A DNA stretch of 64,000 nucleotides from the sequence record OR896157.1, one strand, 5' to 3'. Positions 1 to 64,000 of the stretch are shown here, one piece after another. Position 1 is the first letter of the stretch. Every line of letters begins with the position of its first letter. The stretch is from a phage. The notes beneath the pieces were generated by a model that made no database searches, was not told the DNA's origin, and saw nothing but the letters and a program-made list of their open reading frames with translations. Both the position numbers and the translations under genes were made by a program.

Positions 1-16
1 GGAATTACAAATTGAA

Positions 17-784
17 TCATTTCCATTTGCCTTTGTAGTCAGATTTCTTAACATCAATCCGGCCGGTTTGACGATAATGGTCAACCAGATAGAAATGACG
101 TTCATACACATGCAGAGACCCAGCGTTCCAAATAATGTCGCCTGGAACATATTTTTCACCAGAGCCTGCATTAACTGTTTCTACTAATGATTCTAACACA
201 TATTTCTGCCAAGCATAATCATTGCGGAAACCAAATACAACATCATTGCTTCGCATATTAACGACAGCGTTTACACGACCATCACGAATAAGATATTGAA
301 CTGTGTTAGTGCACATGAAATCACTCATACCATCACGTTCAAAATCAACTTGCATACTTGGACGAGTGTAAATCATAATTGCGCGGCGAGAGTCTGGTTT
401 TTCAATCAGCTCAGTTGCACAGAATGAGAATTGATTATAGTTTTCAGCAGACCAGATTGCCCAGCCATAGTTTGAGTTAATTTCACCCTTTGAAGATGAA
501 ACTTGTTCCCAAATTGCCGGAGTACCACCCGGAATATCTTTCACGAACAGAGACTTGGATTTGTACCACGCAAGTTCACGTTCAACATATTCTTGGTTAA
601 CTGTTCCGAAAATTGAATCTTCGGTTACTACAAAAGATGGACCAATTAACTCAATGGTCTTTGCGCCAGTTTTGTCAATTACAAACATCTCGTTGAACAG
701 AGCATGGCACAGTTCATCACGAATATCTTCGTTAGTCAGTGGAGTTACAATCATTTTGCCTCTTCGTAGTTTTTCTTCATACAA
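17..784 (-). CDS. 42: dCMP hydroxymethylase (T4 gp42)
   Basis: 255-aa ORF closely matching remembered T4 gp42 over full length (e.g. SDFMCTNTVQYLIRD, NMRSNDVVFGFRNDYAWQKYV). Confidence 0.93.
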   Translation of the reverse strand: MYEEKLRRGKMIVTPLTNEDIRDELCHALFNEMFVIDKTGAKTIELIGPSFVVTEDSIFGTVNQEYVERELAWYKSKSLFVKDIPGGTPAIWEQVSSSKGEINSNYGWAIWSAENYNQFSFCATELIEKPDSRRAIMIYTRPSMQVDFERDGMSDFMCTNTVQYLIRDGRVNAVVNMRSNDVVFGFRNDYAWQKYVLESLVETVNAGSGEKYVPGDIIWNAGSLHVYERHFYLVDHYRQTGRIDVKKSDYKGKWK

Positions 785-1191
785 CGTTTAAATGCTTCAT
801 ATTGGCCAGAAGACCTGAAGTTTTCAAATGCGTTGATATTTTTGCGGGTAGGATTATTATACATTGTTTGATATAAAGCAGCACCATGGAATTCAACGAT
901 AGCTTGGCACTTACGAGCAGCTACTCGCTTTTCATAAGTAGCGTCAAGTTCTCGCTGCTTTTTCATAACGCGTGCTTGGTCACGAGCGATAGGGTCATTA
1001 GCCTGCTGCTGAGCAAGATATTCTTCGCCTTCACGAATAGAAGACTGCTTGACCTGCGGAGTTGAACGAGCATACACCAGACCAGTGCCGCCTACATACT
1101 TAACTTGCCCTACAGTACTAGCATGAACAGTGTCTCCTTGATAAGCACAACCTGCCAGTAACATAGCAGCAGCTACTGCTAAAAATTTCAT
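751..1191 (-). CDS. predicted lipoprotein (signal peptide + lipobox LLAGC) at the imm locus position
   Basis: 146-aa ORF between 43 and 42; N-terminal hydrophobic signal with LAGC lipobox; not similar to T4 Imm by eye. Confidence 0.55.
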   Translation of the reverse strand: MKFLAVAAAMLLAGCAYQGDTVHASTVGQVKYVGGTGLVYARSTPQVKQSSIREGEEYLAQQQANDPIARDQARVMKKQRELDATYEKRVAARKCQAIVEFHGAALYQTMYNNPTRKNINAFENFRSSGQYEAFKRCMKKNYEEAK

Positions 1192-1201
1192 TTCAATATC
1201 C

Positions 1202-1426
1202 TCATCTGTGAGTTACAAGTTTATAAGTCCAATCACTTTCATCTTCACGATAGATGTTAACGATAGAAGTCTCTTTGAGTTTAGCTCGTAGATTCTTTTC
1301 AGTGATTTCAATACCATCATCAAAGAAAATCTTATCAGCACCGCCAGCACTCAGGAAGTAAAAAGTGCTTTTGAGATTGAACTTCAGTACTGGAATGTAG
1401 CTATCGTCGGTGATTGAGTAAATCAT
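1202..1426 (-). CDS. hypothetical protein
   Basis: 74-aa ORF, co-oriented, preceded by sigma70-like promoter at 1453-1481. Confidence 0.45.
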   Translation of the reverse strand: MIYSITDDSYIPVLKFNLKSTFYFLSAGGADKIFFDDGIEITEKNLRAKLKETSIVNIYREDESDWTYKLVTHR

Positions 1427-1452
1427 TTTATTCTCCTTTTGTGTATAGAAGA

Positions 1453-1481
1453 ATTATACCACATCCGTGTGGTAATGTACA
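1453..1481 (-). promoter_or_regulatory. candidate sigma70-type early promoter (-10 TATAAT, -35 TGTACA)
   Basis: minus-strand TATAAT at 1453-1458 with 17-nt spacer to TGTACA; upstream of ORF 1202-1426. Confidence 0.4.
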
Positions 1482-1486
1482 ATGCT

Positions 1487-4195
1487 TTAGAAATCAAACA
1501 TATTGTCTAAAGACGCTTTTTCTTCATAGTCTAATCCAGAAGCTTCTGACATACCAGCAAGTGGCTTAACGAAAGACTTTTGGAACAGAGTCGTATAGTC
1601 CAACCAAGCCAGAACATCTTGACGAATTTCCTGCGGAAGTTCAGTACCTGATGGCCAGGCGATACACTTGTCACCGAATGGGTTACCCTGACGAAGTGGA
1701 AGAACCATCACCTTGTTACCCTCGAGAATCGGAGTGACAGAGAATCCTGCCGTTGCACGATTATAAGTCAGTGCACCACGAACGTGATATGGACATTTCA
1801 GACCAGGGAAACCATTATCGTCATATTTACCAATGTCATTACAAGTTTTAACTTCTGCAATAACTTTGTAGTCCAGCTGACGATATTCCTTCTCAAACTG
1901 TTTGTAGTATTCTTGCAGTGATTCTTCGCCTTCTTGAACCATACGACGAATACTTTCTTCCAGTGCTTTCTGAACTGCTTTTGGCGTAGAAGACTGCTGA
2001 GTTTCCATGCCCATAATCTTCAAGTGTGGTTCAGCATAACGCTTATCTTCCATGTCGTAAACGTTCAGTGCATAACGTTTCTTAGCTTTCCAGAATCCAC
2101 CACAACCTTTTGAACCAAGCGGCGGACATGAAATAGCTTCTCGGTCCATGTGCATAAGATGTTCACGGTTATTGAAATATTCGCACAGTTCACGATAAGC
2201 AGTATCAATCATCGGTTCCATTTTCTTCTTACCGAATTGGTTCATAAATTCAACCACTTCGTCAGTCGTTTTGAAACGTTCAAGACCTACTTTTTCAATA
2301 ACTTTGTCAACAGAAACGTAGATTGAGTCAGTATCACCTGCTGCGATGAAATCAAATCCTTCAGTTCCACACACTTTATTCAGATACTCGTTAACTTTAC
2401 GAGCAATCCAACGAATACCTACTTGACCAAACAGTGTAATAGCAGATGCGTTACGAAGGTCATAATAACGGAAGTAGATGTTACCCAAAGCACCATAAAG
2501 ACTGTTGATAAGAATCTTACGGTTCAACTGGTTTGTGTTTGCTAGAATAGCAGCAGCTTCACATCGAGCCAGCATAGTTTCCAACACCAACTTCGTGTAC
2601 TTATTCAGTGATGCTTTCTGTTCGTCAGTGTACTGAGTGTAACGAGTTTCATCTGGAGTATCAATGTCACCGAATACGCCAGCTGCCAGAACTTTCTTAA
2701 TTTCTTCTGCGTTACGTTCTTCTGCGAACATCTTTTTCTTCCAATCTTTACGCTGGAAGAATACCTTAGCGATTTCTACTGGGATGACACCTTCAATATC
2801 TTTACGATACATCCAACCGTTCGGTGAGCAAGAATACTCGTCACTTGGACGTGGTGCAGTCTTATTGATATAAGCTTCAATATCATAAAGTTTGAATTGA
2901 CCAACAATAGTTTCCGGAGAAATATTCACCTGACGAATGATACTCGGATACAGAGATGTTAAGTCAAAACTCATGATGTACTTACGAGCGCATGCTAATG
3001 GTTCAAATACATATGCACCTGGATAACTTTGCTTGATATGACGCTTACCTTGAGGAACAACTTTGTTCTGTTCTTTCAGGGAGTTAAAGATAATTGCGTC
3101 CCAAGTTTTAATCGGAGACATTACACCACCAAACGGCATCTTGGCATAATAAGACATACTAAGTGCCAGGTCAATGAATCCACGAACTCGGTCAATACCA
3201 CCTACGGACTCAACGTCCATAATGTTATAGCTAATGTATCGTTGGTGATTTGTTTCACGAAGTTTGTTAATTGGACCATCGTATGGCAACTTACCACGTT
3301 TAGTCTCGTATAGAGCGATGTAGTCCAAGTTATAAGTTGGTTGGTTCGTGAATGAATACTTCTTGTACAAATCCATGTAATCCAGAATTGTTACACCATC
3401 AATACTGAATACTTCTTTTTCACCGTACATGTTCTGAATGAGTTTTGAATTCACTCGATTGATTGGAGAGAATCGTTTCATTGAACGTTCACCCAATACA
3501 TGCTTAACACGGTTCATGATGTATGGAATATCGAAGCCTTCAATGTTCCAACCCGTGAAGATTGCTGGACGCTTTTGTTCCCAGAGATTGATATATTCCA
3601 GAAGAAGTTCTTTCTCTGAATGGAAAGGCATGTACACTACACGGTCGAGAATATGTTGTGGAACTTCGTCTCCACCTTCTTTATCACTTCGTGCAGCTAA
3701 CTTCGCGTCCCATTCTGAAACTGAGCCATACAGAGAATCTAACAAATCGAAAACGTAGAACTTATCATCGATTGAATCATAATGAGTGATTGCATCGATT
3801 TCGTACATAGCTTTCATTGGGTCTGGGAATTTATCACCTGTAACTTCGATGTCACAGTTCGCAACACGAATGAATTTCTTGTCATAAACAATTTCAGAAC
3901 CATAAGTGTCGGAGATATAAGCGAGTTTGAAGTCATCCATACCCATGGCTTCAAGACCGATATCTTCCATACGACGAATCCAATCACGAGCATCTTTCAT
4001 GGTTGGGAATGTGTTTTTGATACATGGTTTCCCATAGATATCAAAGAACTTTGTCTTCACACCTTGTTGAGCATGAGAAAACATAGTTGGAGAATATTCA
4101 ACTCGTCGTTGACGTTCTACACCATTGGAGTCAATATAACGTTCAATGATGTCATTACCTGCGGTTTCAATAGAGATATAAAATTCTTGTGCCAT
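1487..4195 (-). CDS. 43: DNA polymerase (T4 gp43, family B)
   Basis: 902-aa ORF collinear with remembered T4 gp43; exonuclease and polymerase motifs (DIE, YGDTDS, KILINSLYGALG). Confidence 0.97.
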   Translation of the reverse strand: MAQEFYISIETAGNDIIERYIDSNGVERQRRVEYSPTMFSHAQQGVKTKFFDIYGKPCIKNTFPTMKDARDWIRRMEDIGLEAMGMDDFKLAYISDTYGSEIVYDKKFIRVANCDIEVTGDKFPDPMKAMYEIDAITHYDSIDDKFYVFDLLDSLYGSVSEWDAKLAARSDKEGGDEVPQHILDRVVYMPFHSEKELLLEYINLWEQKRPAIFTGWNIEGFDIPYIMNRVKHVLGERSMKRFSPINRVNSKLIQNMYGEKEVFSIDGVTILDYMDLYKKYSFTNQPTYNLDYIALYETKRGKLPYDGPINKLRETNHQRYISYNIMDVESVGGIDRVRGFIDLALSMSYYAKMPFGGVMSPIKTWDAIIFNSLKEQNKVVPQGKRHIKQSYPGAYVFEPLACARKYIMSFDLTSLYPSIIRQVNISPETIVGQFKLYDIEAYINKTAPRPSDEYSCSPNGWMYRKDIEGVIPVEIAKVFFQRKDWKKKMFAEERNAEEIKKVLAAGVFGDIDTPDETRYTQYTDEQKASLNKYTKLVLETMLARCEAAAILANTNQLNRKILINSLYGALGNIYFRYYDLRNASAITLFGQVGIRWIARKVNEYLNKVCGTEGFDFIAAGDTDSIYVSVDKVIEKVGLERFKTTDEVVEFMNQFGKKKMEPMIDTAYRELCEYFNNREHLMHMDREAISCPPLGSKGCGGFWKAKKRYALNVYDMEDKRYAEPHLKIMGMETQQSSTPKAVQKALEESIRRMVQEGEESLQEYYKQFEKEYRQLDYKVIAEVKTCNDIGKYDDNGFPGLKCPYHVRGALTYNRATAGFSVTPILEGNKVMVLPLRQGNPFGDKCIAWPSGTELPQEIRQDVLAWLDYTTLFQKSFVKPLAGMSEASGLDYEEKASLDNMFDF

Positions 4196-4217
4196 GAGTT
4201 TCCTTAGTTTTTCCTAT

Positions 4218-4235
4218 AGACCGAGTGATTGGTCT
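4218..4235 (-). promoter_or_regulatory. gp43 translational operator-like hairpin (5-bp stem, 8-nt loop) just upstream of the gene 43 Shine-Dalgarno
   Basis: minus-strand AGACC-AAUCACUC-GGUCU followed by AUAGGAAAAACUAAGGAAACUC-AUG; same architecture as the T4 gene 43 operator. Confidence 0.5.
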
Positions 4236-4246
4236 TTGGTATGTCT

Positions 4247-4271
4247 ATTATACTCCGCTCTGCTGATAGCA
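4247..4271 (-). promoter_or_regulatory. candidate MotA-type middle promoter for gene 43
   Basis: minus-strand TGCTA (MotA-box-like) then 14 nt then TATAAT. Confidence 0.35.
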
Positions 4272-4272
4272 G

Positions 4273-4292
4273 AAAGGGCCCGAAGGCCCTTT
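4273..4292 (-). terminator. GC hairpin AAAGGGCC-UUCG-GGCCCUUU (UUCG tetraloop); copy 1 of 4
   Basis: perfect palindrome GGGCCCGAAGGCCC flanked by A3/T3; lies between regA-distal small ORF and gene 43 leader. Confidence 0.5.
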
Positions 4293-4294
4293 AA

Positions 4295-4456
4295 TTAAAG
4301 CGTAATTTCTTCATACTGAATTACATCATTTTCGTCTTTGTATGGCAGAGTAATCACTGTTCCTTCTGGATAAAGAGGAGTGCCATCTGACGAGAACTGA
4401 CTTTTAAGTGAAGCAATTTGACGAGCTAGTTGTTCTTGTGGAGTACCTTCAAACAT
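4295..4456 (-). CDS. hypothetical small protein (53 aa), start overlaps regA stop (TAATG)
   Basis: ORF in track trimmed to ATG sharing A with regA TAA stop; no T4 counterpart recalled. Confidence 0.35.
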   Translation of the reverse strand: MFEGTPQEQLARQIASLKSQFSSDGTPLYPEGTVITLPYKDENDVIQYEEITL

Positions 4457-4821
4457 TATGCACCTATCGTGTATTTTGATTTGAGAGTCCATTCAGATTT
4501 CTGCTGGAATGTGATAACACGGAAGTTATTCTGCATTTCAGCAAGATGAACATCCGGAGTCACGATATCAAGTAAGCCCCATCCTTGTAACAGTTGGGCA
4601 ATTGAATCTCGACGGATGTAGTCTTCAGAATCAATAGTAACAGGACGACCATCAAGCTTCAACATTTCTTTGAAGTGAACGATGTAGTACTTGCCCTGTT
4701 TCTGAAGAATGTGGCAACTTTGATATAGTACCTTATCTTTGTTATTAGCAATACCCATACGAGTTAGGGTTTCTTTCACTTTCAGAAAATCTTCAGGTTG
4801 TTTCAGAGTAATTTCAATCAT
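4456..4821 (-). CDS. regA: translational repressor RegA
   Basis: 121-aa ORF nearly identical at N-terminus to remembered T4 RegA (MIEITLKxPEDFLKVKETLTRMGIANNKDKVLYQSCHILQK). Confidence 0.92.
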   Translation of the reverse strand: MIEITLKQPEDFLKVKETLTRMGIANNKDKVLYQSCHILQKQGKYYIVHFKEMLKLDGRPVTIDSEDYIRRDSIAQLLQGWGLLDIVTPDVHLAEMQNNFRVITFQQKSEWTLKSKYTIGA

Positions 4822-4822
4822 T

Positions 4823-5386
4823 TTACCATTCCAATGCTAATTTTTTAAGTTGCTTTTGTTCTTTCACGTTTTTAGTAATGCTTTTGACCAGCTCATCAGT
4901 CACTGTACCTTTAAGACGTTTTAATGTCTCAGACAGTTTATTTTTGTTGGCTAGAGTCACTCTATAACGCTCAGCGTCATTGATATTGATTGTATAATGA
5001 TTCATCAATACTTTCAGAATGAGTGTCTCCTGGGCGCTCTCGTTTAACTTAGCCCACTTACCAAAACGGCGTCCTCGAGGAACAGCCGCTTTCAGATAAT
5101 TGAAATGAGCTTCATCTGACAATCCAGAACCAACTAAATTCATCACATAAACTGATGGCATGCATTCTGGAAATTGAGATAGAGCATTTTCTACCATGAA
5201 CTTCGAATAATCACGAGTTCCGATTGATATATCTTTCTTCTCGTTAATTGCACCGATTATTGCGAAGAATTCATTTTCTGCTGTTTCTTTGAAAGTATCA
5301 GAGAGACGTTTAATCTCCGCCTCATCTTTACTATACCAAGCAATCTGGTGTTCGTTCAGCTGAACGTCATCTTCGAATAAACTCAT
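4823..5386 (-). CDS. 62: clamp loader small subunit (gp62)
   Basis: 187-aa ORF matching remembered T4 gp62 (same length, C-terminal [16 protein letters not shown]). Confidence 0.9.
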
Positions 5387-6342
5387 TTGAATTGCATCTC
5401 TACAACAAGTTGCATGAACATATAAGTTATGTGCAGTTCTGTCGAAGCTGCTACACCATGATATTGATTGTTCTCACCGACAATCTCATACATCCTGATG
5501 ATACTTGCTTTATCAACTTTCGTGTAAAGCTCGTTAGCAAGTTTCTCGATAAACCAAGAATAATTAGTCGCATACTTAGGAGCTAATGCACGAAGTTGTT
5601 TAACATCTTTTGATTTCAGTGCATCAATAACATCACTGATATCACCAGAAGTTTTCGTCACCAAATCCAAAATTCCAGAGTCAATAACGCCTTTGGAAGA
5701 ATAATGGTCCAAATCACCAATCGTCTTACGAAAATCTGGGAAGTTCTTGTTAACCAAAGCCGCGATGACTTTAAGGTCTTCAATTTTGATATTCTCGTTT
5801 TTACAGATTTCTACGCAACGGCGAATCATTTCTTTCATCATGCTGCGTTTATCGTCATCAGTCGCTTGACCGAATTTGATAACACGACAACGAGATTGAA
5901 GTGGTTCAATGATACCGTCAATGTTGTTAGCAGTGATGATGATTGTACAGTTGCTTGAATAAGCTTCCATGAAAGAACGTAAGTGACGTTGAGATTCAGC
6001 AAGACCTGAACGGTCAAATTCGTCAATCACAATAACTTTCTGCTTACCGGATAATGAGGCAGCTGTTGCAAAGTTTGTCAGTGGCCCACGTACGAAATCA
6101 ATCTTACAATCTGAACCGTTAACGAACATCATTTCAACACCGACGTCGTTACAAAGTGCTTTTGCTAAAGTAGTTTTGCCTGTACCCGGAGATGCAGATA
6201 CCAGAATCATATGAGGGATGGTGCCTTTCTTGATGATAGCATCGAATACTTGGCGGTCAAATTCCGGAAGAATACATTCCGAAATTGATTGTGGACGATA
6301 TTTCTGTTCGAAGATGTGTTCTTTTTCGTTAATGCTTAACAT
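5383..6342 (-). CDS. 44: clamp loader large subunit (gp44, AAA+ ATPase)
   Basis: 319-aa ORF, Walker A SPGTGKTT, Walker B VIVIDEFD; position between 62 and 45. Confidence 0.93.
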
Positions 6343-6401
6343 AATTTCCTCATATTGAATTAATCAAATCAGTGGATGGTCCGAAGACCATCCTATCACA
6401 A

Positions 6402-7088
6402 TTAGAAATCGTGAGTACTATCTGCTTCCATTGCTACTACATAACTTGCATGTTCACCTTCGAACTTAGCAGCAGTTTTCTTACCTTGTGCCCAGAGCAG
6501 CAGTTTATAATCGGCAGGCTGCATCTTCATGTTACCCATGTTGATAACGAAGTTGAAGTTATTCGTGCCATCATAATCACCGAGAGTCAGAGAATATTTG
6601 GTACGAACAAGTGCAGAATCTTCTACCTTATTGAAGCCGTTCAGAACAATCTTACCATCTTTATTAGTGATGGTGATTGTGTCAATCTGCAGACCGCGAG
6701 ATACTCGCATCAGCTGTTGCAAGTCTTCAGATTTGAAGTCAACGATAACAGAAGCAACCGGGAATGGAATTGGCTTGCTTGGGAATACGATAGTGCTTGG
6801 GTCAGCTGCTGGCCAGAAAATGGTTGAACGAGCATCAGCAATTTTGATGTTACCGTCATCAGCCAGAGAAATTTCTGCATCTTCATTGACCAGAGACAGA
6901 ATACCAAGGAAGCCGTTCAGTTCATAAATCGCAACTTCAAAATCAATTTCATCTGCAATTTTAGCTTCAGCATAAGTTGTACCATTAACTGCTCGAGTCA
7001 TGATGAACTTACCAGGTTTCAGCATAATACCAGAGTTGATGGTAGAGAAGTTTTTCAGAATATTCAGAGTTTCTTTAGACAGTTTCAT
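6402..7088 (-). CDS. 45: sliding clamp (gp45)
   Basis: 228-aa ORF, same length and position as T4 gp45. Confidence 0.88.
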   Translation of the reverse strand: MKLSKETLNILKNFSTINSGIMLKPGKFIMTRAVNGTTYAEAKIADEIDFEVAIYELNGFLGILSLVNEDAEISLADDGNIKIADARSTIFWPAADPSTIVFPSKPIPFPVASVIVDFKSEDLQQLMRVSRGLQIDTITITNKDGKIVLNGFNKVEDSALVRTKYSLTLGDYDGTNNFNFVINMGNMKMQPADYKLLLWAQGKKTAAKFEGEHASYVVAMEADSTHDF

Positions 7089-7096
7089 GTTTTTCC

Positions 7097-7522
7097 TTAG
7101 TTCAATTCAATTTCAGTTTCAGATGATTCAGATTTTACAACAAATGGAGCGAAGCTATCATAAACTTCTTGAGCAACGATTTCAGCAGCTACCAACAGCT
7201 GTTCATCAGCGTTAGTACAGAATTCGTCTTCCAGACGTTCACCACCGACCTTATCGAGAATAACTTTAGCGCCGGCTTTAATTGAACGGTCATAGTGCTT
7301 ACGCATTACTTCAATCCACTTTTCAGAGACTGAATTATCAACAGAAGAGTAATAAGCGAAACGAACTTCTGCATCAGGCAGTTTACGTTTGATAGCTTCT
7401 TTAATTTCTTCAGGCAGCATCAGAACCCATGCTCGACGGATTTTATTCTGATTGTTAGGGTTGGAGTCAGTACGTACGTTTTTAGGTTGGATTTCTTTAA
7501 CATCAGTAACGATATTCAGCAT
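7097..7522 (-). CDS. rpbA: RNA polymerase-binding protein RpbA-like
   Basis: 141-aa ORF in the 45/46 interval where T4 has rpbA; assignment by synteny. Confidence 0.5.
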   Translation of the reverse strand: MLNIVTDVKEIQPKNVRTDSNPNNQNKIRRAWVLMLPEEIKEAIKRKLPDAEVRFAYYSSVDNSVSEKWIEVMRKHYDRSIKAGAKVILDKVGGERLEDEFCTNADEQLLVAAEIVAQEVYDSFAPFVVKSESSETEIELN

Positions 7523-7531
7523 ATTATTTTC

Positions 7532-7723
7532 TCATTCAAAAAATTCAGAAACTGTCCAAGCAGGATGCCTGTTGGAAGATATTTTATCATAGTCTTTACC
7601 GAAAGCATCTTTTAAATGCTGGTCGGTAACTACGTGTTCTTCACCAGAAAAATTATTGATGAGAACGTACTTCTTTATTTCAGGGAACGTTAGTAACTCG
7701 TTCCCGGTTGCGTATTGTTTCAT
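7532..7723 (-). CDS. hypothetical protein (45.2 position)
   Basis: 63-aa ORF between rpbA-like and 46. Confidence 0.45.
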   Translation of the reverse strand: MKQYATGNELLTFPEIKKYVLINNFSGEEHVVTDQHLKDAFGKDYDKISSNRHPAWTVSEFFE

Positions 7724-9408
7724 TCCAGTACCGTAAAGCGTCCAACTTTCTTCATTTGAAGATGTTGTCCGTATGCTTGAGGGTCATGGTCTCGGTGAGA
7801 AATTATAAAAATATTTGAATTTGGCATTTTACTAAGAATGTTATTAATTGCTTTAACACCCTCAGCATCGGTGGCGGAGTCAAAAATTTCATCTAAGAAC
7901 AGACAACTTATTTTAACACCAGATACCAATTCAGCAATATCACGCCAAGTAAATAACAGCGCAATATCAATACGAGCTTTCTCGCCTTGACTGAAAGAGT
8001 TATAACTAAACTCTTCGCGTCCTCGGGATTTAATCGTTTCGTTGAACTCTTCATTCAACGTAAAGACGTAATCCGCATCCATTATCTTCAAGTATGTATT
8101 AATCTGCTTATTGAACAGAGGAATGTACTTCTTAATGATTGCGCCTTTAATACCAGAATCCTTGAACATTTCTGTAAGAATACCACGTTGATATTTTTCC
8201 ATAACAATGTTGGATTTGGTATCAACTATTTTATTCAATTCTTCTGTAAGCGTTTTGATTTCATCTGAATAATCAATGAACTCTTCAGCTGCTTTATCAA
8301 TAGCTGCTTTAATCTTACGAATACGCTCTATAGCTGCTTTTAACTCTTCGGTTTTGGCTGCGACTTGTCCTCGGATGTCTCTGGCTCGGCGTTTAACCGC
8401 TTCATATTCAATTTGGGAAGCCTGAAGATTCTCTAGATGCGTTTTTAACTCAGCATGTTTGATATTACATTCATCAACTTTCGAGTTAATCTGGCCGATT
8501 AGAGCATCACTAGAGTGCAAATCCTGCAAACATGTTGGACAATGACCGCCTTTATCATACAACGACAGAACTTTTGTGTATGACTCGATGCGGTTCAGAA
8601 TAGTCATCCCAGCCATCTGAGTTTTCTGAATTCCTTCAGACACATCATCTTCTTCGCCAATTACGATGTTAGCCAAGTTCTTGTTCAGCTCGTCGATAGT
8701 TGAACGAATGTTACGAGCATCAGCCATAGACTCTTCGTACATACTCTGCCAACGAGCAACGTTTTCGCCAGAAAGTTTCTTTTGCTTCTCTATGTTTTCT
8801 TCATAGATTTTGATTTGTTGCTGAATTCCGTCTTTCTTTGCATCAAGAACTTGAACTTGAGAATTCAGTTCTCGAACCAAAGACTTATTCAGTTTATCCA
8901 TTTCAGCAATGATTGAAACTTCAAGCAGGTCTTCTACTAACTTTCTCCGAGCGGGTGTACTAAGACCCATAAACGGAGTGTAGCCTGCTGTTCCGAGTAC
9001 CACGACCTGCTTGAAACTCGTGTATGACATTCCAATGAGTTCTTCGAAATAACTTTGGAAGTCTTTAACTGAAGCTGCTTCATCAAGTTTAGCACCGTCG
9101 CGTTCAATTTCAAAGACATTTGGTTTCTGTCCACGTTTGATGTAATACGAATGACCGTCATATTCCATCCACAATTCGCAGAGCAATCCTTTCTTATTGG
9201 TGGAATTAATTAATTGGCCTTTCTTGAAATCACGGAATGGCTTACCAAACAATGCGAACGTAATCGCTTCAAGCATTGTACTTTTACCGGCACCATTCTT
9301 ACCAGTGATTAATGTTTTGTGAACCTTATCAAGTTGAATATCAATGGGCTGTCCGCCCACTGACATAATATTTTGATACTTGACTCGGTTCAATTTGAAA
9401 ATCTTCAT
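7720..9408 (-). CDS. 46: recombination endonuclease subunit gp46 (SbcC/Rad50-like ATPase)
   Basis: 562-aa ORF; Walker A GKNGAGKST, coiled-coil middle, signature and D-loop at C-terminus; synteny with 47. Confidence 0.9.
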   Translation of the reverse strand: MKIFKLNRVKYQNIMSVGGQPIDIQLDKVHKTLITGKNGAGKSTMLEAITFALFGKPFRDFKKGQLINSTNKKGLLCELWMEYDGHSYYIKRGQKPNVFEIERDGAKLDEAASVKDFQSYFEELIGMSYTSFKQVVVLGTAGYTPFMGLSTPARRKLVEDLLEVSIIAEMDKLNKSLVRELNSQVQVLDAKKDGIQQQIKIYEENIEKQKKLSGENVARWQSMYEESMADARNIRSTIDELNKNLANIVIGEEDDVSEGIQKTQMAGMTILNRIESYTKVLSLYDKGGHCPTCLQDLHSSDALIGQINSKVDECNIKHAELKTHLENLQASQIEYEAVKRRARDIRGQVAAKTEELKAAIERIRKIKAAIDKAAEEFIDYSDEIKTLTEELNKIVDTKSNIVMEKYQRGILTEMFKDSGIKGAIIKKYIPLFNKQINTYLKIMDADYVFTLNEEFNETIKSRGREEFSYNSFSQGEKARIDIALLFTWRDIAELVSGVKISCLFLDEIFDSATDAEGVKAINNILSKMPNSNIFIISHRDHDPQAYGQHLQMKKVGRFTVLE

Positions 9409-10427
9409 TGATTCTGAGCCTCAACATAAAGAGCTTGTGCAAATTTTTTCAATGCAGCATTATCAGTTGGAGATAAGTCTTCCAATGCATCAATATATTC
9501 TGACATCAAATCTAATAAGCTTTTAACTTCGATATCTTCTTCGTCATCAGATTCAACTGAGTTGTCAATCTTAGAAACCATACGAAGCTCGTGAACTACT
9601 TTTTCGAGTTCAGTTTCAAACTTCGTGATGTCTTTATCAACATCAGTGACAATTACTCGGACTGAAAGATTTTTGTAGTCGTTGTAATCAATCTTACCTG
9701 TAAATGGATATTGAAGTCTTACATGCCAAGTGGTTTCGTTTGGCACAAAATCCATACTTTCCGTTGCGGTATCGAAAATCCAGAATCCGCGAGGGTCGTT
9801 CTCGTCACCTGCTGTAAGGGTCCAGGGAGTGCCGATATACTTAACATTGGCAGCAGAGGATATAGTATGGAAATGCCCTGACCACACTTGCTTATATGAC
9901 TTAAGGAAATCTGGCTCGAGACCATGAGATTTTAAACCCTTGTAGTAATAGAAGCCATTAAGCTCCCAGTGTCCAATACAATACTCTGCAGATGATTCTT
10001 TAACATGCTTCATAATAGAAGCTACGTTTTCATCACAAAGCCATGGAATTAGGTCGATTAAGCATCCATCAAAATCAACAGTAGTAGGCACATCATAAAT
10101 TTTGATGTGGTCATGTTTGCCCAATACTTCTGTGATAGCGTTAGGATGAATTTTATTCTTATAATGCATATCGTGGTTTCCGATGATTGTATGCATCGTA
10201 ATCCCAGCTTCTGCTAGCATATCAACTATTTCACGAGCGAATTCCATCGTCTTGTGAGTAATAGCTTTACGTACGTCAAAAATATCTCCATACTGAATCC
10301 ACACGGTAATTCCATGCTTCTTCGAGTACTCAATTTTTTGACGAATACCATCACGTTGAATTTCTTGAAGCCAAGGGTCATCACCCTTTACGCCCAGATG
10401 CCAGTCACCTGTGTGAAGAATTTTCAT
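9405..10427 (-). CDS. 47: recombination endonuclease subunit gp47 (SbcD/Mre11-like phosphoesterase)
   Basis: 340-aa ORF; calcineurin-like motifs (GDWH, GDIFD, GNHD). Confidence 0.9.
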   Translation of the reverse strand: MKILHTGDWHLGVKGDDPWLQEIQRDGIRQKIEYSKKHGITVWIQYGDIFDVRKAITHKTMEFAREIVDMLAEAGITMHTIIGNHDMHYKNKIHPNAITEVLGKHDHIKIYDVPTTVDFDGCLIDLIPWLCDENVASIMKHVKESSAEYCIGHWELNGFYYYKGLKSHGLEPDFLKSYKQVWSGHFHTISSAANVKYIGTPWTLTAGDENDPRGFWIFDTATESMDFVPNETTWHVRLQYPFTGKIDYNDYKNLSVRVIVTDVDKDITKFETELEKVVHELRMVSKIDNSVESDDEEDIEVKSLLDLMSEYIDALEDLSPTDNAALKKFAQALYVEAQNQ

Positions 10428-10542
10428 TTCTTTTTCCTCAATTTAAGACGGCGATGTGGAAGTTTTATTTTAATCGCAGATGTATGTTCTCTTTTACCTG
10501 ATATTTGAATCCAGTTAATTTTCATATTTCACCTCAAAGAGA

Positions 10543-10566
10543 TTATATTCTATACTCCAGAAAGCA
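10543..10566 (-). promoter_or_regulatory. candidate MotA-type middle promoter upstream of 47/46
   Basis: minus-strand TGCTTT box, 12-nt spacer, TATAAT. Confidence 0.4.
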
Positions 10567-10567
10567 G

Positions 10568-10587
10568 AAAGGGCCCGAAGGCCCTTT
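10568..10587 (-). terminator. GC hairpin AAAGGGCC-UUCG-GGCCCUUU; copy 2 of 4
   Basis: identical palindrome GGGCCCGAAGGCCC; downstream of ORF 10586-10774. Confidence 0.5.
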
Positions 10588-10774
10588 AAATTTTACTGTA
10601 TGTGATAGTTACTTCGGCTTTTGCTTTATCATATGACATCTTGAACCGCCTCATCATTTCAGTCTTGCCGTTATGAATCTTTGCATAATCAATAGCTCTT
10701 TCTAAAGCTTCAGCCGAATAAACAGTTCCGTTGCGGGATACTACAGCAGCTTTTAATATTACAGCTTCCACCAT
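10586..10774 (-). CDS. hypothetical protein
   Basis: 62-aa ORF in 47-55 interval. Confidence 0.4.
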   Translation of the reverse strand: MVEAVILKAAVVSRNGTVYSAEALERAIDYAKIHNGKTEMMRRFKMSYDKAKAEVTITYSKI

Positions 10775-10968
10775 GGCTTCACCATAATTGTATCAGCCCA
10801 GACTAATTCCTTTTTAGTAGCTTTAACTACTGGATTGATAGGACCGGTTTCACCCAAGACTTTGTAATGGGTTTCAGATACTTTAATAGCCATTACACCA
10901 TCAGCAACAGACAAAGTGAAACCTGCGTTTACTTTCAGACGTTTGAATTTAACCTGCTTTATAGCCAT
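10759..10968 (-). CDS. hypothetical protein
   Basis: 69-aa ORF in 47-55 interval. Confidence 0.4.
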   Translation of the reverse strand: MAIKQVKFKRLKVNAGFTLSVADGVMAIKVSETHYKVLGETGPINPVVKATKKELVWADTIMVKPWWKL

Positions 10969-11317
10969 TTAAAATTTCCCAGATCTGACGACGAGTGGTT
11001 TCCCATTGGACTTTGATAAGCTCGTCATTGAATGGTTGACGTAAGATTTTACGAGATTTTTCAATCGCATACTTATACGCCGCGAAGTTGTTATCGAGAA
11101 CTGATTGCTGAGCATGTTTGTTCAAACGTTCAAGTTCGCGACTATTTTTCTTGATAATTTTATCAGCTTTAGATTTAGCATTTGCTGCAATTCGAGCTTG
11201 TGCTTCTTCAATAGCTGCAAGACGATCTTCTTCCATTAATTTCTGATGGTCTGGATCTTCAATCAACTGGTCTTGATATTCAAGTTCTGCTTTGAATGCT
11301 TCGCCTGGTTGTAGCAT
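10949..11317 (-). CDS. hypothetical coiled-coil protein
   Basis: 122-aa ORF, charged helical sequence. Confidence 0.45.
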   Translation of the reverse strand: MLQPGEAFKAELEYQDQLIEDPDHQKLMEEDRLAAIEEAQARIAANAKSKADKIIKKNSRELERLNKHAQQSVLDNNFAAYKYAIEKSRKILRQPFNDELIKVQWETTRRQIWEILNGYKAG

Positions 11318-11323
11318 AATTCC

Positions 11324-11578
11324 TCATTCTGGAAAGTATTCTAATGTGATATAAAAATCATCATCAGATATATGGTAATTGTAGTTCAAGTCTTTGCCAT
11401 CGCACTTGAACTCTGTATCATGTGGGTTCTTGGGGTCGATGTGAATGTCCAAATCCAATACCTCCCTCATATACATTTTAAGCAAATAAGGGATAGCATC
11501 GTAATCGGGCACTTCTTCTAAAAATCCTGCGAGGTTAATCGTCAGCCTCATATAAAAAATCCAAACTTGGACCTTCAT
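11324..11578 (-). CDS. hypothetical protein
   Basis: 84-aa ORF downstream of gene 55; listed start overlaps 55, true start probably internal. Confidence 0.4.
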
Positions 11579-12068
11579 CTACAACATCGCTCTTTTTGTC
11601 AGACCCTGGCTGTTTGTAGGTGGAGGTTTCGTAATGCGTCATTTTATCATAGATGTCTTGAATAAAAGTTTCATCTACTAACGCAACCATATCATCGTCA
11701 CGAGCATCATAGACGTTGTGAACGAAATAGCTATACTTCTTAGCAACTTCCTTACGCTCTTTCTTGATACGTTGGACGAATGCGTTAAAGCAAGCACGGG
11801 TTATATACGCATGCGGGTTGTCATACTTTGTTTCATCGAAGTTGTGTAGACCTTTAATCGAAGCTTCTACACCGTCTGAAATCATTTCATCTTTCCAAGA
11901 GCGGGTGTACCCTGAAAAGTTAAAACGCTTACTCAGACCCTCAGATATCAACATAATTGCTCTGCCGATAGTATCATTCTGACGAACGGGTTTACCAGCT
12001 TCGCGGCATTGCTGTTTCCACTCAGTGATGGCTTTCAGCAACTCCTTATTATTTACATAGTTAGCCAT
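11535..12068 (-). CDS. 55: late-transcription sigma factor gp55
   Basis: 177-aa ORF nearly identical in core to remembered T4 gp55 ([28 protein letters not shown], [12 protein letters not shown]). Confidence 0.93.
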
Positions 12069-12134
12069 ATTACCTCTTCCGCTTCATTTAATAAGAATAT
12101 TATAACACGTTTGGAGGAAGAGTATTTTAAGCAT

Positions 12135-12431
12135 CTATTTAAGGAGTTCGTAAAGCGAAAAGCACTTAATCATGAGTTTGCGGAAAGTAACAAAATCGAG
12201 TTCAGGCTCAAAAGCATTTTCATTACAGAATCTGAGCCATGATTTCCATAATTCGATGTAGCCATTTTCATTCAGCTTAGATACATGGCCTCGCCAGACA
12301 TATTCAAGACTAGGACCAGGTTCATTTGAGTCTGAGAATGTAATTCCCATCCACTTATCAACGAAAAATTCACCCAGCCCAGTAACACGGAATGAGGCGA
12401 TTTCAATATTATCTAAAGTAATTCGGCTCAT
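12135..12431 (-). CDS. hypothetical protein
   Basis: 98-aa ORF. Confidence 0.45.
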   Translation of the reverse strand: MSRITLDNIEIASFRVTGLGEFFVDKWMGITFSDSNEPGPSLEYVWRGHVSKLNENGYIELWKSWLRFCNENAFEPELDFVTFRKLMIKCFSLYELLK

Positions 12432-12679
12432 AAGTCAAATACCTTAAAAGTATCTTCGATTAAAGTCTTAAACGTATTGTAGTGCATAGGTTCAAGGTCT
12501 TCGCAAGTTTCTTCACAGAATTCGCGATAAAGAATATCTGGAGTGTAATCGCGGAAAATAGCAATATCAGATTCCCAGTAAGCACCAGTCTCTTCATCAG
12601 AGAAATAAACGGTACCATCACGACGAATAACCCAATCGCCATAATTCAATACGGTGATAGTGAATTGATTGTATTTCAT
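12428..12679 (-). CDS. hypothetical protein
   Basis: 83-aa ORF, 4-nt overlap coupling. Confidence 0.45.
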   Translation of the reverse strand: MKYNQFTITVLNYGDWVIRRDGTVYFSDEETGAYWESDIAIFRDYTPDILYREFCEETCEDLEPMHYNTFKTLIEDTFKVFDL

Positions 12680-12903
12680 AGAATAAGCTCCTTAGCGCAT
12701 TCAATAGCTTCATCCATACTTCCGAATGCATCTACTGAGTGATAATCTTTCCCAGTGTATTCATAAACCCACCAGGCGTCAAAATCTTCTTCAATAACAA
12801 AATCAACATCGTTCTTTGAAGTACCTTCAATCATCAAGCGACCGTCTTCAGTTCGCTTTGTTTGAAATCCGGCTAGATGCAGATCATTTTCAATTTCATT
12901 CAT
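12676..12903 (-). CDS. hypothetical acidic protein
   Basis: 75-aa ORF. Confidence 0.45.
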   Translation of the reverse strand: MNEIENDLHLAGFQTKRTEDGRLMIEGTSKNDVDFVIEEDFDAWWVYEYTGKDYHSVDAFGSMDEAIECAKELIL

Positions 12904-13238
12904 TTGGCAGCCTTAACAATTTTGAGGTCGACGAAGCCTTTCTTGCGCTGGTTCTTCATCTTACGGATAGTGCTGTCAGAGATTTCTTTGCGCTTGGTAG
13001 TTGGAATACCGAAAGCATCAAGGCTAAATTCGGACAGAATGTAAGCAACGACCAGTTCACGGATACGAGCTTTACCAATTTTCTGGTCGTTCTCTTTCAT
13101 CGTACCATGCAACTCAACTTCCCACTTATCCAGCAACTTAGGAGTCACGATAACGTCTTTGAACTCACCATCAACTTTCATTGCTTCTACCTTCGGGAAT
13201 ACGAAAGCGTTCAGTACGTTTTTGATAGCCTGTGACAT
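12900..13238 (-). CDS. hypothetical protein
   Basis: 112-aa ORF. Confidence 0.45.
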   Translation of the reverse strand: MSQAIKNVLNAFVFPKVEAMKVDGEFKDVIVTPKLLDKWEVELHGTMKENDQKIGKARIRELVVAYILSEFSLDAFGIPTTKRKEISDSTIRKMKNQRKKGFVDLKIVKAAK

Positions 13239-13303
13239 ATTGATTTCCTCATTTTAACTAAGTTTGACATAAGAGATTCTATTCTGAATCCCTTATAGCA
13301 AAA

Positions 13304-13570
13304 TTAGCAGTTTTTAATATGCTCGTAGATAGCACGAGTCAGTTCAGATGCTTCTTCTTTGTTGATGTCTGAAATCAAAGCGTAGATAGCATTAGTGATT
13401 GAACTTGGGCGATGGCGCGCAGTGCTGATTGCAACTTCTGTCATACAAGAACGTCCGCGGAAGATGATTTCAACATTGTTGATTTCAATATTCATGCGTT
13501 CTTGGTCACGGGATTCAGAACGTACCAGAACTTCCAGTTCAACAGAAACTTTCTTTTTCAGTAAAATCAT
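13304..13570 (-). CDS. hypothetical protein (88 aa)
   Basis: track ORF trimmed to ATG at 13570 preceded by AAGGAG; the longer listed start would run through the terminator and promoter. Confidence 0.5.
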   Translation of the reverse strand: MILLKKKVSVELEVLVRSESRDQERMNIEINNVEIIFRGRSCMTEVAISTARHRPSSITNAIYALISDINKEEASELTRAIYEHIKNC

Positions 13571-13597
13571 GTTACTCTCCTTGGTTGATATAAGAGT

Positions 13598-13627
13598 ATA
13601 GTAACACCTTCTGCAACAGATGTAAAC
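13598..13627 (-). promoter_or_regulatory. T4-type early promoter (GTTTAC-N18-TACTAT)
   Basis: minus-strand -35 GTTTAC and -10 TACTAT with 18-nt spacer. Confidence 0.6.
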
Positions 13628-13630
13628 GGT

Positions 13631-13664
13631 CATAGAAATAAAAATGGGGACCACCAGGGTCCCC
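13631..13664 (-). terminator. intrinsic terminator (7-bp GC stem + U-run)
   Basis: minus-strand GGGGACC-CUGGU-GGUCCCC followed by AUUUUUAUUU. Confidence 0.6.
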
Positions 13665-13715
13665 GAAGATGTGAGCCATATGTTTATATGGACTTCAAAA
13701 GAAAGTGTCTTAGAG

Positions 13716-14025
13716 TTAATCCAGTGAATCGAGGTCGTAACCTAGTTCACCAAGTCTCTCTTTTATTGTTCTTAGATTTGGGTAATATACACCACCGAGG
13801 ATGACGACCGGGTAATTGACTCGCTTGCTTGGGAAAACTCCTGAGGCTTTAGCGGCTTCTTCAATCGCTTTGTAGTTGTATTGGACCGGCCATGTAGATA
13901 ACGTCGATGAACTCATACGGAATTTTGAATTCGTCAAAAATTTCTTTGACCGTTGCGCAACCAGCGCAGCGGTAGACGTCTTCCGGAATTCCATAAATTT
14001 TAGCTCTTAGTTGTGAGTTTTCCAT
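13716..14025 (-). pseudogene. nrdH: NrdH/NrdC-like glutaredoxin split across two reading frames (frameshift)
   Basis: frame A: KIYGIPEDVYRCAGCATVKEIFDEFKIPYEFIDV (CxxC half); frame B: AIEEAAKASGVFPSKRVNYPVVILGGVYYPNL (cis-Pro/GG half); at nrdH position. Confidence 0.5.
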
Positions 14026-14275
14026 TGACTGTAACCTCAAGCTTATCATCTAAACCAATATCCTTAAGCGCATCAGTCATTCGACGAATACGAGCAGTAA
14101 CTTCTTCGGGAGAAAGTTTAGGTTTATCATCGGTCTTAGGAGCGATAATCACTGCCAGTCCGAATACCAAAAGTGCAGGTACAGCAACAATGATTCCGTA
14201 AGCAATAACAAGATAAGCCAGAAGCTTAGATAAAGCAGTACGAGTCCCGTTGAAGAAAGATTTGATGTATTTCAT
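14000..14275 (-). CDS. hypothetical membrane protein
   Basis: 91-aa ORF with one strong hydrophobic helix. Confidence 0.45.
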   Translation of the reverse strand: MKYIKSFFNGTRTALSKLLAYLVIAYGIIVAVPALLVFGLAVIIAPKTDDKPKLSPEEVTARIRRMTDALKDIGLDDKLEVTVNGKLTTKS

Positions 14276-14374
14276 GTTTTTCCTTAGGAGAAAGTTACGA
14301 TACCAGCGAAAACGTACAGAGCAGGGAATTCTTCGCCCCAGCTTTGAATGATGAAGTTTGCGTTTAGTGCGAGT

Positions 14375-14860
14375 TTATTCAGGATGTTCATTGTGTTCCT
14401 CATTCCAAGTTCCGCTGTTAATCCACAGCCTTTGATTGTCACTGCCTCTCCAAAGCTTTTTAGTTGGTAGAGACTGTTCATATTTACCATCGATAATAAC
14501 ATCAACATAATTTAGCAGTTCCAAGTCCTTGATATCTTCGAACTTGTAGCCCGTCCACATCCAAACATCTTTATGAGGATGACTAGTGTGTAAGCACTTA
14601 AGTAGTGCTTCTATAGTTTCTCTGTTGTCTGGATAAAGAGGGTCTCCACCTGTAAGAGTGATTCCTTGAATGTAATCTTTGCTTAAAAGCTCTCTGATTT
14701 CTCCAATGGTTTCACCGGTGAATTCTGTTCCATTACGCGGATTCCATGTAGATTTATTGTAACATCCTTCACATTTATGCAAACACCCGGTGACAAAAAG
14801 AACGACCCTGCAACCAGGGCCATTCACAAAATCACAAGGATAGATTCTGTCATACTTCAC
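14375..14860 (-). CDS. nrdG: anaerobic ribonucleotide reductase activating protein NrdG (radical SAM)
   Basis: 161-aa ORF; cysteine cluster CLHKCEGC; directly downstream of nrdD. Confidence 0.9.
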   Translation of the reverse strand: MKYDRIYPCDFVNGPGCRVVLFVTGCLHKCEGCYNKSTWNPRNGTEFTGETIGEIRELLSKDYIQGITLTGGDPLYPDNRETIEALLKCLHTSHPHKDVWMWTGYKFEDIKDLELLNYVDVIIDGKYEQSLPTKKLWRGSDNQRLWINSGTWNEEHNEHPE

Positions 14861-16679
14861 AGTGCTTTGTCCTATGCATTATTTCTTTGTTTTTACCAAG
14901 ATTAAATCCACGTTCAGATGGATTGCCAAGATATCCACAAGTGCGTCGTATTGTGTTCATCTTTTTAGGGTCTGATTCACCACATTCATGACAGACAAAT
15001 CCATCTTCCGTTGGAGTCATTTCATGAGTTGAACCGCATGTAAAGCACTTATCAACTGGCATGTTTACACCGAAGTAATCAAGATGCTCAACAGCATAAT
15101 CCCACACTGCTTCAAGACCTTTAAGGTTGTTCTTCATATCAGGAAGTTCTACATAACTGATATGACCACCCTTAGCGATGAAGTGGAAAATAGCTTCACG
15201 GTCAATTTTACCAAATGGAGAAATCTTTTCTTCTACTGAAACATGGAAACTGTTGGTGTACCACCCTTTATCGGTGACGCCTTTGATATCACCATGGACT
15301 TCAGCGTCAATCTTACAGAAGCGATAGCACAAATTCTCTGCTGGAGTTGAATAAAGACTAAAAGCAAAGCCAGTCTCTTTAGTCCATTCAGCAAGATAAT
15401 CATTCAGGCATTTCAGAAGAAGCTTACCGATATCAGCACCCAATAGAGTTTGAACTTCATGGATTCCGATGTACCCTAACGAAATTGAAGAACGACCATT
15501 TCGGAAGATGTCGAGAATCTCATCGTTTGGCTTAAGACGAACACCAAAAGCACCTTCTTGATAAAGAATAGGAGCTACAGAAGCTGTTACACCACGAAGT
15601 GATTCAATACGAGCTAAAAGAGCTTCTTTACAAATCTTCAAACGGTCATCAAGAATGTGGAAGAACTTGGTCAAGTCTGGACGGCCATCAACCATACAAT
15701 CGAGTGCTACTCGTGGTAGGTTAATTGTCACTACACCAAGATTATTACGACCATCGAGAATTTCTTCGCCGTCTTTGTTCTTCCATACGCCCAGGAATGA
15801 GCGACATCCCATTGGAGAAACTGGAACAGAAGAGCCAGTGATTAGACGGTTATTCTTTGAACTAATGATGTCAGGATACATTCGCTTACTTGCACATTCC
15901 AATGCAAGTTGTTTGATGTCATAGTTCACATCAGTAGGATGAAGGTTAATTCCTTCTTCAACAAACATAACGAGCTTAGGAAAAATCGGAGTGATTCCGT
16001 CTCGTCCAAGACCTTTGATTCTATTTTTGAGAATAGCTTTTTGAATCATTCGTTCATAATCGCTTGTACCAGTACCAAAGGTAATTGTCACGAATGGAGT
16101 TTGTCCATTTGAACTGAACAAAGTATTGACTTCATATTCATAAGCTTGGAATGCGTCGTATACGTCTTTTTCTGTTTTCTCAATCGCGTATACATAGTCA
16201 TTGACATGCTCAATGCCGTATCTTTCTGCATCGTGTAAATGCTTAAAGAAAGTCTTCTCTACAAAAGGAGCAAGTACAACATCAACATTAGCAAATGTCG
16301 TTCCACCATATTGATGTGAAGCTACTTGAGCAGTGATTTGAGCCATAATAGCAGTTGCTACACCAATTGACTTTGGAGTCTCAATTTGAGCATTACCAAG
16401 TTTAAATCCATTGCTGAGCATACCCTTCAAATCGACTAAGCAACAGTTAGTGAATGGAAGAGCTGGAGAATAGTCTAAGTCATGAAAATGAATAAGACCT
16501 TTATCATGAGCATTTAGAACAGTAGGAGAGATAACCTGACGAGCAATGTGTTTTGAAACAATTCCTGCCATCAGGTCTCGTTGAGTTGGAAAAACACGAG
16601 AATCTTTATTAGCATTCTCGTTTAGTAAGTCTTTGTTGGTGCGGTTGATTAAACCCTGGATTTCTGATTCAATTGTCAT
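14850..16679 (-). CDS. nrdD: anaerobic ribonucleoside-triphosphate reductase NrdD (uninterrupted, no intron)
   Basis: 609-aa ORF; C-terminal zinc ribbon CxxC...CxxC and glycyl-radical motif RTCGYLG. Confidence 0.95.
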   Translation of the reverse strand: MTIESEIQGLINRTNKDLLNENANKDSRVFPTQRDLMAGIVSKHIARQVISPTVLNAHDKGLIHFHDLDYSPALPFTNCCLVDLKGMLSNGFKLGNAQIETPKSIGVATAIMAQITAQVASHQYGGTTFANVDVVLAPFVEKTFFKHLHDAERYGIEHVNDYVYAIEKTEKDVYDAFQAYEYEVNTLFSSNGQTPFVTITFGTGTSDYERMIQKAILKNRIKGLGRDGITPIFPKLVMFVEEGINLHPTDVNYDIKQLALECASKRMYPDIISSKNNRLITGSSVPVSPMGCRSFLGVWKNKDGEEILDGRNNLGVVTINLPRVALDCMVDGRPDLTKFFHILDDRLKICKEALLARIESLRGVTASVAPILYQEGAFGVRLKPNDEILDIFRNGRSSISLGYIGIHEVQTLLGADIGKLLLKCLNDYLAEWTKETGFAFSLYSTPAENLCYRFCKIDAEVHGDIKGVTDKGWYTNSFHVSVEEKISPFGKIDREAIFHFIAKGGHISYVELPDMKNNLKGLEAVWDYAVEHLDYFGVNMPVDKCFTCGSTHEMTPTEDGFVCHECGESDPKKMNTIRRTCGYLGNPSERGFNLGKNKEIMHRTKHCEV

Positions 16680-17149
16680 TTTAAACTCTTACGAAGTTGC
16701 TTTTTGAATGAAGCAACAAGCTTTGGTTTGGAATCATCTTCAGAATAGGTAAACCCGTAAGCATTCATTTCAGCTATCATCTCGGGTTTACCAAGTCGAC
16801 TGAATTCTTTTGACTTATCGCCAATGAAATTAGGATGAATGTTGTTTTTAGTATAGTCATTCTTCAGATAGGTCAGCAAACTCTCAAGCCACTCGAGGTA
16901 GTCGACTTCACGACCTTTCAAACCAGAGCGGTTGAACTTATGCTTCATTTGACCTTCTGCTGCGTTACACAAATTACACAGTAAACCACGAACTTTACCG
17001 GCTTTTGGTCCGTTCAATTCATGGTCGTGGTCAAGGTGGTTACTTTGAACATCGCTGTCTAATTCACGTTTACAAATCGGACAGATACCATGCTGTGCAT
17101 CAAATAGTCTTTGTTTTTCTTCTTTGTAGAGTTTGCTGGTCAATAACAT
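16676..17149 (-). CDS. 49: endonuclease VII (gp49, Holliday junction resolvase)
   Basis: 157-aa ORF nearly identical to remembered T4 gp49 (HLDHDHELNGPKAGKVRGLLCNLCNAAEGQMKHKFNRSGLKG). Confidence 0.95.
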   Translation of the reverse strand: MLLTSKLYKEEKQRLFDAQHGICPICKRELDSDVQSNHLDHDHELNGPKAGKVRGLLCNLCNAAEGQMKHKFNRSGLKGREVDYLEWLESLLTYLKNDYTKNNIHPNFIGDKSKEFSRLGKPEMIAEMNAYGFTYSEDDSKPKLVASFKKQLRKSLK

Positions 17150-17183
17150 AGTTCACCTCAATATTAGATGAACTATTTATAGT

Positions 17184-17648
17184 TTAGAACTTCCTGGAGT
17201 TAAACTCCAATTGAGATTCAAGCCAACGAATATAATCTGCAGCAGCTTGCATCAAATCGTATTCTTCGGAATCACAATTTTCTTGACCAGCCATTTTATA
17301 GAGCTGCGCAGTAATATCTTTTCCGTTAAAAAGATTACGAGGGATATCTTCAGAAGAGCCGTATTGGTCAGAAGAAAGTTCTTCAAGTTCTTCTAAATGA
17401 TCAATCTCATCAGAGTAGAAGCACCAGAACCATGAATCTTGACCACTAATTTCTGGATGAGTAGCAGTTTTAACATGAACATAAGGGCCGTTCTTAAATT
17501 GAACAGAAGTCATGCCAGTTGATTCGCCTACTTTACTGATGCTCAGAACTTTAAATTCTGCACCCTTTACAAATTCAGGGAATTGAGAAAGCAGCTCTTC
17601 ATCTTCTTCAATAACACGAAAAACTTTATTCAGGAAACTCATATCCAA
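17184..17648 (-). CDS. pin: Pin-like protein (protease inhibitor locus)
   Basis: 154-aa ORF immediately downstream of 49, as pin is in T4; similarity not verified. Confidence 0.45.
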   Translation of the reverse strand: MDMSFLNKVFRVIEEDEELLSQFPEFVKGAEFKVLSISKVGESTGMTSVQFKNGPYVHVKTATHPEISGQDSWFWCFYSDEIDHLEELEELSSDQYGSSEDIPRNLFNGKDITAQLYKMAGQENCDSEEYDLMQAAADYIRWLESQLEFNSRKF

Positions 17649-17756
17649 ACTCCATATCGATTAATTCATTGTTGGTAGGTTCATTATAATCATCTTCAGG
17701 AAAGCGTTCTTCTTCCTCTGGCTCGAGAGTTTCCCATCGAGCCGCATACCAAGGTT

Positions 17757-18068
17757 TTAGAGCGTAACCCATTCTGTGATAGTCTTAGTTACTTTACGCT
17801 CGCGTTTCTCAACTAACGAGACATCAGGCTCCATATAGTACCAATCAGTATGATACGAACCAGAACGAGTTTCATTTACAGCGACGTGAACGTCATGTTT
17901 CTTGCTGTAGTAAACTACTTGACGATATTGATACTTGTGGTTCTGAGTCCATTCATCATGGTCTACTTCTTCAAGATAATCAGAGTCTTCAAAGTCGTAA
18001 TACTCTGAATGTCCATCATGGTCTTCCATGATTTCTTTCAGAATTTTTTCTTTCATTTCAGAAATCAT
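17757..18068 (-). CDS. hypothetical acidic protein
   Basis: 103-aa ORF. Confidence 0.45.
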   Translation of the reverse strand: MISEMKEKILKEIMEDHDGHSEYYDFEDSDYLEEVDHDEWTQNHKYQYRQVVYYSKKHDVHVAVNETRSGSYHTDWYYMEPDVSLVEKRERKVTKTITEWVTL

Positions 18069-18069
18069 T

Positions 18070-18243
18070 ATTCACCTCGTAAAGTTTCAAGAACTTCATC
18101 ATCAACCCAAGATTCTAAACCACTTGGAAGAGAACGTTCGACTTCCCAAAGTAAAGCTTCGCATTCGCGAAGACGAGCAAGCTCAGCAGAGCAAATTACT
18201 TCTTCTGTCTTTGGGTCAATCAATACAGAGTTCAGACTCATTT
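18070..18243 (-). CDS. hypothetical small protein (57 aa, not in track)
   Basis: manual translation: MSLNSVLIDPKTEEVICSAELARLRECEALLWEVERSLPSGLESWVDDEVLETLRGE; fills an otherwise empty 170-nt gap. Confidence 0.3.
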
Positions 18244-18534
18244 CAAATATTCCTTCAATTCAGTAAATCCACCGATAGGCGAACCTTTTTCATCAAAAAT
18301 CTGGGGCATTGTCAAACCAACACGAGATGGTCTATTCAGACGCGTCAGAAGCTCAGAGATAACTTCTTCATTAAAGATTGGTGTACCATCTTCATTATTA
18401 CCTGAAGTCACAGAGATGAACTCGTAATCTTTACGTTTAGCATCTAACAGACGCTTAGAGTTAATGCATGGAACACATTTAAAATGCTTGCTGTCGTAAC
18501 CGAAAACCTTGAATGTCACTAGAGATGTCCTCAA
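18238..18534 (-). CDS. nrdC: thioredoxin/glutaredoxin NrdC
   Basis: 98-aa ORF resembling remembered T4 NrdC (FKVFGYDS..KCVPC, GLTMPQIF, GGFTELKEY). Confidence 0.85.
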   Translation of the reverse strand: MRTSLVTFKVFGYDSKHFKCVPCINSKRLLDAKRKDYEFISVTSGNNEDGTPIFNEEVISELLTRLNRPSRVGLTMPQIFDEKGSPIGGFTELKEYLK

Positions 18535-18772
18535 TAACTGATGAGACTACTTTATCGTAGTCGGGATGATTTTGCGTGCGATGGTCCCATTTAACACCAA
18601 GACGTTTTGCAACTTCACGGTTAATTGAGCCAAACGCAAATGAATGAGCACGGGTTAAAGCACTCTTCAAAACTGAATAAGAATCCGGCATTTTACCGTG
18701 GTCTTTATGATAAGCTACCATCATTCGGAGGAGGCTGTCTTCAGCCTCAATCATATATTCTTTACGGCTCAT
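18479..18772 (-). CDS. hypothetical protein
   Basis: 97-aa ORF; 3' end overlaps nrdC start. Confidence 0.4.
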   Translation of the reverse strand: MSRKEYMIEAEDSLLRMMVAYHKDHGKMPDSYSVLKSALTRAHSFAFGSINREVAKRLGVKWDHRTQNHPDYDKVVSSVIEDISSDIQGFRLRQQAF

Positions 18773-19062
18773 AATTCTGTAACTCGTTTATAAGCTTCAT
18801 GAGCTGCGATTGCAATCTTCTCATTAATATCAAGAGAAGTTTCAGGTTGATTATTTAACTGATGGCAAGCGTATGTTTTAAACATTATAACATCGAAATC
18901 AACCATTGCACTAATGCTTCGGTGAACGTGGTCCATATTCAGTTCTACACCTTTTTCTTCAGCGTACTGAAGACAGATTCTAGCGTTAATTTCACGAAGC
19001 TCCTTGAATAAGGATTTCAATTCAGGAGAATCAGCAATTGCTTCACCTTTAAATGGATTCAT
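18769..19062 (-). CDS. hypothetical protein
   Basis: 97-aa ORF. Confidence 0.45.
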   Translation of the reverse strand: MNPFKGEAIADSPELKSLFKELREINARICLQYAEEKGVELNMDHVHRSISAMVDFDVIMFKTYACHQLNNQPETSLDINEKIAIAAHEAYKRVTEL

Positions 19063-19394
19063 TTGACCGCCTTAACGCCAGAAATGTTACGGATAGCTTC
19101 GTGTACTTCATCGAAGTCTTCTTTATTGACTGTAACTACCAGAGTTCGAGTAGTTTGTTTCTTTTTCCAGCGTTTGAAGAAAGTTTCTAAACGAAGGTCA
19201 TGAGCAGCAAAACTATCTTCGTCATTTTTGTAAACATAACCAGATTCGATTTCAACTACTGTGTATGGAGATGGGTTTTCATATTCTTCTACTTCTACAC
19301 CATCAAATAAGATTAGTGTATCATCGTGGTAATAACCTTCCCAGAAGGCTTCATCGTTATAGAATTCTTTCCAAAGTGCACCAGTAGTTTTCAT
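19059..19394 (-). CDS. hypothetical protein
   Basis: 111-aa ORF. Confidence 0.45.
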   Translation of the reverse strand: MKTTGALWKEFYNDEAFWEGYYHDDTLILFDGVEVEEYENPSPYTVVEIESGYVYKNDEDSFAAHDLRLETFFKRWKKKQTTRTLVVTVNKEDFDEVHEAIRNISGVKAVK

Positions 19395-19906
19395 TTCTTC
19401 ACCTCAGGAAATGCAGCTTCAATACGTTTAGCAATTGCTTTATCAAGACATTCACCGAAATTAGCATTTAAACGAGCAACTACTAGTTCTTCCCAGCGGT
19501 GTTCAGTCATTCGCATAGTGTCTTCAATGCGGTTTTCTAACTTTTTGACTGCTTCATCAATAATTTTAACAATTCGGTCTTGAATTGCATTAGCAGCTAC
19601 TCGTTCAGCTTCTTTATGCATGCGAGAATCAAGTTCCATCGTTGATTCAACATCGTTCCAACCTTTCTTTGTAAAGAAATCCTGGAGTTGATTCTTAATA
19701 GCCGCGTTTACATTAGGAATTCGAGCTCCAAGTAATTCAATTTCCTGCGAAACTGCTTTACGAATTTTGTTATCAGAGTCTTTAAGCACCATCTCTTTGA
19801 CGATGTTCTGAATAACTGACTGTTGCAAGGCGGCACGAATTTCAGTGCCTTCTGGGAACAGTTGACGAATTGTGTTGGTATCTAATTTTAAATCAATGAG
19901 TGACAT
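19391..19906 (-). CDS. hypothetical protein
   Basis: 171-aa ORF. Confidence 0.45.
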   Translation of the reverse strand: MSLIDLKLDTNTIRQLFPEGTEIRAALQQSVIQNIVKEMVLKDSDNKIRKAVSQEIELLGARIPNVNAAIKNQLQDFFTKKGWNDVESTMELDSRMHKEAERVAANAIQDRIVKIIDEAVKKLENRIEDTMRMTEHRWEELVVARLNANFGECLDKAIAKRIEAAFPEVKK

Positions 19907-19918
19907 AACAATTTCCTC

Positions 19919-20344
19919 TTAAATATCTGAATTCATCCAATCAATTGCTGATTGAGGTAAACATACTATCACAGAAAAGAATAAAGCAAGTACATAAGTG
20001 ATAACATAAAGGAATGCTGAACCAAATGACCAAGCAGCATTCCAGCCTTGACGATACTCTGAATAGATTAACTCAGGTCGTATTTCCAAATCGTACATTG
20101 AACCAACTTGTGCCATGCTATAAAATGCAGGTGAAATTTCTCTGTCAAATCTTCGACCATTTTGGTCTTCATAAACAGCAATGAATTCCAGATGAGAATA
20201 TTTTCCAGTTGAAGTTCCGGAATAAAGTTGAACTAATTCTGCTTTAACGAGCTGTTCCTTTGAAAAGTCAGGACGCACATCAGTAAAAATAGAGAAACAC
20301 CAAAAGCAAATTGCCGCTACAAGAAATTTCATGCGAGTTGTCAT
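19919..20344 (-). CDS. hypothetical membrane protein
   Basis: 141-aa ORF with N- and C-terminal hydrophobic helices. Confidence 0.45.
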   Translation of the reverse strand: MTTRMKFLVAAICFWCFSIFTDVRPDFSKEQLVKAELVQLYSGTSTGKYSHLEFIAVYEDQNGRRFDREISPAFYSMAQVGSMYDLEIRPELIYSEYRQGWNAAWSFGSAFLYVITYVLALFFSVIVCLPQSAIDWMNSDI

Positions 20345-20598
20345 TTTAATTCCTTCACAAATTTATGGAAACAGATTCGGCATTTCATCTGAAGTTGAGG
20401 AGTTTGCCAGTTAACTAATTGTACTTGAATACTATCACATTTTGGGCAAGGCGTAACTTGTTTAGCTGCTGCTTCACGTCGTTCAACCATTTCAATCATA
20501 GCATTCCAACGGGTAGCGGCCATAAGCCGCTCCATTCCTTCAGGGTCGTCTAAAATTTCTTGACTTAAGTCAATATCTTCTGCTAATTGCTTTTTCAT
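20341..20598 (-). CDS. hypothetical zinc-ribbon protein
   Basis: 85-aa ORF with CPKC...CRIC. Confidence 0.45.
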   Translation of the reverse strand: MKKQLAEDIDLSQEILDDPEGMERLMAATRWNAMIEMVERREAAAKQVTPCPKCDSIQVQLVNWQTPQLQMKCRICFHKFVKELK

Positions 20599-21593
20599 AC
20601 ACCAGCCTTAGGTTCAGAGATAACTTCTAACGAAATTCGCAATGTTTCCATCTGCCGTTTTAACTGAATGGTACGTGAACTGATTCGCGAAACTTCGTCG
20701 TTAAGATTACGCTTTTTCATTTCAAGTTCATTGAACTCTTCTTCAAGCTCGTTGATTTTTGCTTTAATAACTTTGCTTGCGTCTGCAGGAGTTTCAACAA
20801 TTTCTTTAACCGTGTTAGGAGTCATAATCGGCTCTTCTGGAGCAACGAAATCTTCCTTTTTCTTAATATTCAAGTTAACCATAATTTGATGCTGACGTGG
20901 CGTTTCAACAACAAGATTATAGAAACGGACAATATTCATTCGTTTAAGAGCTGAAATAATCTGCTTAGAGATTCGTTCCATATCACCATTTTCACGGCCA
21001 GCACGAATGGTGATAGTCATTACATCATCACTTTCTTCAATAAATGAAATTGTCGGAATGGTCCATTTACTAGTTGAAAGCATGAAGTTAGTTTTAGCTT
21101 TGTCGTTTTCAGTCAGAAAAGCTGCACCCAAACGTAACAGACGAGGAAACTCAAAAGAAAACTGATTAATGATGAAATTAACAGCGCTTTGATTATGCAT
21201 TTTATTTGTGTGCACATTAGTTTTATCACCATCAGCGTTATAATAAAGAGCATTGTATTCGTCAGGAGCTTGCATTAAGTAATGACGAAGACGGTTATTT
21301 GCTTTAACACGACGGAGAATTCCACTGGTGCGCAGTACATCAATCCAGGCGTCGGGTTTGTTCGCATCTCCAGCAGCTATTCGCGTAGAGTTGATGCGAG
21401 CGTCAATTCCCATTTTACCAAATTCAGTGTTTAAAATGGTTGAAATCCACTGACGAATACATCCAAGTTTTTCAATTCGGTCAGCTCGTAATCCTTCGCC
21501 TGGGACGAAGTTGAAAGATGCTTCAGCATTAGCAATAAGTTCTTTGATGTAAGTATTGAAATTGTTGTTGGTCAACACATTTACTAATTTCAT
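20595..21593 (-). CDS. hypothetical protein (332 aa, C-terminal coiled coil)
   Basis: long ORF, nrdC.x region. Confidence 0.55.
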   Translation of the reverse strand: MKLVNVLTNNNFNTYIKELIANAEASFNFVPGEGLRADRIEKLGCIRQWISTILNTEFGKMGIDARINSTRIAAGDANKPDAWIDVLRTSGILRRVKANNRLRHYLMQAPDEYNALYYNADGDKTNVHTNKMHNQSAVNFIINQFSFEFPRLLRLGAAFLTENDKAKTNFMLSTSKWTIPTISFIEESDDVMTITIRAGRENGDMERISKQIISALKRMNIVRFYNLVVETPRQHQIMVNLNIKKKEDFVAPEEPIMTPNTVKEIVETPADASKVIKAKINELEEEFNELEMKKRNLNDEVSRISSRTIQLKRQMETLRISLEVISEPKAGV

Positions 21594-21633
21594 TTCTATT
21601 CCTTCATTGTCAGGCGTAAATTTGATTGAGAAT

Positions 21634-21665
21634 CCGTGAAACCATTATACATCACGGATTCCTAA
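21634..21665 (-). promoter_or_regulatory. 10-bp perfect inverted repeat hairpin (GAATCCGTGA...TCACGGATTC)
   Basis: intergenic between ORFs 21673-22446 and 20595-21593; no clear U-run. Confidence 0.4.
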
Positions 21666-21672
21666 AGCATTT

Positions 21673-22446
21673 TTAAATTTTTACTTTTGTTGGACGCTTA
21701 AAGAACGAATGAGTGCTATCGTCTTTAGCATGCTCAAAAGTTGCAGAGAATTCAATAATTCCACGATAATCCATCGGAACTGCTTTTGGTAATGAGCCAT
21801 AAACAGTAGCACCGTTTTCAAGACGGACAGTCATTTTGACTTGCATTCCATAATAGTCTTCCCAGCACTTAACTGAAACGACTTTACCTTTCACTGTTTG
21901 CTTACCAGTGGGTGCTTCACCTTTATTCTTTTTGAATGATTCATATAGTTCATCAAAGAATTTCTTAGAAGCTTCTTGAATAGCCATAAGAATGTTCTTA
22001 TGAGCTCTGACTTCAACCATCATAACAGTGGTGAAATCTTCAAGTTCCCAGCGTTTGTAAGGCTCACGGACCTCGATAGGGCAACCGTAAAGCTTAAGTT
22101 CAACATACATTGCTGCAGTTAAACGAAGTTTCCACCATCCATGGTCTCTTGTGTACTCTGGTTTGTCAAAGTAATCAAGTTCCGTAACGTATGGAAGATA
22201 ACTACCAGCGTGATATGCTTCCACTTCGCCATGTTCATTTTCCCAGAGATAACCATCGAACGGAGCATGTGGACGATCATCAATTCCCCAGGTTGGAGCA
22301 ACCACCTTATCAAATCCTTCACGACCGTAGTGGGTCTTCGCCCATCCAGCATTCAATTCCAAAGCGCGTTCTTCAACTTTCGCCCGGCGTGCAGCATGTG
22401 CTTTACGATTTTCATCTAAGATTGAGTCGATGATTTCAGTTAGCAT
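21673..22446 (-). CDS. hypothetical protein (257 aa)
   Basis: track ORF trimmed to ATG at 22446 with GGAGA SD, 23 nt downstream of predicted TSS. Confidence 0.55.
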   Translation of the reverse strand: MLTEIIDSILDENRKAHAARRAKVEERALELNAGWAKTHYGREGFDKVVAPTWGIDDRPHAPFDGYLWENEHGEVEAYHAGSYLPYVTELDYFDKPEYTRDHGWWKLRLTAAMYVELKLYGCPIEVREPYKRWELEDFTTVMMVEVRAHKNILMAIQEASKKFFDELYESFKKNKGEAPTGKQTVKGKVVSVKCWEDYYGMQVKMTVRLENGATVYGSLPKAVPMDYRGIIEFSATFEHAKDDSTHSFFKRPTKVKI

Positions 22447-22476
22447 TTTGTTTCTCCGTTGGTTGATTACGAGACT

Positions 22477-22506
22477 ATCATATACTAACTTTTTGTTGTT
22501 GTAAAC
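22477..22506 (-). promoter_or_regulatory. T4-type early promoter (GTTTAC-N18-TATGAT)
   Basis: minus-strand -35/-10 with 18-nt spacer; drives ORF 21673-22446. Confidence 0.6.
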
Positions 22507-22516
22507 GGTTGAATGC

Positions 22517-22548
22517 GGATTCACCAGAACGGTTGAGAGGAACTTTCT
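22517..22548. repeat. 32-bp element GGATTCACCAGAACGGTTGAGAGGAACTTTCT, copy A (identical copy at 45549-45580)
   Basis: exact 32/32 repeat 23 kb apart, both immediately upstream of the -35 of an early promoter and downstream of a terminator. Confidence 0.7.
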
Positions 22549-22580
22549 TAGGAAGGATGATAAATCATATTACGAGGATA

Positions 22581-22605
22581 CAAAAATGCCCCAGCGAAGC
22601 CGGGG
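22581..22605 (-). terminator. intrinsic terminator
   Basis: minus-strand CCCCGGC-UUC-GCUGGGG followed by AUUUUUGUAU. Confidence 0.55.
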
Positions 22606-22611
22606 CGAACT

Positions 22612-23040
22612 TTAGTGATAAGCTGGAGTATTAGGGTCGCCAGAGAACCACACAGACTTTTCTATAACAGCTGTTTGCATTTGATTGTTATAAAGAGTCT
22701 CATTGATAATTTTTTCCATCTCAAATAAATGCGCAGCTTGCAGTTGCTCACGGTCCATTGCGATTAAAGCTTTACATTTTTCTTTCATATAAGTTCGTTT
22801 GCCAATCTGTCTTCCTACCAATGGCACTTCACTTCCCAATTTAAGCCAGTTATTAAAAGCAGCATCCGTAGAGTTTTTGTATTCTGCTATAGAATCAGTC
22901 ATACGATTATAAAAGTCTAATTTTGCTTCTTTGTTGTTCTTTCGAAGCATTTCTAAGGCTGTAGATTTCAAACTCACCGCTTCCACTCCTCTGTTCGACC
23001 TATTCGGTCCGGGTGACAATTCCAGAAATAGTCCTTGCAC
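22612..23040 (-). CDS. hypothetical protein
   Basis: 142-aa ORF; start uncertain (overlaps upstream ORF). Confidence 0.4.
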   Translation of the reverse strand: MQGLFLELSPGPNRSNRGVEAVSLKSTALEMLRKNNKEAKLDFYNRMTDSIAEYKNSTDAAFNNWLKLGSEVPLVGRQIGKRTYMKEKCKALIAMDREQLQAAHLFEMEKIINETLYNNQMQTAVIEKSVWFSGDPNTPAYH

Positions 23041-23408
23041 TTATTTCCATTAGTGCGACAAAACTTTTGCTGGTATGATTTCTTTTTAAATGGCTCACCG
23101 CAACTTGGACATACTAATGTAGTGCCAACTTTCATTAATGCATTATTTCGGTAGATGGGTTCCATGATATCATACCTGGTTGTTGTGGCCTTCTTTTGAG
23201 GACTTTGACTATTATGCTCTTTGACTTCTGTAAGCTTTCTTTCTCGAGTTGTGCTAGTCCTTTGACTACTGTTGAGAAGTCTGAGGACTTCAATTCGGTC
23301 ACCATGCAAGTTGATGGGCCGAGGCTCGTGACCATATTCTTCATTTTCATAGTCTTCGTCTTCATAATCATCATACCAATCGTTTAGTTCATCTAATCCG
23401 TAGCCCAT
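22974..23408 (-). CDS. hypothetical zinc-finger protein
   Basis: 144-aa ORF; acidic N-terminus, CPSCGEP...CRTNGNKCKDYFWNCH. Confidence 0.5.
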   Translation of the reverse strand: MGYGLDELNDWYDDYEDEDYENEEYGHEPRPINLHGDRIEVLRLLNSSQRTSTTRERKLTEVKEHNSQSPQKKATTTRYDIMEPIYRNNALMKVGTTLVCPSCGEPFKKKSYQQKFCRTNGNKCKDYFWNCHPDRIGRTEEWKR

Positions 23409-23624
23409 TCATTTACCTACAATTAAAACACCAACCATGAAAATAATCCAGAATGGATAGAATAAAATCATAGACCATTCTGCTAACCATTTAACTACTT
23501 TTTGTTTAGTAGTGTGACAGCTTGATGCCGGCATTCCAAGACACCAAGCGAAAGTTTTAAGAAAAGCAACTCCACCTAGTAAATAAACCACTATTGCTAA
23601 AGCAATAAGAACTGGAATTACCAC
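23409..23624 (-). CDS. hypothetical small membrane protein
   Basis: 71-aa ORF, two hydrophobic helices. Confidence 0.45.
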   Translation of the reverse strand: MVIPVLIALAIVVYLLGGVAFLKTFAWCLGMPASSCHTTKQKVVKWLAEWSMILFYPFWIIFMVGVLIVGK

Positions 23625-23800
23625 GGGCTTGAATCCTTAGGAATATCAGAAGCCCACACCGCTGCCGTGGCTATTTCTTCACCTTCTAATGTTAACGTTA
23701 CGCGCATAGTTGAGTCTTTGTAAGATGGAGCATAGACATCAAATTGCGCATTCTCTTTTAAATAAGTTTTGATGAACTCTTTGAGTTGTTCACTTGTCAT
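23618..23800 (-). CDS. hypothetical protein
   Basis: 60-aa ORF. Confidence 0.35.
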   Translation of the reverse strand: MTSEQLKEFIKTYLKENAQFDVYAPSYKDSTMRVTLTLEGEEIATAAVWASDIPKDSSPW

Positions 23801-24257
23801 GAGTTTTCACCATTTCGTCATACACTTCAATGCATTTAATCCACAATTGAGGAGTTACTGTATCATACATTGCTGAATTGATTTCTTTTGCTTTAAGCTT
23901 CCATTCGTTGTAATAAGCATTTACTGCTTGATGTCCTTTATAAACTTCATCCATTTTACGGACAGCTTCTTTGGCCCAGTACAAGAACTCGCCAATTACC
24001 TTAGCCCAATAAGAATCTAGAACAAAGATATTTTCTGAATCACTTTCGGCCATTTTCATTGTAACTTCGAGTTCTCGCCAGGATGCTCTAAGTTCACCTA
24101 AGACATTTGGCTGGTTACCATGATTAAACCTATATAACTCTTCACAAAGTTTAATAGCGAGCTTCTCTTGTTTACCTTGAACCATTCCTTGGTAAATATG
24201 CGCCGGAGGGTAAACAGAAGTTTGTGCAACCCAGTCTTTTACTTTTTGAATGCTCAC
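23790..24257 (-). CDS. hypothetical protein
   Basis: 155-aa ORF. Confidence 0.5.
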   Translation of the reverse strand: MSIQKVKDWVAQTSVYPPAHIYQGMVQGKQEKLAIKLCEELYRFNHGNQPNVLGELRASWRELEVTMKMAESDSENIFVLDSYWAKVIGEFLYWAKEAVRKMDEVYKGHQAVNAYYNEWKLKAKEINSAMYDTVTPQLWIKCIEVYDEMVKTHDK

Positions 24258-24757
24258 AGTTTCACCTCAACTCGTTCTTTACTTTTAACGCCCTTCCCAT
24301 TATCAGAATATTTGCGTTCCATAACAAAATCATATGGGTCATCAATATCCATACACATCCAGAAAACACCGAGCTGAATATTTTTAGGGTTACAATTTTC
24401 TGAACCTGTGCAACGCCCTTGGTCACGACGAGTATAACGATGACAACCATTTTCGTCCATAATAGTTTCGTAACCTGTACGACGGTCTGGGCCAAGGTCT
24501 TTGAATTTCGTCATCAAGACTTTATCACCAGATAGAGTTTCGTAAGTCCAACCTTCTTCGAAATAAGATGGATTTCCGTCTTTTGATTGAACCATAACAA
24601 TAACGTCTTCAATGTTCTGGTCATCATTATAAGTGCCAAGATGCCATACAGCTTGATATTGATTCTCGGCTTTTACAGTTGCTACACGGAACTTTTCGTC
24701 CCAAATACCGTTGACAAAACGCTTAAATTTAATTTCATAAGTGATTAATTTACTCAT
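24254..24757 (-). CDS. hypothetical protein
   Basis: 167-aa ORF. Confidence 0.5.
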   Translation of the reverse strand: MSKLITYEIKFKRFVNGIWDEKFRVATVKAENQYQAVWHLGTYNDDQNIEDVIVMVQSKDGNPSYFEEGWTYETLSGDKVLMTKFKDLGPDRRTGYETIMDENGCHRYTRRDQGRCTGSENCNPKNIQLGVFWMCMDIDDPYDFVMERKYSDNGKGVKSKERVEVKL

Positions 24758-24767
24758 TATAATTTCC

Positions 24768-25118
24768 TCAGATTAAGCCTAATGCACGTTTTTCTTCAGG
24801 GTTCAATTTAGATAAAGCATATTGTTTTACTTTTTCTAAACGAGCAACTCGTTCTGCTTCTGTTTCAGTGCGAATTTCAAAACCATCTTTCTTTAAGAAA
24901 GAAAGTTTGCTTCCGTCTTCAAAGGTAAGTGTCAAAGCTTTGACAGGATGCCGGTCAACTGTACCGTTTGAACCATACCAGGATTTACCAGCGACACTCT
25001 CTTCAGCTTTAAAATAAGAGTCATAGTAACCATAAACTTCTGAGCGGCGGTCGTCTGGTGAAACTCTGGCGACATAGACGTCTGATTCTTTTACACTGAT
25101 TACTTTCATTGTACCCAT
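24768..25118 (-). CDS. hypothetical protein
   Basis: 116-aa ORF. Confidence 0.5.
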   Translation of the reverse strand: MGTMKVISVKESDVYVARVSPDDRRSEVYGYYDSYFKAEESVAGKSWYGSNGTVDRHPVKALTLTFEDGSKLSFLKKDGFEIRTETEAERVARLEKVKQYALSKLNPEEKRALGLI

Positions 25119-25252
25119 TCTCCATTTTCGTCGATATAATTAATCCAGTTTGAAATAGTCCAAGAAGAAGTATTTCCTTTAGGAACATCAACAATATACA
25201 TTCCGCTTTTAAATAAAATTCGCTTTACATCATTGGAAATTAAAGAAGCCAT
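25116..25252 (-). CDS. hypothetical small protein (45 aa, not in track)
   Basis: manual translation MASLISNDVKRILFKSGMYIVDVPKGNTSSWTISNWINYIDENGEWVQ; ATGA overlap with next gene. Confidence 0.3.
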
Positions 25253-25268
25253 AATATTTTCCTCAATT

Positions 25269-25282
25269 GGGGCTTTCGCCCC
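25269..25282 (-). promoter_or_regulatory. GC hairpin GGGGC-GAAA-GCCCC between ATPase gene and small ORF
   Basis: perfect 5-bp stem with GAAA/UUUC loop; no U-run. Confidence 0.4.
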
Positions 25283-25290
25283 GTGGTTGA

Positions 25291-26268
25291 TTATTTCAGC
25301 ATAGTTACTTCAGCAATTTCAGTCCAGTTTTTCTCGTCAGTAGCGACGAAATCTGCCAGGTAAAGAGCTGTGCGGAGAGATACATTACGAAGACGATTAA
25401 CGTTGTTTTGCATAAATGCCAGAACGTCAAGTACTTGGTAGTGTTTTAATCCGCGATTTTGCAACATGTCGGTTGTCATAATAACATCTTCAACGCGAGA
25501 CATGATTTCTTCGTTTGTGTGAACTCCGAGGTCCAAATAAACAGAACGAGATACTAAAGCAGAAAGATGTGGAGCTAATTTGCTGCCGCGTTCTAATTCT
25601 TTATCAATATCAACGTTAGTGATGAATACGACAGTACCTTCAAATTCAAATTCGTTTGGAATATCTTTTTCTTCCAGGAAAGCAGAAGCAGTTGACCAGC
25701 AAACTTTACGTTTTTCGCCAGAATCAAGAGCAGCTTTCAGAAGGTTCAGAATGTCCATATCAGAAAATACATCCACATCGTCAATAAGCAGAACAGAATT
25801 TGAATGACGAGATTCCCAGAGACGGCAGTAAAGACCGATACCAGAAATTTTACCGTTAACCATTTTGTATTCAATATCACCGCGAGCATCTGCTTTAGTT
25901 AATGCTTTATCTAAGGAGAAAGTTTTACCGATACCAGCAGCACCTGAGATAATCAGTGAACGAATGTTCCCGTTAACCAGACCAGCAGTCATTAACCCCA
26001 TAACGTTGAAGCGTTTAGCGATACGTGCTTTCATTTCTTCAACAGATTCGGTCAAAACTTCTTTGACTTCTTGACCTTCAATTTTGTAATCACCGTGGAA
26101 AACCCATACTCCGCGTTTCTTACCATCGATGTTTACGAATACTTTACCATCACCCTGAGCAGCATCAGATTCTGATAAATCTTTTGGGAACCACTCGCCC
26201 AGAAGTTCGAAGGTACCAGAGATTTCTTTACCGAAGTTAGTACCTTTAGCGATAGTGATGGTTTTCAT
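25291..26268 (-). CDS. P-loop NTPase (AAA-like)
   Basis: 325-aa ORF; Walker A GAAGIGKT, Walker B-like LLIDDVD. Confidence 0.6.
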   Translation of the reverse strand: MKTITIAKGTNFGKEISGTFELLGEWFPKDLSESDAAQGDGKVFVNIDGKKRGVWVFHGDYKIEGQEVKEVLTESVEEMKARIAKRFNVMGLMTAGLVNGNIRSLIISGAAGIGKTFSLDKALTKADARGDIEYKMVNGKISGIGLYCRLWESRHSNSVLLIDDVDVFSDMDILNLLKAALDSGEKRKVCWSTASAFLEEKDIPNEFEFEGTVVFITNVDIDKELERGSKLAPHLSALVSRSVYLDLGVHTNEEIMSRVEDVIMTTDMLQNRGLKHYQVLDVLAFMQNNVNRLRNVSLRTALYLADFVATDEKNWTEIAEVTMLK

Positions 26269-26305
26269 TTTATTCTCCGAGTTTCTATTTGTTTGGTATG
26301 AGGTA

Positions 26306-26335
26306 ATAGTATCATCATCTCATACCGTTGTAAAC
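26306..26335 (-). promoter_or_regulatory. T4-type early promoter (GTTTAC-N18-TACTAT) embedded in 8-bp dyad
   Basis: minus-strand motifs; GGTATGAG...CTCATACC flank the -10. Confidence 0.6.
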
Positions 26336-26342
26336 AATATTT

Positions 26343-26560
26343 TTAAACTAATTCTAAAATTTCGTTGATGTAGTAAGGACGAACTTTAGAGTCCAAGAAG
26401 AACTCATCAACGAAGTCAATCAGTTCGTCAGTAGTACCAAAGATGTTTGCTAATTTAGAAAAAACTTCCCCGACCATCAAAGCTTCAAATTTAACATTGT
26501 ACTGACGAGCTACTTCTTCGGCTTTTGCAACGTTGTTTACTACGATTTGTAAAGTTTTCA
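26343..26560 (-). CDS. hypothetical protein (72 aa)
   Basis: track ORF trimmed to ATG at 26560 with GGAGA SD. Confidence 0.5.
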
Positions 26561-26589
26561 TTTTGTTCTCCTTTGGTTTTGATAGTGCT

Positions 26590-26619
26590 ATAATACCATA
26601 TGCTATAGCACTTGTAAAC
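26590..26619 (-). promoter_or_regulatory. T4-type early promoter (GTTTAC-N18-TATTAT)
   Basis: minus-strand motifs; AGTGCTATA...TATAGCACT dyad around -10. Confidence 0.6.
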
Positions 26620-26626
26620 AATATTT

Positions 26627-26911
26627 TTAAGCAATGTATGGAGTTGCTGAACCGTCTGAATAACGCGCCCATACTTCGTTGCCGACGTTGAAAAGTTTTG
26701 CTTTACGACCGTTAGGCATCTGAACCATTTTGCTTTTAACCGGAGTTACAGCTTCAATCAAAGTTCCAGCAGCTTTTGCATTTTCTTTAGTTTTAAGAAT
26801 TTTTTCCATGTATTCAACGTATTCGATGATAGCAGGTGCCATATGCTGTTTGTGGCCCATACCGCCAAAATCGAATTCAGTTACTGCGTAGAAAGTTTTT
26901 GAAGTAGCCAT
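26627..26911 (-). CDS. hypothetical protein
   Basis: 94-aa ORF. Confidence 0.5.
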   Translation of the reverse strand: MATSKTFYAVTEFDFGGMGHKQHMAPAIIEYVEYMEKILKTKENAKAAGTLIEAVTPVKSKMVQMPNGRKAKLFNVGNEVWARYSDGSATPYIA

Positions 26912-26952
26912 TTTATTATCCTTGATTTTTGTTACCGTTTAGTTGATAGAGA

Positions 26953-26982
26953 TATAGTATCAAAACTTAAAGCATCTGTAAA
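26953..26982 (-). promoter_or_regulatory. T4-type early promoter (GTTTAC-N18-TACTAT)
   Basis: minus-strand motifs. Confidence 0.6.
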
Positions 26983-27030
26983 CACTTTTTGAAAACTTTC
27001 TTCAAAAACAACAAAACCTCCCGAAGGAGG

Positions 27031-27291
27031 TTATTTTGAGTGTTTTTCTAGCTGACGTTCAGCAAACAGCTTTGGCTGCATTAACAACCAACTTAAGATA
27101 CGCCAGATGACTTGTATGACACCGACAGGTAGCCATAATATAATACTAAACAAGTAATTAAAAGGTGTCTCTATGAACCCTCGTTTAACGAGAGCGTTTG
27201 TGATGAGCCACCCGACGGCTAGATAAACCAATACAATAAAGACGGGCATAATCCACCATAGTTGAGCCAAAAGTAAAGTAACCATAATCAC
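27031..27291 (-). CDS. hypothetical membrane protein
   Basis: 86-aa ORF, two hydrophobic helices. Confidence 0.5.
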   Translation of the reverse strand: MIMVTLLLAQLWWIMPVFIVLVYLAVGWLITNALVKRGFIETPFNYLFSIILWLPVGVIQVIWRILSWLLMQPKLFAERQLEKHSK

Positions 27292-28298
27292 CTGTAGTAA
27301 GAGTTGTGGTTCGCCAGATAAACTTCTTCAAGGAACTTGTCCCAGAATGTCATGTCAACTTTATCAGGCATACCGTTTTTAGAAGCGATGATGCTTTGAC
27401 GTTCAACTTCATCTACACAGTTTTCTAACCACTCTTGAACTTCTTTGAATGGAATAGTGCCGGCTTTAACTTTCTTGATGAACTCAGCATCTTTAAGCGG
27501 ATAAACCAAATCACCGGTTGTGTAGATTTCCTGGAGCTGAAGACCACCACGAAGAGCATGAGACAGAGCTTTCCAGTCTACACCTTCGTTAGCTTCTGCT
27601 TTACGAGCACGTTCACCGTATTCGTTCCAGAGCTTAGTAAGACTGTATTTCATTTCGGCAACAGTGATTGTTGTCTGGAATTTACGACCAAGCACGTTGT
27701 AGAACTTCTGAACGCCAGATTTGTGGTCAACAAAATCAGTCCACTCAAGGAACTCTGAAGTTGGAAGCAGATGAGCAATATCAGCAACTTTCCAACGAAC
27801 ATTGTGAGCTTTATCTTTTGGACGGTCTTCGTATTTCCATTCTGGATAAGGCTCTAATACTTCAAGAACTTTACGAAGTTCAGCTAAACGAGAACCTTTG
27901 ACACCATACTTAGCTGCTTGCTTACGAACATAACCAAGATAAGCTTTCATATCGGTGGTGTAGAAACGCCAGCGGTTGTCTTGGATAAATTTCCAGACAT
28001 CAGGCAGGTCAGATTTAACAATCAGATTAGCAGGAGTATGAAGCATATCAAGAGCAACAGTTTCTCCTGACTGAGCGAGTTCCAACCAATACTTGAGAGA
28101 ATAGAGTTCATGGTCAACGTCATCGTGAGAATTCTTTGTTGAAGTGTTGTTAGTATTCATATTAGTATGGTTCATTGCACGACCCATAAGAATATCTTTT
28201 GGGTGTGGAACGAAGATTTCTTTGAAGTCCGTGTCACTTTCTGGTGTTGACGTACCGTAAAGATGGCTACCGAAGTAGCCTTTCATAACTGTTTTCAT
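27288..28298 (-). CDS. nucleotidyltransferase-fold protein (Pol-beta superfamily motif GS-x9-DxD)
   Basis: 336-aa ORF; N-terminal FGSHLYGTSTPESDTDF; helical C-terminal domain. Confidence 0.5.
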   Translation of the reverse strand: MKTVMKGYFGSHLYGTSTPESDTDFKEIFVPHPKDILMGRAMNHTNMNTNNTSTKNSHDDVDHELYSLKYWLELAQSGETVALDMLHTPANLIVKSDLPDVWKFIQDNRWRFYTTDMKAYLGYVRKQAAKYGVKGSRLAELRKVLEVLEPYPEWKYEDRPKDKAHNVRWKVADIAHLLPTSEFLEWTDFVDHKSGVQKFYNVLGRKFQTTITVAEMKYSLTKLWNEYGERARKAEANEGVDWKALSHALRGGLQLQEIYTTGDLVYPLKDAEFIKKVKAGTIPFKEVQEWLENCVDEVERQSIIASKNGMPDKVDMTFWDKFLEEVYLANHNSYYR

Positions 28299-28849
28299 TT
28301 AGTCGGTTGACCCCATGTGAATTGACCACCGAAAGCCGCAATCAATGAAGTGTCATTCAGATTAACTGGCAGACCGTCGCCGCTTTCGGATTCGAGGAAC
28401 ATTGTACCACCATTTTTAGTGATAGCAATTACAGTGAATTCTTTAGAACCCTTTTGGAAGACATCACCAACAACTACCGGAATATTTTTAAAACCAGAAG
28501 CTTCCGCTTCATATGTTTCTGTATATCGGCCGTCTTTTGGTCTGAAATTAGTGAAATCAACCAGGTACTTATTACGAATTGAAGTTACATACACATTAGT
28601 AACACCATATGATGTAATTTTATCTTCATCATAAATGAAGAGTTCAATCATTACACGAGTTGAATATACTTTTAAAACAGCTCGTTGATTTTTATTGATT
28701 TTAAGGAAAATATGAGTTGCTCCTTGGCAACGGCTAATAAAATCAATTTCACCATCAAATTCTGTTGTTCCGGATTGAACAGTAATTGAGCGTCCAACTT
28801 CAAGTTCTTTCTTTACAATGCCTTTAGCTTTCACTTGACGAATAAACAT
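28295..28849 (-). CDS. hypothetical protein
   Basis: 184-aa ORF translationally coupled upstream of the NTase gene. Confidence 0.5.
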   Translation of the reverse strand: MFIRQVKAKGIVKKELEVGRSITVQSGTTEFDGEIDFISRCQGATHIFLKINKNQRAVLKVYSTRVMIELFIYDEDKITSYGVTNVYVTSIRNKYLVDFTNFRPKDGRYTETYEAEASGFKNIPVVVGDVFQKGSKEFTVIAITKNGGTMFLESESGDGLPVNLNDTSLIAAFGGQFTWGQPTK

Positions 28850-28858
28850 AATATTTTC

Positions 28859-29080
28859 CTATAAGAAGCGCCATGAGCCATTACGATATGCAACTGAACG
28901 GTCCATCATTTCGGAAGAGGTAGAACTTCCGCTGAGTTTGTCATGAACTACTGTAATTTTGCGTCCGTCAGCAAAAATAAATTCGGCTACTGGACGCAGG
29001 CCAGTAAAGCCTTTGTCCACAGTTGCATTAAATTTAGCAGATTCACCGTTGATAATATAGTTCTGGTCTTGTTTAAGCAT
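28859..29080 (-). CDS. hypothetical protein
   Basis: 73-aa ORF. Confidence 0.4.
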   Translation of the reverse strand: MLKQDQNYIINGESAKFNATVDKGFTGLRPVAEFIFADGRKITVVHDKLSGSSTSSEMMDRSVAYRNGSWRFL

Positions 29081-29532
29081 TATTTAAATTCCAAAGTTGG
29101 GCAGAACTTCTCTTTGCGAGCTTTAATGAAAGCAATAATGATATTAGGTTGTGGTTCAACGTAAGTACCATTTCTGATAGCTTCCCATTTTTTATCTTCT
29201 TTCTTTTCTTTTCGTCTTTGAACGACTCGATAAATTCCGTAACCAATACAGAAAATTGTACCAAAAATAGCCGCCAACAAAATCCAACCAATAATCATTC
29301 CAGGGACAAATGCTACAGCAGACGAAAGAATCACACCACATTGAGCGAATAACCAAGTAGCTAAATCTACACCACTAGCCCATCCAACAAAAACTACAGC
29401 ACAAACAGCGAATAGCAGGAGGAAAGCATGCCAAACACCTTTCCAAAAATATGGACACAGAGAACGTGGAGCGCTTTCAGCGCCATTCATAGTAACGAGT
29501 TTGTAGTGCCAAGAGTTAGTATTGATTTGCAT
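29080..29532 (-). CDS. hypothetical membrane protein
   Basis: 150-aa ORF with 3-4 predicted TM helices. Confidence 0.5.
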   Translation of the reverse strand: MQINTNSWHYKLVTMNGAESAPRSLCPYFWKGVWHAFLLLFAVCAVVFVGWASGVDLATWLFAQCGVILSSAVAFVPGMIIGWILLAAIFGTIFCIGYGIYRVVQRRKEKKEDKKWEAIRNGTYVEPQPNIIIAFIKARKEKFCPTLEFK

Positions 29533-29553
29533 TATAATTTCCTTTCAATTCAG

Positions 29554-29799
29554 TTATTTAAAGTTTTTAGAAGTGGTCATATGAGGTATTGTAACCTGCA
29601 ACCATGAAAGCAATTTCTCAGCTTCTTCTTTAAGAAGCTCAACTTCTTCGCCTTGGGAAATAATTGTGAGAATATCTTTATCGGCATTAACGAAGAGCAT
29701 TGTTTTAATATCAGCATGACCACCATAAACTGATTCAGCTTTATAGTTGATAGTAGCATCTAACCCTGGGACGTTCCAATCTAAAGTGCACTTAGTCAT
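29554..29799 (-). CDS. hypothetical protein
   Basis: 81-aa ORF. Confidence 0.45.
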   Translation of the reverse strand: MTKCTLDWNVPGLDATINYKAESVYGGHADIKTMLFVNADKDILTIISQGEEVELLKEEAEKLLSWLQVTIPHMTTSKNFK

Positions 29800-30085
29800 T
29801 TACTTGTTCCTTACGAGCTCGTTCTTTAAGTTGCTCTTGAATTTTGAGCATTGTTTCTGTATATTCTTCTGAATTAGCTCTTACTATACTAGAAGAATAT
29901 GGAAGCGATTCATGATATTTCAAAAATCTCTCAAGATGCGGTTTGTATTGAGTAGAGAAATTGTACATCAAAAATCCCGTAGCACTTACGTGAGTACAAA
30001 TTTCATACTGAAATGTTCCGTCATATTGACGAGTAACAATAATATCTTTTAACTCAAGACTTAGGCTCATTGACTTCTCCTGCAT
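29792..30085 (-). CDS. hypothetical protein
   Basis: 97-aa ORF. Confidence 0.45.
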   Translation of the reverse strand: MQEKSMSLSLELKDIIVTRQYDGTFQYEICTHVSATGFLMYNFSTQYKPHLERFLKYHESLPYSSSIVRANSEEYTETMLKIQEQLKERARKEQVND

Positions 30086-30260
30086 AAAGTTTAAGAATGA
30101 AAAACGCTACCTTTAAAGCCTCTTCTTTACTTAAATGAAGAGGAGAGCCGGCATAACATGCTCCTTCAGGGACAGCATGCTCCAAAACAATTTCATCTTC
30201 TTTAGTGCGAATGTCTAAACTTCCTAGATGAAATTGTTCATATCCCCAAGGGTCTTTCAT
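30054..30260 (-). CDS. hypothetical protein
   Basis: 68-aa ORF. Confidence 0.4.
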   Translation of the reverse strand: MKDPWGYEQFHLGSLDIRTKEDEIVLEHAVPEGACYAGSPLHLSKEEALKVAFFILKLYAGEVNEPKS

Positions 30261-30550
30261 TGCATCTCCTGAATAGCTTTTAAGAAGTTATCAAGATTCT
30301 CTTTACTGCAAAAAGATACGCATCCGTAGCTTCCATCTTTTGCTTCAAAAGTAAATGAATCATCACCATAATCAGTGTAATCAATATTAGGGCATTGATT
30401 GCATTCAATCAGATGTGCTTTGTCCAGACGAAAATGGATTTTGAACAAATCTTCATCGCCTTCATGACCAAGTTTGCAAAAGTTTCCACGTACTTCAAGA
30501 ACCAGAGGACCATGTACTGAACCGCTTTCAAATGTATATTTCATAATCAC
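30257..30550 (-). CDS. hypothetical protein
   Basis: 97-aa ORF. Confidence 0.45.
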   Translation of the reverse strand: MIMKYTFESGSVHGPLVLEVRGNFCKLGHEGDEDLFKIHFRLDKAHLIECNQCPNIDYTDYGDDSFTFEAKDGSYGCVSFCSKENLDNFLKAIQEMQ

Positions 30551-30816
30551 CTCAATTGCGAATCTTTTGAACCGCGTCTGTTATAAGACGCTTTAATGAT
30601 AGTATCATGTGAGCTTTGGCAAGCTACACAACGAGTGCATCCTTTTTGAGCTTTGCGTCTAGCTTCCGGAATTTCTCCGTCACAATCTTCACAGTATTTT
30701 TCACTCTCACGATTTTGAGATTTGATGAGCTCTAAACGAGCCCATTCAATTCCATCACTTACTGTAGCCTCAATAGCTGCAAATCCGTCGTCACTTGGAC
30801 CCCATCCACTTGCCAT
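30547..30816 (-). CDS. hypothetical zinc-ribbon protein
   Basis: 89-aa ORF with CEDCDG...CTRCVAC. Confidence 0.5.
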   Translation of the reverse strand: MASGWGPSDDGFAAIEATVSDGIEWARLELIKSQNRESEKYCEDCDGEIPEARRKAQKGCTRCVACQSSHDTIIKASYNRRGSKDSQLR

Positions 30817-30840
30817 TACAAACTCCTTTGAACGAGGTCT

Positions 30841-30870
30841 ATTATACCATTAACTAAGTTGTATGTAAAC
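30841..30870 (-). promoter_or_regulatory. T4-type early promoter (GTTTAC-N18-TATAAT)
   Basis: minus-strand motifs. Confidence 0.6.
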
Positions 30871-30922
30871 AACGGATTGTGGTATTGAACAAACAGATAA
30901 AGCAGTACAAATACTGTTCTCA

Positions 30923-31459
30923 TTACCAGCCTGCCGTGTCAAATTCACCATCATCGTAGATGTCCCAAGCCATTCTTTCTTCAAGAACTCGGACTGGTGT
31001 CCAATAGTCCGCATATTCCTGGTCTTCTGGAGAAGAGAATTTATTTGCTTTAAGTTCAGCCATAAATTCCAAAGCGGATTCAACATCACCGAACAGACGG
31101 TTCAAGTTGTGAGGTTTACGTTCAGGGTCTTCAAATACTGCGTTATCACCAGGGCAAATTTGAGTACGATAAGAACGCTTTGTTTCGCCGTTGATGTCAG
31201 TATACTCGCAGATGATATCAACCATCAAGATATCTGATGTTGGGCTACGATATGGTTTACTGAGGATAATGTACTTGCTAACTTCATCCAGCGACACAGT
31301 AGTTTCAGTACGAGATACACCGTACACATGATACATGATGCGGCCTGGAACGAAATCAGATAATTTAGTAATGCGATTCATGATGTTCTCCTCTTGTTTG
31401 TGTAAGGTCATAGTATCACCTTTTGAAGAGGATGTAAACGGTTCCTTTAAAAACAACAA
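30923..31459 (-). CDS. hypothetical protein
   Basis: 178-aa ORF. Confidence 0.5.
   Translation of the reverse strand: MLFLKEPFTSSSKGDTMTLHKQEENIMNRITKLSDFVPGRIMYHVYGVSRTETTVSLDEVSKYIILSKPYRSPTSDILMVDIICEYTDINGETKRSYRTQICPGDNAVFEDPERKPHNLNRLFGDVESALEFMAELKANKFSSPEDQEYADYWTPVRVLEERMAWDIYDDGEFDTAGW
31409..31438 (-). promoter_or_regulatory. T4-type early promoter (GTTTAC-N18-TACTAT)
   Basis: minus-strand motifs. Confidence 0.55.
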
Positions 31460-31484
31460 AAGCCCTGACCAAAAAAGTCAGGGC
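31450..31484 (-). terminator. intrinsic terminator (8-bp stem + U-run)
   Basis: minus-strand GCCCUGAC-UUUUUUG-GUCAGGGC followed by UUUUGUUGUUUU. Confidence 0.65.
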
Positions 31485-31489
31485 TCAAA

Positions 31490-31882
31490 TTATTCCAAAG
31501 ACAGCAAGTATTTGGTTTGAAACACTATACCATTGATTTCGTCAATTGTGTTTCTGATTGCTCCAGGCATCTTGTCGTAGATGCTTTCAGCTTTTGCTGT
31601 GATGCTATCGAGCATCTCAATCGTGTCAGTAGGCAAATCCTGTTGCGATGGTATAGATGGGGTGTACTTTTTACCGGACCATCCAAGCCATTGCTCTCCG
31701 AACTTGTCGGTTAACTCAGGGATTGCATCAAAGAAGAAATTGTATGCTTTGTGACGAGCATAGCTTTTAGTTTCAAAATGAGCTGAGTGGAAGTATGATG
31801 CAGAAGCCATCAAAAGACCAATGAACTCATCCTCTGGAAGTTTCTTTCCGGTTGTTATGAAATCTTCAAATTTCGTTTTCAA
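31490..31882 (-). CDS. hypothetical protein
   Basis: 130-aa ORF. Confidence 0.5.
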   Translation of the reverse strand: MKTKFEDFITTGKKLPEDEFIGLLMASASYFHSAHFETKSYARHKAYNFFFDAIPELTDKFGEQWLGWSGKKYTPSIPSQQDLPTDTIEMLDSITAKAESIYDKMPGAIRNTIDEINGIVFQTKYLLSLE

Positions 31883-32141
31883 GTTTAACCTTCGTTAGAG
31901 AAACATATTGCTTACCAGCATGAACTCCTTCTTCAGTGCACTGGGTAGTACAACTTGAAGCTGCCCATTTCTGCTTAATGAAAGAAAAGAAACGTTCAGA
32001 TTCTTCTTTAGAAGGTTCTTTGAACTTGCTATATACTACCATAGCGCCATCAGCGTATTGTTCAAAGTTTGCTTCTTCTGCCGATACGGGCGAGATTAAA
32101 GTGGCTGCAAATAAAATCGCAGCCAATGCACGTAGAGTCAT
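31866..32141 (-). CDS. rI: lysis-inhibition regulator RI-like periplasmic protein
   Basis: trimmed to MTLRALAAILFAATLISPVSA signal/SAR-like N-terminus; C-terminal FFSFIKQKWAASSCTTQCTEEG resembles remembered T4 RI; lies before tk as in T4. Confidence 0.55.
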   Translation of the reverse strand: MTLRALAAILFAATLISPVSAEEANFEQYADGAMVVYSKFKEPSKEESERFFSFIKQKWAASSCTTQCTEEGVHAGKQYVSLTKVKLENEI

Positions 32142-32148
32142 AAAAGCC

Positions 32149-32361
32149 TCAGCGTTGTCCTGTATTAAGTTTGTGCTGAAGAACAGCCTTAACTTTATCG
32201 AGGTATTTTTGCAGCTGGCGTTTACGCAAATAGTCTGGGCGTGCACCATGCTGGCGAAACTCTTCGTTTAGACTTGAGATAGCGTGGCCAATCTCGCACT
32301 TAATTTCTTCCAGTTGAGATACACCAAGATTACGAAGTTGCTTATCGTTCAAATGCTTCAT
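32149..32361 (-). CDS. hypothetical protein
   Basis: 70-aa ORF preceded by late-promoter motif. Confidence 0.5.
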   Translation of the reverse strand: MKHLNDKQLRNLGVSQLEEIKCEIGHAISSLNEEFRQHGARPDYLRKRQLQKYLDKVKAVLQHKLNTGQR

Positions 32362-32385
32362 ACATACCTCATTAGTTAGTAATAG

Positions 32386-32393
32386 TATTTATA
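32386..32393 (-). promoter_or_regulatory. T4 late promoter motif TATAAATA
   Basis: minus-strand TATAAATA about 25 nt upstream of ORF 32149-32361, immediately after palindrome GGGGAGCATGCTCCCC (32396-32411). Confidence 0.5.
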
Positions 32394-32420
32394 AAGGGGA
32401 GCATGCTCCCCAATTTAACT

Positions 32421-32792
32421 TTAGTCCCACAAAATTTGGCACAGACCTTTCTCATACTTACGAGCAGCCTTTTCGTCCCAATTATAGTCCGTATCGTTTC
32501 TCAACGAGCGTTTGATTTCCATCTTGTGAAATACACGAGGAATCGGTGAAGCATAGCGCATCCAGCGCAGAGTCTTCCAGAATGAATCACGATGGCGCTT
32601 TTTCATCATAGAAGCAAGCTCTAACGGTCTTTCCATGTTTTCTTTAATTTGCTTATCGATATATTCATTACGCCAAAGAGAAGTTCTCTCGTAGTCATAA
32701 TCTTTGATATAAGCAAATGGGTTGTTCTTCTGGTCGTGCCATTTAGAAGAAGTGGTTACGTGCCAGCCTTTACGACGAATAGTTCTTGACAT
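32421..32792 (-). CDS. hypothetical basic protein
   Basis: 123-aa ORF. Confidence 0.5.
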   Translation of the reverse strand: MSRTIRRKGWHVTTSSKWHDQKNNPFAYIKDYDYERTSLWRNEYIDKQIKENMERPLELASMMKKRHRDSFWKTLRWMRYASPIPRVFHKMEIKRSLRNDTDYNWDEKAARKYEKGLCQILWD

Positions 32793-32955
32793 ATCTACCT
32801 CTTGAGTTAAAGTACCTCAATGGTAGTAAAATCCTGCTTTAAAATATTTCATGGTGATACTTTCCCTTCAATTAAAATCTTTAAGAATCCAAGTAAAGCT
32901 GCTATGATAAACCCAGCAGCTGGAAAAGCGAATAACCAAAATAATACATCAATAA

Positions 32956-33087
32956 TCATCCTAATGTTACCTTGCATTTGCATTTTGGACATTCAACTTC
33001 TTTTACGCGAAGACGCTTTGTCTTCGAGCGCGGCGCTGTATCATGGTCATAAACATGAAGACATCGATAGCAAATGACTAATTTCAT
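32956..33087 (-). CDS. hypothetical small zinc-ribbon protein (43 aa, not in track)
   Basis: manual translation MKLVICYRCLHVYDHDTAPRSKTKRLRVKEVECPKCKCKVTLG. Confidence 0.3.
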   Translation of the reverse strand: MKLVICYRCLHVYDHDTAPRSKTKRLRVKEVECPKCKCKVTLG

Positions 33088-33114
33088 CAGTAGATAGCCT
33101 CGAAGATTTTTACA

Positions 33115-33714
33115 CTATTCATAAATACCAGTCATTTCACACCAATGTTTTCGACAGAGTGAGACGTATTTGTCTTCACCACCTAATTCAATAGTATCAC
33201 CTTCTACGATAGCATTTCCTTCTTGGTCAACACGAGCAACCATTGTTGCTTTACGACCACAATGGCAAACACCCTTCAGTTCGCAGAGTTTATCTGCAGT
33301 TGCCAGAAGAGCGGCAGAGCCCTTAAATAGGTTACCACGGAAATCTGTACGAAGTCCATAGGCCATCACTGGAGTATTATAGAGGTCAACAATTTGACAT
33401 AATTGAAGAACGTGAGACTGGGTCAAGAATTGAGCTTCGTCAACAAACACACAGTGAATATCTTTTTGAGTCTGCGCCCATTTGAAAAACTCAAGAATGT
33501 CCATGTCTTCAGTGATGGTATTTGCTTCAGCATGTAGACCAACACGAGATACAACTTCATTTGCTGAATCTCGCGTGTCAATAGCTGGCTTAAGAATGAG
33601 CGTTCCCATTCCACGCTCTTTATAGTTATGAGCTGCTGTAAGCAGAGATGCTGATTTACCAGCATTCATTGAAGCATAGTTAAAATAAAGCTGAGCCATT
33701 ATTCGCCGTCCCAA
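33115..33714 (-). CDS. tk: thymidine kinase
   Basis: 199-aa ORF; AAMNAGKSASLL P-loop, zinc ribbon CHCG...C; strong match to remembered T4 Tk. Confidence 0.93.
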   Translation of the reverse strand: MGRRIMAQLYFNYASMNAGKSASLLTAAHNYKERGMGTLILKPAIDTRDSANEVVSRVGLHAEANTITEDMDILEFFKWAQTQKDIHCVFVDEAQFLTQSHVLQLCQIVDLYNTPVMAYGLRTDFRGNLFKGSAALLATADKLCELKGVCHCGRKATMVARVDQEGNAIVEGDTIELGGEDKYVSLCRKHWCEMTGIYE

Positions 33715-34154
33715 TCAACTACAATAATATCAACATTTGGAGTGAACATATTAATTAATGCTTCAATCTTTTCCCAATCGCCACCAGCAATGCCGGCGCC
33801 AATGCGAGGAATATAAACATCCATTTTGAACAAAGAACCAGATAAGAATTTGTCCATTTTCTGAAAAGCATTAATTAATGCGCCATAATCAAGATTAGGA
33901 CCTGGTTCGTATTGAGTGTAAAGATTAAAGCAAGCACCACCATTTAATGCTAACGCTAAGCTAAAAGTTCCAAGCTTTTTATGGTCAGCATAATCTGTAG
34001 CTGCTTTGTCAGTTGACAAAATAACCGGAAATTTTGAAGCAAGTTGTCCTGCTACGCCAGCACCCATAGTATGGAAACAGTTACAACCATGAGCAATAAC
34101 TTTGCCTTCAGAATATAGCTTAACAATATCGCCTTTAATGTAATTTACAATCAT
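33699..34154 (-). CDS. macro-domain protein (ADP-ribose binding/processing)
   Basis: 151-aa ORF; macro signatures HGCNCFHTMGAGVAGQL and IGAGIAGGDWEKIEALI. Confidence 0.6.
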   Translation of the reverse strand: MIVNYIKGDIVKLYSEGKVIAHGCNCFHTMGAGVAGQLASKFPVILSTDKAATDYADHKKLGTFSLALALNGGACFNLYTQYEPGPNLDYGALINAFQKMDKFLSGSLFKMDVYIPRIGAGIAGGDWEKIEALINMFTPNVDIIVVDWDGE

Positions 34155-34570
34155 CTTTTCCTCAACTCAGGTATGCTTTTAAATTGATAAGTAGCGTAGT
34201 TTTCAAATTCATCGTAAACTCGTGCATAAATTTCTTCGCCACATGTTAACTTTTTGAAAGACTTCAAATCTCTTTCAGAAAAATCTATCGATACTCCGTT
34301 GATGATTCCGGAGGATTTGGCTCCGCAACCTCGAAAATGAATTGAACCACCCGGAATAATAGCTTGGTCTTCTTTGTTAGAGTAATTGTAAAATGATACA
34401 CCAAAAGCTTTCTTTTTAGGATAGTAAGAAACTTCAATATTCTTTTTAAACGAACCAGTTGTTTCAACTAGCTTACCATCAATAGCGTAGATATTATCAG
34501 GATAGCCTGGGAGTTTTTCCCAGGCATTTACCGATAATGGTAGAGCTAGCAGAAATGCTGCTATTTTCAC
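34151..34570 (-). CDS. hypothetical secreted protein (signal peptide)
   Basis: 139-aa ORF, N-terminal MKIAAFLLALPLSVNA. Confidence 0.5.
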   Translation of the reverse strand: MKIAAFLLALPLSVNAWEKLPGYPDNIYAIDGKLVETTGSFKKNIEVSYYPKKKAFGVSFYNYSNKEDQAIIPGGSIHFRGCGAKSSGIINGVSIDFSERDLKSFKKLTCGEEIYARVYDEFENYATYQFKSIPELRKR

Positions 34571-34893
34571 TTAGATAATCCCGCTATATACACCCTCAAT
34601 AACGTATCACGATATTCTTCGCATACGTTTACATCAGGTGCATTATCACACAACGACTCAAGGTCTTTAGCCTTACGAGCCACCAAGGTAGACCATTTAA
34701 AGCGGCTACCAGAATCAGTTTGTCCTTCAGCATAAGTTTTGTCAAAGTCAAATGACAAAATGTTCAAACACTCTGTATTAGTCTTAGTGCAGAATTGCTT
34801 TGCTAATACTAAAGAATCATCTTGTTCAGTAGCAAAATCAACTTTACACCCAGATAGAGCAAAAACTATTAGAAGTACAAACAACTTTTTCAT
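34567..34893 (-). CDS. hypothetical lipoprotein (lipobox LSGC)
   Basis: 108-aa ORF, signal peptide + Cys; several further Cys. Confidence 0.5.
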   Translation of the reverse strand: MKKLFVLLIVFALSGCKVDFATEQDDSLVLAKQFCTKTNTECLNILSFDFDKTYAEGQTDSGSRFKWSTLVARKAKDLESLCDNAPDVNVCEEYRDTLLRVYIAGLSK

Positions 34894-35441
34894 TATTCCA
34901 CCGTATAATGAAGTATTTTACGAGATTTCAAGTAATTCGCCTTTGCTAATACTTCAGAGGCGTACTTGTTGCCGGCTTTCCACTTGTTTCCTGCGTTGTA
35001 TGATGCTATGGCTTTTCTCATATCACCGTTATGACGGTCTAACCAATAACTTAACTCAATATACGCCCAAGCGGCGGAGTGCTTCCGGCTCTTTGCCATG
35101 CGGATGATTTCAGCGTCTGTCATTGACCATCCGGCTTGTTTAACTCTTTCCCTAAGTGTAGGAAGATAATTTTGAAATATCCCGTAAGCTTGATGCCCAT
35201 GTTTACCAGTTGTACGTAAGCCTGCAGAACTTTCCTGCCAGACTAGTGCAGCCATAATGTAACCAAGTCCATCATTGTCATAGCGCTTACTATGGTCTTT
35301 ATACTTCCCATTCTTCTGAAATTGTTCACCAAACGAATATGCGTATTGCAAATTGTCGAGTTGGACATTACTGAAGGTGTGTTCGGACGCGAATCCTAGA
35401 GACGAAACTAGGAGTAACGCCGCGCATAGAGCTTTTTTCAT
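34893..35441 (-). CDS. secreted lytic transglycosylase-like protein (SLT domain)
   Basis: 182-aa ORF; signal peptide; SLT-type motif LVWQESS...AYGIFQ. Confidence 0.55.
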   Translation of the reverse strand: MKKALCAALLLVSSLGFASEHTFSNVQLDNLQYAYSFGEQFQKNGKYKDHSKRYDNDGLGYIMAALVWQESSAGLRTTGKHGHQAYGIFQNYLPTLRERVKQAGWSMTDAEIIRMAKSRKHSAAWAYIELSYWLDRHNGDMRKAIASYNAGNKWKAGNKYASEVLAKANYLKSRKILHYTVE

Positions 35442-35459
35442 GTTTACCTCAAATTAAAG

Positions 35460-35930
35460 CTATAACTTGATAATCTTTGTGCTGATTTTACCTTTCAAGC
35501 GTTTATCATTTACGAATGCCATGCGACATTGCATGGAGTGACCGCGGAACGGATGTTCTGGGTTTGGTAGAGAGACAGTCATTCCAAGCCATAGAGTACC
35601 ATCTGTGATTTCCAGACGTTGAGGTCTGTACTCTACTTCTGGGTCAATTTCCGATGGGTCAATTGGAAGCATCGGCATTTCTAAGAACTCGTGAATTTCT
35701 GTTACATGGTTGTGTACTTTGTGGAACAGAGCGAACACATACTCTTCATCAATTTCTCGCTGGATAGCACGGTCCAGGAGGTGATTAGAATATTTAATAA
35801 AGAAAGCTGGAATACCAGCAGATGCGCAAGCACTACGTATAGAATCGTTTACACTCTTGAATTCAGTCTCAAAGCGGCGACGTAGCTTGTTTCGGCGGAT
35901 GAATACTTCTGGGTTAGTTGTCATTTTCAA
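35460..35930 (-). CDS. regB: endoribonuclease RegB
   Basis: 156-aa ORF closely matching remembered T4 RegB (EVFIRRNKLRRxFExEF, HLLDRAIQREIDE, QCRMA). Confidence 0.92.
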   Translation of the reverse strand: MKMTTNPEVFIRRNKLRRRFETEFKSVNDSIRSACASAGIPAFFIKYSNHLLDRAIQREIDEEYVFALFHKVHNHVTEIHEFLEMPMLPIDPSEIDPEVEYRPQRLEITDGTLWLGMTVSLPNPEHPFRGHSMQCRMAFVNDKRLKGKISTKIIKL

Positions 35931-35950
35931 TCTCCTTTGTTGATAGGGCT

Positions 35951-35980
35951 ATAGTATCATAGCCCTTGGAGAAAGTAAAT
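35951..35980 (-). promoter_or_regulatory. T4-type early promoter (ATTTAC-N18-TACTAT) within palindrome GGGCTATAGTATCATAGCCC
   Basis: minus-strand motifs upstream of regB; 27-nt block identical to 53138-53164. Confidence 0.55.
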
Positions 35981-35982
35981 AG

Positions 35983-36255
35983 TCAGTAGTTATGGTCATC
36001 GTAGAACACTTGAAGCAGAACATTGCTACGCAGCTTCTTGGTGTCCGCGATGCGTTGACGGAGCTTTGAGATTTTGTCCTGAACAGCATTGAAAGCATCA
36101 GAAGTCTTAGGGTCATGAAGACCCATAGACTCATCCACAAGCTGCTCCATCTTTTCTTCCATAGCATTGATAGCTTCGGAGAAAGACTCGGAGACTTTGT
36201 TGCGGATAGACATTAATACTTTTCTTCTGGTTGAAATACTGAACGGCATGCCCAC
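35983..36255 (-). CDS. hypothetical protein
   Basis: 90-aa ORF. Confidence 0.45.
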   Translation of the reverse strand: MGMPFSISTRRKVLMSIRNKVSESFSEAINAMEEKMEQLVDESMGLHDPKTSDAFNAVQDKISKLRQRIADTKKLRSNVLLQVFYDDHNY

Positions 36256-36494
36256 ATAGAAGCTTCTTTCAAACGATCAATTGCATTACGAATCTGAGTG
36301 ATTCTAGAATGAGCTAGATCGAATTCTTCGTCGCTTATAGTGTCAACATCCAAGTCCATGTAAACTTTGACATGCTCTTCTTCTAAGGCTTTGAAAATCA
36401 AGCCAAGACGTAATTCAGCATCTTTGATAGCGTTCACTTTACCAATTTTGTCATCAGTGTGTGGTTTATAGCCTTTGATATCTTCAATTGACAT
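36213..36494 (-). CDS. hypothetical protein
   Basis: 93-aa ORF. Confidence 0.45.
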   Translation of the reverse strand: MSIEDIKGYKPHTDDKIGKVNAIKDAELRLGLIFKALEEEHVKVYMDLDVDTISDEEFDLAHSRITQIRNAIDRLKEASMWACRSVFQPEEKY

Positions 36495-36856
36495 TACATT
36501 TCCTTAGTGAAAGTGCGTGAAATAACGTCGCGCTGTTGCTCTGGAGTTAGAGCATTAAAACGAACGGCATAGCCAGAAACACGAATAGTCAGCTGAGGAT
36601 ATTTTTCTGGATGTTGAACTGCATCTTCTAAAGTTTCTTTAGACAGCACGTTCACGTTCAAATGCTGTCCACCTTCAACTTTAACTGTAGGCTTGGTTTC
36701 AATTCCAATTTCACGAGATTCAAAACCAAAGAAAGTTTCTACATCAACTATAGAATCTTCTGGCAAAGTTTTAGATACAATCACACGGGCTTTATCACCA
36801 TCTTCAAGATAAATTGTGCCTTTATGAGTGCCGTTCAAAATTTGATATGCGTTCAT
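36494..36856 (-). CDS. grcA: autonomous glycyl radical cofactor GrcA (YfiD-like)
   Basis: 120-aa ORF; C-terminal ~80 aa near-identical to remembered E. coli GrcA ([41 protein letters not shown]). Confidence 0.85.
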
Positions 36857-36865
36857 AGTAGTTCC

Positions 36866-37102
36866 TTATGGGTATTGAATTTCTTCGTCAGTCTCTTTAT
36901 CATACTCACGAATTTTGATTGGTTCATTAATTCCGTAGCCACTTACAGTAAGACCAGTTTTAGCGTCTTCCCACTGTTTGGTTTCTTCATTCCACACACC
37001 GTTAGCATGCGCTTCCATTAAATCCTGTTCGCCTTGGTTTGAAAACCAGCCGCAGAAAGATTCAACCAGGTGGTCGGGGATGTCGATAATAATTTGCGCC
37101 AT
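36866..37102 (-). CDS. hypothetical acidic protein
   Basis: 78-aa ORF. Confidence 0.45.
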   Translation of the reverse strand: MAQIIIDIPDHLVESFCGWFSNQGEQDLMEAHANGVWNEETKQWEDAKTGLTVSGYGINEPIKIREYDKETDEEIQYP

Positions 37103-37437
37103 GTTGGCTCCAAAGAAATGACCTTGCGGTCGTAAGTAATTAAGCTTGAAGTTTTAATGCCTTTGCATGGGCCAGAGATAAACTCTACTTCAAACCATGG
37201 ATGCTCATTCATCAGACCCACATCTGGCGAAGTGCAGAGGAACAACGAGCCTTTAAAAGGCCCATCTAAAAATCGATACAGCTTTGGCTCAAGAACTGCC
37301 CCATCTGAAAATTTGATATGCAGAATATTAATCAAAGATTCTACATTACATTTTCCAGTAGAACGCAAAAAGCGGATATATTCACCTGTAGTCATTCTAA
37401 GGGCCCGAAGGCCCTTATTAAAATTTTCTTTCATCAT
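37018..37437 (-). CDS. hypothetical protein (start ambiguous)
   Basis: 139-aa ORF; ATGATGA coupling start at 37437 has SD, but a GGGCCCGAAGGCCC hairpin lies in codons 8-12; alternative ATG at 37395. Confidence 0.4.
   Translation of the reverse strand: MMKENFNKGLRALRMTTGEYIRFLRSTGKCNVESLINILHIKFSDGAVLEPKLYRFLDGPFKGSLFLCTSPDVGLMNEHPWFEVEFISGPCKGIKTSSLITYDRKVISLEPTWRKLLSTSPTTWLNLSAAGFQTKANRI
37398..37417 (-). terminator. GC hairpin GGGCC-UUCG-GGCCC; copy 3 of 4
   Basis: identical palindrome; inside or just upstream of ORF 37018-37437 start. Confidence 0.45.
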
Positions 37438-37988
37438 TGCATTCCTATCACAAAGAATAATGGAATCATCTCTTCACCAGTAACGTGTGATTGATGAACA
37501 CATGCATAAAATGGACCTTTGAAATGGGCTTCATAGAACTTTTCCATTTCAGGGAGTTTCATTGGTTCTTCTATAATATACAAGATTCTGTTAAGCTTTC
37601 GACCGCGGGCCTTTGAACCACCATCGCTCAGAAAACTTCGCACAGTGTCCATGATAATCATGCGTTTGGCTTCATCTGGATTTGCTTGATGAATGAGTTC
37701 TTTCTCATAACAAGCTCTTATTAGTTTTGCGGTTTCTTCTGAATTTCGTTGATGAGTGCTAATAATCCATACAGTTCCGCCATCATGTAACCAATCTGCT
37801 GCAAATTCGGCAACAGCTTTAGTCTTGCCTGATTGACGTCCGCCATCGATTTTTAGCGTAGCATATTCGCGTAGAATATCTATAGGAGTGTAATGACTTT
37901 CTTTGAGGATTTCTATACAATCATCAGCACGGATTTTGAAGGCGTGCATCAGGGATAGATATGGGGCAAATAGAGATTTTATTTTCAT
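37434..37988 (-). CDS. P-loop NTPase-like protein
   Basis: track ORF (TTG at 38024) trimmed to ATG 37988; Walker A-like GGRQSGKT, Walker B-like LYIIEEP. Confidence 0.45.
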   Translation of the reverse strand: MKIKSLFAPYLSLMHAFKIRADDCIEILKESHYTPIDILREYATLKIDGGRQSGKTKAVAEFAADWLHDGGTVWIISTHQRNSEETAKLIRACYEKELIHQANPDEAKRMIIMDTVRSFLSDGGSKARGRKLNRILYIIEEPMKLPEMEKFYEAHFKGPFYACVHQSHVTGEEMIPLFFVIGMQ

Positions 37989-38029
37989 TTTGTTTACCGT
38001 TAGTGAGGGCCTTCCATGGCTCAAGAATT

Positions 38030-38170
38030 TCCATCAGCTAGCGGGATTGCTAGGACCCTGATTGTAACTGGCTTTACCGCACTTGGGCTCGACCTTTTCA
38101 CAGGTACCAGAAGCTACTTCACTCAGAGGACACGACGTTCATGAGGAGAGGTCCAGGTTGGCTTTTTGAT
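38030..38170 (-). ncRNA. GC-rich non-coding island (candidate structured RNA)
   Basis: ~140 nt markedly more GC-rich than flanks, no credible ORF on either strand. Confidence 0.25.
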
Positions 38171-38176
38171 TGAAGA

Positions 38177-38473
38177 TTAACTAAACGGGTCGTGAAGCTT
38201 ATTACCAATACGACGGAACACTTTAGCTGCAAATTTATTGGAAGGGTTATCAACCATAATTTTGCGCATGTGACCGGTCGCGACTGTTCGAGCAGCCTTA
38301 TAACCAGCAATGTTATCTTTCAAAGTAATTCGACCTTTTCCTTTAGGGTCGTCAATGGTCACTTTGTAAGTTCCCATATCTTCGCCAGGCTTAATTTCTT
38401 CAATCCAGATATAACCACCTGGAACTCGCTTTTGTTCAGCTGCTTCATTTAAAAATTCATTATAGGTTTTCAT
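38177..38473 (-). CDS. internal head protein (capsid-targeting sequence [11 protein letters not shown])
   Basis: 98-aa ORF from internal ATG; N-terminus matches T4 IP capsid-targeting consensus MKTYxEFIxE; adjacent to e as ipII/ipIII in T4. Confidence 0.6.
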
Positions 38474-38954
38474 ATGCTTTCCATGTTCCAACTCGGAATG
38501 TTTCAATTACTCGTTTAGCACGATTTGGTGTCTGACGATACCACTTGGAATTAGCAAGCTCTTTTGCAGCCGCTTCCCATTGTTTTGATTTAAGCAGACG
38601 CATTGATGCTGGGAAACCAGCTACACCTGTTACGCCCATCTGAAACACCATATTAATAAGTGCAGCACGACGAACTCCATCAAGTACATCATATACTGGT
38701 TTTAATACAGCATTTCCGAGAATCCCTCGAGTTGCTTTATCGACGTCTTTCGCAAAAATAGCTTCTGCTTCAGCTTTTGTGATTTGACCATTACATGGAC
38801 GCCCCACAAGCTTATCAAGTTCTCGTTTAGCAGCATCAAGAGAAGGGTCACGTGTCAAAAGGTGACCGATACCGATTGTCCAAAAACCTTCAGTATCTTT
38901 ATAGATTTTAGAATCGTATCCTTCATCGATACGAAGCATGCCAAAAATGTCCAT
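38460..38954 (-). CDS. e: lysozyme (T4 e, endolysin)
   Basis: 164-aa ORF, near-identical core to remembered T4 lysozyme ([32 protein letters not shown]). Confidence 0.96.
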
Positions 38955-38987
38955 GAGGACCTCCTATCAGTTGATAGGAGTATTTAT

Positions 38988-39467
38988 TTAGCATTCCCAA
39001 AGAGCGTCTTGAATGACCTTTGGATAAAGTTTCTGCATAACAGAGAAAAGACTTGGGCCCATTACTACATTCCACATACGCGGCTGAATCAAAGCAAACG
39101 CATCGATTTCCGGAAATTCGTTTCCATCTTCGTCCGTATGATATGCCGTGCAAATACAATCTCTGAATTGAGAGTGTTCCACTGGGAACGGATATTCAAA
39201 GATATGTATATCTTTATTGCTAGCATAATCATGTCGGCCTAGGTCCACTAGATGTCCTGGATTATAATCAACGAATCCACTTTCTTCTCTGCATTCACGA
39301 ACTGCAGCTTCAAGAGGAGATTCACCTGGCTCGATATGACCCTTTGGAATGTCCCAGCGAGATGGTCCACCACCTAGTCCAGAATTAGTTACTCGACCCA
39401 TGAACAGTTCTTTGTCTTTTGTAAAGAACAGAATACCAGCAGAGACTTCTTTAATTTTCTTACTCAA
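38988..39467 (-). CDS. nudE: Nudix hydrolase NudE
   Basis: 159-aa ORF; Nudix box GHIEPGESPLEAAVRECREESG; adjacent to e. Confidence 0.85.
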   Translation of the reverse strand: MSKKIKEVSAGILFFTKDKELFMGRVTNSGLGGGPSRWDIPKGHIEPGESPLEAAVRECREESGFVDYNPGHLVDLGRHDYASNKDIHIFEYPFPVEHSQFRDCICTAYHTDEDGNEFPEIDAFALIQPRMWNVVMGPSLFSVMQKLYPKVIQDALWEC

Positions 39468-39694
39468 ATTTCACCCCAACTAATTTCACGAAGTCTTTGC
39501 ATGATTGACTCAACTTCTTCAATCATATCTTCATCGCAGTCAAATGAACCTTCTACCATCCAATCACTAATTGGAGTGAACATTTCAAGGTCCGTAGATA
39601 GACGATTACGAATATCATCTACTGATTCATTGTCGTTGAAGGAGTACAGGTAAGAATCAGCCGATTCAGATTTAACAAATACCGCAATACTCAT
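39464..39694 (-). CDS. hypothetical acidic protein
   Basis: 76-aa ORF. Confidence 0.45.
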   Translation of the reverse strand: MSIAVFVKSESADSYLYSFNDNESVDDIRNRLSTDLEMFTPISDWMVEGSFDCDEDMIEEVESIMQRLREISWGEI

Positions 39695-40002
39695 ACCTTT
39701 TCCTCTAAGAAGTCAGACAGTTTAAAATCTTTACGGTCCATCAGACCATAGTGAATGTTCTTCAGCGTATCGTACATGTCCCAGTACTTTTCTTTTAGCA
39801 TATTACCAAATGGTGGAATATAAAGCTTATCCCATTTAGCAGCTAACTCACCATTGCGCAGTTCTCCTGGAACATTTTCAACGATACGTAAAACTTTAGT
39901 TGCAACCTCATAATCGGATGGCGGAATCCATCCCCAATTATGATGTACTGAACCGTTAATTTCGCCATTCAGCGAAGTAAAAATCGTAGCTGGACAACTC
40001 AT
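39691..40002 (-). CDS. hypothetical protein
   Basis: 103-aa ORF. Confidence 0.5.
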   Translation of the reverse strand: MSCPATIFTSLNGEINGSVHHNWGWIPPSDYEVATKVLRIVENVPGELRNGELAAKWDKLYIPPFGNMLKEKYWDMYDTLKNIHYGLMDRKDFKLSDFLEEKV

Positions 40003-40361
40003 CGTGTACCTCTAATACCTTGAATAAAGTTTAAAGCATCTTCACCTGGTGGAACTTCTTTAGACTTAGATTTTCGTTTAAAGAGTTTCCACTCTTTCTT
40101 TTGGTCGAAGGTTCCACGTTGAACCTGCCCAAGATAAAATAACCACTTTCCAATCCAGTAGAATGGAGTTAAAATGCCAGCCATCCAGCCAACAAAAAGT
40201 AATTGTTCACCATACAAAGGACTAAAGAAGTACAATCCCCAATATGTTCCAAACCCATAAAGCATTGTGAACATAAAGCAAATAATTATTGTACAAACAG
40301 CCCATCCAAAATTATCATATGAACCAGCATCTTTGAATCCGCGAAATAATGTTTTAATCAT
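39999..40361 (-). CDS. small 2-TM membrane protein, paralog 1 (C-terminal NFIQGIRG)
   Basis: 120-aa ORF; two hydrophobic helices; C-terminal motif shared with next four genes. Confidence 0.5.
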   Translation of the reverse strand: MIKTLFRGFKDAGSYDNFGWAVCTIIICFMFTMLYGFGTYWGLYFFSPLYGEQLLFVGWMAGILTPFYWIGKWLFYLGQVQRGTFDQKKEWKLFKRKSKSKEVPPGEDALNFIQGIRGTR

Positions 40362-40717
40362 CGTTTAATCCTGCATCTGGAGATAAAGTTCTCTAAATTT
40401 TGTTTGTCGTCGTAAATGGCCTTGGCTTTAGTAAACAATTTAACATGAATTTTACAATAACACCACTTAATAAAAGAAGCAACAACAATGACAACGAATA
40501 GTGAACATAATGCGCTTAGTGGTACAGAGATAATCATTTCAGCTACAAATCCATTGAACCACCAAACTACGAAATTTGATATGAAGACAGTAAGTATAAT
40601 AATTGCCCAACAAACGTCGTCTTCGTATTTCGACTTGAATCTATCTTCAATTTCTCGTTCAAAATGTCTGATATTCATTTTAGGATTGTATTTCATTTTT
40701 ACCTCGACATTCCGCAA
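40358..40717 (-). CDS. small 2-TM membrane protein, paralog 2 (C-terminal NFISRCR)
   Basis: 119-aa ORF; two TM helices; FIxxCR tail. Confidence 0.5.
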   Translation of the reverse strand: MRNVEVKMKYNPKMNIRHFEREIEDRFKSKYEDDVCWAIIILTVFISNFVVWWFNGFVAEMIISVPLSALCSLFVVIVVASFIKWCYCKIHVKLFTKAKAIYDDKQNLENFISRCRIKR

Positions 40718-41036
40718 TGAATTCTTCTGATTCTCGGATTATTCTATTACGAAGAACTTTAGCATTCTGTTCAGCTAAACGTTTATTTTCTGGTCGCATT
40801 ACCCACCAGATTGCAATATCATGAGTTTTAGGATGAGCCCAAATCATAAATGGAAGCGAAAGAAAAGTTGTAGTTGCAAACCAAATTGGAGCATATGGGT
40901 CTTCTAACAACAGTGACGGAATAAAAACGAAAAGTGACACAAATGTGCATAAAATTAAAACTGCCATTAAGTGCCAAAAGTCTACTTTAGCTTCAAATTC
41001 TCTTAATTTTAATTCAATCTTTGGCTGATATCCCAC
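40680..41036 (-). CDS. small 2-TM membrane protein, paralog 3 (C-terminal EFIAECRGK)
   Basis: 118-aa ORF; two TM helices; FIxxCR tail. Confidence 0.5.
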   Translation of the reverse strand: MGYQPKIELKLREFEAKVDFWHLMAVLILCTFVSLFVFIPSLLLEDPYAPIWFATTTFLSLPFMIWAHPKTHDIAIWWVMRPENKRLAEQNAKVLRNRIIRESEEFIAECRGKNEIQS

Positions 41037-41038
41037 GG

Positions 41039-41413
41039 TTATTTCCTCGCTTTCCGGCAGTTGTCAATGAAACCTTCAAATCGTTCAGCTTTACCAAGCT
41101 TTGACACTATACTGTTTCTTCGTAAGCCAATTAAAGTTTGGGCAATCACATTGACAAACTCACCTATCAACATAATGATTATTGGTAACATTCCCCAACC
41201 AAAGCATATGAATACAGCAATCGCTCCAGCAGAATTAGCTCTTTCTTCTTTTGGAAGCTCTGTAATACCATACCAACCCCAACACGCAATAATTGCATAC
41301 AGTGACAATCCTATGACCCAACAAAACTTTTCATTCCTGGTCAAAATGTATCTGACCTTGGTTGAGAATGAATCTGTTTTAGCAATTTTAGCTTTAAGTT
41401 CATTTGAATTCAT
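41039..41413 (-). CDS. small 2-TM membrane protein, paralog 4 (C-terminal GFIDNCRK)
   Basis: 124-aa ORF; two TM helices; FIxxCR tail. Confidence 0.5.
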   Translation of the reverse strand: MNSNELKAKIAKTDSFSTKVRYILTRNEKFCWVIGLSLYAIIACWGWYGITELPKEERANSAGAIAVFICFGWGMLPIIIMLIGEFVNVIAQTLIGLRRNSIVSKLGKAERFEGFIDNCRKARK

Positions 41414-41425
41414 TTTATTTTCCTC

Positions 41426-41445
41426 ATAGGGCCCGAAGGCCCTTT
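41426..41445 (-). terminator. GC hairpin GGGCC-UUCG-GGCCC; copy 4 of 4
   Basis: identical palindrome directly upstream of the SD of ORF 41039-41413. Confidence 0.5.
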
Positions 41446-41446
41446 A

Positions 41447-42364
41447 TCATTTGAACGGACGAATCATATCAAAGTTTTCTTTAAAGCGTTTGACATAATC
41501 AGTCTTTCCAAGTTTCTTATGCATTGCAACTATCTTGTGGTAGTTTTCCCATGCATATTCGCGGAACCAACCAGATGTAATAGAAGTACAAACTTTTTCC
41601 AAAGCGTACATAAATGAACCAGTAGGGTCCGGGTTAAAGTTATTTGGAATTTGATGACGTTCCAAAGCAAGTACGCAAGTTTCTTCATATACACCCGCAA
41701 GTTTAATTTCTTCAGGCAGAGAATCAAATTTCTCTTTTGAAGTCATTACTTCAGAACCGTCTTTCATATAGAAAGTGTAAGCAGGACGGCCTGCTAAGGC
41801 TACTGCTTCATGAATTGAGTCATGGTCGTAGATGTAAAAATCATCTTTGAAGAAAGAATCTTTATCTACATCCAGATTAGGATGAGAATATGCTAATGTC
41901 TCTTTCTGACGCAGTTCGGAAATCTTTTTAAGACTTTCGTCCAAAACAATTCCTTTATTACGCAAGAAACGAATATGATGCATAGTCTTTTGGAAGAAAC
42001 GAGTGTTCTTCTTGAAGCGATGAGACAGTTTAATTGCTAAACACATCTCAGGAGTTGCCCAGTACATCTGAGACAGCGCATCGTAGCAGTCACGGAACAG
42101 CGCATAATTTGCAAGCATTTCAGATGAAGTGTTTTCATCATATTCAAAAATGTATGCTTCAAAATAAGTCTCACGACCGTTGTGCATGCATTTGAAAGCT
42201 TGTACATTAGGAGATTGAACTTCAACCTCTGTGCCGTTCATACGGTTTTTGAAATGAAGCCATTCGCCTGGAGACGCAATGAAGTCCCAATCAGAGTTCT
42301 TAACATCACTATAATCAATGAGACCATGGTGATGTAGTGCTCGAGAACCAATAACCAGCAACAT
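41447..42364 (-). CDS. hypothetical protein (305 aa)
   Basis: long ORF preceded by early promoter at 42393-42422. Confidence 0.55.
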   Translation of the reverse strand: MLLVIGSRALHHHGLIDYSDVKNSDWDFIASPGEWLHFKNRMNGTEVEVQSPNVQAFKCMHNGRETYFEAYIFEYDENTSSEMLANYALFRDCYDALSQMYWATPEMCLAIKLSHRFKKNTRFFQKTMHHIRFLRNKGIVLDESLKKISELRQKETLAYSHPNLDVDKDSFFKDDFYIYDHDSIHEAVALAGRPAYTFYMKDGSEVMTSKEKFDSLPEEIKLAGVYEETCVLALERHQIPNNFNPDPTGSFMYALEKVCTSITSGWFREYAWENYHKIVAMHKKLGKTDYVKRFKENFDMIRPFK

Positions 42365-42392
42365 AATATTTTCCTCTTTAGACTGTAGAACT

Positions 42393-42422
42393 ACTATAAC
42401 ACACTTGACTTCTGTTGTAAAC
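42393..42422 (-). promoter_or_regulatory. T4-type early promoter (GTTTAC-N18-TATAGT)
   Basis: minus-strand motifs. Confidence 0.55.
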
Positions 42423-42801
42423 GGTTCTTTCTCTGGTTCTTTCTACAAATTCTTATGAAATTTTCAATAGGTTCTTCTGGGGTCTTAATTGGATAACATT
42501 CTTTCCAATTCCAACCACCTAGCAAGTCAAAGATTTGGTCAGGAAGAGAATCCCATGGATGTTCTCTTTCACTGAGTTGAATTATGATGTCGCCAGCAGC
42601 TTCTCTGATTCCGGTATTAAGTTTTCCGTTACAAATCACAACATTCATGAGTGCAGAAAGACAACAACTATCATGGCTTCCATATTTGTTCGGATAGTAA
42701 AAATAATGGTCAATGATATAGCAGTAATTAGGATTTAAGCCTTTCATAGTGTTCCTCCAGTGATTCTGGGGAAACTTTTCAGTCTCCCCATATATTACCA
42801 T
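42394..42801 (-). CDS. hypothetical soluble protein with the same C-terminal motif (ENFIRICRK)
   Basis: 135-aa ORF, no TM helix, shares FIxxCR tail with the four membrane paralogs; 3' end overlaps the promoter (see 42393-42422). Confidence 0.45.
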   Translation of the reverse strand: MVIYGETEKFPQNHWRNTMKGLNPNYCYIIDHYFYYPNKYGSHDSCCLSALMNVVICNGKLNTGIREAAGDIIIQLSEREHPWDSLPDQIFDLLGGWNWKECYPIKTPEEPIENFIRICRKNQRKNRLQQKSSVL

Positions 42802-43034
42802 TAACAGCTGCTAGTATACCACACAGAGCCGTCCTCGTTAACCCCAAAGGTCTCAGAGTTACCTTCGCCATAGCAATCAGAAGACTGCCAATCGTTAAAG
42901 GTCAGATATCCGCCAGAAACTTCCATGCCAAAAGAAGCTTCATTCGCCATAGTTTCAAGTTTACCAAGAAGTTTAGCTACTTCAACTGCAACTTCTTCGA
43001 TTTCTTTACGTTTTTCTTCACGAGTTTTAGTCAT
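42801..43034 (-). CDS. hypothetical protein
   Basis: 77-aa ORF. Confidence 0.45.
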   Translation of the reverse strand: MTKTREEKRKEIEEVAVEVAKLLGKLETMANEASFGMEVSGGYLTFNDWQSSDCYGEGNSETFGVNEDGSVWYTSSC

Positions 43035-43042
43035 AATTTACC

Positions 43043-43354
43043 TTAGCACATATCAGAGGAAGAAAGCCAAACGCCTTCTACAAGTTTTTCATTTTCATCA
43101 ACTTCTACACCATGATGACCTACAAGCCAATGAGCGTCATAGCCTACTGGATAATAAGTACGGCCGTTTCCATAATCACCTACATCAAAAGTCAAACAAT
43201 GCTCATCAGCGATAACTTCAGCAGCTTGTTCAATTTCTTCTGACTGCTCCAGAAGTTTTGCAATAGCTGCTGCAGCAGATTTACGGTCGTTATATTCAGG
43301 AATTTCAATCTGAATTACTTTGTTCATTTCTTGTTCTCTTTGCAATCTGCCCAC
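43043..43354 (-). CDS. hypothetical acidic protein
   Basis: 103-aa ORF. Confidence 0.45.
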   Translation of the reverse strand: MGRLQREQEMNKVIQIEIPEYNDRKSAAAAIAKLLEQSEEIEQAAEVIADEHCLTFDVGDYGNGRTYYPVGYDAHWLVGHHGVEVDENEKLVEGVWLSSSDMC

Positions 43355-43970
43355 GGCAGTAGTTAATGAAATCGGAAACGTCCGCTCCGATATGGCTTCC
43401 AGGAACCTGTAGTTTTTCTACAAGATTATTCATTTCAGCTGAAAAATGCTTAACAAGATATTCTCGTGATGGGCCACGGAATGATTGAGCTTCTTCAAGA
43501 TTATTATCAGCAATAAATGAGAAAATAAACTTTCCACCACGAGTATTATAGTGAACTTCAATAGCTCCACAGAACCAATGACCCATTGAATAACGGTGTC
43601 CTTCGCCTTCTTTTCTAACTTCAGAAGTCAAATTATTCAATGAAATTGATGAATAATGATATGAATGCGCACCCTTATAAGCAATACTGCATCCGTCAGC
43701 AATTAAAGCAGAAAGCATACGACGAGCATCTTTCAAGCTGTTGATGTAAACGTGGCCTGGAACTTTTCGTTCTTTAAGCTGATGATCGTCCATACGCAAA
43801 GAACAATCATCGTATGCCGGAGCCAAAGGTTCAATGATATTGATTAAACGTTTTGGCATACCAGAATATTCTAATTGGCTACGAACATATTTCCCAAACT
43901 TATTTCCAGTACCCTTTGTGATAACTTTAGACTCTTTCTTAGGTTCATTAAAATCATCATAAAAAGCCAT
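43305..43970 (-). CDS. hypothetical protein
   Basis: 221-aa ORF. Confidence 0.5.
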   Translation of the reverse strand: MAFYDDFNEPKKESKVITKGTGNKFGKYVRSQLEYSGMPKRLINIIEPLAPAYDDCSLRMDDHQLKERKVPGHVYINSLKDARRMLSALIADGCSIAYKGAHSYHYSSISLNNLTSEVRKEGEGHRYSMGHWFCGAIEVHYNTRGGKFIFSFIADNNLEEAQSFRGPSREYLVKHFSAEMNNLVEKLQVPGSHIGADVSDFINYCRGQIAKRTRNEQSNSD

Positions 43971-43988
43971 AATCTTCTCCTCTATTAT

Positions 43989-44014
43989 CCCGAAAACCGG
44001 GGATTTCTCCCCGG
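43989..44014 (-). terminator. intrinsic terminator
   Basis: minus-strand CCGGGGA-GAAA-UCCCCGG followed by UUUUCGGG. Confidence 0.6.
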
Positions 44015-44022
44015 TGTATTTC

Positions 44023-44625
44023 TTAGCCTTTCAGACTTTCCAGATATTCCTGGAGATCAGCGGTGGTGGTTTCAATACCAGCAGGAGTGGTGTTGAAGGT
44101 ATCAATACGAGACAGAGTAGTCTGTACATCAACTTTCATCAGAGATGCAGATTCGATGATATCTGCTACATTGTCCAGACCCATGGAGTTAGCAGCACGA
44201 GTTTCACGGATGTACTCGAGTTTCACTTTAAGGTCTTCGCGCTGATCGTCCAGAGCTACAACAGTATTTTCAATTTCAGTGAGCATCTGTGTCAGTTCAG
44301 TTGCTTTGTTACGCAGAGCTTCTGCGGTACGACGATACAGAAGACCGAGTTTAGCATGGGTCTGTACGTCAGCGTTAGGATTTTCAGCCAGAATTCGGCG
44401 AATTTCTTTTTCTTTACTTTCAGCTTGTGCATCTTTTTCTGCAGCAGCTTTAAGTTTATCGTTAATTTCACGTGTTGCCGTCACATGACGAGTTTTCAGT
44501 TTATGAACTTCAGAGATAATATGCTCAGCAGCATGTGTCATCTGGTCTTCTACCGAAGTGTTCTTGGTCATGAAGGTGCCCAGTTTAATGCGGATGAATT
44601 CAACAATTTTCTTCAGAATAGCCAT
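44023..44625 (-). CDS. coiled-coil protein, possibly PspA/IM30-like
   Basis: 200-aa ORF, all-helical charged heptad sequence with amphipathic N-terminus; weak by-eye resemblance to E. coli PspA. Confidence 0.4.
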   Translation of the reverse strand: MAILKKIVEFIRIKLGTFMTKNTSVEDQMTHAAEHIISEVHKLKTRHVTATREINDKLKAAAEKDAQAESKEKEIRRILAENPNADVQTHAKLGLLYRRTAEALRNKATELTQMLTEIENTVVALDDQREDLKVKLEYIRETRAANSMGLDNVADIIESASLMKVDVQTTLSRIDTFNTTPAGIETTTADLQEYLESLKG

Positions 44626-44679
44626 GTTTATTTCCTTTCAGTTTAAAGTAGAGTTATTTTAAATCAAATTTTTAAAGCA

Positions 44680-44916
44680 TTACTCATATGAATTGATGAG
44701 TTCTTCCATTTTATCTAGCACATCGCAATCAATGATGCGCATTACTGCTGGGTCACTGCCGTACTTTTGCATACCATCTGCAATGATACGAGTTATTGTA
44801 TCAAGAGCAGCTTGCCGTTCTTCACCTGACGGGAAGTTTGGAGTTTTACCAAACAGACGATAAAACGAACTAAAATACGTCTGGGCAGCAGCTCTTGCTT
44901 TATCAGGATAATGCAT
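44680..44916 (-). CDS. hypothetical protein
   Basis: 78-aa ORF with GAGGA SD. Confidence 0.5.
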   Translation of the reverse strand: MHYPDKARAAAQTYFSSFYRLFGKTPNFPSGEERQAALDTITRIIADGMQKYGSDPAVMRIIDCDVLDKMEELINSYE

Positions 44917-44919
44917 ATT

Positions 44920-45118
44920 GTGTTCCTCACATACGATGACCGATTACCAGCTTAGCAGTAGGCCAGTTAGTAACAGAATACTCGATTACGTCTTTGACAT
45001 CTTTAGCTTCAACAATGTCAGTCACATGATATTCATGGGTCACCTGTATTCAGGATTGCACGATAATGAGTAACTTCACCGAAATTGTTAGTAATTTCGT
45101 GGATTGTAGAAGTGTTAA
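44920..45118 (-). pseudogene. small gene split across two frames (30 codons then 38 codons)
   Basis: ATG at 45118 with GGAGA SD and own promoter; frame 0 stops after MKFNTSTIHEITNNFGEVTHYRAILNTGDP, frame +1 continues QVTHEYHVTDIV...GHRM to a stop abutting the next SD. Confidence 0.35.
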
Positions 45119-45160
45119 ATTTCATTTTATTCTCCGATTCAATTTTGTTTTGATGAGGTA

Positions 45161-45190
45161 ATAATACCACACTACCTCATCATTGTAAAC
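45161..45190 (-). promoter_or_regulatory. T4-type early promoter (GTTTAC-N18-TATTAT)
   Basis: minus-strand motifs, 9-bp dyad GATGAGGTA...TACCTCATC around -10. Confidence 0.6.
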
Positions 45191-45194
45191 AATT

Positions 45195-45455
45195 TTATTT
45201 CATTCTGTTGAAATATTTTTCAGCTGCTTCGTCATCTTTATGGTAGGTCTTAGTCAAAGCTACCGGGCGAACGTTGAAAGTGTTAAGAGAATCGCGAGCA
45301 ATCACGATAGTAAACCAACGGCCATCATCATTACCTAAAGCAGCATAACGATAAGTATCCCATACGAATTGCTTAATGCTTTTGATATCGTTCAAAGAAT
45401 TTGCTAAATCTGAATGACCGTTCTTAGCGAGTTTTTCTGTGATGATGTTGAACAT
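45195..45455 (-). CDS. hypothetical protein
   Basis: 86-aa ORF. Confidence 0.5.
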   Translation of the reverse strand: MFNIITEKLAKNGHSDLANSLNDIKSIKQFVWDTYRYAALGNDDGRWFTIVIARDSLNTFNVRPVALTKTYHKDDEAAEKYFNRMK

Positions 45456-45487
45456 TTTCTTTTACTCCGTTTGTTTTTGATGGAGCT

Positions 45488-45516
45488 ATAATAACACATC
45501 TAGAACCAATGTAAAC
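45488..45516 (-). promoter_or_regulatory. T4-type early promoter (GTTTAC-N17-TATTAT)
   Basis: minus-strand motifs. Confidence 0.55.
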
Positions 45517-45548
45517 GGCTGAAGTGAAAGATTTTAAAGAAGAGATTT

Positions 45549-45580
45549 GGATTCACCAGAACGGTTGAGAGGAACTTTCT
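45549..45580. repeat. 32-bp element GGATTCACCAGAACGGTTGAGAGGAACTTTCT, copy B
   Basis: identical to 22517-22548; same position relative to promoter and terminator. Confidence 0.7.
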
Positions 45581-45610
45581 AGAAGGGAATGATTAAACCA
45601 TTGGCTATAC

Positions 45611-45649
45611 ATACAAAAATGCCCTGAGTGTCATAGAGATACCCAGGGC
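45611..45649 (-). terminator. intrinsic terminator
   Basis: minus-strand GC stem (GCCCUG...CAGGGC) followed by AUUUUUGUAUG. Confidence 0.5.
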
Positions 45650-45656
45650 ATTAAAA

Positions 45657-46310
45657 TTACTTAGTTTCTACCTTTTTGAGTGCTTTGGCACGAACGTCCA
45701 CACGGTGCGCCGACTCTATATATTTGCGAACTTCTTTAGCTATGCCAGTAGTGTAAGCTACAGTTTCGACTGTCGTATACAAGTCCATCAGCTCAGGAGT
45801 GTCGATGTTGCTGATGTTACGACCTCTGCGGATTTTAGCAAACTGAGTTTTAAGTGCAGCACCATCTTTAGAAATTTCGTTGAGAAGAGCGAGAATCTTC
45901 TCATACTTGTTTACGATGCCTTTAACGTCAAACTTGTAAAGGTCTGCGCTAACTTTAGGAGCCGGCGTCGCTTTAGGTGTCTGAACTGGAGCTGCAGGTT
46001 TAACTGCTGGTGCCGCTTTAGGAGCAGGAGCTTTCACTGCAGCAGCTTTAGGTTCTTTTGGTGCTTTTGCCGGAGATTTAATGCCTCTCAGAGTTTTAAA
46101 AGCATTTTGTACTTTGTAATAATCTTGTGGATTAGAAGTTCCAATACCATAAAGTTTTTGGACTGATGCAGCAAATTTCATGAAGTCGTTACGTTCGCCA
46201 GGAGGAACTAAATCCATAGCACTCTGCCACTTCATTTTAGTCATGCGTTCGCCAGCTTCAGTAATCATGTTGAAGCTAGATTCTGTAATAAATTCTTTAA
46301 AGTTAAGCAT
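45657..46310 (-). CDS. internal head protein-like (capsid-targeting sequence MLNFKEFITE) with Ala/Pro/Lys-rich linker
   Basis: track ORF trimmed to internal ATG 46310; N-terminus resembles T4 IP targeting peptide; low-complexity KAPKEPKAAAVKAPAPKAAPAVKPAAP segment. Confidence 0.5.
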   Translation of the reverse strand: MLNFKEFITESSFNMITEAGERMTKMKWQSAMDLVPPGERNDFMKFAASVQKLYGIGTSNPQDYYKVQNAFKTLRGIKSPAKAPKEPKAAAVKAPAPKAAPAVKPAAPVQTPKATPAPKVSADLYKFDVKGIVNKYEKILALLNEISKDGAALKTQFAKIRRGRNISNIDTPELMDLYTTVETVAYTTGIAKEVRKYIESAHRVDVRAKALKKVETK

Positions 46311-46329
46311 AATAGGGTTCCGTGTTAGT

Positions 46330-46585
46330 TTATTGTTGTATTTATATGCAACAACACCCCGTCCGAAGACAGGGCGTAAGAATCGACAGCACCACCTACT
46401 GGCAGATGGCCTGCAGAAGTTCATTCCCAGCGACTCGGAGGCATCAGTCTCGCCCCTGGGAATATAGCGTCGTGGAGGTGTCACTTTGCAGGTGATTAAC
46501 AACCGGTGGCTCCGTAGAACCGTTGCGGCAAGGGCTAACCTTCTCTTCTAACACGACGTCTTCATACGAGAGCTGCAACTCTCTG
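46330..46585 (-). ncRNA. GC-rich structured non-coding island (candidate ncRNA)
   Basis: ~250 nt far more GC-rich than flanks; minus-strand CCCUGUC-UUCG-GACGGGG hairpin at 46353-46370; reading frames through it give R/P/C/G-rich junk. Confidence 0.3.
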
Positions 46586-46587
46586 TA

Positions 46588-46788
46588 TTAGCTTAGATGC
46601 TTAACCGCATCGCAATCGTAAACAAAATAACTCGTTCCATATGGGTCAGAGATATTATTGAAATAATCATAAACTTTCTGTTCAGCTTCTCCATCAGAGT
46701 CAGCATCTACTGTGAACAGTTCTTCTTTAATTCTTCCGCCGTCTTCCATGTATTCTGCGATTTTATAACGTACTTGAACTAAACGCAT
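46588..46788 (-). CDS. hypothetical acidic protein
   Basis: 66-aa ORF. Confidence 0.4.
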   Translation of the reverse strand: MRLVQVRYKIAEYMEDGGRIKEELFTVDADSDGEAEQKVYDYFNNISDPYGTSYFVYDCDAVKHLS

Positions 46789-46803
46789 TGTGTTTTCCTC
46801 ATT

Positions 46804-46879
46804 TGGTGCCGGTTAACGGATTCGAACCGCTGACCCTCTCATTACAAATGAGCTGCTCTACCAACTGAGCTAAACCGGC
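46804..46879 (-). tRNA. tRNA-Thr (anticodon UGU)
   Basis: manual fold: acceptor GCCGGUU/AACCGGC, D GCUC..GAGC, anticodon loop UUUGUAA, T-loop GGUUCGAAUCC, CCA encoded. Confidence 0.8.
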
Positions 46880-46880
46880 T

Positions 46881-46965
46881 TGGTGCATCAAGAGGGATTC
46901 GAACCCTCAATCCTTTCGGCGGGGCATTTTAAGTGCCCTGTGTATACCAGTTCCACCATTGATGC
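46881..46965 (-). tRNA. tRNA-Leu (anticodon UAA), class II
   Basis: acceptor GCAUCAA/UUGAUGC, anticodon loop CUUAAAA, 13-nt variable arm, T-arm GAGGG-UUCGAAU-CCCUC. Confidence 0.8.
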
Positions 46966-46971
46966 GAAATT

Positions 46972-47056
46972 TGGAGCTAGGAGTGAGATTCGAACTCACG
47001 AAGGGATACCCGGCGGATTTGCAATCCGCTGCCTTTGGCCACTCAGCAACCCTAGC
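46972..47056 (-). tRNA. tRNA with class-II architecture and anticodon GCA (Cys-type)
   Basis: acceptor GCUAGGG/UCCUAGC, anticodon stem-loop GCGGA-UUGCAAA-UCCGC, 13-nt variable arm CGGGUAUCCCUUC; assignment tentative. Confidence 0.5.
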
Positions 47057-47060
47057 AAAT

Positions 47061-47138
47061 TGGTCGAGGTAGAGGGATTCGAACCCGTCGACCTGTGGAT
47101 TAGAAGTCCACTGCTCTATCCAGCTGAGCTATACCCCG
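47061..47138 (-). tRNA. tRNA-Arg (anticodon UCU)
   Basis: acceptor CGGGGUA/UACCUCG, D GCUC..GAGC, anticodon loop CUUCUAA; T-stem has only 3 clean pairs. Confidence 0.7.
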
Positions 47139-47142
47139 AGTG

Positions 47143-47268
47143 TGTTCAGACAGGACTCGAACCTGTAAGCATGTTCTTGCGGCGTTTTACCACCGTCGTC
47201 AGCATATGATTCAATATGCGAACTCAAAAGGTGTTGGACCCCTTGTCTACCAATTCCAGCACTGAACA
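47143..47268 (-). ncRNA. 126-nt tRNA-like stable RNA candidate (possibly rnaC/rnaD-type)
   Basis: 7-bp acceptor-like helix UGUUCAG/CUGAACA and canonical T-arm ACAGG-UUCGAGU-CCUGU enclose ~93 nt with D-loop-like AAUUGGUAGA but no canonical anticodon arm. Confidence 0.4.
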
Positions 47269-47278
47269 ACTTTATTTA

Positions 47279-47503
47279 TTACATATCAACTTGAGTAAAC
47301 CAGTTGATTTTGAAATACTCATCAAAATGAAGAGCAGGTTCAACTTGAGTATCTTCCTCAAGAAGAATTAAATTCTTTCTTACAATCGGGTCAAGATGAG
47401 TTGTGTTTAAGCAGCTATCATGCCAATATGTAAGAACTCGATTTGATTCAGTATCAACGAGATAACGAACATTCATATCAGGATGTCGGTACAGATTAAT
47501 CAT
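47279..47503 (-). CDS. hypothetical protein
   Basis: 74-aa ORF. Confidence 0.45.
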   Translation of the reverse strand: MINLYRHPDMNVRYLVDTESNRVLTYWHDSCLNTTHLDPIVRKNLILLEEDTQVEPALHFDEYFKINWFTQVDM

Positions 47504-47506
47504 AAT

Positions 47507-47956
47507 CTATTTCTCTTGAAGCATTTTGCGTAAACGATAGAGCTGATTACAAAATTCCTTTTCAGTCAAAACTGTTTCAGAGATTTTGTTCTTGCCCATA
47601 CTGTGGGTTAATGTTGCGTTACGAGTAGCAATCAATGCTTTTTGGAATCCAGTGTTTTGAGCAAGTGCGTCATAAGCTCCAGTTAAAAGATTCTGGTATG
47701 CTTCAGATGCTCGATGAATAGGAACACCCTTCCAATAAAGTGTTTGAGTAGGCCACCAACGCTTCTTCTTACCTTTGAACTTTGCTGCCTTTCCAACCAA
47801 TGTGCAAACATGAGCTTGCATTTCAGGGTTAGAAAATTTGAGGGATTGTAAAAATCCCTCCATTGAAGCACATTCTACACCATCATAAACGAAAGCATGT
47901 GGTGCAAAGTTACTTAAAGCACAAGAAGGATATGAACTTCCAGAGCCAATGTCCAT
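47507..47956 (-). CDS. NADAR/YbiA-like protein (DUF1768), candidate ADP-ribose glycohydrolase
   Basis: 149-aa ORF; SNFAPHAFVYDGVECASMEGFLQSLKF resembles remembered E. coli YbiA core (SNFA..DG..SEHYFQAQKF); downstream W...ALxAT pattern also shared. Confidence 0.5.
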   Translation of the reverse strand: MDIGSGSSYPSCALSNFAPHAFVYDGVECASMEGFLQSLKFSNPEMQAHVCTLVGKAAKFKGKKKRWWPTQTLYWKGVPIHRASEAYQNLLTGAYDALAQNTGFQKALIATRNATLTHSMGKNKISETVLTEKEFCNQLYRLRKMLQEK

Positions 47957-48187
47957 TTAATTACCGTGAGATATTCTAGAAGGTTTCTTACCAAAATAAT
48001 ATTCATATGAGCCATCTAAACGACCTGCTTTAGTGCGGCAATATGAATCCCATTTCTTATAATGCCGCCATTCATCATTGTATCTTGGATGACGGTCAGC
48101 GATTAAAATCTCTAATGGCCAACCAGGCGCAAAGGAACGGAGCCGTTCGACCTTTCTAATGTATCTTTTCTTTAAGATTTTCTTCAT
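47957..48187 (-). CDS. hypothetical basic protein
   Basis: 76-aa ORF. Confidence 0.45.
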   Translation of the reverse strand: MKKILKKRYIRKVERLRSFAPGWPLEILIADRHPRYNDEWRHYKKWDSYCRTKAGRLDGSYEYYFGKKPSRISHGN

Positions 48188-48405
48188 ATAGATTCCGACA
48201 TTACGTGAGTAGTTCTCTTTCTGATTGTAAATTGAGTTAATTCATCAACTTCACCACAACGCCAAGCGTCATCTTCAGTTTCAAAACCAAGAGCCTCGAA
48301 TAAGTTGCCTAAACGCCAACCTTCGTCAAACTCGGGGTCTCCTGAAAAATAGTAATAGTAATCGCCAGTTACTAAATCTTGAATTACAAAATCAAACTTT
48401 TCCAT
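48184..48405 (-). CDS. hypothetical acidic protein
   Basis: 73-aa ORF. Confidence 0.45.
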   Translation of the reverse strand: MEKFDFVIQDLVTGDYYYYFSGDPEFDEGWRLGNLFEALGFETEDDAWRCGEVDELTQFTIRKRTTHVMSESI

Positions 48406-48902
48406 CAGATACTTACCACAGTAATAGCTTCAGGAGCTTTAGGAATAACGATATCTTCTTCAATGTAGAAGAGCTTAAATGTTTCAGCTACACGCATAAA
48501 GTCAATATCATAACCGACTGGAGTTCCAATCAATTCTTGAATCTTATCCATCACTTTATACTGAACTTGATAGAAATCTTCAAGACGAGCATCGAATTCA
48601 TCTTCAGTATAATCACCTTCTGGGATTACAAAGCCAAGCACTTCTGAACAGAACTCTGGAGTGATTTCTTCATTTTCAACACAGTATTCAAAGAAAGCAT
48701 CACCGGAATAATCTTCATTACCCATTCCATTAGGGTCTGAATTATCAGATGCAAAACATTTAGCAACGGCACACCAACCTGAAACGTGTCTAGCATTTAC
48801 AGCATAAATCACATTCTCTTGATAATCATCGCCATCGTTTTCCCATGATACACATGATACTGCATAACCTTTAGGGATAGTTTGACCAAAGCGGAGTTCC
48901 AT
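48405..48902 (-). CDS. hypothetical acidic protein
   Basis: 165-aa ORF. Confidence 0.5.
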   Translation of the reverse strand: MELRFGQTIPKGYAVSCVSWENDGDDYQENVIYAVNARHVSGWCAVAKCFASDNSDPNGMGNEDYSGDAFFEYCVENEEITPEFCSEVLGFVIPEGDYTEDEFDARLEDFYQVQYKVMDKIQELIGTPVGYDIDFMRVAETFKLFYIEEDIVIPKAPEAITVVSI

Positions 48903-48912
48903 AATATTTCCT

Positions 48913-49287
48913 TCAATTAAATGGTGGAAGAGATTTCTTATATAAATCTATCATCATTCGCCATTTAGCAATTACTTTAGAATACGGAGATTTATGAGAG
49001 AATTGCGAAATGTCAGAATAATCAAGTTCAGGCAGTGGAGTTAAATGACCCATCAGCTCACGAGGAAATTGATGAAAACAATTCATCAAATCTTTGTAAA
49101 CATAATCAAGTAAGTCTTTAACATCAAAGAATTGGGTATTTAGTCCTTCTTTGGAATAACGATATTTCAAAAATTTCCAATGACCGGACTTAGAATCTTG
49201 AGTAAACGCGTAATCACTATGAAGCATGATATCGCGAACAAAATCTTCAGAAAAGAAGATGGAGTGAGTGCAACCATAATAAATCAT
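48913..49287 (-). CDS. hypothetical protein (124 aa)
   Basis: track ORF trimmed to ATG 49287 (GAGGA SD) so it no longer overlaps tRNA-Met. Confidence 0.5.
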   Translation of the reverse strand: MIYYGCTHSIFFSEDFVRDIMLHSDYAFTQDSKSGHWKFLKYRYSKEGLNTQFFDVKDLLDYVYKDLMNCFHQFPRELMGHLTPLPELDYSDISQFSHKSPYSKVIAKWRMMIDLYKKSLPPFN

Positions 49288-49305
49288 AATATTTTCCTCA
49301 GAATT

Positions 49306-49382
49306 TGGTGACCCCAGCAGGACTCGAACCTGCAACCTAGCGATTATGAGTCGCGTGCTCTAACCAATTGAGCTATAGGGCC
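49306..49382 (-). tRNA. tRNA-Met (anticodon CAU), elongator-type
   Basis: acceptor GGCCCUA/UGGGGUC, D GCUC..GAGC, anticodon loop CUCAUAA, T-arm GCAGG-UUCGAGU-CCUGC, CCA encoded. Confidence 0.8.
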
Positions 49383-49409
49383 AAAGTCCTCCTAAGAGGA
49401 CCGAGGGTA

Positions 49410-49634
49410 TTATTCAACCATGAAATCTGCTACTTCATCAAAGTCGTTATTGATGACAACAGTAAATGGCAGAGCTTCATCACTTGTTTTGATAGTCAGC
49501 TTAACAAAACCATCAACAGTTTCAACCAAACCAACGATTTTATCTGAACGCACTACAGCACGAGCTACGTCAACAATTTTACCAGTCATTGCAAATGTAG
49601 CGATTTGGTTAACTTCAACAACGATACGTTTCAT
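49410..49634 (-). CDS. hypothetical protein
   Basis: 74-aa ORF. Confidence 0.45.
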   Translation of the reverse strand: MKRIVVEVNQIATFAMTGKIVDVARAVVRSDKIVGLVETVDGFVKLTIKTSDEALPFTVVINNDFDEVADFMVE

Positions 49635-49695
49635 TCTTTTTCCTTAGTGGTTTTGATAAGGTAATTATATACTGAATTTTTAAAGCGTTTTCACT

Positions 49696-49729
49696 AAAAA
49701 GCCCCGTAACAGATTTCTCTGCTCGGGGC
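49696..49729 (-). terminator. intrinsic terminator at the distal end of the tRNA array
   Basis: minus-strand GCCCCG...CGGGGC stem followed by UUUUUAGUG. Confidence 0.55.
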
Positions 49730-49735
49730 GTCATT

Positions 49736-49810
49736 TGGTGGGAAGTGTTGGAATCGAACCAACCTCTCATGCTCTTCAGGCACGCGCTAATCCATCTCAG
49801 CTAACTTCCC
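49736..49810 (-). tRNA. tRNA-Phe (anticodon GAA)
   Basis: acceptor GGGAAGU/ACUUCCC, anticodon stem-loop CGUGC-CUGAAGA-GCAUG, T-arm GUUGG-UUCGAUU-CCAAC. Confidence 0.65.
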
Positions 49811-49813
49811 GAT

Positions 49814-49890
49814 TGGTCGGTGCGGCAGGATTTGAACCTGCGACCCCTTGGTCCCAAACCAAGTGCTCTACCAAACTGAGCTACACACCG
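49814..49890 (-). tRNA. tRNA-Pro (anticodon UGG)
   Basis: acceptor CGGUGUG/CGCACCG, D GCUC..GAGC, anticodon loop UUUGGGA, T-arm GCAGG-UUCAAAU-CCUGC. Confidence 0.85.
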
Positions 49891-49896
49891 TTAATT

Positions 49897-49971
49897 TGGA
49901 GCATCCAGAGAGAATCGAACTCTCATCTACTGGGTGGAAGCCAGTCATAATAGCCGCTATACGATGGATGC
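49897..49971 (-). tRNA. tRNA-Gly (anticodon UCC)
   Basis: acceptor GCAUCCA/UGGAUGC, anticodon stem-loop ACUGG-CUUCCAC-CCAGU, T-arm GAGAG-UUCGAUU-CUCUC. Confidence 0.8.
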
Positions 49972-49978
49972 AATTTGT

Positions 49979-50070
49979 ACGGAACGCCTGGATTCGAACC
50001 AGGTTAAATTGCGATTGACGTCACAATTTATCTTATGAAGGCCATGCCTCTACCATATCCGAACGTTCCG
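49979..50070 (-). tRNA. atypical tRNA-like gene / possible pseudo-tRNA with CAU-type anticodon loop (UUCAUAA) and a 9-bp hairpin insertion
   Basis: perfect 7-bp acceptor CGGAACG/CGUUCCG and T-arm CCUGG-UUCGAAU-CCAGG, but weak D and anticodon stems and a 26-nt perfect hairpin before the T-arm. Confidence 0.35.
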
Positions 50071-50121
50071 TCAAAAACGCTACTCGGCTTACGGCTTAGG
50101 CAATTCCTCGAACCGATAATT

Positions 50122-50195
50122 TGGCAGGCCCCGTAGGAATCGAACCCACGTCACTGAGGTTGGAGCTCAGGATAATACCACTATACGAGAGACCT
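50122..50195 (-). tRNA. tRNA-Trp (anticodon CCA)
   Basis: acceptor AGGUCUC/GGGGCCU (two G-U), anticodon stem-loop CUGAG-CUCCAAC-CUCAG, T-loop UUCGAUU. Confidence 0.7.
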
Positions 50196-50199
50196 AAAA

Positions 50200-50293
50200 T
50201 GGAGGAAGCGGTGGGATTCGAACCCACGGACCGTATCACTACGGCCTCCGCATTTCAAGTGCGGTGCAATTAACCAGACTCTGCCACGCTTCC
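50200..50293 (-). tRNA. tRNA-Ser (anticodon UGA), class II
   Basis: acceptor GGAAGCG/CGCUUCC, anticodon stem-loop CCGCA-CUUGAAA-UGCGG, long variable arm, T-arm GUGGG-UUCGAAU-CCCAC. Confidence 0.85.
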
Positions 50294-50297
50294 GAAT

Positions 50298-50373
50298 TGG
50301 GGTGACCGATGGGAGTTGAACCCATGACTACGAGAATCACAATCTCGAGTTCTACCAACTGAACTACGGCCAC
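50298..50373 (-). tRNA. tRNA-His (anticodon GUG)
   Basis: acceptor GUGGCCG/CGGUCAC, D GUUC..GAAC, anticodon stem-loop CGAGA-UUGUGAU-UCUCG. Confidence 0.85.
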
Positions 50374-50587
50374 ATCAATATTCACTCCAGCAATCATGAT
50401 GCCTTCACACGAAATTGAGAGAAGAGTGATCAGTTCAACCCTTGTAGACGCGTCAAGTAAATATTGATGTGACAGCTTATTTAAGAAGAGTGAGAGTCCC
50501 AGTCTTGTACGGAGTAACCATTTATGCATTGGCAGCTATCGCGCGGTTCGCACTTCCGATAAATGGACTTACCGTTACACTCTAATT

Positions 50588-50662
50588 TGGCTGGACTATC
50601 TGGATTCGAACCAGAGATACCGGAGTCAAAGGCCGGTGACTTAACCGCTTGTCTATAGTCCA
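50588..50662 (-). tRNA. tRNA-Gln (anticodon UUG)
   Basis: acceptor UGGACUA/UAGUCCA, anticodon loop CUUUGAC, T-arm UCUGG-UUCGAAU-CCAGA. Confidence 0.8.
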
Positions 50663-50668
50663 ATTGTT

Positions 50669-50745
50669 TGGAGGCGGGTGATGGACTCGAACCATCGCGT
50701 AACGGGATATGAACCCGTCATTCTACCAACTGAAGTTAACCCGCA
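50669..50745 (-). tRNA. tRNA-Met (anticodon CAU), initiator-like features
   Basis: anticodon stem ACGGG/CCCGU with three consecutive G-C pairs next to loop UUCAUAU; position 1:72 mismatched; T-arm GAUGG-UUCGAGU-CCAUC. Confidence 0.65.
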
Positions 50746-50898
50746 TCTATCCGGATTCTTGAAGTACTAACAAGTAGCTTGATGTAGAACACGCTAAAGA
50801 TATAATCTTACGAATATAGAGCTTATTCCGTGGGAACAAACAGCTTCGTCCTCGGCATTATCTTACAGGACTCTGACTTATCTTCAAGAACTGCCTCG

Positions 50899-51363
50899 TT
50901 ATTTTATGAACTTATTTATGAATCGTCTAGCTTGAGTATGACTGACTCCAAGTTCATTTGCAAATTTTACTAATGCACCACGTTTTGTGAAATCAATAGA
51001 ATTATATAAATCTATTCTTAAAGCAATTTCATCTGCAGTGAATTTATGAGCATGATTTTCTGATATTTTTATTTTTGTTTCATCAGAATGATTATGTCCA
51101 GTAAAACCAGTAGATACGATTCTTCCATTTGCGCCAGCGTCTTTAGCATTTTGCGCATTAGTTGCGCAATAAATGTTATCCAAAGAATATGGTCCAACAT
51201 CTCCTTTACGACACATACAATAATTATCTGAGGCTCTACCGCGCAAATGATATTTGCCAGTAGCTTTCCACCATGATAGCCATTCATCAAATGTCAGTTT
51301 AAATTCAATACCTCTTGATTTAGCATGCACTTTTTGCATGCGATACTTTTCATAATCTTTCAT
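50899..51363 (-). CDS. putative freestanding homing endonuclease-like protein (nuclease-like N-half, HTH-like C-half) inside the tRNA array
   Basis: 154-aa ORF; N-terminal GIEFKLTFDEW...NYCMCRKGDVGPYSLDNIYCATNAQNAKD, C-terminal helix-turn-helix-like; T4 carries segB at the analogous place. Confidence 0.4.
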   Translation of the reverse strand: MKDYEKYRMQKVHAKSRGIEFKLTFDEWLSWWKATGKYHLRGRASDNYCMCRKGDVGPYSLDNIYCATNAQNAKDAGANGRIVSTGFTGHNHSDETKIKISENHAHKFTADEIALRIDLYNSIDFTKRGALVKFANELGVSHTQARRFINKFIK

Positions 51364-51377
51364 ATTACTCTCATATT

Positions 51378-51454
51378 TGGCAGTGCTGACGGGTTTCGAA
51401 CCCGCGATCTCTCCCGTGACAGGGGAGTGTCTTGACCATCTCGACTACAGCACT
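51378..51454 (-). tRNA. tRNA-Asp (anticodon GUC)
   Basis: acceptor AGUGCUG/CAGCACU, anticodon stem-loop CUCCC-CUGUCAC-GGGAG, T-loop UUCGAAA. Confidence 0.85.
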
Positions 51455-51699
51455 ATAAATTTACTTTCGTGAGTATGGGATTACCCTCAAGCCTTCCGGA
51501 AAGCTGAATAGGCGTTATTGGCTCTCATATACCCGTGCACAGATATAATCTTCATTAACGCAATAACTTCATCAATATACTCCGAAAGTAAACTTTCGGC
51601 GCCGTATTTAATTTTGACTGTGTAGTTATCGTTGAGGGAACTCACAGACAGGGATTAAAGTGCCGACGACTTATCAGAACGTCTTCTGACTTCTACATT

Positions 51700-51785
51700 T
51701 GGCGGGCCGTGCAGGTATCGAACCTGCCTAGTCATTTCTGACACGGATTAACAGTCCGTCGCTTACCCTCTCAGCCAACGACCCA
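51700..51785 (-). tRNA. tRNA with anticodon GUU (Asn-type) and a 15-nt variable arm
   Basis: acceptor GGGUCGU/ACGGCCC, anticodon stem-loop ACGGA-CUGUUAA-UCCGU, extra hairpin GUCA-GAAA-UGAC, T-arm GCAGG-UUCGAUA-CCUGC. Confidence 0.55.
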
Positions 51786-51789
51786 AATT

Positions 51790-51864
51790 TGGTTCTCCGT
51801 AAGAGAATTGAACTCTTCTTTCCGACGTGAAAGGCCGGCGTCCTAACCGATAGACGAACGGAGA
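51790..51864 (-). tRNA. tRNA-Glu (anticodon UUC)
   Basis: acceptor UCUCCGU/ACGGAGA, anticodon stem-loop CCGGC-CUUUCAC-GUCGG, T-arm AAGAG-UUCAAUU-CUCUU. Confidence 0.85.
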
Positions 51865-51865
51865 T

Positions 51866-51943
51866 TGGTAGGACGTGAGGGAGTTGAACCCATCGACATT
51901 CCGATTAAAAGTCGGATGCTCTAACCAACTGAGCTAACGTCCT
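51866..51943 (-). tRNA. tRNA-Lys (anticodon UUU)
   Basis: acceptor AGGACGU/ACGUCCU, D GCUC..GAGC, anticodon stem-loop UCCGA-CUUUUAA-UCGGA; T-stem only 3 clean pairs. Confidence 0.75.
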
Positions 51944-51981
51944 GTAGATATTTATAATAACAAAAATATCTTTAAGCAAAT

Positions 51982-52057
51982 TGGTGGGAATAACTGGGCT
52001 CGAACCAGTGACCTAACGATTATCGGTCGTTTGCTCTACCAACTGAGCTATATTCCC
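51982..52057 (-). tRNA. tRNA-Ile (anticodon GAU)
   Basis: acceptor GGGAAUA/UAUUCCC, D GCUC..GAGC, anticodon stem-loop AACGA-CCGAUAA-UCGUU (C at position 33). Confidence 0.7.
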
Positions 52058-52063
52058 TGAATT

Positions 52064-52151
52064 TGGTGGGGAGTGATGGAGTCGAACCACCCGAGTCGCA
52101 ATGACAACAGATTTACAGTCTGCACCGCTACCTCTACGGAATTAACTCCCC
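52064..52151 (-). tRNA. tRNA-Tyr (anticodon GUA), class II
   Basis: acceptor GGGGAGU/ACUCCCC, anticodon stem-loop GCAGA-CUGUAAA-UCUGU, long variable arm; 5 nt between acceptor and D-stem. Confidence 0.75.
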
Positions 52152-52156
52152 GAAAT

Positions 52157-52516
52157 TTATTTAAGAACTGTTGAGTTCATCGATTTAACCAAGAAAACTT
52201 GGTGCGGTGAACGAAGTGAACCTTCAATAGTGCGATGTTCTGGAAAATTGGTTGAAGTCTGAAAACCAGCTACACGGTAACCTTGCTCAGTCCATCCTAA
52301 AAGGATACCAACCATACAGCCAGAATATTTTCCGCTTTTATCCAAAGCTACAATATCACCAGGAGCAATTTCATTACCCATTGAATCAGGCTTAATCCAT
52401 TGTGGAGTAACCAGTTCTATAGGTATATTTATACCGCTTGAAAAGCTGTAATATTCGTCTGAACGTAAGCCCTGAATGCTTTTAAAGACTTTATGCCAAG
52501 TTTTGCTGATGCTCAT
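52157..52516 (-). CDS. hypothetical protein
   Basis: 119-aa ORF directly upstream of the tRNA array. Confidence 0.5.
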   Translation of the reverse strand: MSISKTWHKVFKSIQGLRSDEYYSFSSGINIPIELVTPQWIKPDSMGNEIAPGDIVALDKSGKYSGCMVGILLGWTEQGYRVAGFQTSTNFPEHRTIEGSLRSPHQVFLVKSMNSTVLK

Positions 52517-52742
52517 AATGTTCTCTCGCAGTGTTTTGGTGAATCAACGATAATTCATCGAAGATTGACTTCATTGCATTTTTCACAAAAATTTTTTCAG
52601 AAGGCTCCATCGACGTATTGTTGATGATTCTCGCCATTCGTTCTTTAAGCTTCTTTTTCCGATTCCGGACCGTCTCCTTGGAAGCGGTCCTCATGTGAGC
52701 AAGATTAGTCATCATGTTCCGTCGATAGATTAATAATATCAA
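52491..52742 (-). CDS. hypothetical basic protein
   Basis: 83-aa ORF. Confidence 0.45.
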   Translation of the reverse strand: MILLIYRRNMMTNLAHMRTASKETVRNRKKKLKERMARIINNTSMEPSEKIFVKNAMKSIFDELSLIHQNTAREHYEHQQNLA

Positions 52743-52758
52743 GTAACTCTTTAAGCAT

Positions 52759-52995
52759 TTAACCGCGTTTATACGCGTGATGAATCAAAATACCAAGTAC
52801 ACCACAAGAAACTATAACGCTTTTAATAACAGTTAAAACAACGCCAGTAGCAACGCCGATAAGAATCCAGTCAAACTTATTCATCGGAGAATCGACATCA
52901 TAAGTTTTCTTAACCCATGCTTTAGCTTTGGTGTACAGTTCTTTAATTTGGTTCATTTGCAATTTTATCCATAACGAATGAAATGATACCAGCAA
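52759..52995 (-). CDS. hypothetical membrane protein
   Basis: 78-aa ORF with C-terminal TM helix. Confidence 0.45.
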   Translation of the reverse strand: MLVSFHSLWIKLQMNQIKELYTKAKAWVKKTYDVDSPMNKFDWILIGVATGVVLTVIKSVIVSCGVLGILIHHAYKRG

Positions 52996-53149
52996 CGAGT
53001 GTAAGTACTACGCTACTGATGAGTTCAGAATTTGAAAGGAACGGCCATCCGAAGATTGAAGTTCCAAGTGCTCCCAGGGTTACTACAGTAAAGATGTTTC
53101 CGATGATTTCGCAACGTTTCATTTTTAATCTCCTTGTGTTGATAGGGCT

Positions 53150-53179
53150 ATAGTATCATAGCCCTCAAGGAAAGTAAAC
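53150..53179 (-). promoter_or_regulatory. T4-type early promoter (GTTTAC-N18-TACTAT) within palindrome GGGCTATAGTATCATAGCCC
   Basis: minus-strand motifs; 27-nt block identical to 35939-35965; positioned to transcribe the small ORFs and tRNA array. Confidence 0.55.
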
Positions 53180-53187
53180 GGCTAAAA

Positions 53188-54198
<1,011 letters not shown>

Positions 54199-54202
<4 letters not shown>

Positions 54203-54927
54203 TTAATTACCTTTTCAATTTTAGAATAGAGGTCCTCTAAAGAACCATCGTTTGTTATTACAATATCACCGTCTCTGATTGGTAAACCAGCTTCAGTGAT
54301 GTGAGTATCTTGTGAACTTTCACTATCTGGACGAACTACATGAATTACTGTAGCACCCATCGCCCGAGCAGCATCGAGTTCATGGTCCTGACGAGTATCT
54401 GGAACAATGTAAAAATCCAGGTCGTCGTGGAAGCTATCGACATAATCAATAGCGAATAACTTCAACCAATACATGCGGTCAACCATGTTGCAGAAAATAT
54501 CAGTCCCAAGGGTCTGCATGAGACGACGTACTGTCCATGGTTTGGTATTTTTATTTATTAGGGCTTCAATCTTGGTATTTCCACTGAATGAAAAATCACC
54601 ATTGTCATGAATGAAGAACCCGTTTTCTCTTTTTCCAGCTTTTAATTTTCTGTCCAAAAGACGATAAACACACCGTTTCATGTAATCGATGACGTCTTTG
54701 TTATTCAGCAACAGAATCTGTTCGCGGTCATAACCTTTACCTTCAAAATCAAGGCGGTTCAAAGATACACCAGTTTTTTGGGTCAAATCTGGATTCCAGC
54801 AATCAGCTAATGTATCTTTAATTGGACCAGCAAGCTGGAACTTTTTAGTTTTGTAGTTATTCGCAAGATAGTCAGCGGTGGTATCTTTACCTGACCGTTT
54901 CTTACCTATGATGAAAATAAGTTTCAT
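54199..54927 (-). CDS. 1: deoxynucleoside monophosphate kinase (gp1)
   Basis: 242-aa ORF; P-loop GKKRSGKDT; C-terminal block near-identical to remembered T4 gp1 (YIVPDTRQDHELDAARAMGATVIHVVRP, HITEAGLPIRDGD). Confidence 0.93.
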
Positions 54928-54928
54928 A

Positions 54929-55519
54929 TTACCTCATAGAAGGATGCATTCCAACAGATGAACGAGACTGAGCAGCCTGTTCGATATTTTGTTTACCTAC
55001 TATGATTTTACCATCTTTTTCTATTTGCAAATACTTGAATGGGAACATTGCAGTGCAAATAACAGCTGGGTCAGTATCTTCAGTATAGCTGAATTCTACT
55101 TCGCCTAAATCAGAACACCAAGCTCCATAATAATGAAAACTCATTACAATTTTCTTCTTGGAGTTATCAAGCATATGCACAGAAACATGAGGTGGAACGA
55201 ATCCGGGTTTCCACGCTTGAGAGTTAAAATCTACGTAGTTGTTAATCGAAAGCATCCATTGATACATCTGAAGCCAAGAGTTTAGGTCTTCATCGACTAA
55301 AAAGCGTATGACCAGTGGGTCATGCTCAAAAGTTGAGCCTGGCAGTTGAGAACGTGCTAGACCACCTTGTCCAGATGGAGTTTCAGTGATAGGGATGCGT
55401 ATACCTGGTATATTAGCTGATTGCACGTTAAGCGTAAAAGCTTTTGTCAATCCAGCATCAGGAATATCTACTATAAAGTTAGTAATATTCGTTTGGTTAA
55501 AAAGTTGATTGGCGTCCAA
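54929..55519 (-). CDS. 3: tail completion / sheath stabiliser protein gp3 (TTG start)
   Basis: 196-aa ORF between genes 1 and 2; first in-frame start is TTG with AGGAAA SD; no in-frame ATG near 5' end. Confidence 0.65.
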   Translation of the reverse strand: MDANQLFNQTNITNFIVDIPDAGLTKAFTLNVQSANIPGIRIPITETPSGQGGLARSQLPGSTFEHDPLVIRFLVDEDLNSWLQMYQWMLSINNYVDFNSQAWKPGFVPPHVSVHMLDNSKKKIVMSFHYYGAWCSDLGEVEFSYTEDTDPAVICTAMFPFKYLQIEKDGKIIVGKQNIEQAAQSRSSVGMHPSMR

Positions 55520-55544
55520 TTCGCTTTCCTTCTGAAGTAGTTAT

Positions 55545-55582
55545 AATGGTTTTGAGTTCTTCCGGAGCAATCAATATCAATC
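55545..55582 (-). promoter_or_regulatory. 10-bp inverted repeat hairpin between genes 2 and 3
   Basis: CTTCCGGAGCAATCAATATCAATCAATCCGGAAG; followed on the minus strand by late-promoter-like TATAACTA. Confidence 0.35.
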
Positions 55583-55600
55583 AATCCGGAAGAAGATGGA

Positions 55601-56443
55601 TTAAGATTTCCAAACAGCAGTAGCAGAATAACGTTTGCCTTTTGACATGAACTGTTGAGTTGGTAACATAACAACGTTAGCCCAGTCTGCTGGCTTAATT
55701 TCTACTAAACTTCCTTTGATATGACCAGGAAGATAAGCTTTAATCATCTTATCCGCGCCAGCGAAACCCTTAACTTGACTCCAATTAATCTTCAACTTAG
55801 TTTTGTTAGTAATAGTCGGAGTGTTAGCATATTGCTTTAGCAACTCTTCGAGAAACTGTTGTCGTGCTTTTGGTGGAATATAGTGCAAGTTCAAGCCATA
55901 CATCAACGTAGTTGAGCCTTGTTTACCCAATCCCAAATAAATAATCAATGGAAATCTATCCCAGAATGGAAGTGTGTCTTTATGTTTAGCATCATACATA
56001 TAAGCATAAAGTTTTCCTGGAGTAGGTTTTGATACCTGATGACCACGAATATTTTTCTTCATTGTCTCGTTGAACCAACGAGCTGACTTATTGTTAACAG
56101 CTGCGCCTTCGTTAGCAATCTTTTGACGAATGCTCTGACGGAAACTGTTAATCATCACAAGTTGTCTTTCTTGACGAGTAAGTTTCTTTGGATTCTTTCC
56201 TTCGAGTTTAGCAACTTGAACAGCTGTCTTAATTCTCGAAGAATATCTGCTCATAGCTTTTGTGAATGTAGCATATTTTATGCCTTTTTCTTCGGCAAAA
56301 GATTTGGCGGTGGCACCTTTCTTTTTCGCTTCAGCATATTCTACACCTATCTCTACCCATTTTCTTTCGTCTTTAGGGACTGTTCGAGCTATCGGTTGAG
56401 CACCTTCATTAAGCAATTCAAATATAGCCATTAGCCTTTCCAC
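55601..56443 (-). CDS. 2: DNA end-protector / head completion protein gp2
   Basis: 280-aa ORF in gp2 position and size. Confidence 0.7.
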
Positions 56444-56880
56444 CCTAATCTCTTCAGACCATCTTCTGTAAGCAATCTGAATTTGATGTTATTCTTTTCA
56501 GCAACCTTTTGAGCAGCTGTCCATTTATCCTGATTCACGCTCCACGTGTATATCTCATCGATATATCTTTTCTTTGCTGCTGTTGTAAGTTTAGCAGGCT
56601 TTGGAGGCGGTTGAGTCTCTTTCTTTGGTTTAACTTCAACAAAGAATTCTTGGCCATTTACATCTCTGAACCAAAAATCCATAAAGTATCTACGTTTTTT
56701 ACCATCCGCATTACAGAAATAAGGAATAACAACTTCTTCACTATTCCATTTAACTATTTCTGGATTTGCATCGAGCCATTTCATGAACCACGACTCCCAG
56801 GATGAGCGATATGTAATTTTACGAATATCACCCCTGTACTTTTCATGGTTCTTAGGCATGAATTTGCCGGAGTACGCCAT
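56431..56880 (-). CDS. 4: head completion protein gp4
   Basis: 149-aa ORF in gp4 position and size. Confidence 0.75.
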
Positions 56881-56902
56881 TTCATTTTCCTCTAATAAAT
56901 AA

Positions 56903-56910
56903 TATTACTA
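56903..56910 (-). promoter_or_regulatory. T4 late promoter TATAAATA for gene 4
   Basis: minus-strand TATAAATA ~25 nt upstream of gene 4 start, in the divergent 4/53 intergenic region. Confidence 0.6.
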
Positions 56911-56929
56911 TTTATAAAGTGGAGGCTTT

Positions 56930-57505
56930 ATGTTATTCAGCTTTTTTGACCCTATTACATACACCGCTAAAACGGTTGATGAAAACGCTAAGCCTATTTC
57001 CATGACAGACATTTTCAGAAACTATAAAGCATACTTCAAAAGAGTTGCTGCTAACTATCGTCTGCGCACATATTATATCCAAGGTTCTCCACGACCTGAA
57101 GAGTTGTCTAACATCATTTATGGCAACCCTCAATTGTATTGGGTACTTCTGATGTGTAATGATAACTATGACCCTTACTACGGTTGGATTACAAGCCAAG
57201 AAGCGGCTTATAGAGCTTCTGAACAGAGATATGAAAATGCTGGTGGAAATCAGGTGTTGTACCATGTTGATGCTAAAGGAGAAAGATACTATAACTTAGT
57301 AGAATCTGAAACTAATCCAGGCACATGGTATGACAAAGGAGATACTCTTCAAGAACATCCTCAATATCAAGGTGCTTTAGCAGCTGTAGATGTTTATGAA
57401 GCAGCTATTCTTGAAAATGAAAAGAAACGTCAAATCAAAATTATTTCTCCTGCTGATATTGACACTTTTATTGCAGACTTAATCCGTGAGATGGAGATTG
57501 CATAA
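56930..57505 (+). CDS. 53: baseplate wedge protein gp53
   Basis: 191-aa ORF, first gene of the plus-strand late block, T4 order 53-5-6-7. Confidence 0.8.
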   Translation: MLFSFFDPITYTAKTVDENAKPISMTDIFRNYKAYFKRVAANYRLRTYYIQGSPRPEELSNIIYGNPQLYWVLLMCNDNYDPYYGWITSQEAAYRASEQRYENAGGNQVLYHVDAKGERYYNLVESETNPGTWYDKGDTLQEHPQYQGALAAVDVYEAAILENEKKRQIKIISPADIDTFIADLIREMEIA

Positions 57506-59241
57506 TGGAAATGATTAGTAACTCTCTTCAATGGTTCACAGGGGTTGTTGAAGATAGAATGGACCCGCTTAAGCGTGGTCGCGTACGCGTAAGAGTGCAT
57601 GGGCTTCATCCATTCCAGAAGACTCAAGGCCCTGTGATGGGTGTTCCAACTGAAGACCTTCCATGGATGAGTCCAATATTTCCAGTGACATCTGCAGCTA
57701 TTTCTGGCGTTGGCGGTTCAGTTACTGGCCCTGTTGAAGGAACTCACGTGTATGGTCATTTTTTAGACAAATACAGACAAAACGGAATTATTCTTGGAAC
57801 GTATGCAGCAAACGCAACTGCTCGTCCAAATAGAACTGAAGGATTCTCTGACCCGACTGGACAGTATCCTCGATATCTTGGTAATGACACTAACGCATTG
57901 AACCAAGGCGGAACCGAAGGCGACGATTATACAGCAAACATAGTTCAAGATAACAATCTTGACACCGGTATTAATCCAGATGATACCGACCTTGCTAATA
58001 TCCCAGAAGATAATAATCCTAACTATACGATTGAAGACATGATTCGCCGTGATGAAGGTCTTCGTTTGAAAGTTTACCGTGATTTAAACGGGCGCGGGTG
58101 GACAGTAGGGTTCGGTCACTATATTAGTGATAACCCAAATTTAACTAACGACCAAATAAATTCCGAATTATCTAAACAGGTTGGGAGAGAAGTAACTGGA
58201 AATCCAGGCTCTATTTCAATGGATGAAGCTTCAAAACTGTTTAAAGAAGATTTAGAAAAAGTTCAAAGAGACATGAGAAATAATGCAGCTGTTTCTCCAG
58301 TCTATATGAAAGTGAACAGATCTCGTCAAATGGCTCTTGAAAATATGAGTTTCCAGATGGGCATAGGCGGATTAGCCAAATTCACAAAAATGCTAGACGC
58401 CATGTTAATAGGCGATTGGAAAACTGCCTATAATGAAGCAAGAAATTCTCGTTGGTTCCAACAGACCAAAGGACGAGCATCTCGTGTTTCAATGATTATA
58501 TTGACCGGTAACTTGGAGTCATATGGTATTCCAGTATCTCCTCCAAGCCCAAAAAGTTTATCAGCGGCTGCTGTAGCTATGGCAACTGGGTCATCTGACC
58601 CGTGGGGACCACCAGTTCCTCAAACCGGAAGAATACTTTTTAAAGAACCGCCATCGTCATATAACGGTCAATATCCATATGTCCATACAATGGAAACTGA
58701 GTCTGGACATATTCAAGAATTTGATGATACTCCAGGATATGAACGTTATCGTATTGTTCATCCAACCGGAACATACGAAGAAGTTGCTCCTGACGGACGA
58801 AGAACAAGAAAAACTGTAGGCGACCTTTATGATATGACCGGTGGTGACGGAAATATTTTAATTTCAGGCGATAAGAAAGTCAACGTCGGTGGTGATGAAA
58901 CTTATTACAATATGGCTAATAAGATTAATCAAATCGATGGAAACAATACTCTCTTTATTCGTGGTGATGAAACTAAAACTATTGAAGGCGACGGAACCCT
59001 TTATGTGAAGGGTAATATCAAAATTGTTGTTGATGGAAATGCTGATATTCTTGTGAAGGGCGATGCAAAAACACAAGTTGAAGGCAACCACGACTACACT
59101 GTCAATGGTAATGTCACTTGGTCTGTTAAAGGTAACGTGTCAATGAATGTCACCGGAAACTGGGCTGAAACTATGCAGACAATGAGTTCTAAAGCATCTG
59201 GTCAGTACACTGTCGACGGTTCACGTATCGATATCGGTTGA
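57505..59241 (+). CDS. 5: baseplate hub / cell-puncturing protein gp5 with lysozyme domain
   Basis: 578-aa ORF; internal lysozyme domain (YTIEDMIRRDEGLRLKVYRD, GWTVGFGHYIS); C-terminal beta-helix repeats (VxGxxxxx). Confidence 0.93.
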   Translation: MEMISNSLQWFTGVVEDRMDPLKRGRVRVRVHGLHPFQKTQGPVMGVPTEDLPWMSPIFPVTSAAISGVGGSVTGPVEGTHVYGHFLDKYRQNGIILGTYAANATARPNRTEGFSDPTGQYPRYLGNDTNALNQGGTEGDDYTANIVQDNNLDTGINPDDTDLANIPEDNNPNYTIEDMIRRDEGLRLKVYRDLNGRGWTVGFGHYISDNPNLTNDQINSELSKQVGREVTGNPGSISMDEASKLFKEDLEKVQRDMRNNAAVSPVYMKVNRSRQMALENMSFQMGIGGLAKFTKMLDAMLIGDWKTAYNEARNSRWFQQTKGRASRVSMIILTGNLESYGIPVSPPSPKSLSAAAVAMATGSSDPWGPPVPQTGRILFKEPPSSYNGQYPYVHTMETESGHIQEFDDTPGYERYRIVHPTGTYEEVAPDGRRTRKTVGDLYDMTGGDGNILISGDKKVNVGGDETYYNMANKINQIDGNNTLFIRGDETKTIEGDGTLYVKGNIKIVVDGNADILVKGDAKTQVEGNHDYTVNGNVTWSVKGNVSMNVTGNWAETMQTMSSKASGQYTVDGSRIDIG

Positions 59242-59248
59242 GGTAATA

Positions 59249-59752
59249 ATGGTTGACATACTTCCAGTAAACACTGAGCTGCCTGATATTCAAGAAGGCG
59301 GTTCAGTTAATCAAACATTCACGGCTCAATTAGAAGCAACAGACACATTAGAGTCTATAAATATAATTGATTTTCAACCTACTCCTGGGATTACGGTTTC
59401 AGGAGCCAATTACAGCGGCGTATATGAAAGCGTCTTTTCCTTTGGAGGAGATGCTCTTAAATATCGAGAAGGTGATGAATTTAAAGTAGCCCAATCGTGG
59501 GAATCTTTACCACCTTCTGGTACAGCCGATTTATACCTCTGGAAAGCCCCCTCTAAACTTGAGAGGACCTTTACATACACAGTTAAGGTTATATATTGGA
59601 GACAAGGTGAAGACACTACAGGACCATCTGGTGAACCTGTCACACCTCCTCCAGTTAAAATGGAAATGACCAAAACTTATTCTCAGTTAGTGTATGGTAA
59701 TTGGAGCAAATGGGCTGAACAACTTCGTTCATACGTATATGCGAGACCATAA
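59249..59752 (+). CDS. gp5.1-like hypothetical protein
   Basis: 167-aa ORF between 5 and 5.4. Confidence 0.55.
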
Positions 59753-60048
59753 TGGCCGGATTAAGTTATGACAAAGCTTTAACTGCAGGCCACTCTGCTT
59801 ATCCTCCAACGCAAGTAAATGCGACACAGGGAAAAGTATTTGTTGGTGGAATTGCAGTTCTAGTAGATGGAGACCAAATAACTCCTCATACTAAAACAGT
59901 TAAACCCTACGACACTCACGGGGGTTCTGTTCAACCTCGTACAAGTAAAGTGTTCGTTACAGGAAAGAAAGCCGTTCAAATGGCTGACCCTATTTCTTGC
60001 GGTGACACTGTAGCCGAATCGAGTAACAAAGTATTCATTCACGGATAA
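59752..60048 (+). CDS. 5.4: PAAR-repeat spike tip protein gp5.4
   Basis: 98-aa ORF between 5 and 6; size and position of T4 gp5.4. Confidence 0.75.
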
Positions 60049-60052
60049 AACA

Positions 60053-61999
60053 ATGGCAACTACTGAACCCTTTAACTATCAATTAAAAAGAACCGCGAAT
60101 GCGATTCCTGAAGTTTTCATCGGCGGCACGTTCCAAGAAATTAAAAAGAACTTCGTTGACTGGCTGCGCGGCCAAAATGAGTTTTTAGATTATGATTTCG
60201 AAGGTTCACGCATGAACGTACTGCTGGACCTCTTAGCATACAACACTCTTTACATTCAGCAATTCGGTAATAGCGCAGTGTATGAATCATTCATGCGTAC
60301 TGCCAACCTCAGAAGCTCAGTTGTTCAAGCAGCTCAAGATAATGGATATCTTCCATCTTCTCGTTCGGCAGCTAAAACACAAATCATGCTGGAATGTACT
60401 CATGCATTGAATGAAAACAGTTTAAGAATTCCTCGCGGAACAAGATTCCTTGCATACGCTCGAGACACAAGCGCTGACCCGTATCCATTCGTAACTACTG
60501 AAGACGTAATTGCGTTAAAAGACCAAAACAACCTGTATTTCCCTCGTGTTAAATTAGCACAAGGTCGTATTGTTCGCACTGAATTAAAATACAATAAGTT
60601 GAAACCAATTATCATCAGGGACGAAAATATCGACCGGTCAGAGGTTCGTTTGTTCGTTGATGGTGCAGAATGGACTAACTGGACTTACAAGTCAATGGTA
60701 CATGCTGGTTCTACATCAACAATTTATTACATGCGCGAAACTGTAGATGGTCACACCGAATTCTTCTTTGGAGAAGGTGAGCAATCTGTTTCCGTCGCTG
60801 GCGCAGCTTTAGAAGCTAACTACATCGGCGGGTTAAAACCTATTCAAGACCAAACTATCGTTATTGAATATATTCGTACTGATGGTGAACGAGCAAACGG
60901 TGCTACTGAATTTTCTTATGCTGATACACTCCCGTATATAAGTGTACAGAAAATCTACGAAAACCCAGATGATTCTCCAGATTACGTTGGTGCTGATGGT
61001 GGTGGTGACCCTGAAGATATTGAACGTATTCGCGAACTCGGAACTATTAAAAGAGAAGCTCAAGCTCGTTGCGTAACCGCAACTGACTATGATACTTTCG
61101 TTTCAGAGCGTTTCGGTTCAATAGTTCAAGCTGTACAGACATTTACTGACCAATATAAACCTGGCTATGCATTTATTGCAATTAAACCAAAATCTGGACT
61201 GTACTTAACTTCTGTTCAAAGAGAAGACATTCAGAACTATCTGAAGCCATTTAACTTGGCTACGATTACTCCATCTGTTATTTCTCCGAACTATTTGTTC
61301 TTGAAGCATAAAATTAAAGTTACTTATGCTTTAAACAAACTTCAAGAATCAGAGCAGTGGTTACATGGACAAATCATCGATAAAATTGATGAGTATTACA
61401 CCAATGAAGTTGAAATTTTCAATGCTCAATTTGCTAAGTCAAGAATGTTGACTTATGTTGACAGAGCAGACCATTCAATTATCGGTTCATCTGCCGAAAT
61501 TGAAATGATTCGTGAAGTTCAAAACTTCTTTGAAACTCCATCTTCAGGTATTAAATACTATAACCAGATTACTCCACGCAGTTTAAAATCAAGCGAATTC
61601 AAATTCATTAAAGGCTCTTCATCTTACATGGTACGTTTAGCTGGTACTGTCGGTGATGGCAAAAAAGGTAAAATTGTTCTTGGGCCATTTAAAGCCGGGG
61701 ATTTAGCAGCTACTCCAGCCGCTCCAATTTATACCGGTAGTGATTTTGAAAAGCTTCCAGTAACTGATGGAAGAAATACATATTTCGTTGTTGGTGAAGT
61801 AGATTATCCATCTGATTATATCTATTGGAATATCGCAGCTCTTAATATTAACTCAAGTTTATTTGACGTTCAATCAATTGAGCTTTATTCTTCACCAAAA
61901 GAAAACAACATTTTCACTAAAGATGGTTCATTGATTGTATTTGAGAATGATCTTCGTCCTCAATACACGACCATCACATTGGAGCCTATTGCACAATGA
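60053..61999 (+). CDS. 6: baseplate wedge protein gp6
   Basis: 648-aa ORF in gp6 position and size. Confidence 0.88.
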   Translation: MATTEPFNYQLKRTANAIPEVFIGGTFQEIKKNFVDWLRGQNEFLDYDFEGSRMNVLLDLLAYNTLYIQQFGNSAVYESFMRTANLRSSVVQAAQDNGYLPSSRSAAKTQIMLECTHALNENSLRIPRGTRFLAYARDTSADPYPFVTTEDVIALKDQNNLYFPRVKLAQGRIVRTELKYNKLKPIIIRDENIDRSEVRLFVDGAEWTNWTYKSMVHAGSTSTIYYMRETVDGHTEFFFGEGEQSVSVAGAALEANYIGGLKPIQDQTIVIEYIRTDGERANGATEFSYADTLPYISVQKIYENPDDSPDYVGADGGGDPEDIERIRELGTIKREAQARCVTATDYDTFVSERFGSIVQAVQTFTDQYKPGYAFIAIKPKSGLYLTSVQREDIQNYLKPFNLATITPSVISPNYLFLKHKIKVTYALNKLQESEQWLHGQIIDKIDEYYTNEVEIFNAQFAKSRMLTYVDRADHSIIGSSAEIEMIREVQNFFETPSSGIKYYNQITPRSLKSSEFKFIKGSSSYMVRLAGTVGDGKKGKIVLGPFKAGDLAATPAAPIYTGSDFEKLPVTDGRNTYFVVGEVDYPSDYIYWNIAALNINSSLFDVQSIELYSSPKENNIFTKDGSLIVFENDLRPQYTTITLEPIAQ

Positions 62000-64000
62000 C
62001 TGTAAAAGCACCTTCTGTTACAAGTCTCAGAATAACAAAACTATCTGCAAACCAAGTTCAAATTAAGTGGGATGACGTTGGTGCTAACTTCTTCTATTTT
62101 GTTGAACTTGCAGAGACTCGTAACCAAAACGGGGAGATTATACTCCCCGAAAATTATCAATGGAGAAATTTAGGCTATACTGCCGAAAATGAATTTTTCG
62201 AAGACAACTACATTCGTCCATTAAGTTATTATGTTATGCGTGTAGCTGTGGCTGCTGAAGGGTTTGAGCAATCAAATTGGAAAATGACTGAAGAATTTCA
62301 GACGTTTGAAACGAACGTTTATACGTTTGAAATGATGCGTCAGATGACTTTATCTAAGCAGTTCATTGAAGAAAAATTCACTAAAGATAACCAAGATTTT
62401 GTGAATTTTAACCGTGATACTATCATGGCATCTTTGATGGATGAAACATTCCAATTTTCTCCTGAATATCGCACGGCTTCTTCTGTTAACAATTTTATTC
62501 TTAAAGAAGATGAATACCATGAAATTCAAGGCGACATAGCTAAAATCTGTAAAGATAAAGAGCGTGTAATGCTTATGGAATCTGAGGGAGTTCTTTATCT
62601 CTTTGAAAGATTCCAGAATATCGTTAAAGTATCAAACGATAAAGGACAGACTTGGAAGGCCGTACGATTACTCAATGATCGCGTAGGGAACCCAGTATCA
62701 AAAAATGTATATTACCAAACGCGGAACACTACGTATCTCCTGGGATACGACAGGGTCTTCTACGGACGTAAGAGTAATGACATTCGTTGGTCGGCAGATG
62801 ACGTAAAATTTAGTTCACAGGATGTTACGTTTGCTAAAATTGGTGACCAACTTAAACTCGGATTTGATGTAGAAATTTTTGGTACTTATGCTCGGCTTCC
62901 ATTAGCAGTTCAGAAATATGCTGAAGCTATCACAGCAACAGATAGTATGATTTATGTTGCTGGTCGTGATGTTGTTTACAGAGCTAAGACTAGAAATGCT
63001 CCTATCGACCAAGACCCATTATCACCTACGTTTGGTGAAAAACTGTTCGATAATTGGACTTCAAGAATCACTGGTAATTCAAAAGCAGTTTGTCATAACT
63101 TAGTTTCCGTAGATGGTGTAACTTTAGCATTAATCACTGGTGAAGTTAGAAACGAATTAGACGATCGTACTATTCCAGATAATGTTATCGATTCAGAATC
63201 TAAAGGTGTTTATCTTTTAGAAGGGGATAACTGGGTAAGAGTCTTTGGAAACACTGCAGAAGAACGTAGACGTATAGAACATGGTTATACTTCAATGTCT
63301 ACTAATGGAACTGATATTTTCTTCAGTTCAAGTAACTTTAAGTTTCTGGACTCTAATGTGGTACCAGACCCAGAAACAACTGCAAAATATGGTCTTTTAG
63401 GCGCTGTTAAGTATGAATTCACAAGAGAATGGTTGTCTGACAAACATTATCATATGATGAGTTTCAGAACCAATTCTAAGAGCGGATTTAAAACTTTTGT
63501 TCCAGGCGCGATGAATTACTACGCTGAACCATTCTTTAACTGGTCTCGTAAATCAAAAACTCGTTGCTGGATTGACACATCATACAGAATTGCGGTTGTT
63601 TATTCTGATATCACTCACTCTAAAGTCATTGATATTAATGGCTCGGGTTCTCCTGACCGAGTGTTGCATGAATACTGGGATAAAGGCACTTGTACAGTAA
63701 CAAGTCCTAACATTCAGTTTGACAATTTCACAAAATATGCTTCTGGTATTTTATTCCACAAAATGTCAGGTGAAATCATTTCATACTTCGAATTTGATTA
63801 TCGAGTTCGTGATGAAGTGTCTATCATATGGAAACCATCTGAAATTTTCTTAAAAGCATATCTTCAGAACCAAGAAAGAGTTGTTCCTTGGACTCCAGAC
63901 AATCGTGACGGACTTAAAGACCCTGATTTGCGTCCATTACTGAATACAATGATGCCAGATAGCTATTTGTTAGAAGAAAGCAACTTTGAGGCTTTCTGCG
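61996..64000 (+). CDS. 7: baseplate wedge protein gp7 (5' partial, continues beyond window)
   Basis: ATG overlapping gp6 stop (ATGA); open frame to the window end, not in the ORF track because it lacks a stop. Confidence 0.85.
   Translation, partial: MTVKAPSVTSLRITKLSANQVQIKWDDVGANFFYFVELAETRNQNGEIILPENYQWRNLGYTAENEFFEDNYIRPLSYYVMRVAVAAEGFEQSNWKMTEEFQTFETNVYTFEMMRQMTLSKQFIEEKFTKDNQDFVNFNRDTIMASLMDETFQFSPEYRTASSVNNFILKEDEYHEIQGDIAKICKDKERVMLMESEGVLYLFERFQNIVKVSNDKGQTWKAVRLLNDRVGNPVSKNVYYQTRNTTYLLGYDRVFYGRKSNDIRWSADDVKFSSQDVTFAKIGDQLKLGFDVEIFGTYARLPLAVQKYAEAITATDSMIYVAGRDVVYRAKTRNAPIDQDPLSPTFGEKLFDNWTSRITGNSKAVCHNLVSVDGVTLALITGEVRNELDDRTIPDNVIDSESKGVYLLEGDNWVRVFGNTAEERRRIEHGYTSMSTNGTDIFFSSSNFKFLDSNVVPDPETTAKYGLLGAVKYEFTREWLSDKHYHMMSFRTNSKSGFKTFVPGAMNYYAEPFFNWSRKSKTRCWIDTSYRIAVVYSDITHSKVIDINGSGSPDRVLHEYWDKGTCTVTSPNIQFDNFTKYASGILFHKMSGEIISYFEFDYRVRDEVSIIWKPSEIFLKAYLQNQERVVPWTPDNRDGLKDPDLRPLLNTMMPDSYLLEESNFEAFC

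Follow-up and report, generated by a model that had tools for sequence, protein, structure and literature searches.

A tRNA-Asn gene with a long, covarying variable arm in a T4-like phage and its relatives

In Bacteria, the long variable arm of class II tRNAs is by textbook rule confined to tRNA-Leu, tRNA-Ser, tRNA-Tyr and tRNA-Sec. A gene in the phage sequence record OR896157.1 raises the question of how a tRNA with the anticodon of asparagine has come to carry such an arm, whether it acts as a tRNA-Asn and what purpose the arm may serve. The analysed stretch of this record, 64,000 nt in length, is referred to below as the window. A sequence-only reading of the window had proposed a tRNA of 86 nt with an Asn-type GUU anticodon, ending at position 51785. 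ARAGORN calls a tRNA-Asn (GTT) at this locus, but on the minus strand, which had been left unstated, and at positions 51700-51784, i.e. with a length of 85 nt including the encoded CCA, so that the proposed end was one base too far. The Rfam tRNA model (RF00005) matches positions 51703-51784 with 49.2 bits (E = 1.8e-8), which exceeds its curated gathering score of 29, and the gene has the cloverleaf and the conserved bases expected of that family. A single cloverleaf is both the lowest-energy and the centroid structure (-32.7 kcal/mol, z = -2.5 compared to shuffled sequences), in which the acceptor, D, anticodon and T arms form as cleanly as had been claimed.

The 5' part of the RNA reads GGGUCGU-UG-GCUGAGAGGGUAAGC-G-ACGGA-CUGUUAA-UCCGU-GUCAGAAAUGACUAG and is followed by GCAGG-UUCGAUA-CCUGC-ACGGCCC-G-CCA. 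The stems have the standard 7/5 arrangement, with a 7-bp acceptor stem, a 3-bp D stem and a T stem of 5-6 bp, and all features described here lie on the minus strand. The 5' acceptor strand GGGUCGU (51778-51784) forms a perfect 7-bp stem with the 3' strand ACGGCCC (51704-51710), starting with the pairs G1-C72, G2-C71, G3-C70 and U4.G69. The D arm GCUGAGAGGGUAAGC (51761-51775) consists of the 3-bp stem GCU/AGC with an adjoining G.A mismatch, and its loop contains A16-G17 where the host-type tRNA-Asn (E. coli asnT) has U16-C17. The anticodon arm ACGGA-CUGUUAA-UCCGU (51743-51759) shares 16 of its 17 bases with asnT and presents the anticodon GUU (51750-51752; placed by ARAGORN at position 33), which reads AAC and AAU. 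The T arm GCAGG-UUCGAUA-CCUGC (51711-51727) is followed by the acceptor strand, the discriminator base G73 (51703) and a genomically encoded CCA end (51700-51702), which is also encoded in the neighboring tRNAs. The canonical elements U8, A14, GG (G18-G19), U33, A37 and TTCGA are all present. The unusual part is the variable region GUCAGAAAUGACUAG, in which the hairpin GUCA-GAAA-UGAC (51731-51742), a 4-bp stem capped by a GNRA tetraloop, is followed by an unpaired 3' tail UAG (51728-51730). Since the anticodon stem and the T stem are separated by 15 nt, a fold with a variable loop of 4-5 nt is impossible, and the alternative structure that could have overturned the sequence-only reading is thereby excluded.

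The gene is not peculiar to this record. In total, 621 phage records match the 85-nt gene, 149 of them with at least 99% identity, among which are many Klebsiella phages and Pet-CM3-4. The surrounding 1-kb region shares 92-98% identity with the T4-like Karamvirus phages CC31, PG7 and Pet-CM3-4 and with Enterobacter and Klebsiella phages. The gene itself is 100% identical to that of Pet-CM3-4 and 97.6% identical to that of CC31, with both differences to the latter preserving a pair (A-U to G.U and U.G to U-A). It is conserved as tightly as the neighboring tRNAs, while the adjoining spacer shares just 82% identity with CC31. Full-length matches of approximately 79-80% identity are found in T5-like Demerecviridae of Salmonella, Escherichia and Proteus, and partial matches in phAPEC8-like and Aeromonas phages. 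Among these homologs, the variable stem changes its sequence and keeps its pairs: GUCA/UGAC in the window copy is replaced by AUCC/GGAU in Salmonella phage 1-23 and by GUUC/GAAC in Proteus phage Stubb, all three with a GNRA loop, and a further compensatory variant is GAGC/GCUC. In an alignment of 18 distinct homologous sequences, 99.3% of the cells contain standard pairs, compared to 70% for shuffled sequences and 34-45% when the pairing partners are slid. All five helices are supported by covariation, including seven out of seven acceptor pairs, and the middle A of the UAG tail is invariant. In the variable arm, all four pairs show compensatory changes and 100% of the cells are paired, for which reason the hairpin reported from the single sequence represents more than a chance fold.

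Asparagine identity in E. coli is determined by the three anticodon bases together with G73, and these elements can be transplanted into another tRNA body (PMC9976931). Both parts of this bacterial identity set, G34-U35-U36 and G73, are present in the window copy, which further resembles asnT in its anticodon arm, its 7-bp acceptor stem and its 5-bp T stem. It differs from asnT in the 15-nt hairpin region in place of the 5-nt loop AUGUC, in the 3-bp D stem, in the D loop and in the acceptor stem (GGG.../...CCC compared to UCC.../...GGA), and thus lacks the class I architecture typical of bacterial tRNA-Asn, in which the variable loop measures 4-5 nt. Conversely, it shares with the bacterial class II tRNAs for Leu, Ser and Tyr a long-arm stem-loop, a 3-bp D stem and a purine-purine mismatch at 13.22; the variable stem-loop exceeds the class II minimum of 10 nt, but the anticodon is not one of the Leu, Ser, Tyr or Sec anticodons. 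The molecule is therefore, as had been suggested, of class II-like shape with the anticodon of a class I tRNA. The gene lies in a cluster of 19 minus-strand tRNA genes called by ARAGORN at 46.8-52.1 kb of the window, as part of which it would be transcribed; a scan for promoters and terminators in its vicinity detected none on the minus strand. No second tRNA-Asn is found among the tRNA genes of the window, which otherwise cover most amino acids, and Asn codons make up 5.2% of its long ORFs in a stretch of 39% G+C. Because the Asn identity elements are present, the anticodon arm is nearly that of asnT and the cluster holds no other Asn tRNA, the gene can be expected to encode a working tRNA-Asn that would be read at AAC and AAU codons. 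Overall, we judge it likely that this T4-like (Karamvirus) phage encodes a functional elongator tRNA-Asn that is charged by the host AsnRS, that carries its arm as a selected module and that is of tRNA-Asn descent.

The cluster also contains odd tRNA-like elements, namely a 95-nt element at 49977-50071 and a Tyr-like gene labeled 'Pseudo' in a relative, and broken hybrids of the long-arm tRNA-Asn occur in Citrobacter phage Ursula and in phage SelmaRatti. With such neighbors and relatives, the gene might itself have no part in translation and be a pseudogene, a tRNA-like RNA or a processing signal of the cluster. This is the least probable of the readings considered and is very nearly dismissed by the perfect acceptor stem, the encoded CCA and the full set of canonical bases, by the covariation of all five helices and a conservation that matches that of the neighboring tRNAs, and by the position of the gene as the sole Asn decoder in an otherwise broad tRNA set.

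The distribution of the arm bears on all further questions. That non-canonical tRNA architecture would be a feature of this phage is correct insofar as its cluster holds more than one such tRNA: in addition to the tRNA-Asn and an odd Tyr-like gene, there is the second case that had been pointed out, an 85-nt tRNA-Cys (GCA) at 46972-47056. The claim is nevertheless too narrow, as a near-identical tRNA-Asn gene occurs in approximately 150 phages, a gene of approximately 80% identity in T5-like phages, and further members of the family, with unrelated acceptor stems, in mobile tRNA arrays and numerous contigs of uncultivated viruses. A first scan of IMG/VR, in which the Asn anticodon arm had to be followed by a long gap, returned at least 120 stretches. 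Together with other loci, these yielded at least 90 distinct genes for a long-arm tRNA-Asn, whose acceptor stems differ greatly and all of which carry GUU by selection, since this was a criterion of the scan. Among the matches listed, the variable region measures 12-19 nt (median 15), and the arm usually has a stem of 3-4 bp, flanked 5' by 0-1 and 3' by 3-4 unpaired nt. GNRA loops are present in 57 of 87 genes (66%) among these matches; of the 81 cleanly parsed ones, likewise among the matches listed, 79 have a discriminator G, 53 have U-A and 27 G-C as pair 1-72, and 47 encode CCA. The arms of tRNA-Ser on the same contigs have a median of 18 nt, 4-7 bp and one unpaired 3' nt, and the layout nearest to that of the long-arm Asn genes is found in tRNA-Tyr.

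How common the long arm is among viral tRNA-Asn genes was addressed by a second IMG/VR scan, which accepted a short or a long gap after the Asn anticodon arm. Out of the 120 stretches returned, 15 (12.5%) have a long variable region, and the arm is thus found on about one eighth of the viral tRNA-Asn genes that share this anticodon arm. Among the matches listed, 89 of the 94 first-scan loci in which ARAGORN calls a long tRNA-Asn contain three or more tRNA genes (median 10), and short and long Asn genes occur together in 15 loci, mostly viral contigs. A scan of 185,579 bacterial and archaeal species, each represented by one genome, found the long-gap pattern at 60 loci, approximately 20 of which are real long-arm Asn genes. 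These are mostly located in dense tRNA arrays, for example with 23-36 tRNAs within 8 kb in Micromonospora and Verrucosispora. The long-arm tRNA-Asn is an inherited and widespread phage form and not a quirk of this genome.

Class IIb synthetases approach the tRNA from the variable-loop side, and because of this an extra arm could hinder AsnRS. Judging from the identity elements, charging of the window tRNA by the host AsnRS is nonetheless most likely, with asparagine being attached through recognition of G34-U35-U36 and G73. The main alternative for the charging identity is serylation. SerRS ignores the anticodon and relies on the long arm, G73 and the first acceptor pairs (PMC9976931), and it has to be considered because the window copy has G73, G1-C72 and G2-C71, all in agreement with tRNA-Ser identity (PMC9976931). 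The tRNA would then have a wrong or dual identity and would lead to serine at part of the Asn codons, a situation comparable to that of nematode class II tRNAs with Gly or Ile anticodons. This is very improbable, since the arm is not of the Ser type: in the window copy it has 15 nt, 4 bp and three unpaired 3' nt, and the family differs from the same-contig tRNA-Ser in arm length, stem and tail. Moreover, two thirds of the family, among the matches listed, start with U1-A72 instead of G1-C72, the anticodon arm is that of the host tRNA-Asn in all but one base, and the gene is the only Asn tRNA of a phage with ordinary Asn codon usage. An identity as tRNA-Tyr, which is defined by A73 and G34-U35-A36 (PMC9976931), is incompatible with G73 and GUU.

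Several known tRNAs offer a comparison. A conversion of tRNA-Tyr to tRNA-Ser was reportedly achieved by Himeno in 1990. The nematode nev-tRNAs, reportedly described by Hamashima and co-workers in 2012, are class II tRNAs with Gly or Ile anticodons that are said to be of the Leu type and to be charged with leucine because LeuRS ignores the anticodon. The window tRNA resembles these in that a class II shape carries the anticodon of a class I family, but it has every Asn identity element, is matched to a synthetase that does read the anticodon, and comes from bacteria and phages instead of eukaryotes. Allo-tRNAs have 8/4 or 9/3 acceptor and T stems and Ser- or Ala-type identity (Mukai et al., PMC5389517). 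They share with the long-arm tRNA-Asn the occurrence in phages and tRNA polycistrons, the long variable arm and a mismatch between anticodon and body (PMC5389517), but the 7/5 arrangement of the window tRNA sets it apart. If the tRNA is indeed charged with asparagine, a class IIb synthetase would tolerate a class II shape, which would be of use for understanding tRNA identity and for the engineering of orthogonal tRNAs.

The class II features also raise the possibility that the gene descends from a class II tRNA whose anticodon has shifted, i.e. a tRNA-Tyr (GUA to GUU, with A73 to G) or a tRNA-Ser (GCU to GUU), and which was then captured by AsnRS. The short stem with a 3-nt 3' tail is closest to tRNA-Tyr, whose arm likewise has 0-1 nt on the 5' side, 3-4 bp and 3 nt on the 3' side; the 3-bp D stem with its G.A mismatch is as in class II tRNAs; the best whole-sequence matches to the window copy outside tRNA-Asn are two tRNA-Ser (GCU), one of them with an identical anticodon stem; and the motif GUCA...GACU is also found in the arm of the phage's Tyr-like gene. 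For the comparison of bodies, the anticodon arms and variable arms were removed and 95 long-arm Asn genes were compared to 1,621 other tRNAs. Among the matches listed, the nearest neighbor is a class I tRNA-Asn in 37 of the 95 cases, compared to 6.3 expected, while tRNA-Ser accounts for 10, tRNA-Leu for 5 and tRNA-Tyr for a single one. In this test the bodies are not Tyr-like, and an origin of the family from tRNA-Tyr through a one-base anticodon shift was rejected on this ground. In addition, most members of the family resemble asnT in their class I Asn-like body and U1-A72 pair, GNRA loops are common in their arms and rare in those of phage tRNA-Tyr, and two members (L038 and L059) combine an E. 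coli-type Asn D arm, GUUCA..GGUAGAAC, with an added hairpin. The window copy itself is ambiguous, with its closest bodies being those of tRNA-Met, tRNA-Val and tRNA-Asn. When 28 Gb of E. coli genomes were searched by BLAST with the 85-nt gene, no match was obtained even at E = 10, the database being too large for so short a query; the E. coli genes asnT, tyrT and serU used for comparison are those of strain MG1655. A class II origin is improbable. The family looks like a tRNA-Asn to which an arm was added, perhaps on more than one occasion, and the form found in phages and tRNA arrays would then descend from an ordinary tRNA-Asn and not from tRNA-Tyr, tRNA-Ser or tRNA-Leu.

If the arm was gained, it need not have a function of its own. 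The variable loop of a phage tRNA-Asn may have acquired a hairpin that AsnRS, EF-Tu and the ribosome tolerate, with its pairing being kept only because an unpaired insert would disturb the tRNA core, and with the form spreading through the exchange of tRNA clusters. Such a neutral, merely tolerated insertion is a serious rival to a selected arm, and although we consider it the less probable of the two, it retains a substantial chance of being correct. Long arms are also found, at low frequency, on other class I isotypes in viral contigs: in loci that were chosen for a class I tRNA-Asn, they are rare (approximately 3%) and affect Cys, Thr (UGU), Ile (UAU), His, Trp and Met, next to long-arm Asn genes with a different anticodon stem. 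Phage tRNA-Leu, on the other hand, often lacks its long arm. Together, these long-arm class I isotypes and armless tRNA-Leu suggest that phage tRNA architecture is loosely constrained, and no partner specific to the arm was found. What a functionless arm explains less well is that compensatory changes maintain it across very divergent acceptor stems, that its geometry and loop composition are narrow among the matches listed, that it is present on approximately 12.5% of viral Asn genes with this anticodon arm compared to some 20 cases in 185,579 species genomes, and that 15 contigs among the matches listed have both a short and a long Asn gene. The 4-bp stem, the GAAA loop and the 3-nt tail would form a selected structural module.

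The leading candidate for the selecting force is defense by tRNA cleavage. Host tRNA-Asn is a target of the PARIS nuclease AriB, whose cut in the anticodon stem falls between positions 40 and 41 (U36-AAUC|C41) and whose second subunit reads U16-U17 of the D loop in the published AlphaFold 3 model; the tRNA-Lys, tRNA-Thr and tRNA-Asn of phage T5 jointly overcome PARIS (PMC12409363). The window tRNA-Asn keeps the sequence U36-AAUC-C41, has A16-G17 in place of U16-C17, and the cut site lies 3 nt before the start of its extra arm. These features fit a shielding role, and one may tentatively propose, as the preferred reading of the arm, that it renders the phage tRNA-Asn unlike that of the host, so that tRNA-directed defense nucleases spare the phage copy, although we hold this, taken on its own, to be unlikely. 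The more specific version, in which the arm acts as a steric shield at the cut site in combination with the changed D loop and allows tRNA-Asn, and perhaps the Thr (UGU) and Cys variants, to escape nucleases such as AriB, seems unlikely. The anticodon arm would in that case be left unchanged for AsnRS and the modification enzymes, while the added arm blocks the nucleases. An anti-defense arm would explain why about one eighth of the viral tRNA-Asn genes are long-armed and why the form is nearly absent from cellular genomes. The gene resembles the PARIS-escaping tRNAs of T5 in that it decodes for a nuclease-targeted host tRNA and lies in a lytic-phage cluster, which in the window includes Lys (UUU) and Thr (UGU) along with Asn (GUU) (PMC12409363). 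Unlike the known escape variants, which have point changes in the anticodon stem or D loop, it keeps the host anticodon stem, adds an arm and alters the D loop. Two facts count against nuclease escape: long-arm Asn genes are carried by phages of many hosts that are not known to have PARIS, and the tRNA-Asn with which T5 overcomes PARIS is of class I with a changed anticodon stem. As host tRNA-Asn is a known PARIS target, the protection idea is directly testable. If it holds, the arm would represent a new escape route, in which structure is added instead of bases being changed, and it would help to explain why phages carry tRNAs.

The locus itself is already known, since the gene is annotated in public records, as tRNA-Asn in CC31 and Pet-CM3-4 and as 'tRNA-Asx' in PG7. 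No published description of a long-arm (class II-like) tRNA-Asn or of its viral bias was found in the literature covered, i.e. a review of non-canonical tRNAs, a review of tRNA identity, computational studies of phage tRNAs, and the papers on T5/SP15 tRNA-Asn with PARIS and retrons. A conserved and covarying long arm on tRNA-Asn is a systematic break of the textbook rule, occurring in hundreds of T4-like and T5-like phage sequences and on about one eighth of the viral Asn genes that share this anticodon arm. The finding has consequences for annotation as well, where relatives of the gene are labeled tRNA-Asn or 'tRNA-Asx' and broken hybrids pass as intact tRNAs.

Two such hybrids were encountered. 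In Citrobacter phage Ursula (PQ589834; L003, 1481-1559), a gene annotated as 'tRNA-Lys (TTT)' is a recombinant of a Lys 5' half and, from the anticodon loop onward, the 3' part of a long-arm tRNA-Asn, leaving the acceptor stem unpaired; it apparently arose through the deletion of Ile, Lys, Glu and Asn. In SelmaRatti (Bas34, MZ501103; L300, 10598-10681), the annotated 77-nt tRNA-Asn joins the 5' part of a long-arm Asn to a foreign 3' acceptor strand with three acceptor-stem mismatches and is not called by ARAGORN. Bas34 needed the tRNA-Asn of phage T5 for PARIS escape (PMC12409363), which this broken hybrid may explain; as a test of the extra arm, the Bas34 result was dropped because its 'tRNA-Asn' is the hybrid. 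T5-like phages have two alternative Asn genes at one place, between Cys and Asp. Phage T5 (L186, 7953-8030) has a class I gene of 78 nt with a mismatched, altered anticodon stem, adjoining the tRNA-like 'rna3', and Bas32 IrisVonRoten (L187, 4001-4083), SP15 and Epseptimaviruses have an 83-nt long-arm Asn gene with a host-like stem. The tRNA-Leu genes of class I length (72-78 nt, without the long arm) are frequent in phage clusters, for example in Salmonella phage 1-23 and Bas32. In Saprospiraceae metagenome-assembled genomes (L145, 5498-5794; L128, L170 and L161), the Asn anticodon-arm pattern is found two to three times at a spacing of 128 nt beside a normal 75-nt tRNA-Asn; ARAGORN calls none of these copies as tRNAs, and they may be tandem partial tRNA-Asn repeats.

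Within the window, the tRNA-Cys (GCA) at 46972-47056 (minus strand, 85 nt, U73) has the long variable arm C-GGG-UAU-CCC-UUC and matches just 35 phage records, almost exclusively Karamvirus-like ones. A derivation from tRNA-Tyr by an anticodon shift was considered for this gene as well; it has 62 of 85 bases in common with E. coli tyrT, including the D arm, but its nearest body in the sample is that of a class I phage tRNA-Cys. Compared to the E. coli AriB cut-site sequence U36-AAUC|A41, the Thr (UGU) gene at 46804-46879 (minus strand) has UAAUGA and the Lys (UUU) gene at 51866-51943 (minus strand) has UAAUCG. The 95-nt element at 49977-50071 (minus strand) is called 'tRNA-Met (CAT)' by ARAGORN, has no Rfam match and ends in AC instead of CCA; its counterpart in Pet-CM3-4 is unannotated and called as Phe (GAA). 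The window element has the appearance of a stable tRNA-like RNA, with a long stem resembling that of an acceptor and a T arm, and not of a decoding tRNA. The Tyr-like gene at 52064-52151 (minus strand), with GUA and A73, has five instead of two bases between the acceptor and D stems and is missed by ARAGORN, while Rfam gives 39 bits. It is 100% conserved in Pet-CM3-4, where it is annotated as 'tRNA-Pseudo-GTA', and in CC31, where it is a tRNA-Tyr, and its variable stem covaries with that of the Ursula copy (GUC/GAC compared to GCC/GGC). Finally, the 245-nt gap between tRNA-Asn and tRNA-Asp contains a 52-codon ORF at 51487-51645 (minus strand), in a spacer with 97.6% identity to Pet-CM3-4 and 82% to CC31, and a hypothetical gene of 159 nt is annotated at the same position in phage Ursula.

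Follow-up and report, generated by a model that had tools for sequence, protein, structure and literature searches.

Gene 3 of a CC31-like Karamvirus is very probably translated from a TTG start codon

In phage T4, the gp19 tail tube is capped by a hexameric ring of gp3, to which gp15 binds in the completion of the tail (PMC12929629, PMC3004832). gp3 is similar to gp19 in fold, its residues 2-15 contact gp15 extensively (PMC12929629), and a virion contains six copies of gp3 versus 138 copies of gp19 (PMC3004832). Gene 3 of T4 and of T2 starts with ATG and encodes 176 amino acids. In bacteria, initiation at UUG is well described: in E. coli, UUG is a canonical start codon that works at 10-100% of the level of AUG and leads to an N-terminal methionine, near-cognate codons initiate at 1-2% of AUG, and approximately 3-4% of annotated bacterial genes use UUG (bioRxiv 10.1101/063800). 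The locus described here resembles this canonical situation in having a UUG with a Shine-Dalgarno (SD) element at normal spacing. Among described T4-type phages, CC31 (GU323318, CC31p150) and PG7 (NC_023561, CG98_gp278) have a gene 3 that is 96-100% identical to the one studied here, in a homologous 591-nt coding sequence with TTG start and with AGGAAAGCGAA upstream, as in our sequence.

We analyzed a stretch of 64,000 nucleotides of phage DNA (record OR896157.1), which we call the window. Around the start of gene 3, a segment of 951 nt has 100% identity to Enterobacter phage vB_VIPECLUMC02 (OQ721913.1) and 97.7-99.9% identity to PG7 and CC31, which belong to the genus Karamvirus (Tevenvirinae). 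When all 64 kb are compared, the identity to OQ721913.1 is approximately 95-98%, with indels, which indicates a further isolate from the CC31/PG7-like T4-type Enterobacter phages of the genus Karamvirus. OQ721913.1 annotates the gene 3 coding sequence at the same coordinates, and CC31 and PG7 have the homologous coding sequence.

The predicted protein matches T4 gp3 in a phmmer comparison (PDB 9mkb_AC, also 9mof/9x3p; E=4.8e-67, query residues 4-174 to chain residues 6-174), the Pfam family PF06841 of gp19-like tail tube proteins (35.5 bits, cut-off 28.2, E=1e-8) and PHROG 45 (E=2.6e-50). Open reading frames, Pfam and PHROG matches of the neighbors and the annotated records agree on the gene order 4-2-3-1-57A, which is that of T4, and place the gene in the late cluster between gene 2 and gene 1. 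The match to T4 gp3 and the shared gene order thus indicate that the label "gene 3", which the original prediction had already attached to this frame, is correct. By homology to T4, the protein would form a hexameric ring that caps the gp19 tube and binds gp15. It shares with T4 gp3 the homology over residues 4-174, the gp19-like family, the neighborhood and the FNQxNxTNF segment, but differs from it at both ends. At the N-terminus, it is two residues shorter and starts with TTG instead of ATG. At the C-terminus, it carries an extension of about 22 amino acids (...GKQNIEQAAQSRSSVGMHPSMR, 54929-54997 (-)), which is absent from gp3 of T4 and T2, but common to RB69, RB49, Dhakavirus, Jiaodavirus and others.

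The list of open reading frames gives gene 3 as 196 codons plus stop, with a TTG as its start (Table 1). Going upstream from this codon, one meets the in-frame codons GAA, AGC, GAA, AAG, CAG, CTT and CTA and then the stop codon TAA, and the sequence contains neither ATG nor GTG between TAA and TTG. The earliest in-frame ATG is codon 85 (55267-55265), so that the original claim of a frame without ATG near its 5' end holds. TTG is the first canonical start codon after the in-frame stop and lies 5' of all conserved residues. In a relative known from an IMG/VR Karamvirus contig (L019), the space for alternatives is narrowed further by an additional in-frame TAG 12 nt before the TTG. As ATG, GTG or TTG occur by chance at about 3/64 per codon, one could well meet a TTG in a stretch of about 13 codons, and the weight of the argument therefore rests on conservation and on the alignment of orthologs, not on the codon itself. 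The product of the TTG-initiated gene has 196 amino acids and opens with MDANQLFNQTNITNF... Its predicted N-terminal tryptic peptide is (f)MDANQLFNQTNITNFIVDIPDAGLTK, with 26 residues; with Asp as residue 2, it probably keeps its methionine.

Table 1. Features at and around the gene 3 start (positions in the window)
Feature	Position	Strand	Basis
Gene 3 CDS, tail tube terminator (tail completion and sheath stabilizer protein), 196 aa, TTG start, TAA stop	54929..55519	-	ORF list; PDB, Pfam, PHROG matches; annotated relatives
Gene 3 TTG initiation codon	55517..55519	-	sole ATG/GTG/TTG from in-frame TAA to FNQTN motif
Shine-Dalgarno element AAGGA, overlapping AGGAAA, ~7 nt before gene 3 TTG	55527..55531	-	sequence; 16S 3' end duplex -5.7 kcal/mol
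In-frame TAA opening gene 3 frame, 21 nt before TTG, within conserved CATTATAAC box	55541..55543	-	sequence, aligned lineages
CATTATAAC box ~20 nt upstream of gene 3 start, contains in-frame TAA	55540-55548	-	invariant in 8/8 aligned lineages
Conserved RNA hairpin, 10-bp lower stem TTCTTCCGGA/TCCGGAAGAA + 5-bp upper stem	55557..55594	-	MFE fold, consensus fold
Gene 2 (DNA end protector) stop codon	55601..55603	-	ORF list, records
T4-type late promoter box TATAAATA, 28 nt upstream of gene 4 ATG	56909..56916	-	pattern search
Neighbors of gene 3: gene 4 (head completion), gene 2 (DNA end protector), gene 1 (dNMP kinase), 57A

Comparison with orthologs speaks for the TTG. When the protein was compared with 50,697 phage records by tblastn, 1513 records matched, and the alignments began at query residues 1-8 with the exception of the most distant matches; PDB and tblastn alignments together place the onset of similarity at residues 3-8 of the TTG-initiated protein. 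We read 13 more distant orthologs from Straboviridae (Cronus, PSD9, Q7622, RB69, T2, RB49, KSKp, AM101, 50AhydR13PP, phT4A, GAP161, phiAS5 and avDM6). All 13 have an annotated ATG start 3-10 codons ahead of a conserved motif, (F/L)NQ(T/A)N(I/T)TNF. With its N-terminus M1-DANQL-F7NQTNITNF, the window has TTG at the same position as the ATG starts of these orthologs. Residues 2-15 of T4 gp3 have their counterpart in the extreme N-terminus of the TTG-initiated protein. An ortholog alignment had been named beforehand as the test that could speak against the TTG, by pointing to an ATG further downstream, and it favors the TTG instead.

The closer relatives give the same picture at the nucleotide level. 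The window and all 15 other loci read from CC31-type Karamvirus and Gelderlandvirus share the TTG without exception (loci with TTG: L001-L003 and L018-L022 for the former, L004, L023, L024, L100, L101 and L103 for the latter). The Salmonella S16 group (S16, Melville, STML-198, CGG4-1, SEA1, AKM_NP4) has TTG at the homologous codon, and the Citrobacter phages CkP1, Moon, CF1 and Merlin have ATG there. The aligned sequences are ...ATAAGCGAA ATG GAT ACA CAA CAA ATT TAC AAT in CkP1 versus ...GAAAGCGAA TTG GAC GCC AAT CAA CTT TTT AAC in the window, with AGCGAA directly before the start codon in both. In CkP1, in Moon/CF1/Merlin and in the S16 group, hairpin, CATTATAAC box, SD element, start codon and N-terminus follow each other as in the window. 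Their gp3 proteins share about 70% identity with that of the window, and those of CkP1 and Moon/CF1 are 89-92% identical to that of S16. The in-frame TAA is conserved among the aligned lineages, and the spacer between SD and start differs by 1 nt in length between Moon and the others, whereas past the start codon the differences among lineages are largely in third positions and synonymous. The conserved TAA, the TAG of the L019 contig and the 1-nt indel of Moon, as opposed to the synonymous changes downstream, indicate that the sequence immediately upstream of the TTG is not coding.

The element AGGAAA, which the original prediction had placed at correct spacing before the TTG, is present at 55530-55525, 5 nt ahead of the start codon. 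It overlaps AAGGA, which pairs with the 3' end of 16S rRNA, with a spacer of about 7 nt, so that the complementarity falls within the 5-9 nt upstream of UUG, and the claim is borne out. In the predicted minimum free energy fold, the UUG lies inside a small hairpin, AUUGG-ACG-CCAAU, of 5 bp (55508-55520 (-)), which, as modeled, could reduce the accessibility of the start. The idea of a regulatory structure that hides the UUG was rejected: the complementary sequence is absent at the matching position of S16, as judged by eye, and for this reason the hairpin is probably fortuitous. There was also no sign of an autoregulation of the IF3 type or of another special mechanism at the gene 3 UUG.

Initiation at a different non-canonical codon, either ATT at codon 12 or ATA at codon 16, or CTA or CTT upstream of the TTG, is the alternative that survives best, and even so we consider it very improbable. 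Such codons are present in frame, and near-cognates can work in E. coli at the 1-2% of AUG quoted above. However, the ATT and ATA codons have no purine-rich SD-like element before them, as judged by eye, and a start at either of them would cost the protein its conserved residues F7-N11. As for CTA and CTT, they overlap with the SD element or lie ahead of it, and the in-frame TAG of L019 cuts them off from the gene; sister lineages have ATG precisely at the TTG codon, not at any of these positions.

Still less credence can be given to translation from the ATG at codon 85, which would yield a protein of 112 amino acids and leave the upstream part of the open reading frame untranslated. ATG greatly predominates among start codons (116 of the 125 annotated coding sequences in the 64 kb of OQ721913.1 that are homologous to the window), and the related phage SEA1 is indeed annotated from a downstream ATG. 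However, no ortholog uses the codon 85 start, and the SEA1 call skips a conserved TTG. Moreover, a start at codon 85 would delete 84 conserved residues, including the counterpart of the T4 gp3 arm that contacts gp15, although residues 4-84 are conserved as protein across Straboviridae, with variation of the synonymous type. Just as hard to credit is an origin of the TTG from faulty sequencing or assembly, or from a recent mutation of ATG that would have inactivated the gene in this isolate: TTG is one base away from ATG and the close relative CkP1 has ATG, but the same TTG is found in the window and the 15 other loci, which come from independently sequenced isolates and metagenome contigs of two genera, the open reading frame is intact, and T4 gp3 serves as tube cap and gp15 binding partner in tail completion.

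On the basis of sequence comparisons, we hold with high confidence that gene 3 encodes the hexameric tail tube terminator and that its translation begins at the UUG (55519-55517) by means of the AAGGA element; frame limits, homology, ortholog starts, SD element and existing annotation all support the start originally proposed at 55519. In this model, AAGGA, about 7 nt upstream, would position the 30S subunit at the UUG, and initiator fMet-tRNA would read it as methionine. In the protein synthesized in this way, the N-terminal segment would be the counterpart of the arm by which T4 gp3 attaches to gp15, the tail terminator. A search of Karamvirus papers yielded no N-terminal proteomics or ribosome profiling of gp3, and the one virion study by mass spectrometry that was checked, LC-MS/MS of ECLFM1, does not report gp3. 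A literature search on CC31, T4-like phages and start codons, covering titles only, returned no title that bears on the start of gene 3.

The TTG start is not new. Public records already use it, namely those of CC31 (GU323318, gene 3, CC31p150), PG7 (RefSeq), OQ721913.1, S16 (RefSeq), Melville and AKM_NP4, and the Melville record annotates the ribosome-binding site of gene 3 as well. It is therefore an already known, ordinary and correct annotation point. In the segment of OQ721913.1 homologous to the window, the annotated starts comprise 116 ATG, 6 GTG and 3 TTG codons (125 coding sequences), so TTG is rare there, but not exceptional, much as in bacteria. The other two TTG starts in this record (31200-31592 and 39494-39973) belong to a "starvation-inducible transcriptional regulator" and a nudix hydrolase, and, like the six GTG starts, stem from automatic annotation. 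That the start is easy to miss, as had been claimed, is illustrated by Salmonella phage SEA1 (OQ927978.1), in which gp3 is annotated at 554-988 from an internal ATG, with a product of 144 amino acids. The conserved GGAG-N9-TTG is present at position 401 of the SEA1 locus and gives the full gp3 of 195 amino acids, which indicates that the 144-residue call is a mis-annotation. A separate irregularity concerns gene 2 of PG7 (NC_023561.1), which spans 820-1671 as opposed to 820-1650 in CC31 and OQ721913.1 and is thus 7 codons longer; the PG7 match is 952 nt long versus 951 nt for the query, 1 nt longer. The difference points to a single-base indel close to the 3' terminus of the gene, which may be real or a sequencing error.

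An untranslated spacer of 81 nt separates the gene 2 stop codon from the TTG, and gene 3 is therefore without direct stop-start coupling to gene 2; its translation from a polycistronic late mRNA is probably independent. The spacer contains a strong hairpin, which Karamvirus, Moonvirus and Gelderlandvirus have in common and whose core of 8 bp is almost invariant. The 156-nt region around it folds with -29.3 kcal/mol (z = -2.4). In the consensus fold of six lineages, the lower stem has standard pairs in every sequence, six of them invariant and two with G-U wobble changes only, and three pairs nearer the loop show double changes. The hairpin is context and no part of the gene 3 start site; it may be an mRNA-stabilizing or processing element. 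A consensus scan found no intrinsic terminator at the hairpin, and no T-run follows it on either strand. The AKM_NP4 record annotates the hairpin as a terminator, on the opposite strand. Assignment of the spacer to an Rfam family was tried and rejected, since the sole match, CRISPR-DR32, is at chance level (20.9 bits versus a gathering threshold of 48, E=0.4).

A late promoter directly upstream of gene 3 was also considered and rejected, as CATTATAAC resembles TATAAATA but does not match it. We take TATAAATA to be the T4 late promoter consensus, an assignment that relies on established T4 knowledge. Its only exact occurrence nearby is the one upstream of gene 4, which is the probable source of the late transcript over genes 4-2-3-1. 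Within this transcript, the gene 4 stop codon overlaps the gene 2 ATG (TAATG), which suggests translational coupling from 4 to 2. The longest open reading frame of gene 2 opens at GTG 56443, whereas all records annotate ATG 56431 (56429-56443 (-)). At the other end, the gene 1 ATG (54927) lies 1 nt past the TAA of gene 3, and the GAGG of gene 1 falls within the last part of gene 3.

A weaker start may suit a protein that is needed at only six copies per virion, and UUG would be expected to lower gp3 initiation relative to AUG. Dosage tuning of this kind is plausible, but T4, T2 and RB69, which make the same six-copy protein from ATG and a strong SD, lend it no support. Within the clade, a neighbor-joining tree of gp3 places CC31-type Karamvirus (TTG) as sister to a group with CkP1 (ATG), Moon/CF1 (ATG) and S16/CGG4-1 (TTG). 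As all outgroups have ATG, the tree suggests at least two switches between these start codons. SD strength varies along with it: the TTG lineages have AAGGA (-5.7 kcal/mol, window) and GGAG (-6.4 kcal/mol, S16), versus GAGA (-2.9 kcal/mol) in the ATG lineages CkP1 and Moon, a comparison that is anecdotal, with four lineages. One could speculate that in Karamvirus, Moonvirus and Gelderlandvirus at least two switches between AUG and UUG, with inversely matched SD strength, reflect selection that fixes a low set-point of gp3 translation, but we consider this rather unlikely.

The TTG start as such matters only for the quality of annotation, where gene callers and curators that prefer ATG cut 50-84 residues off this essential tail protein. 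If the speculation about a set-point were true, compensatory changes in two determinants of initiation would hold gp3 at its level (6 copies versus 138 of gp19), and the alternation of ATG and TTG with matched SD elements, seen in four lineages only, would be a small natural example of compensation between start codon and ribosome-binding site.
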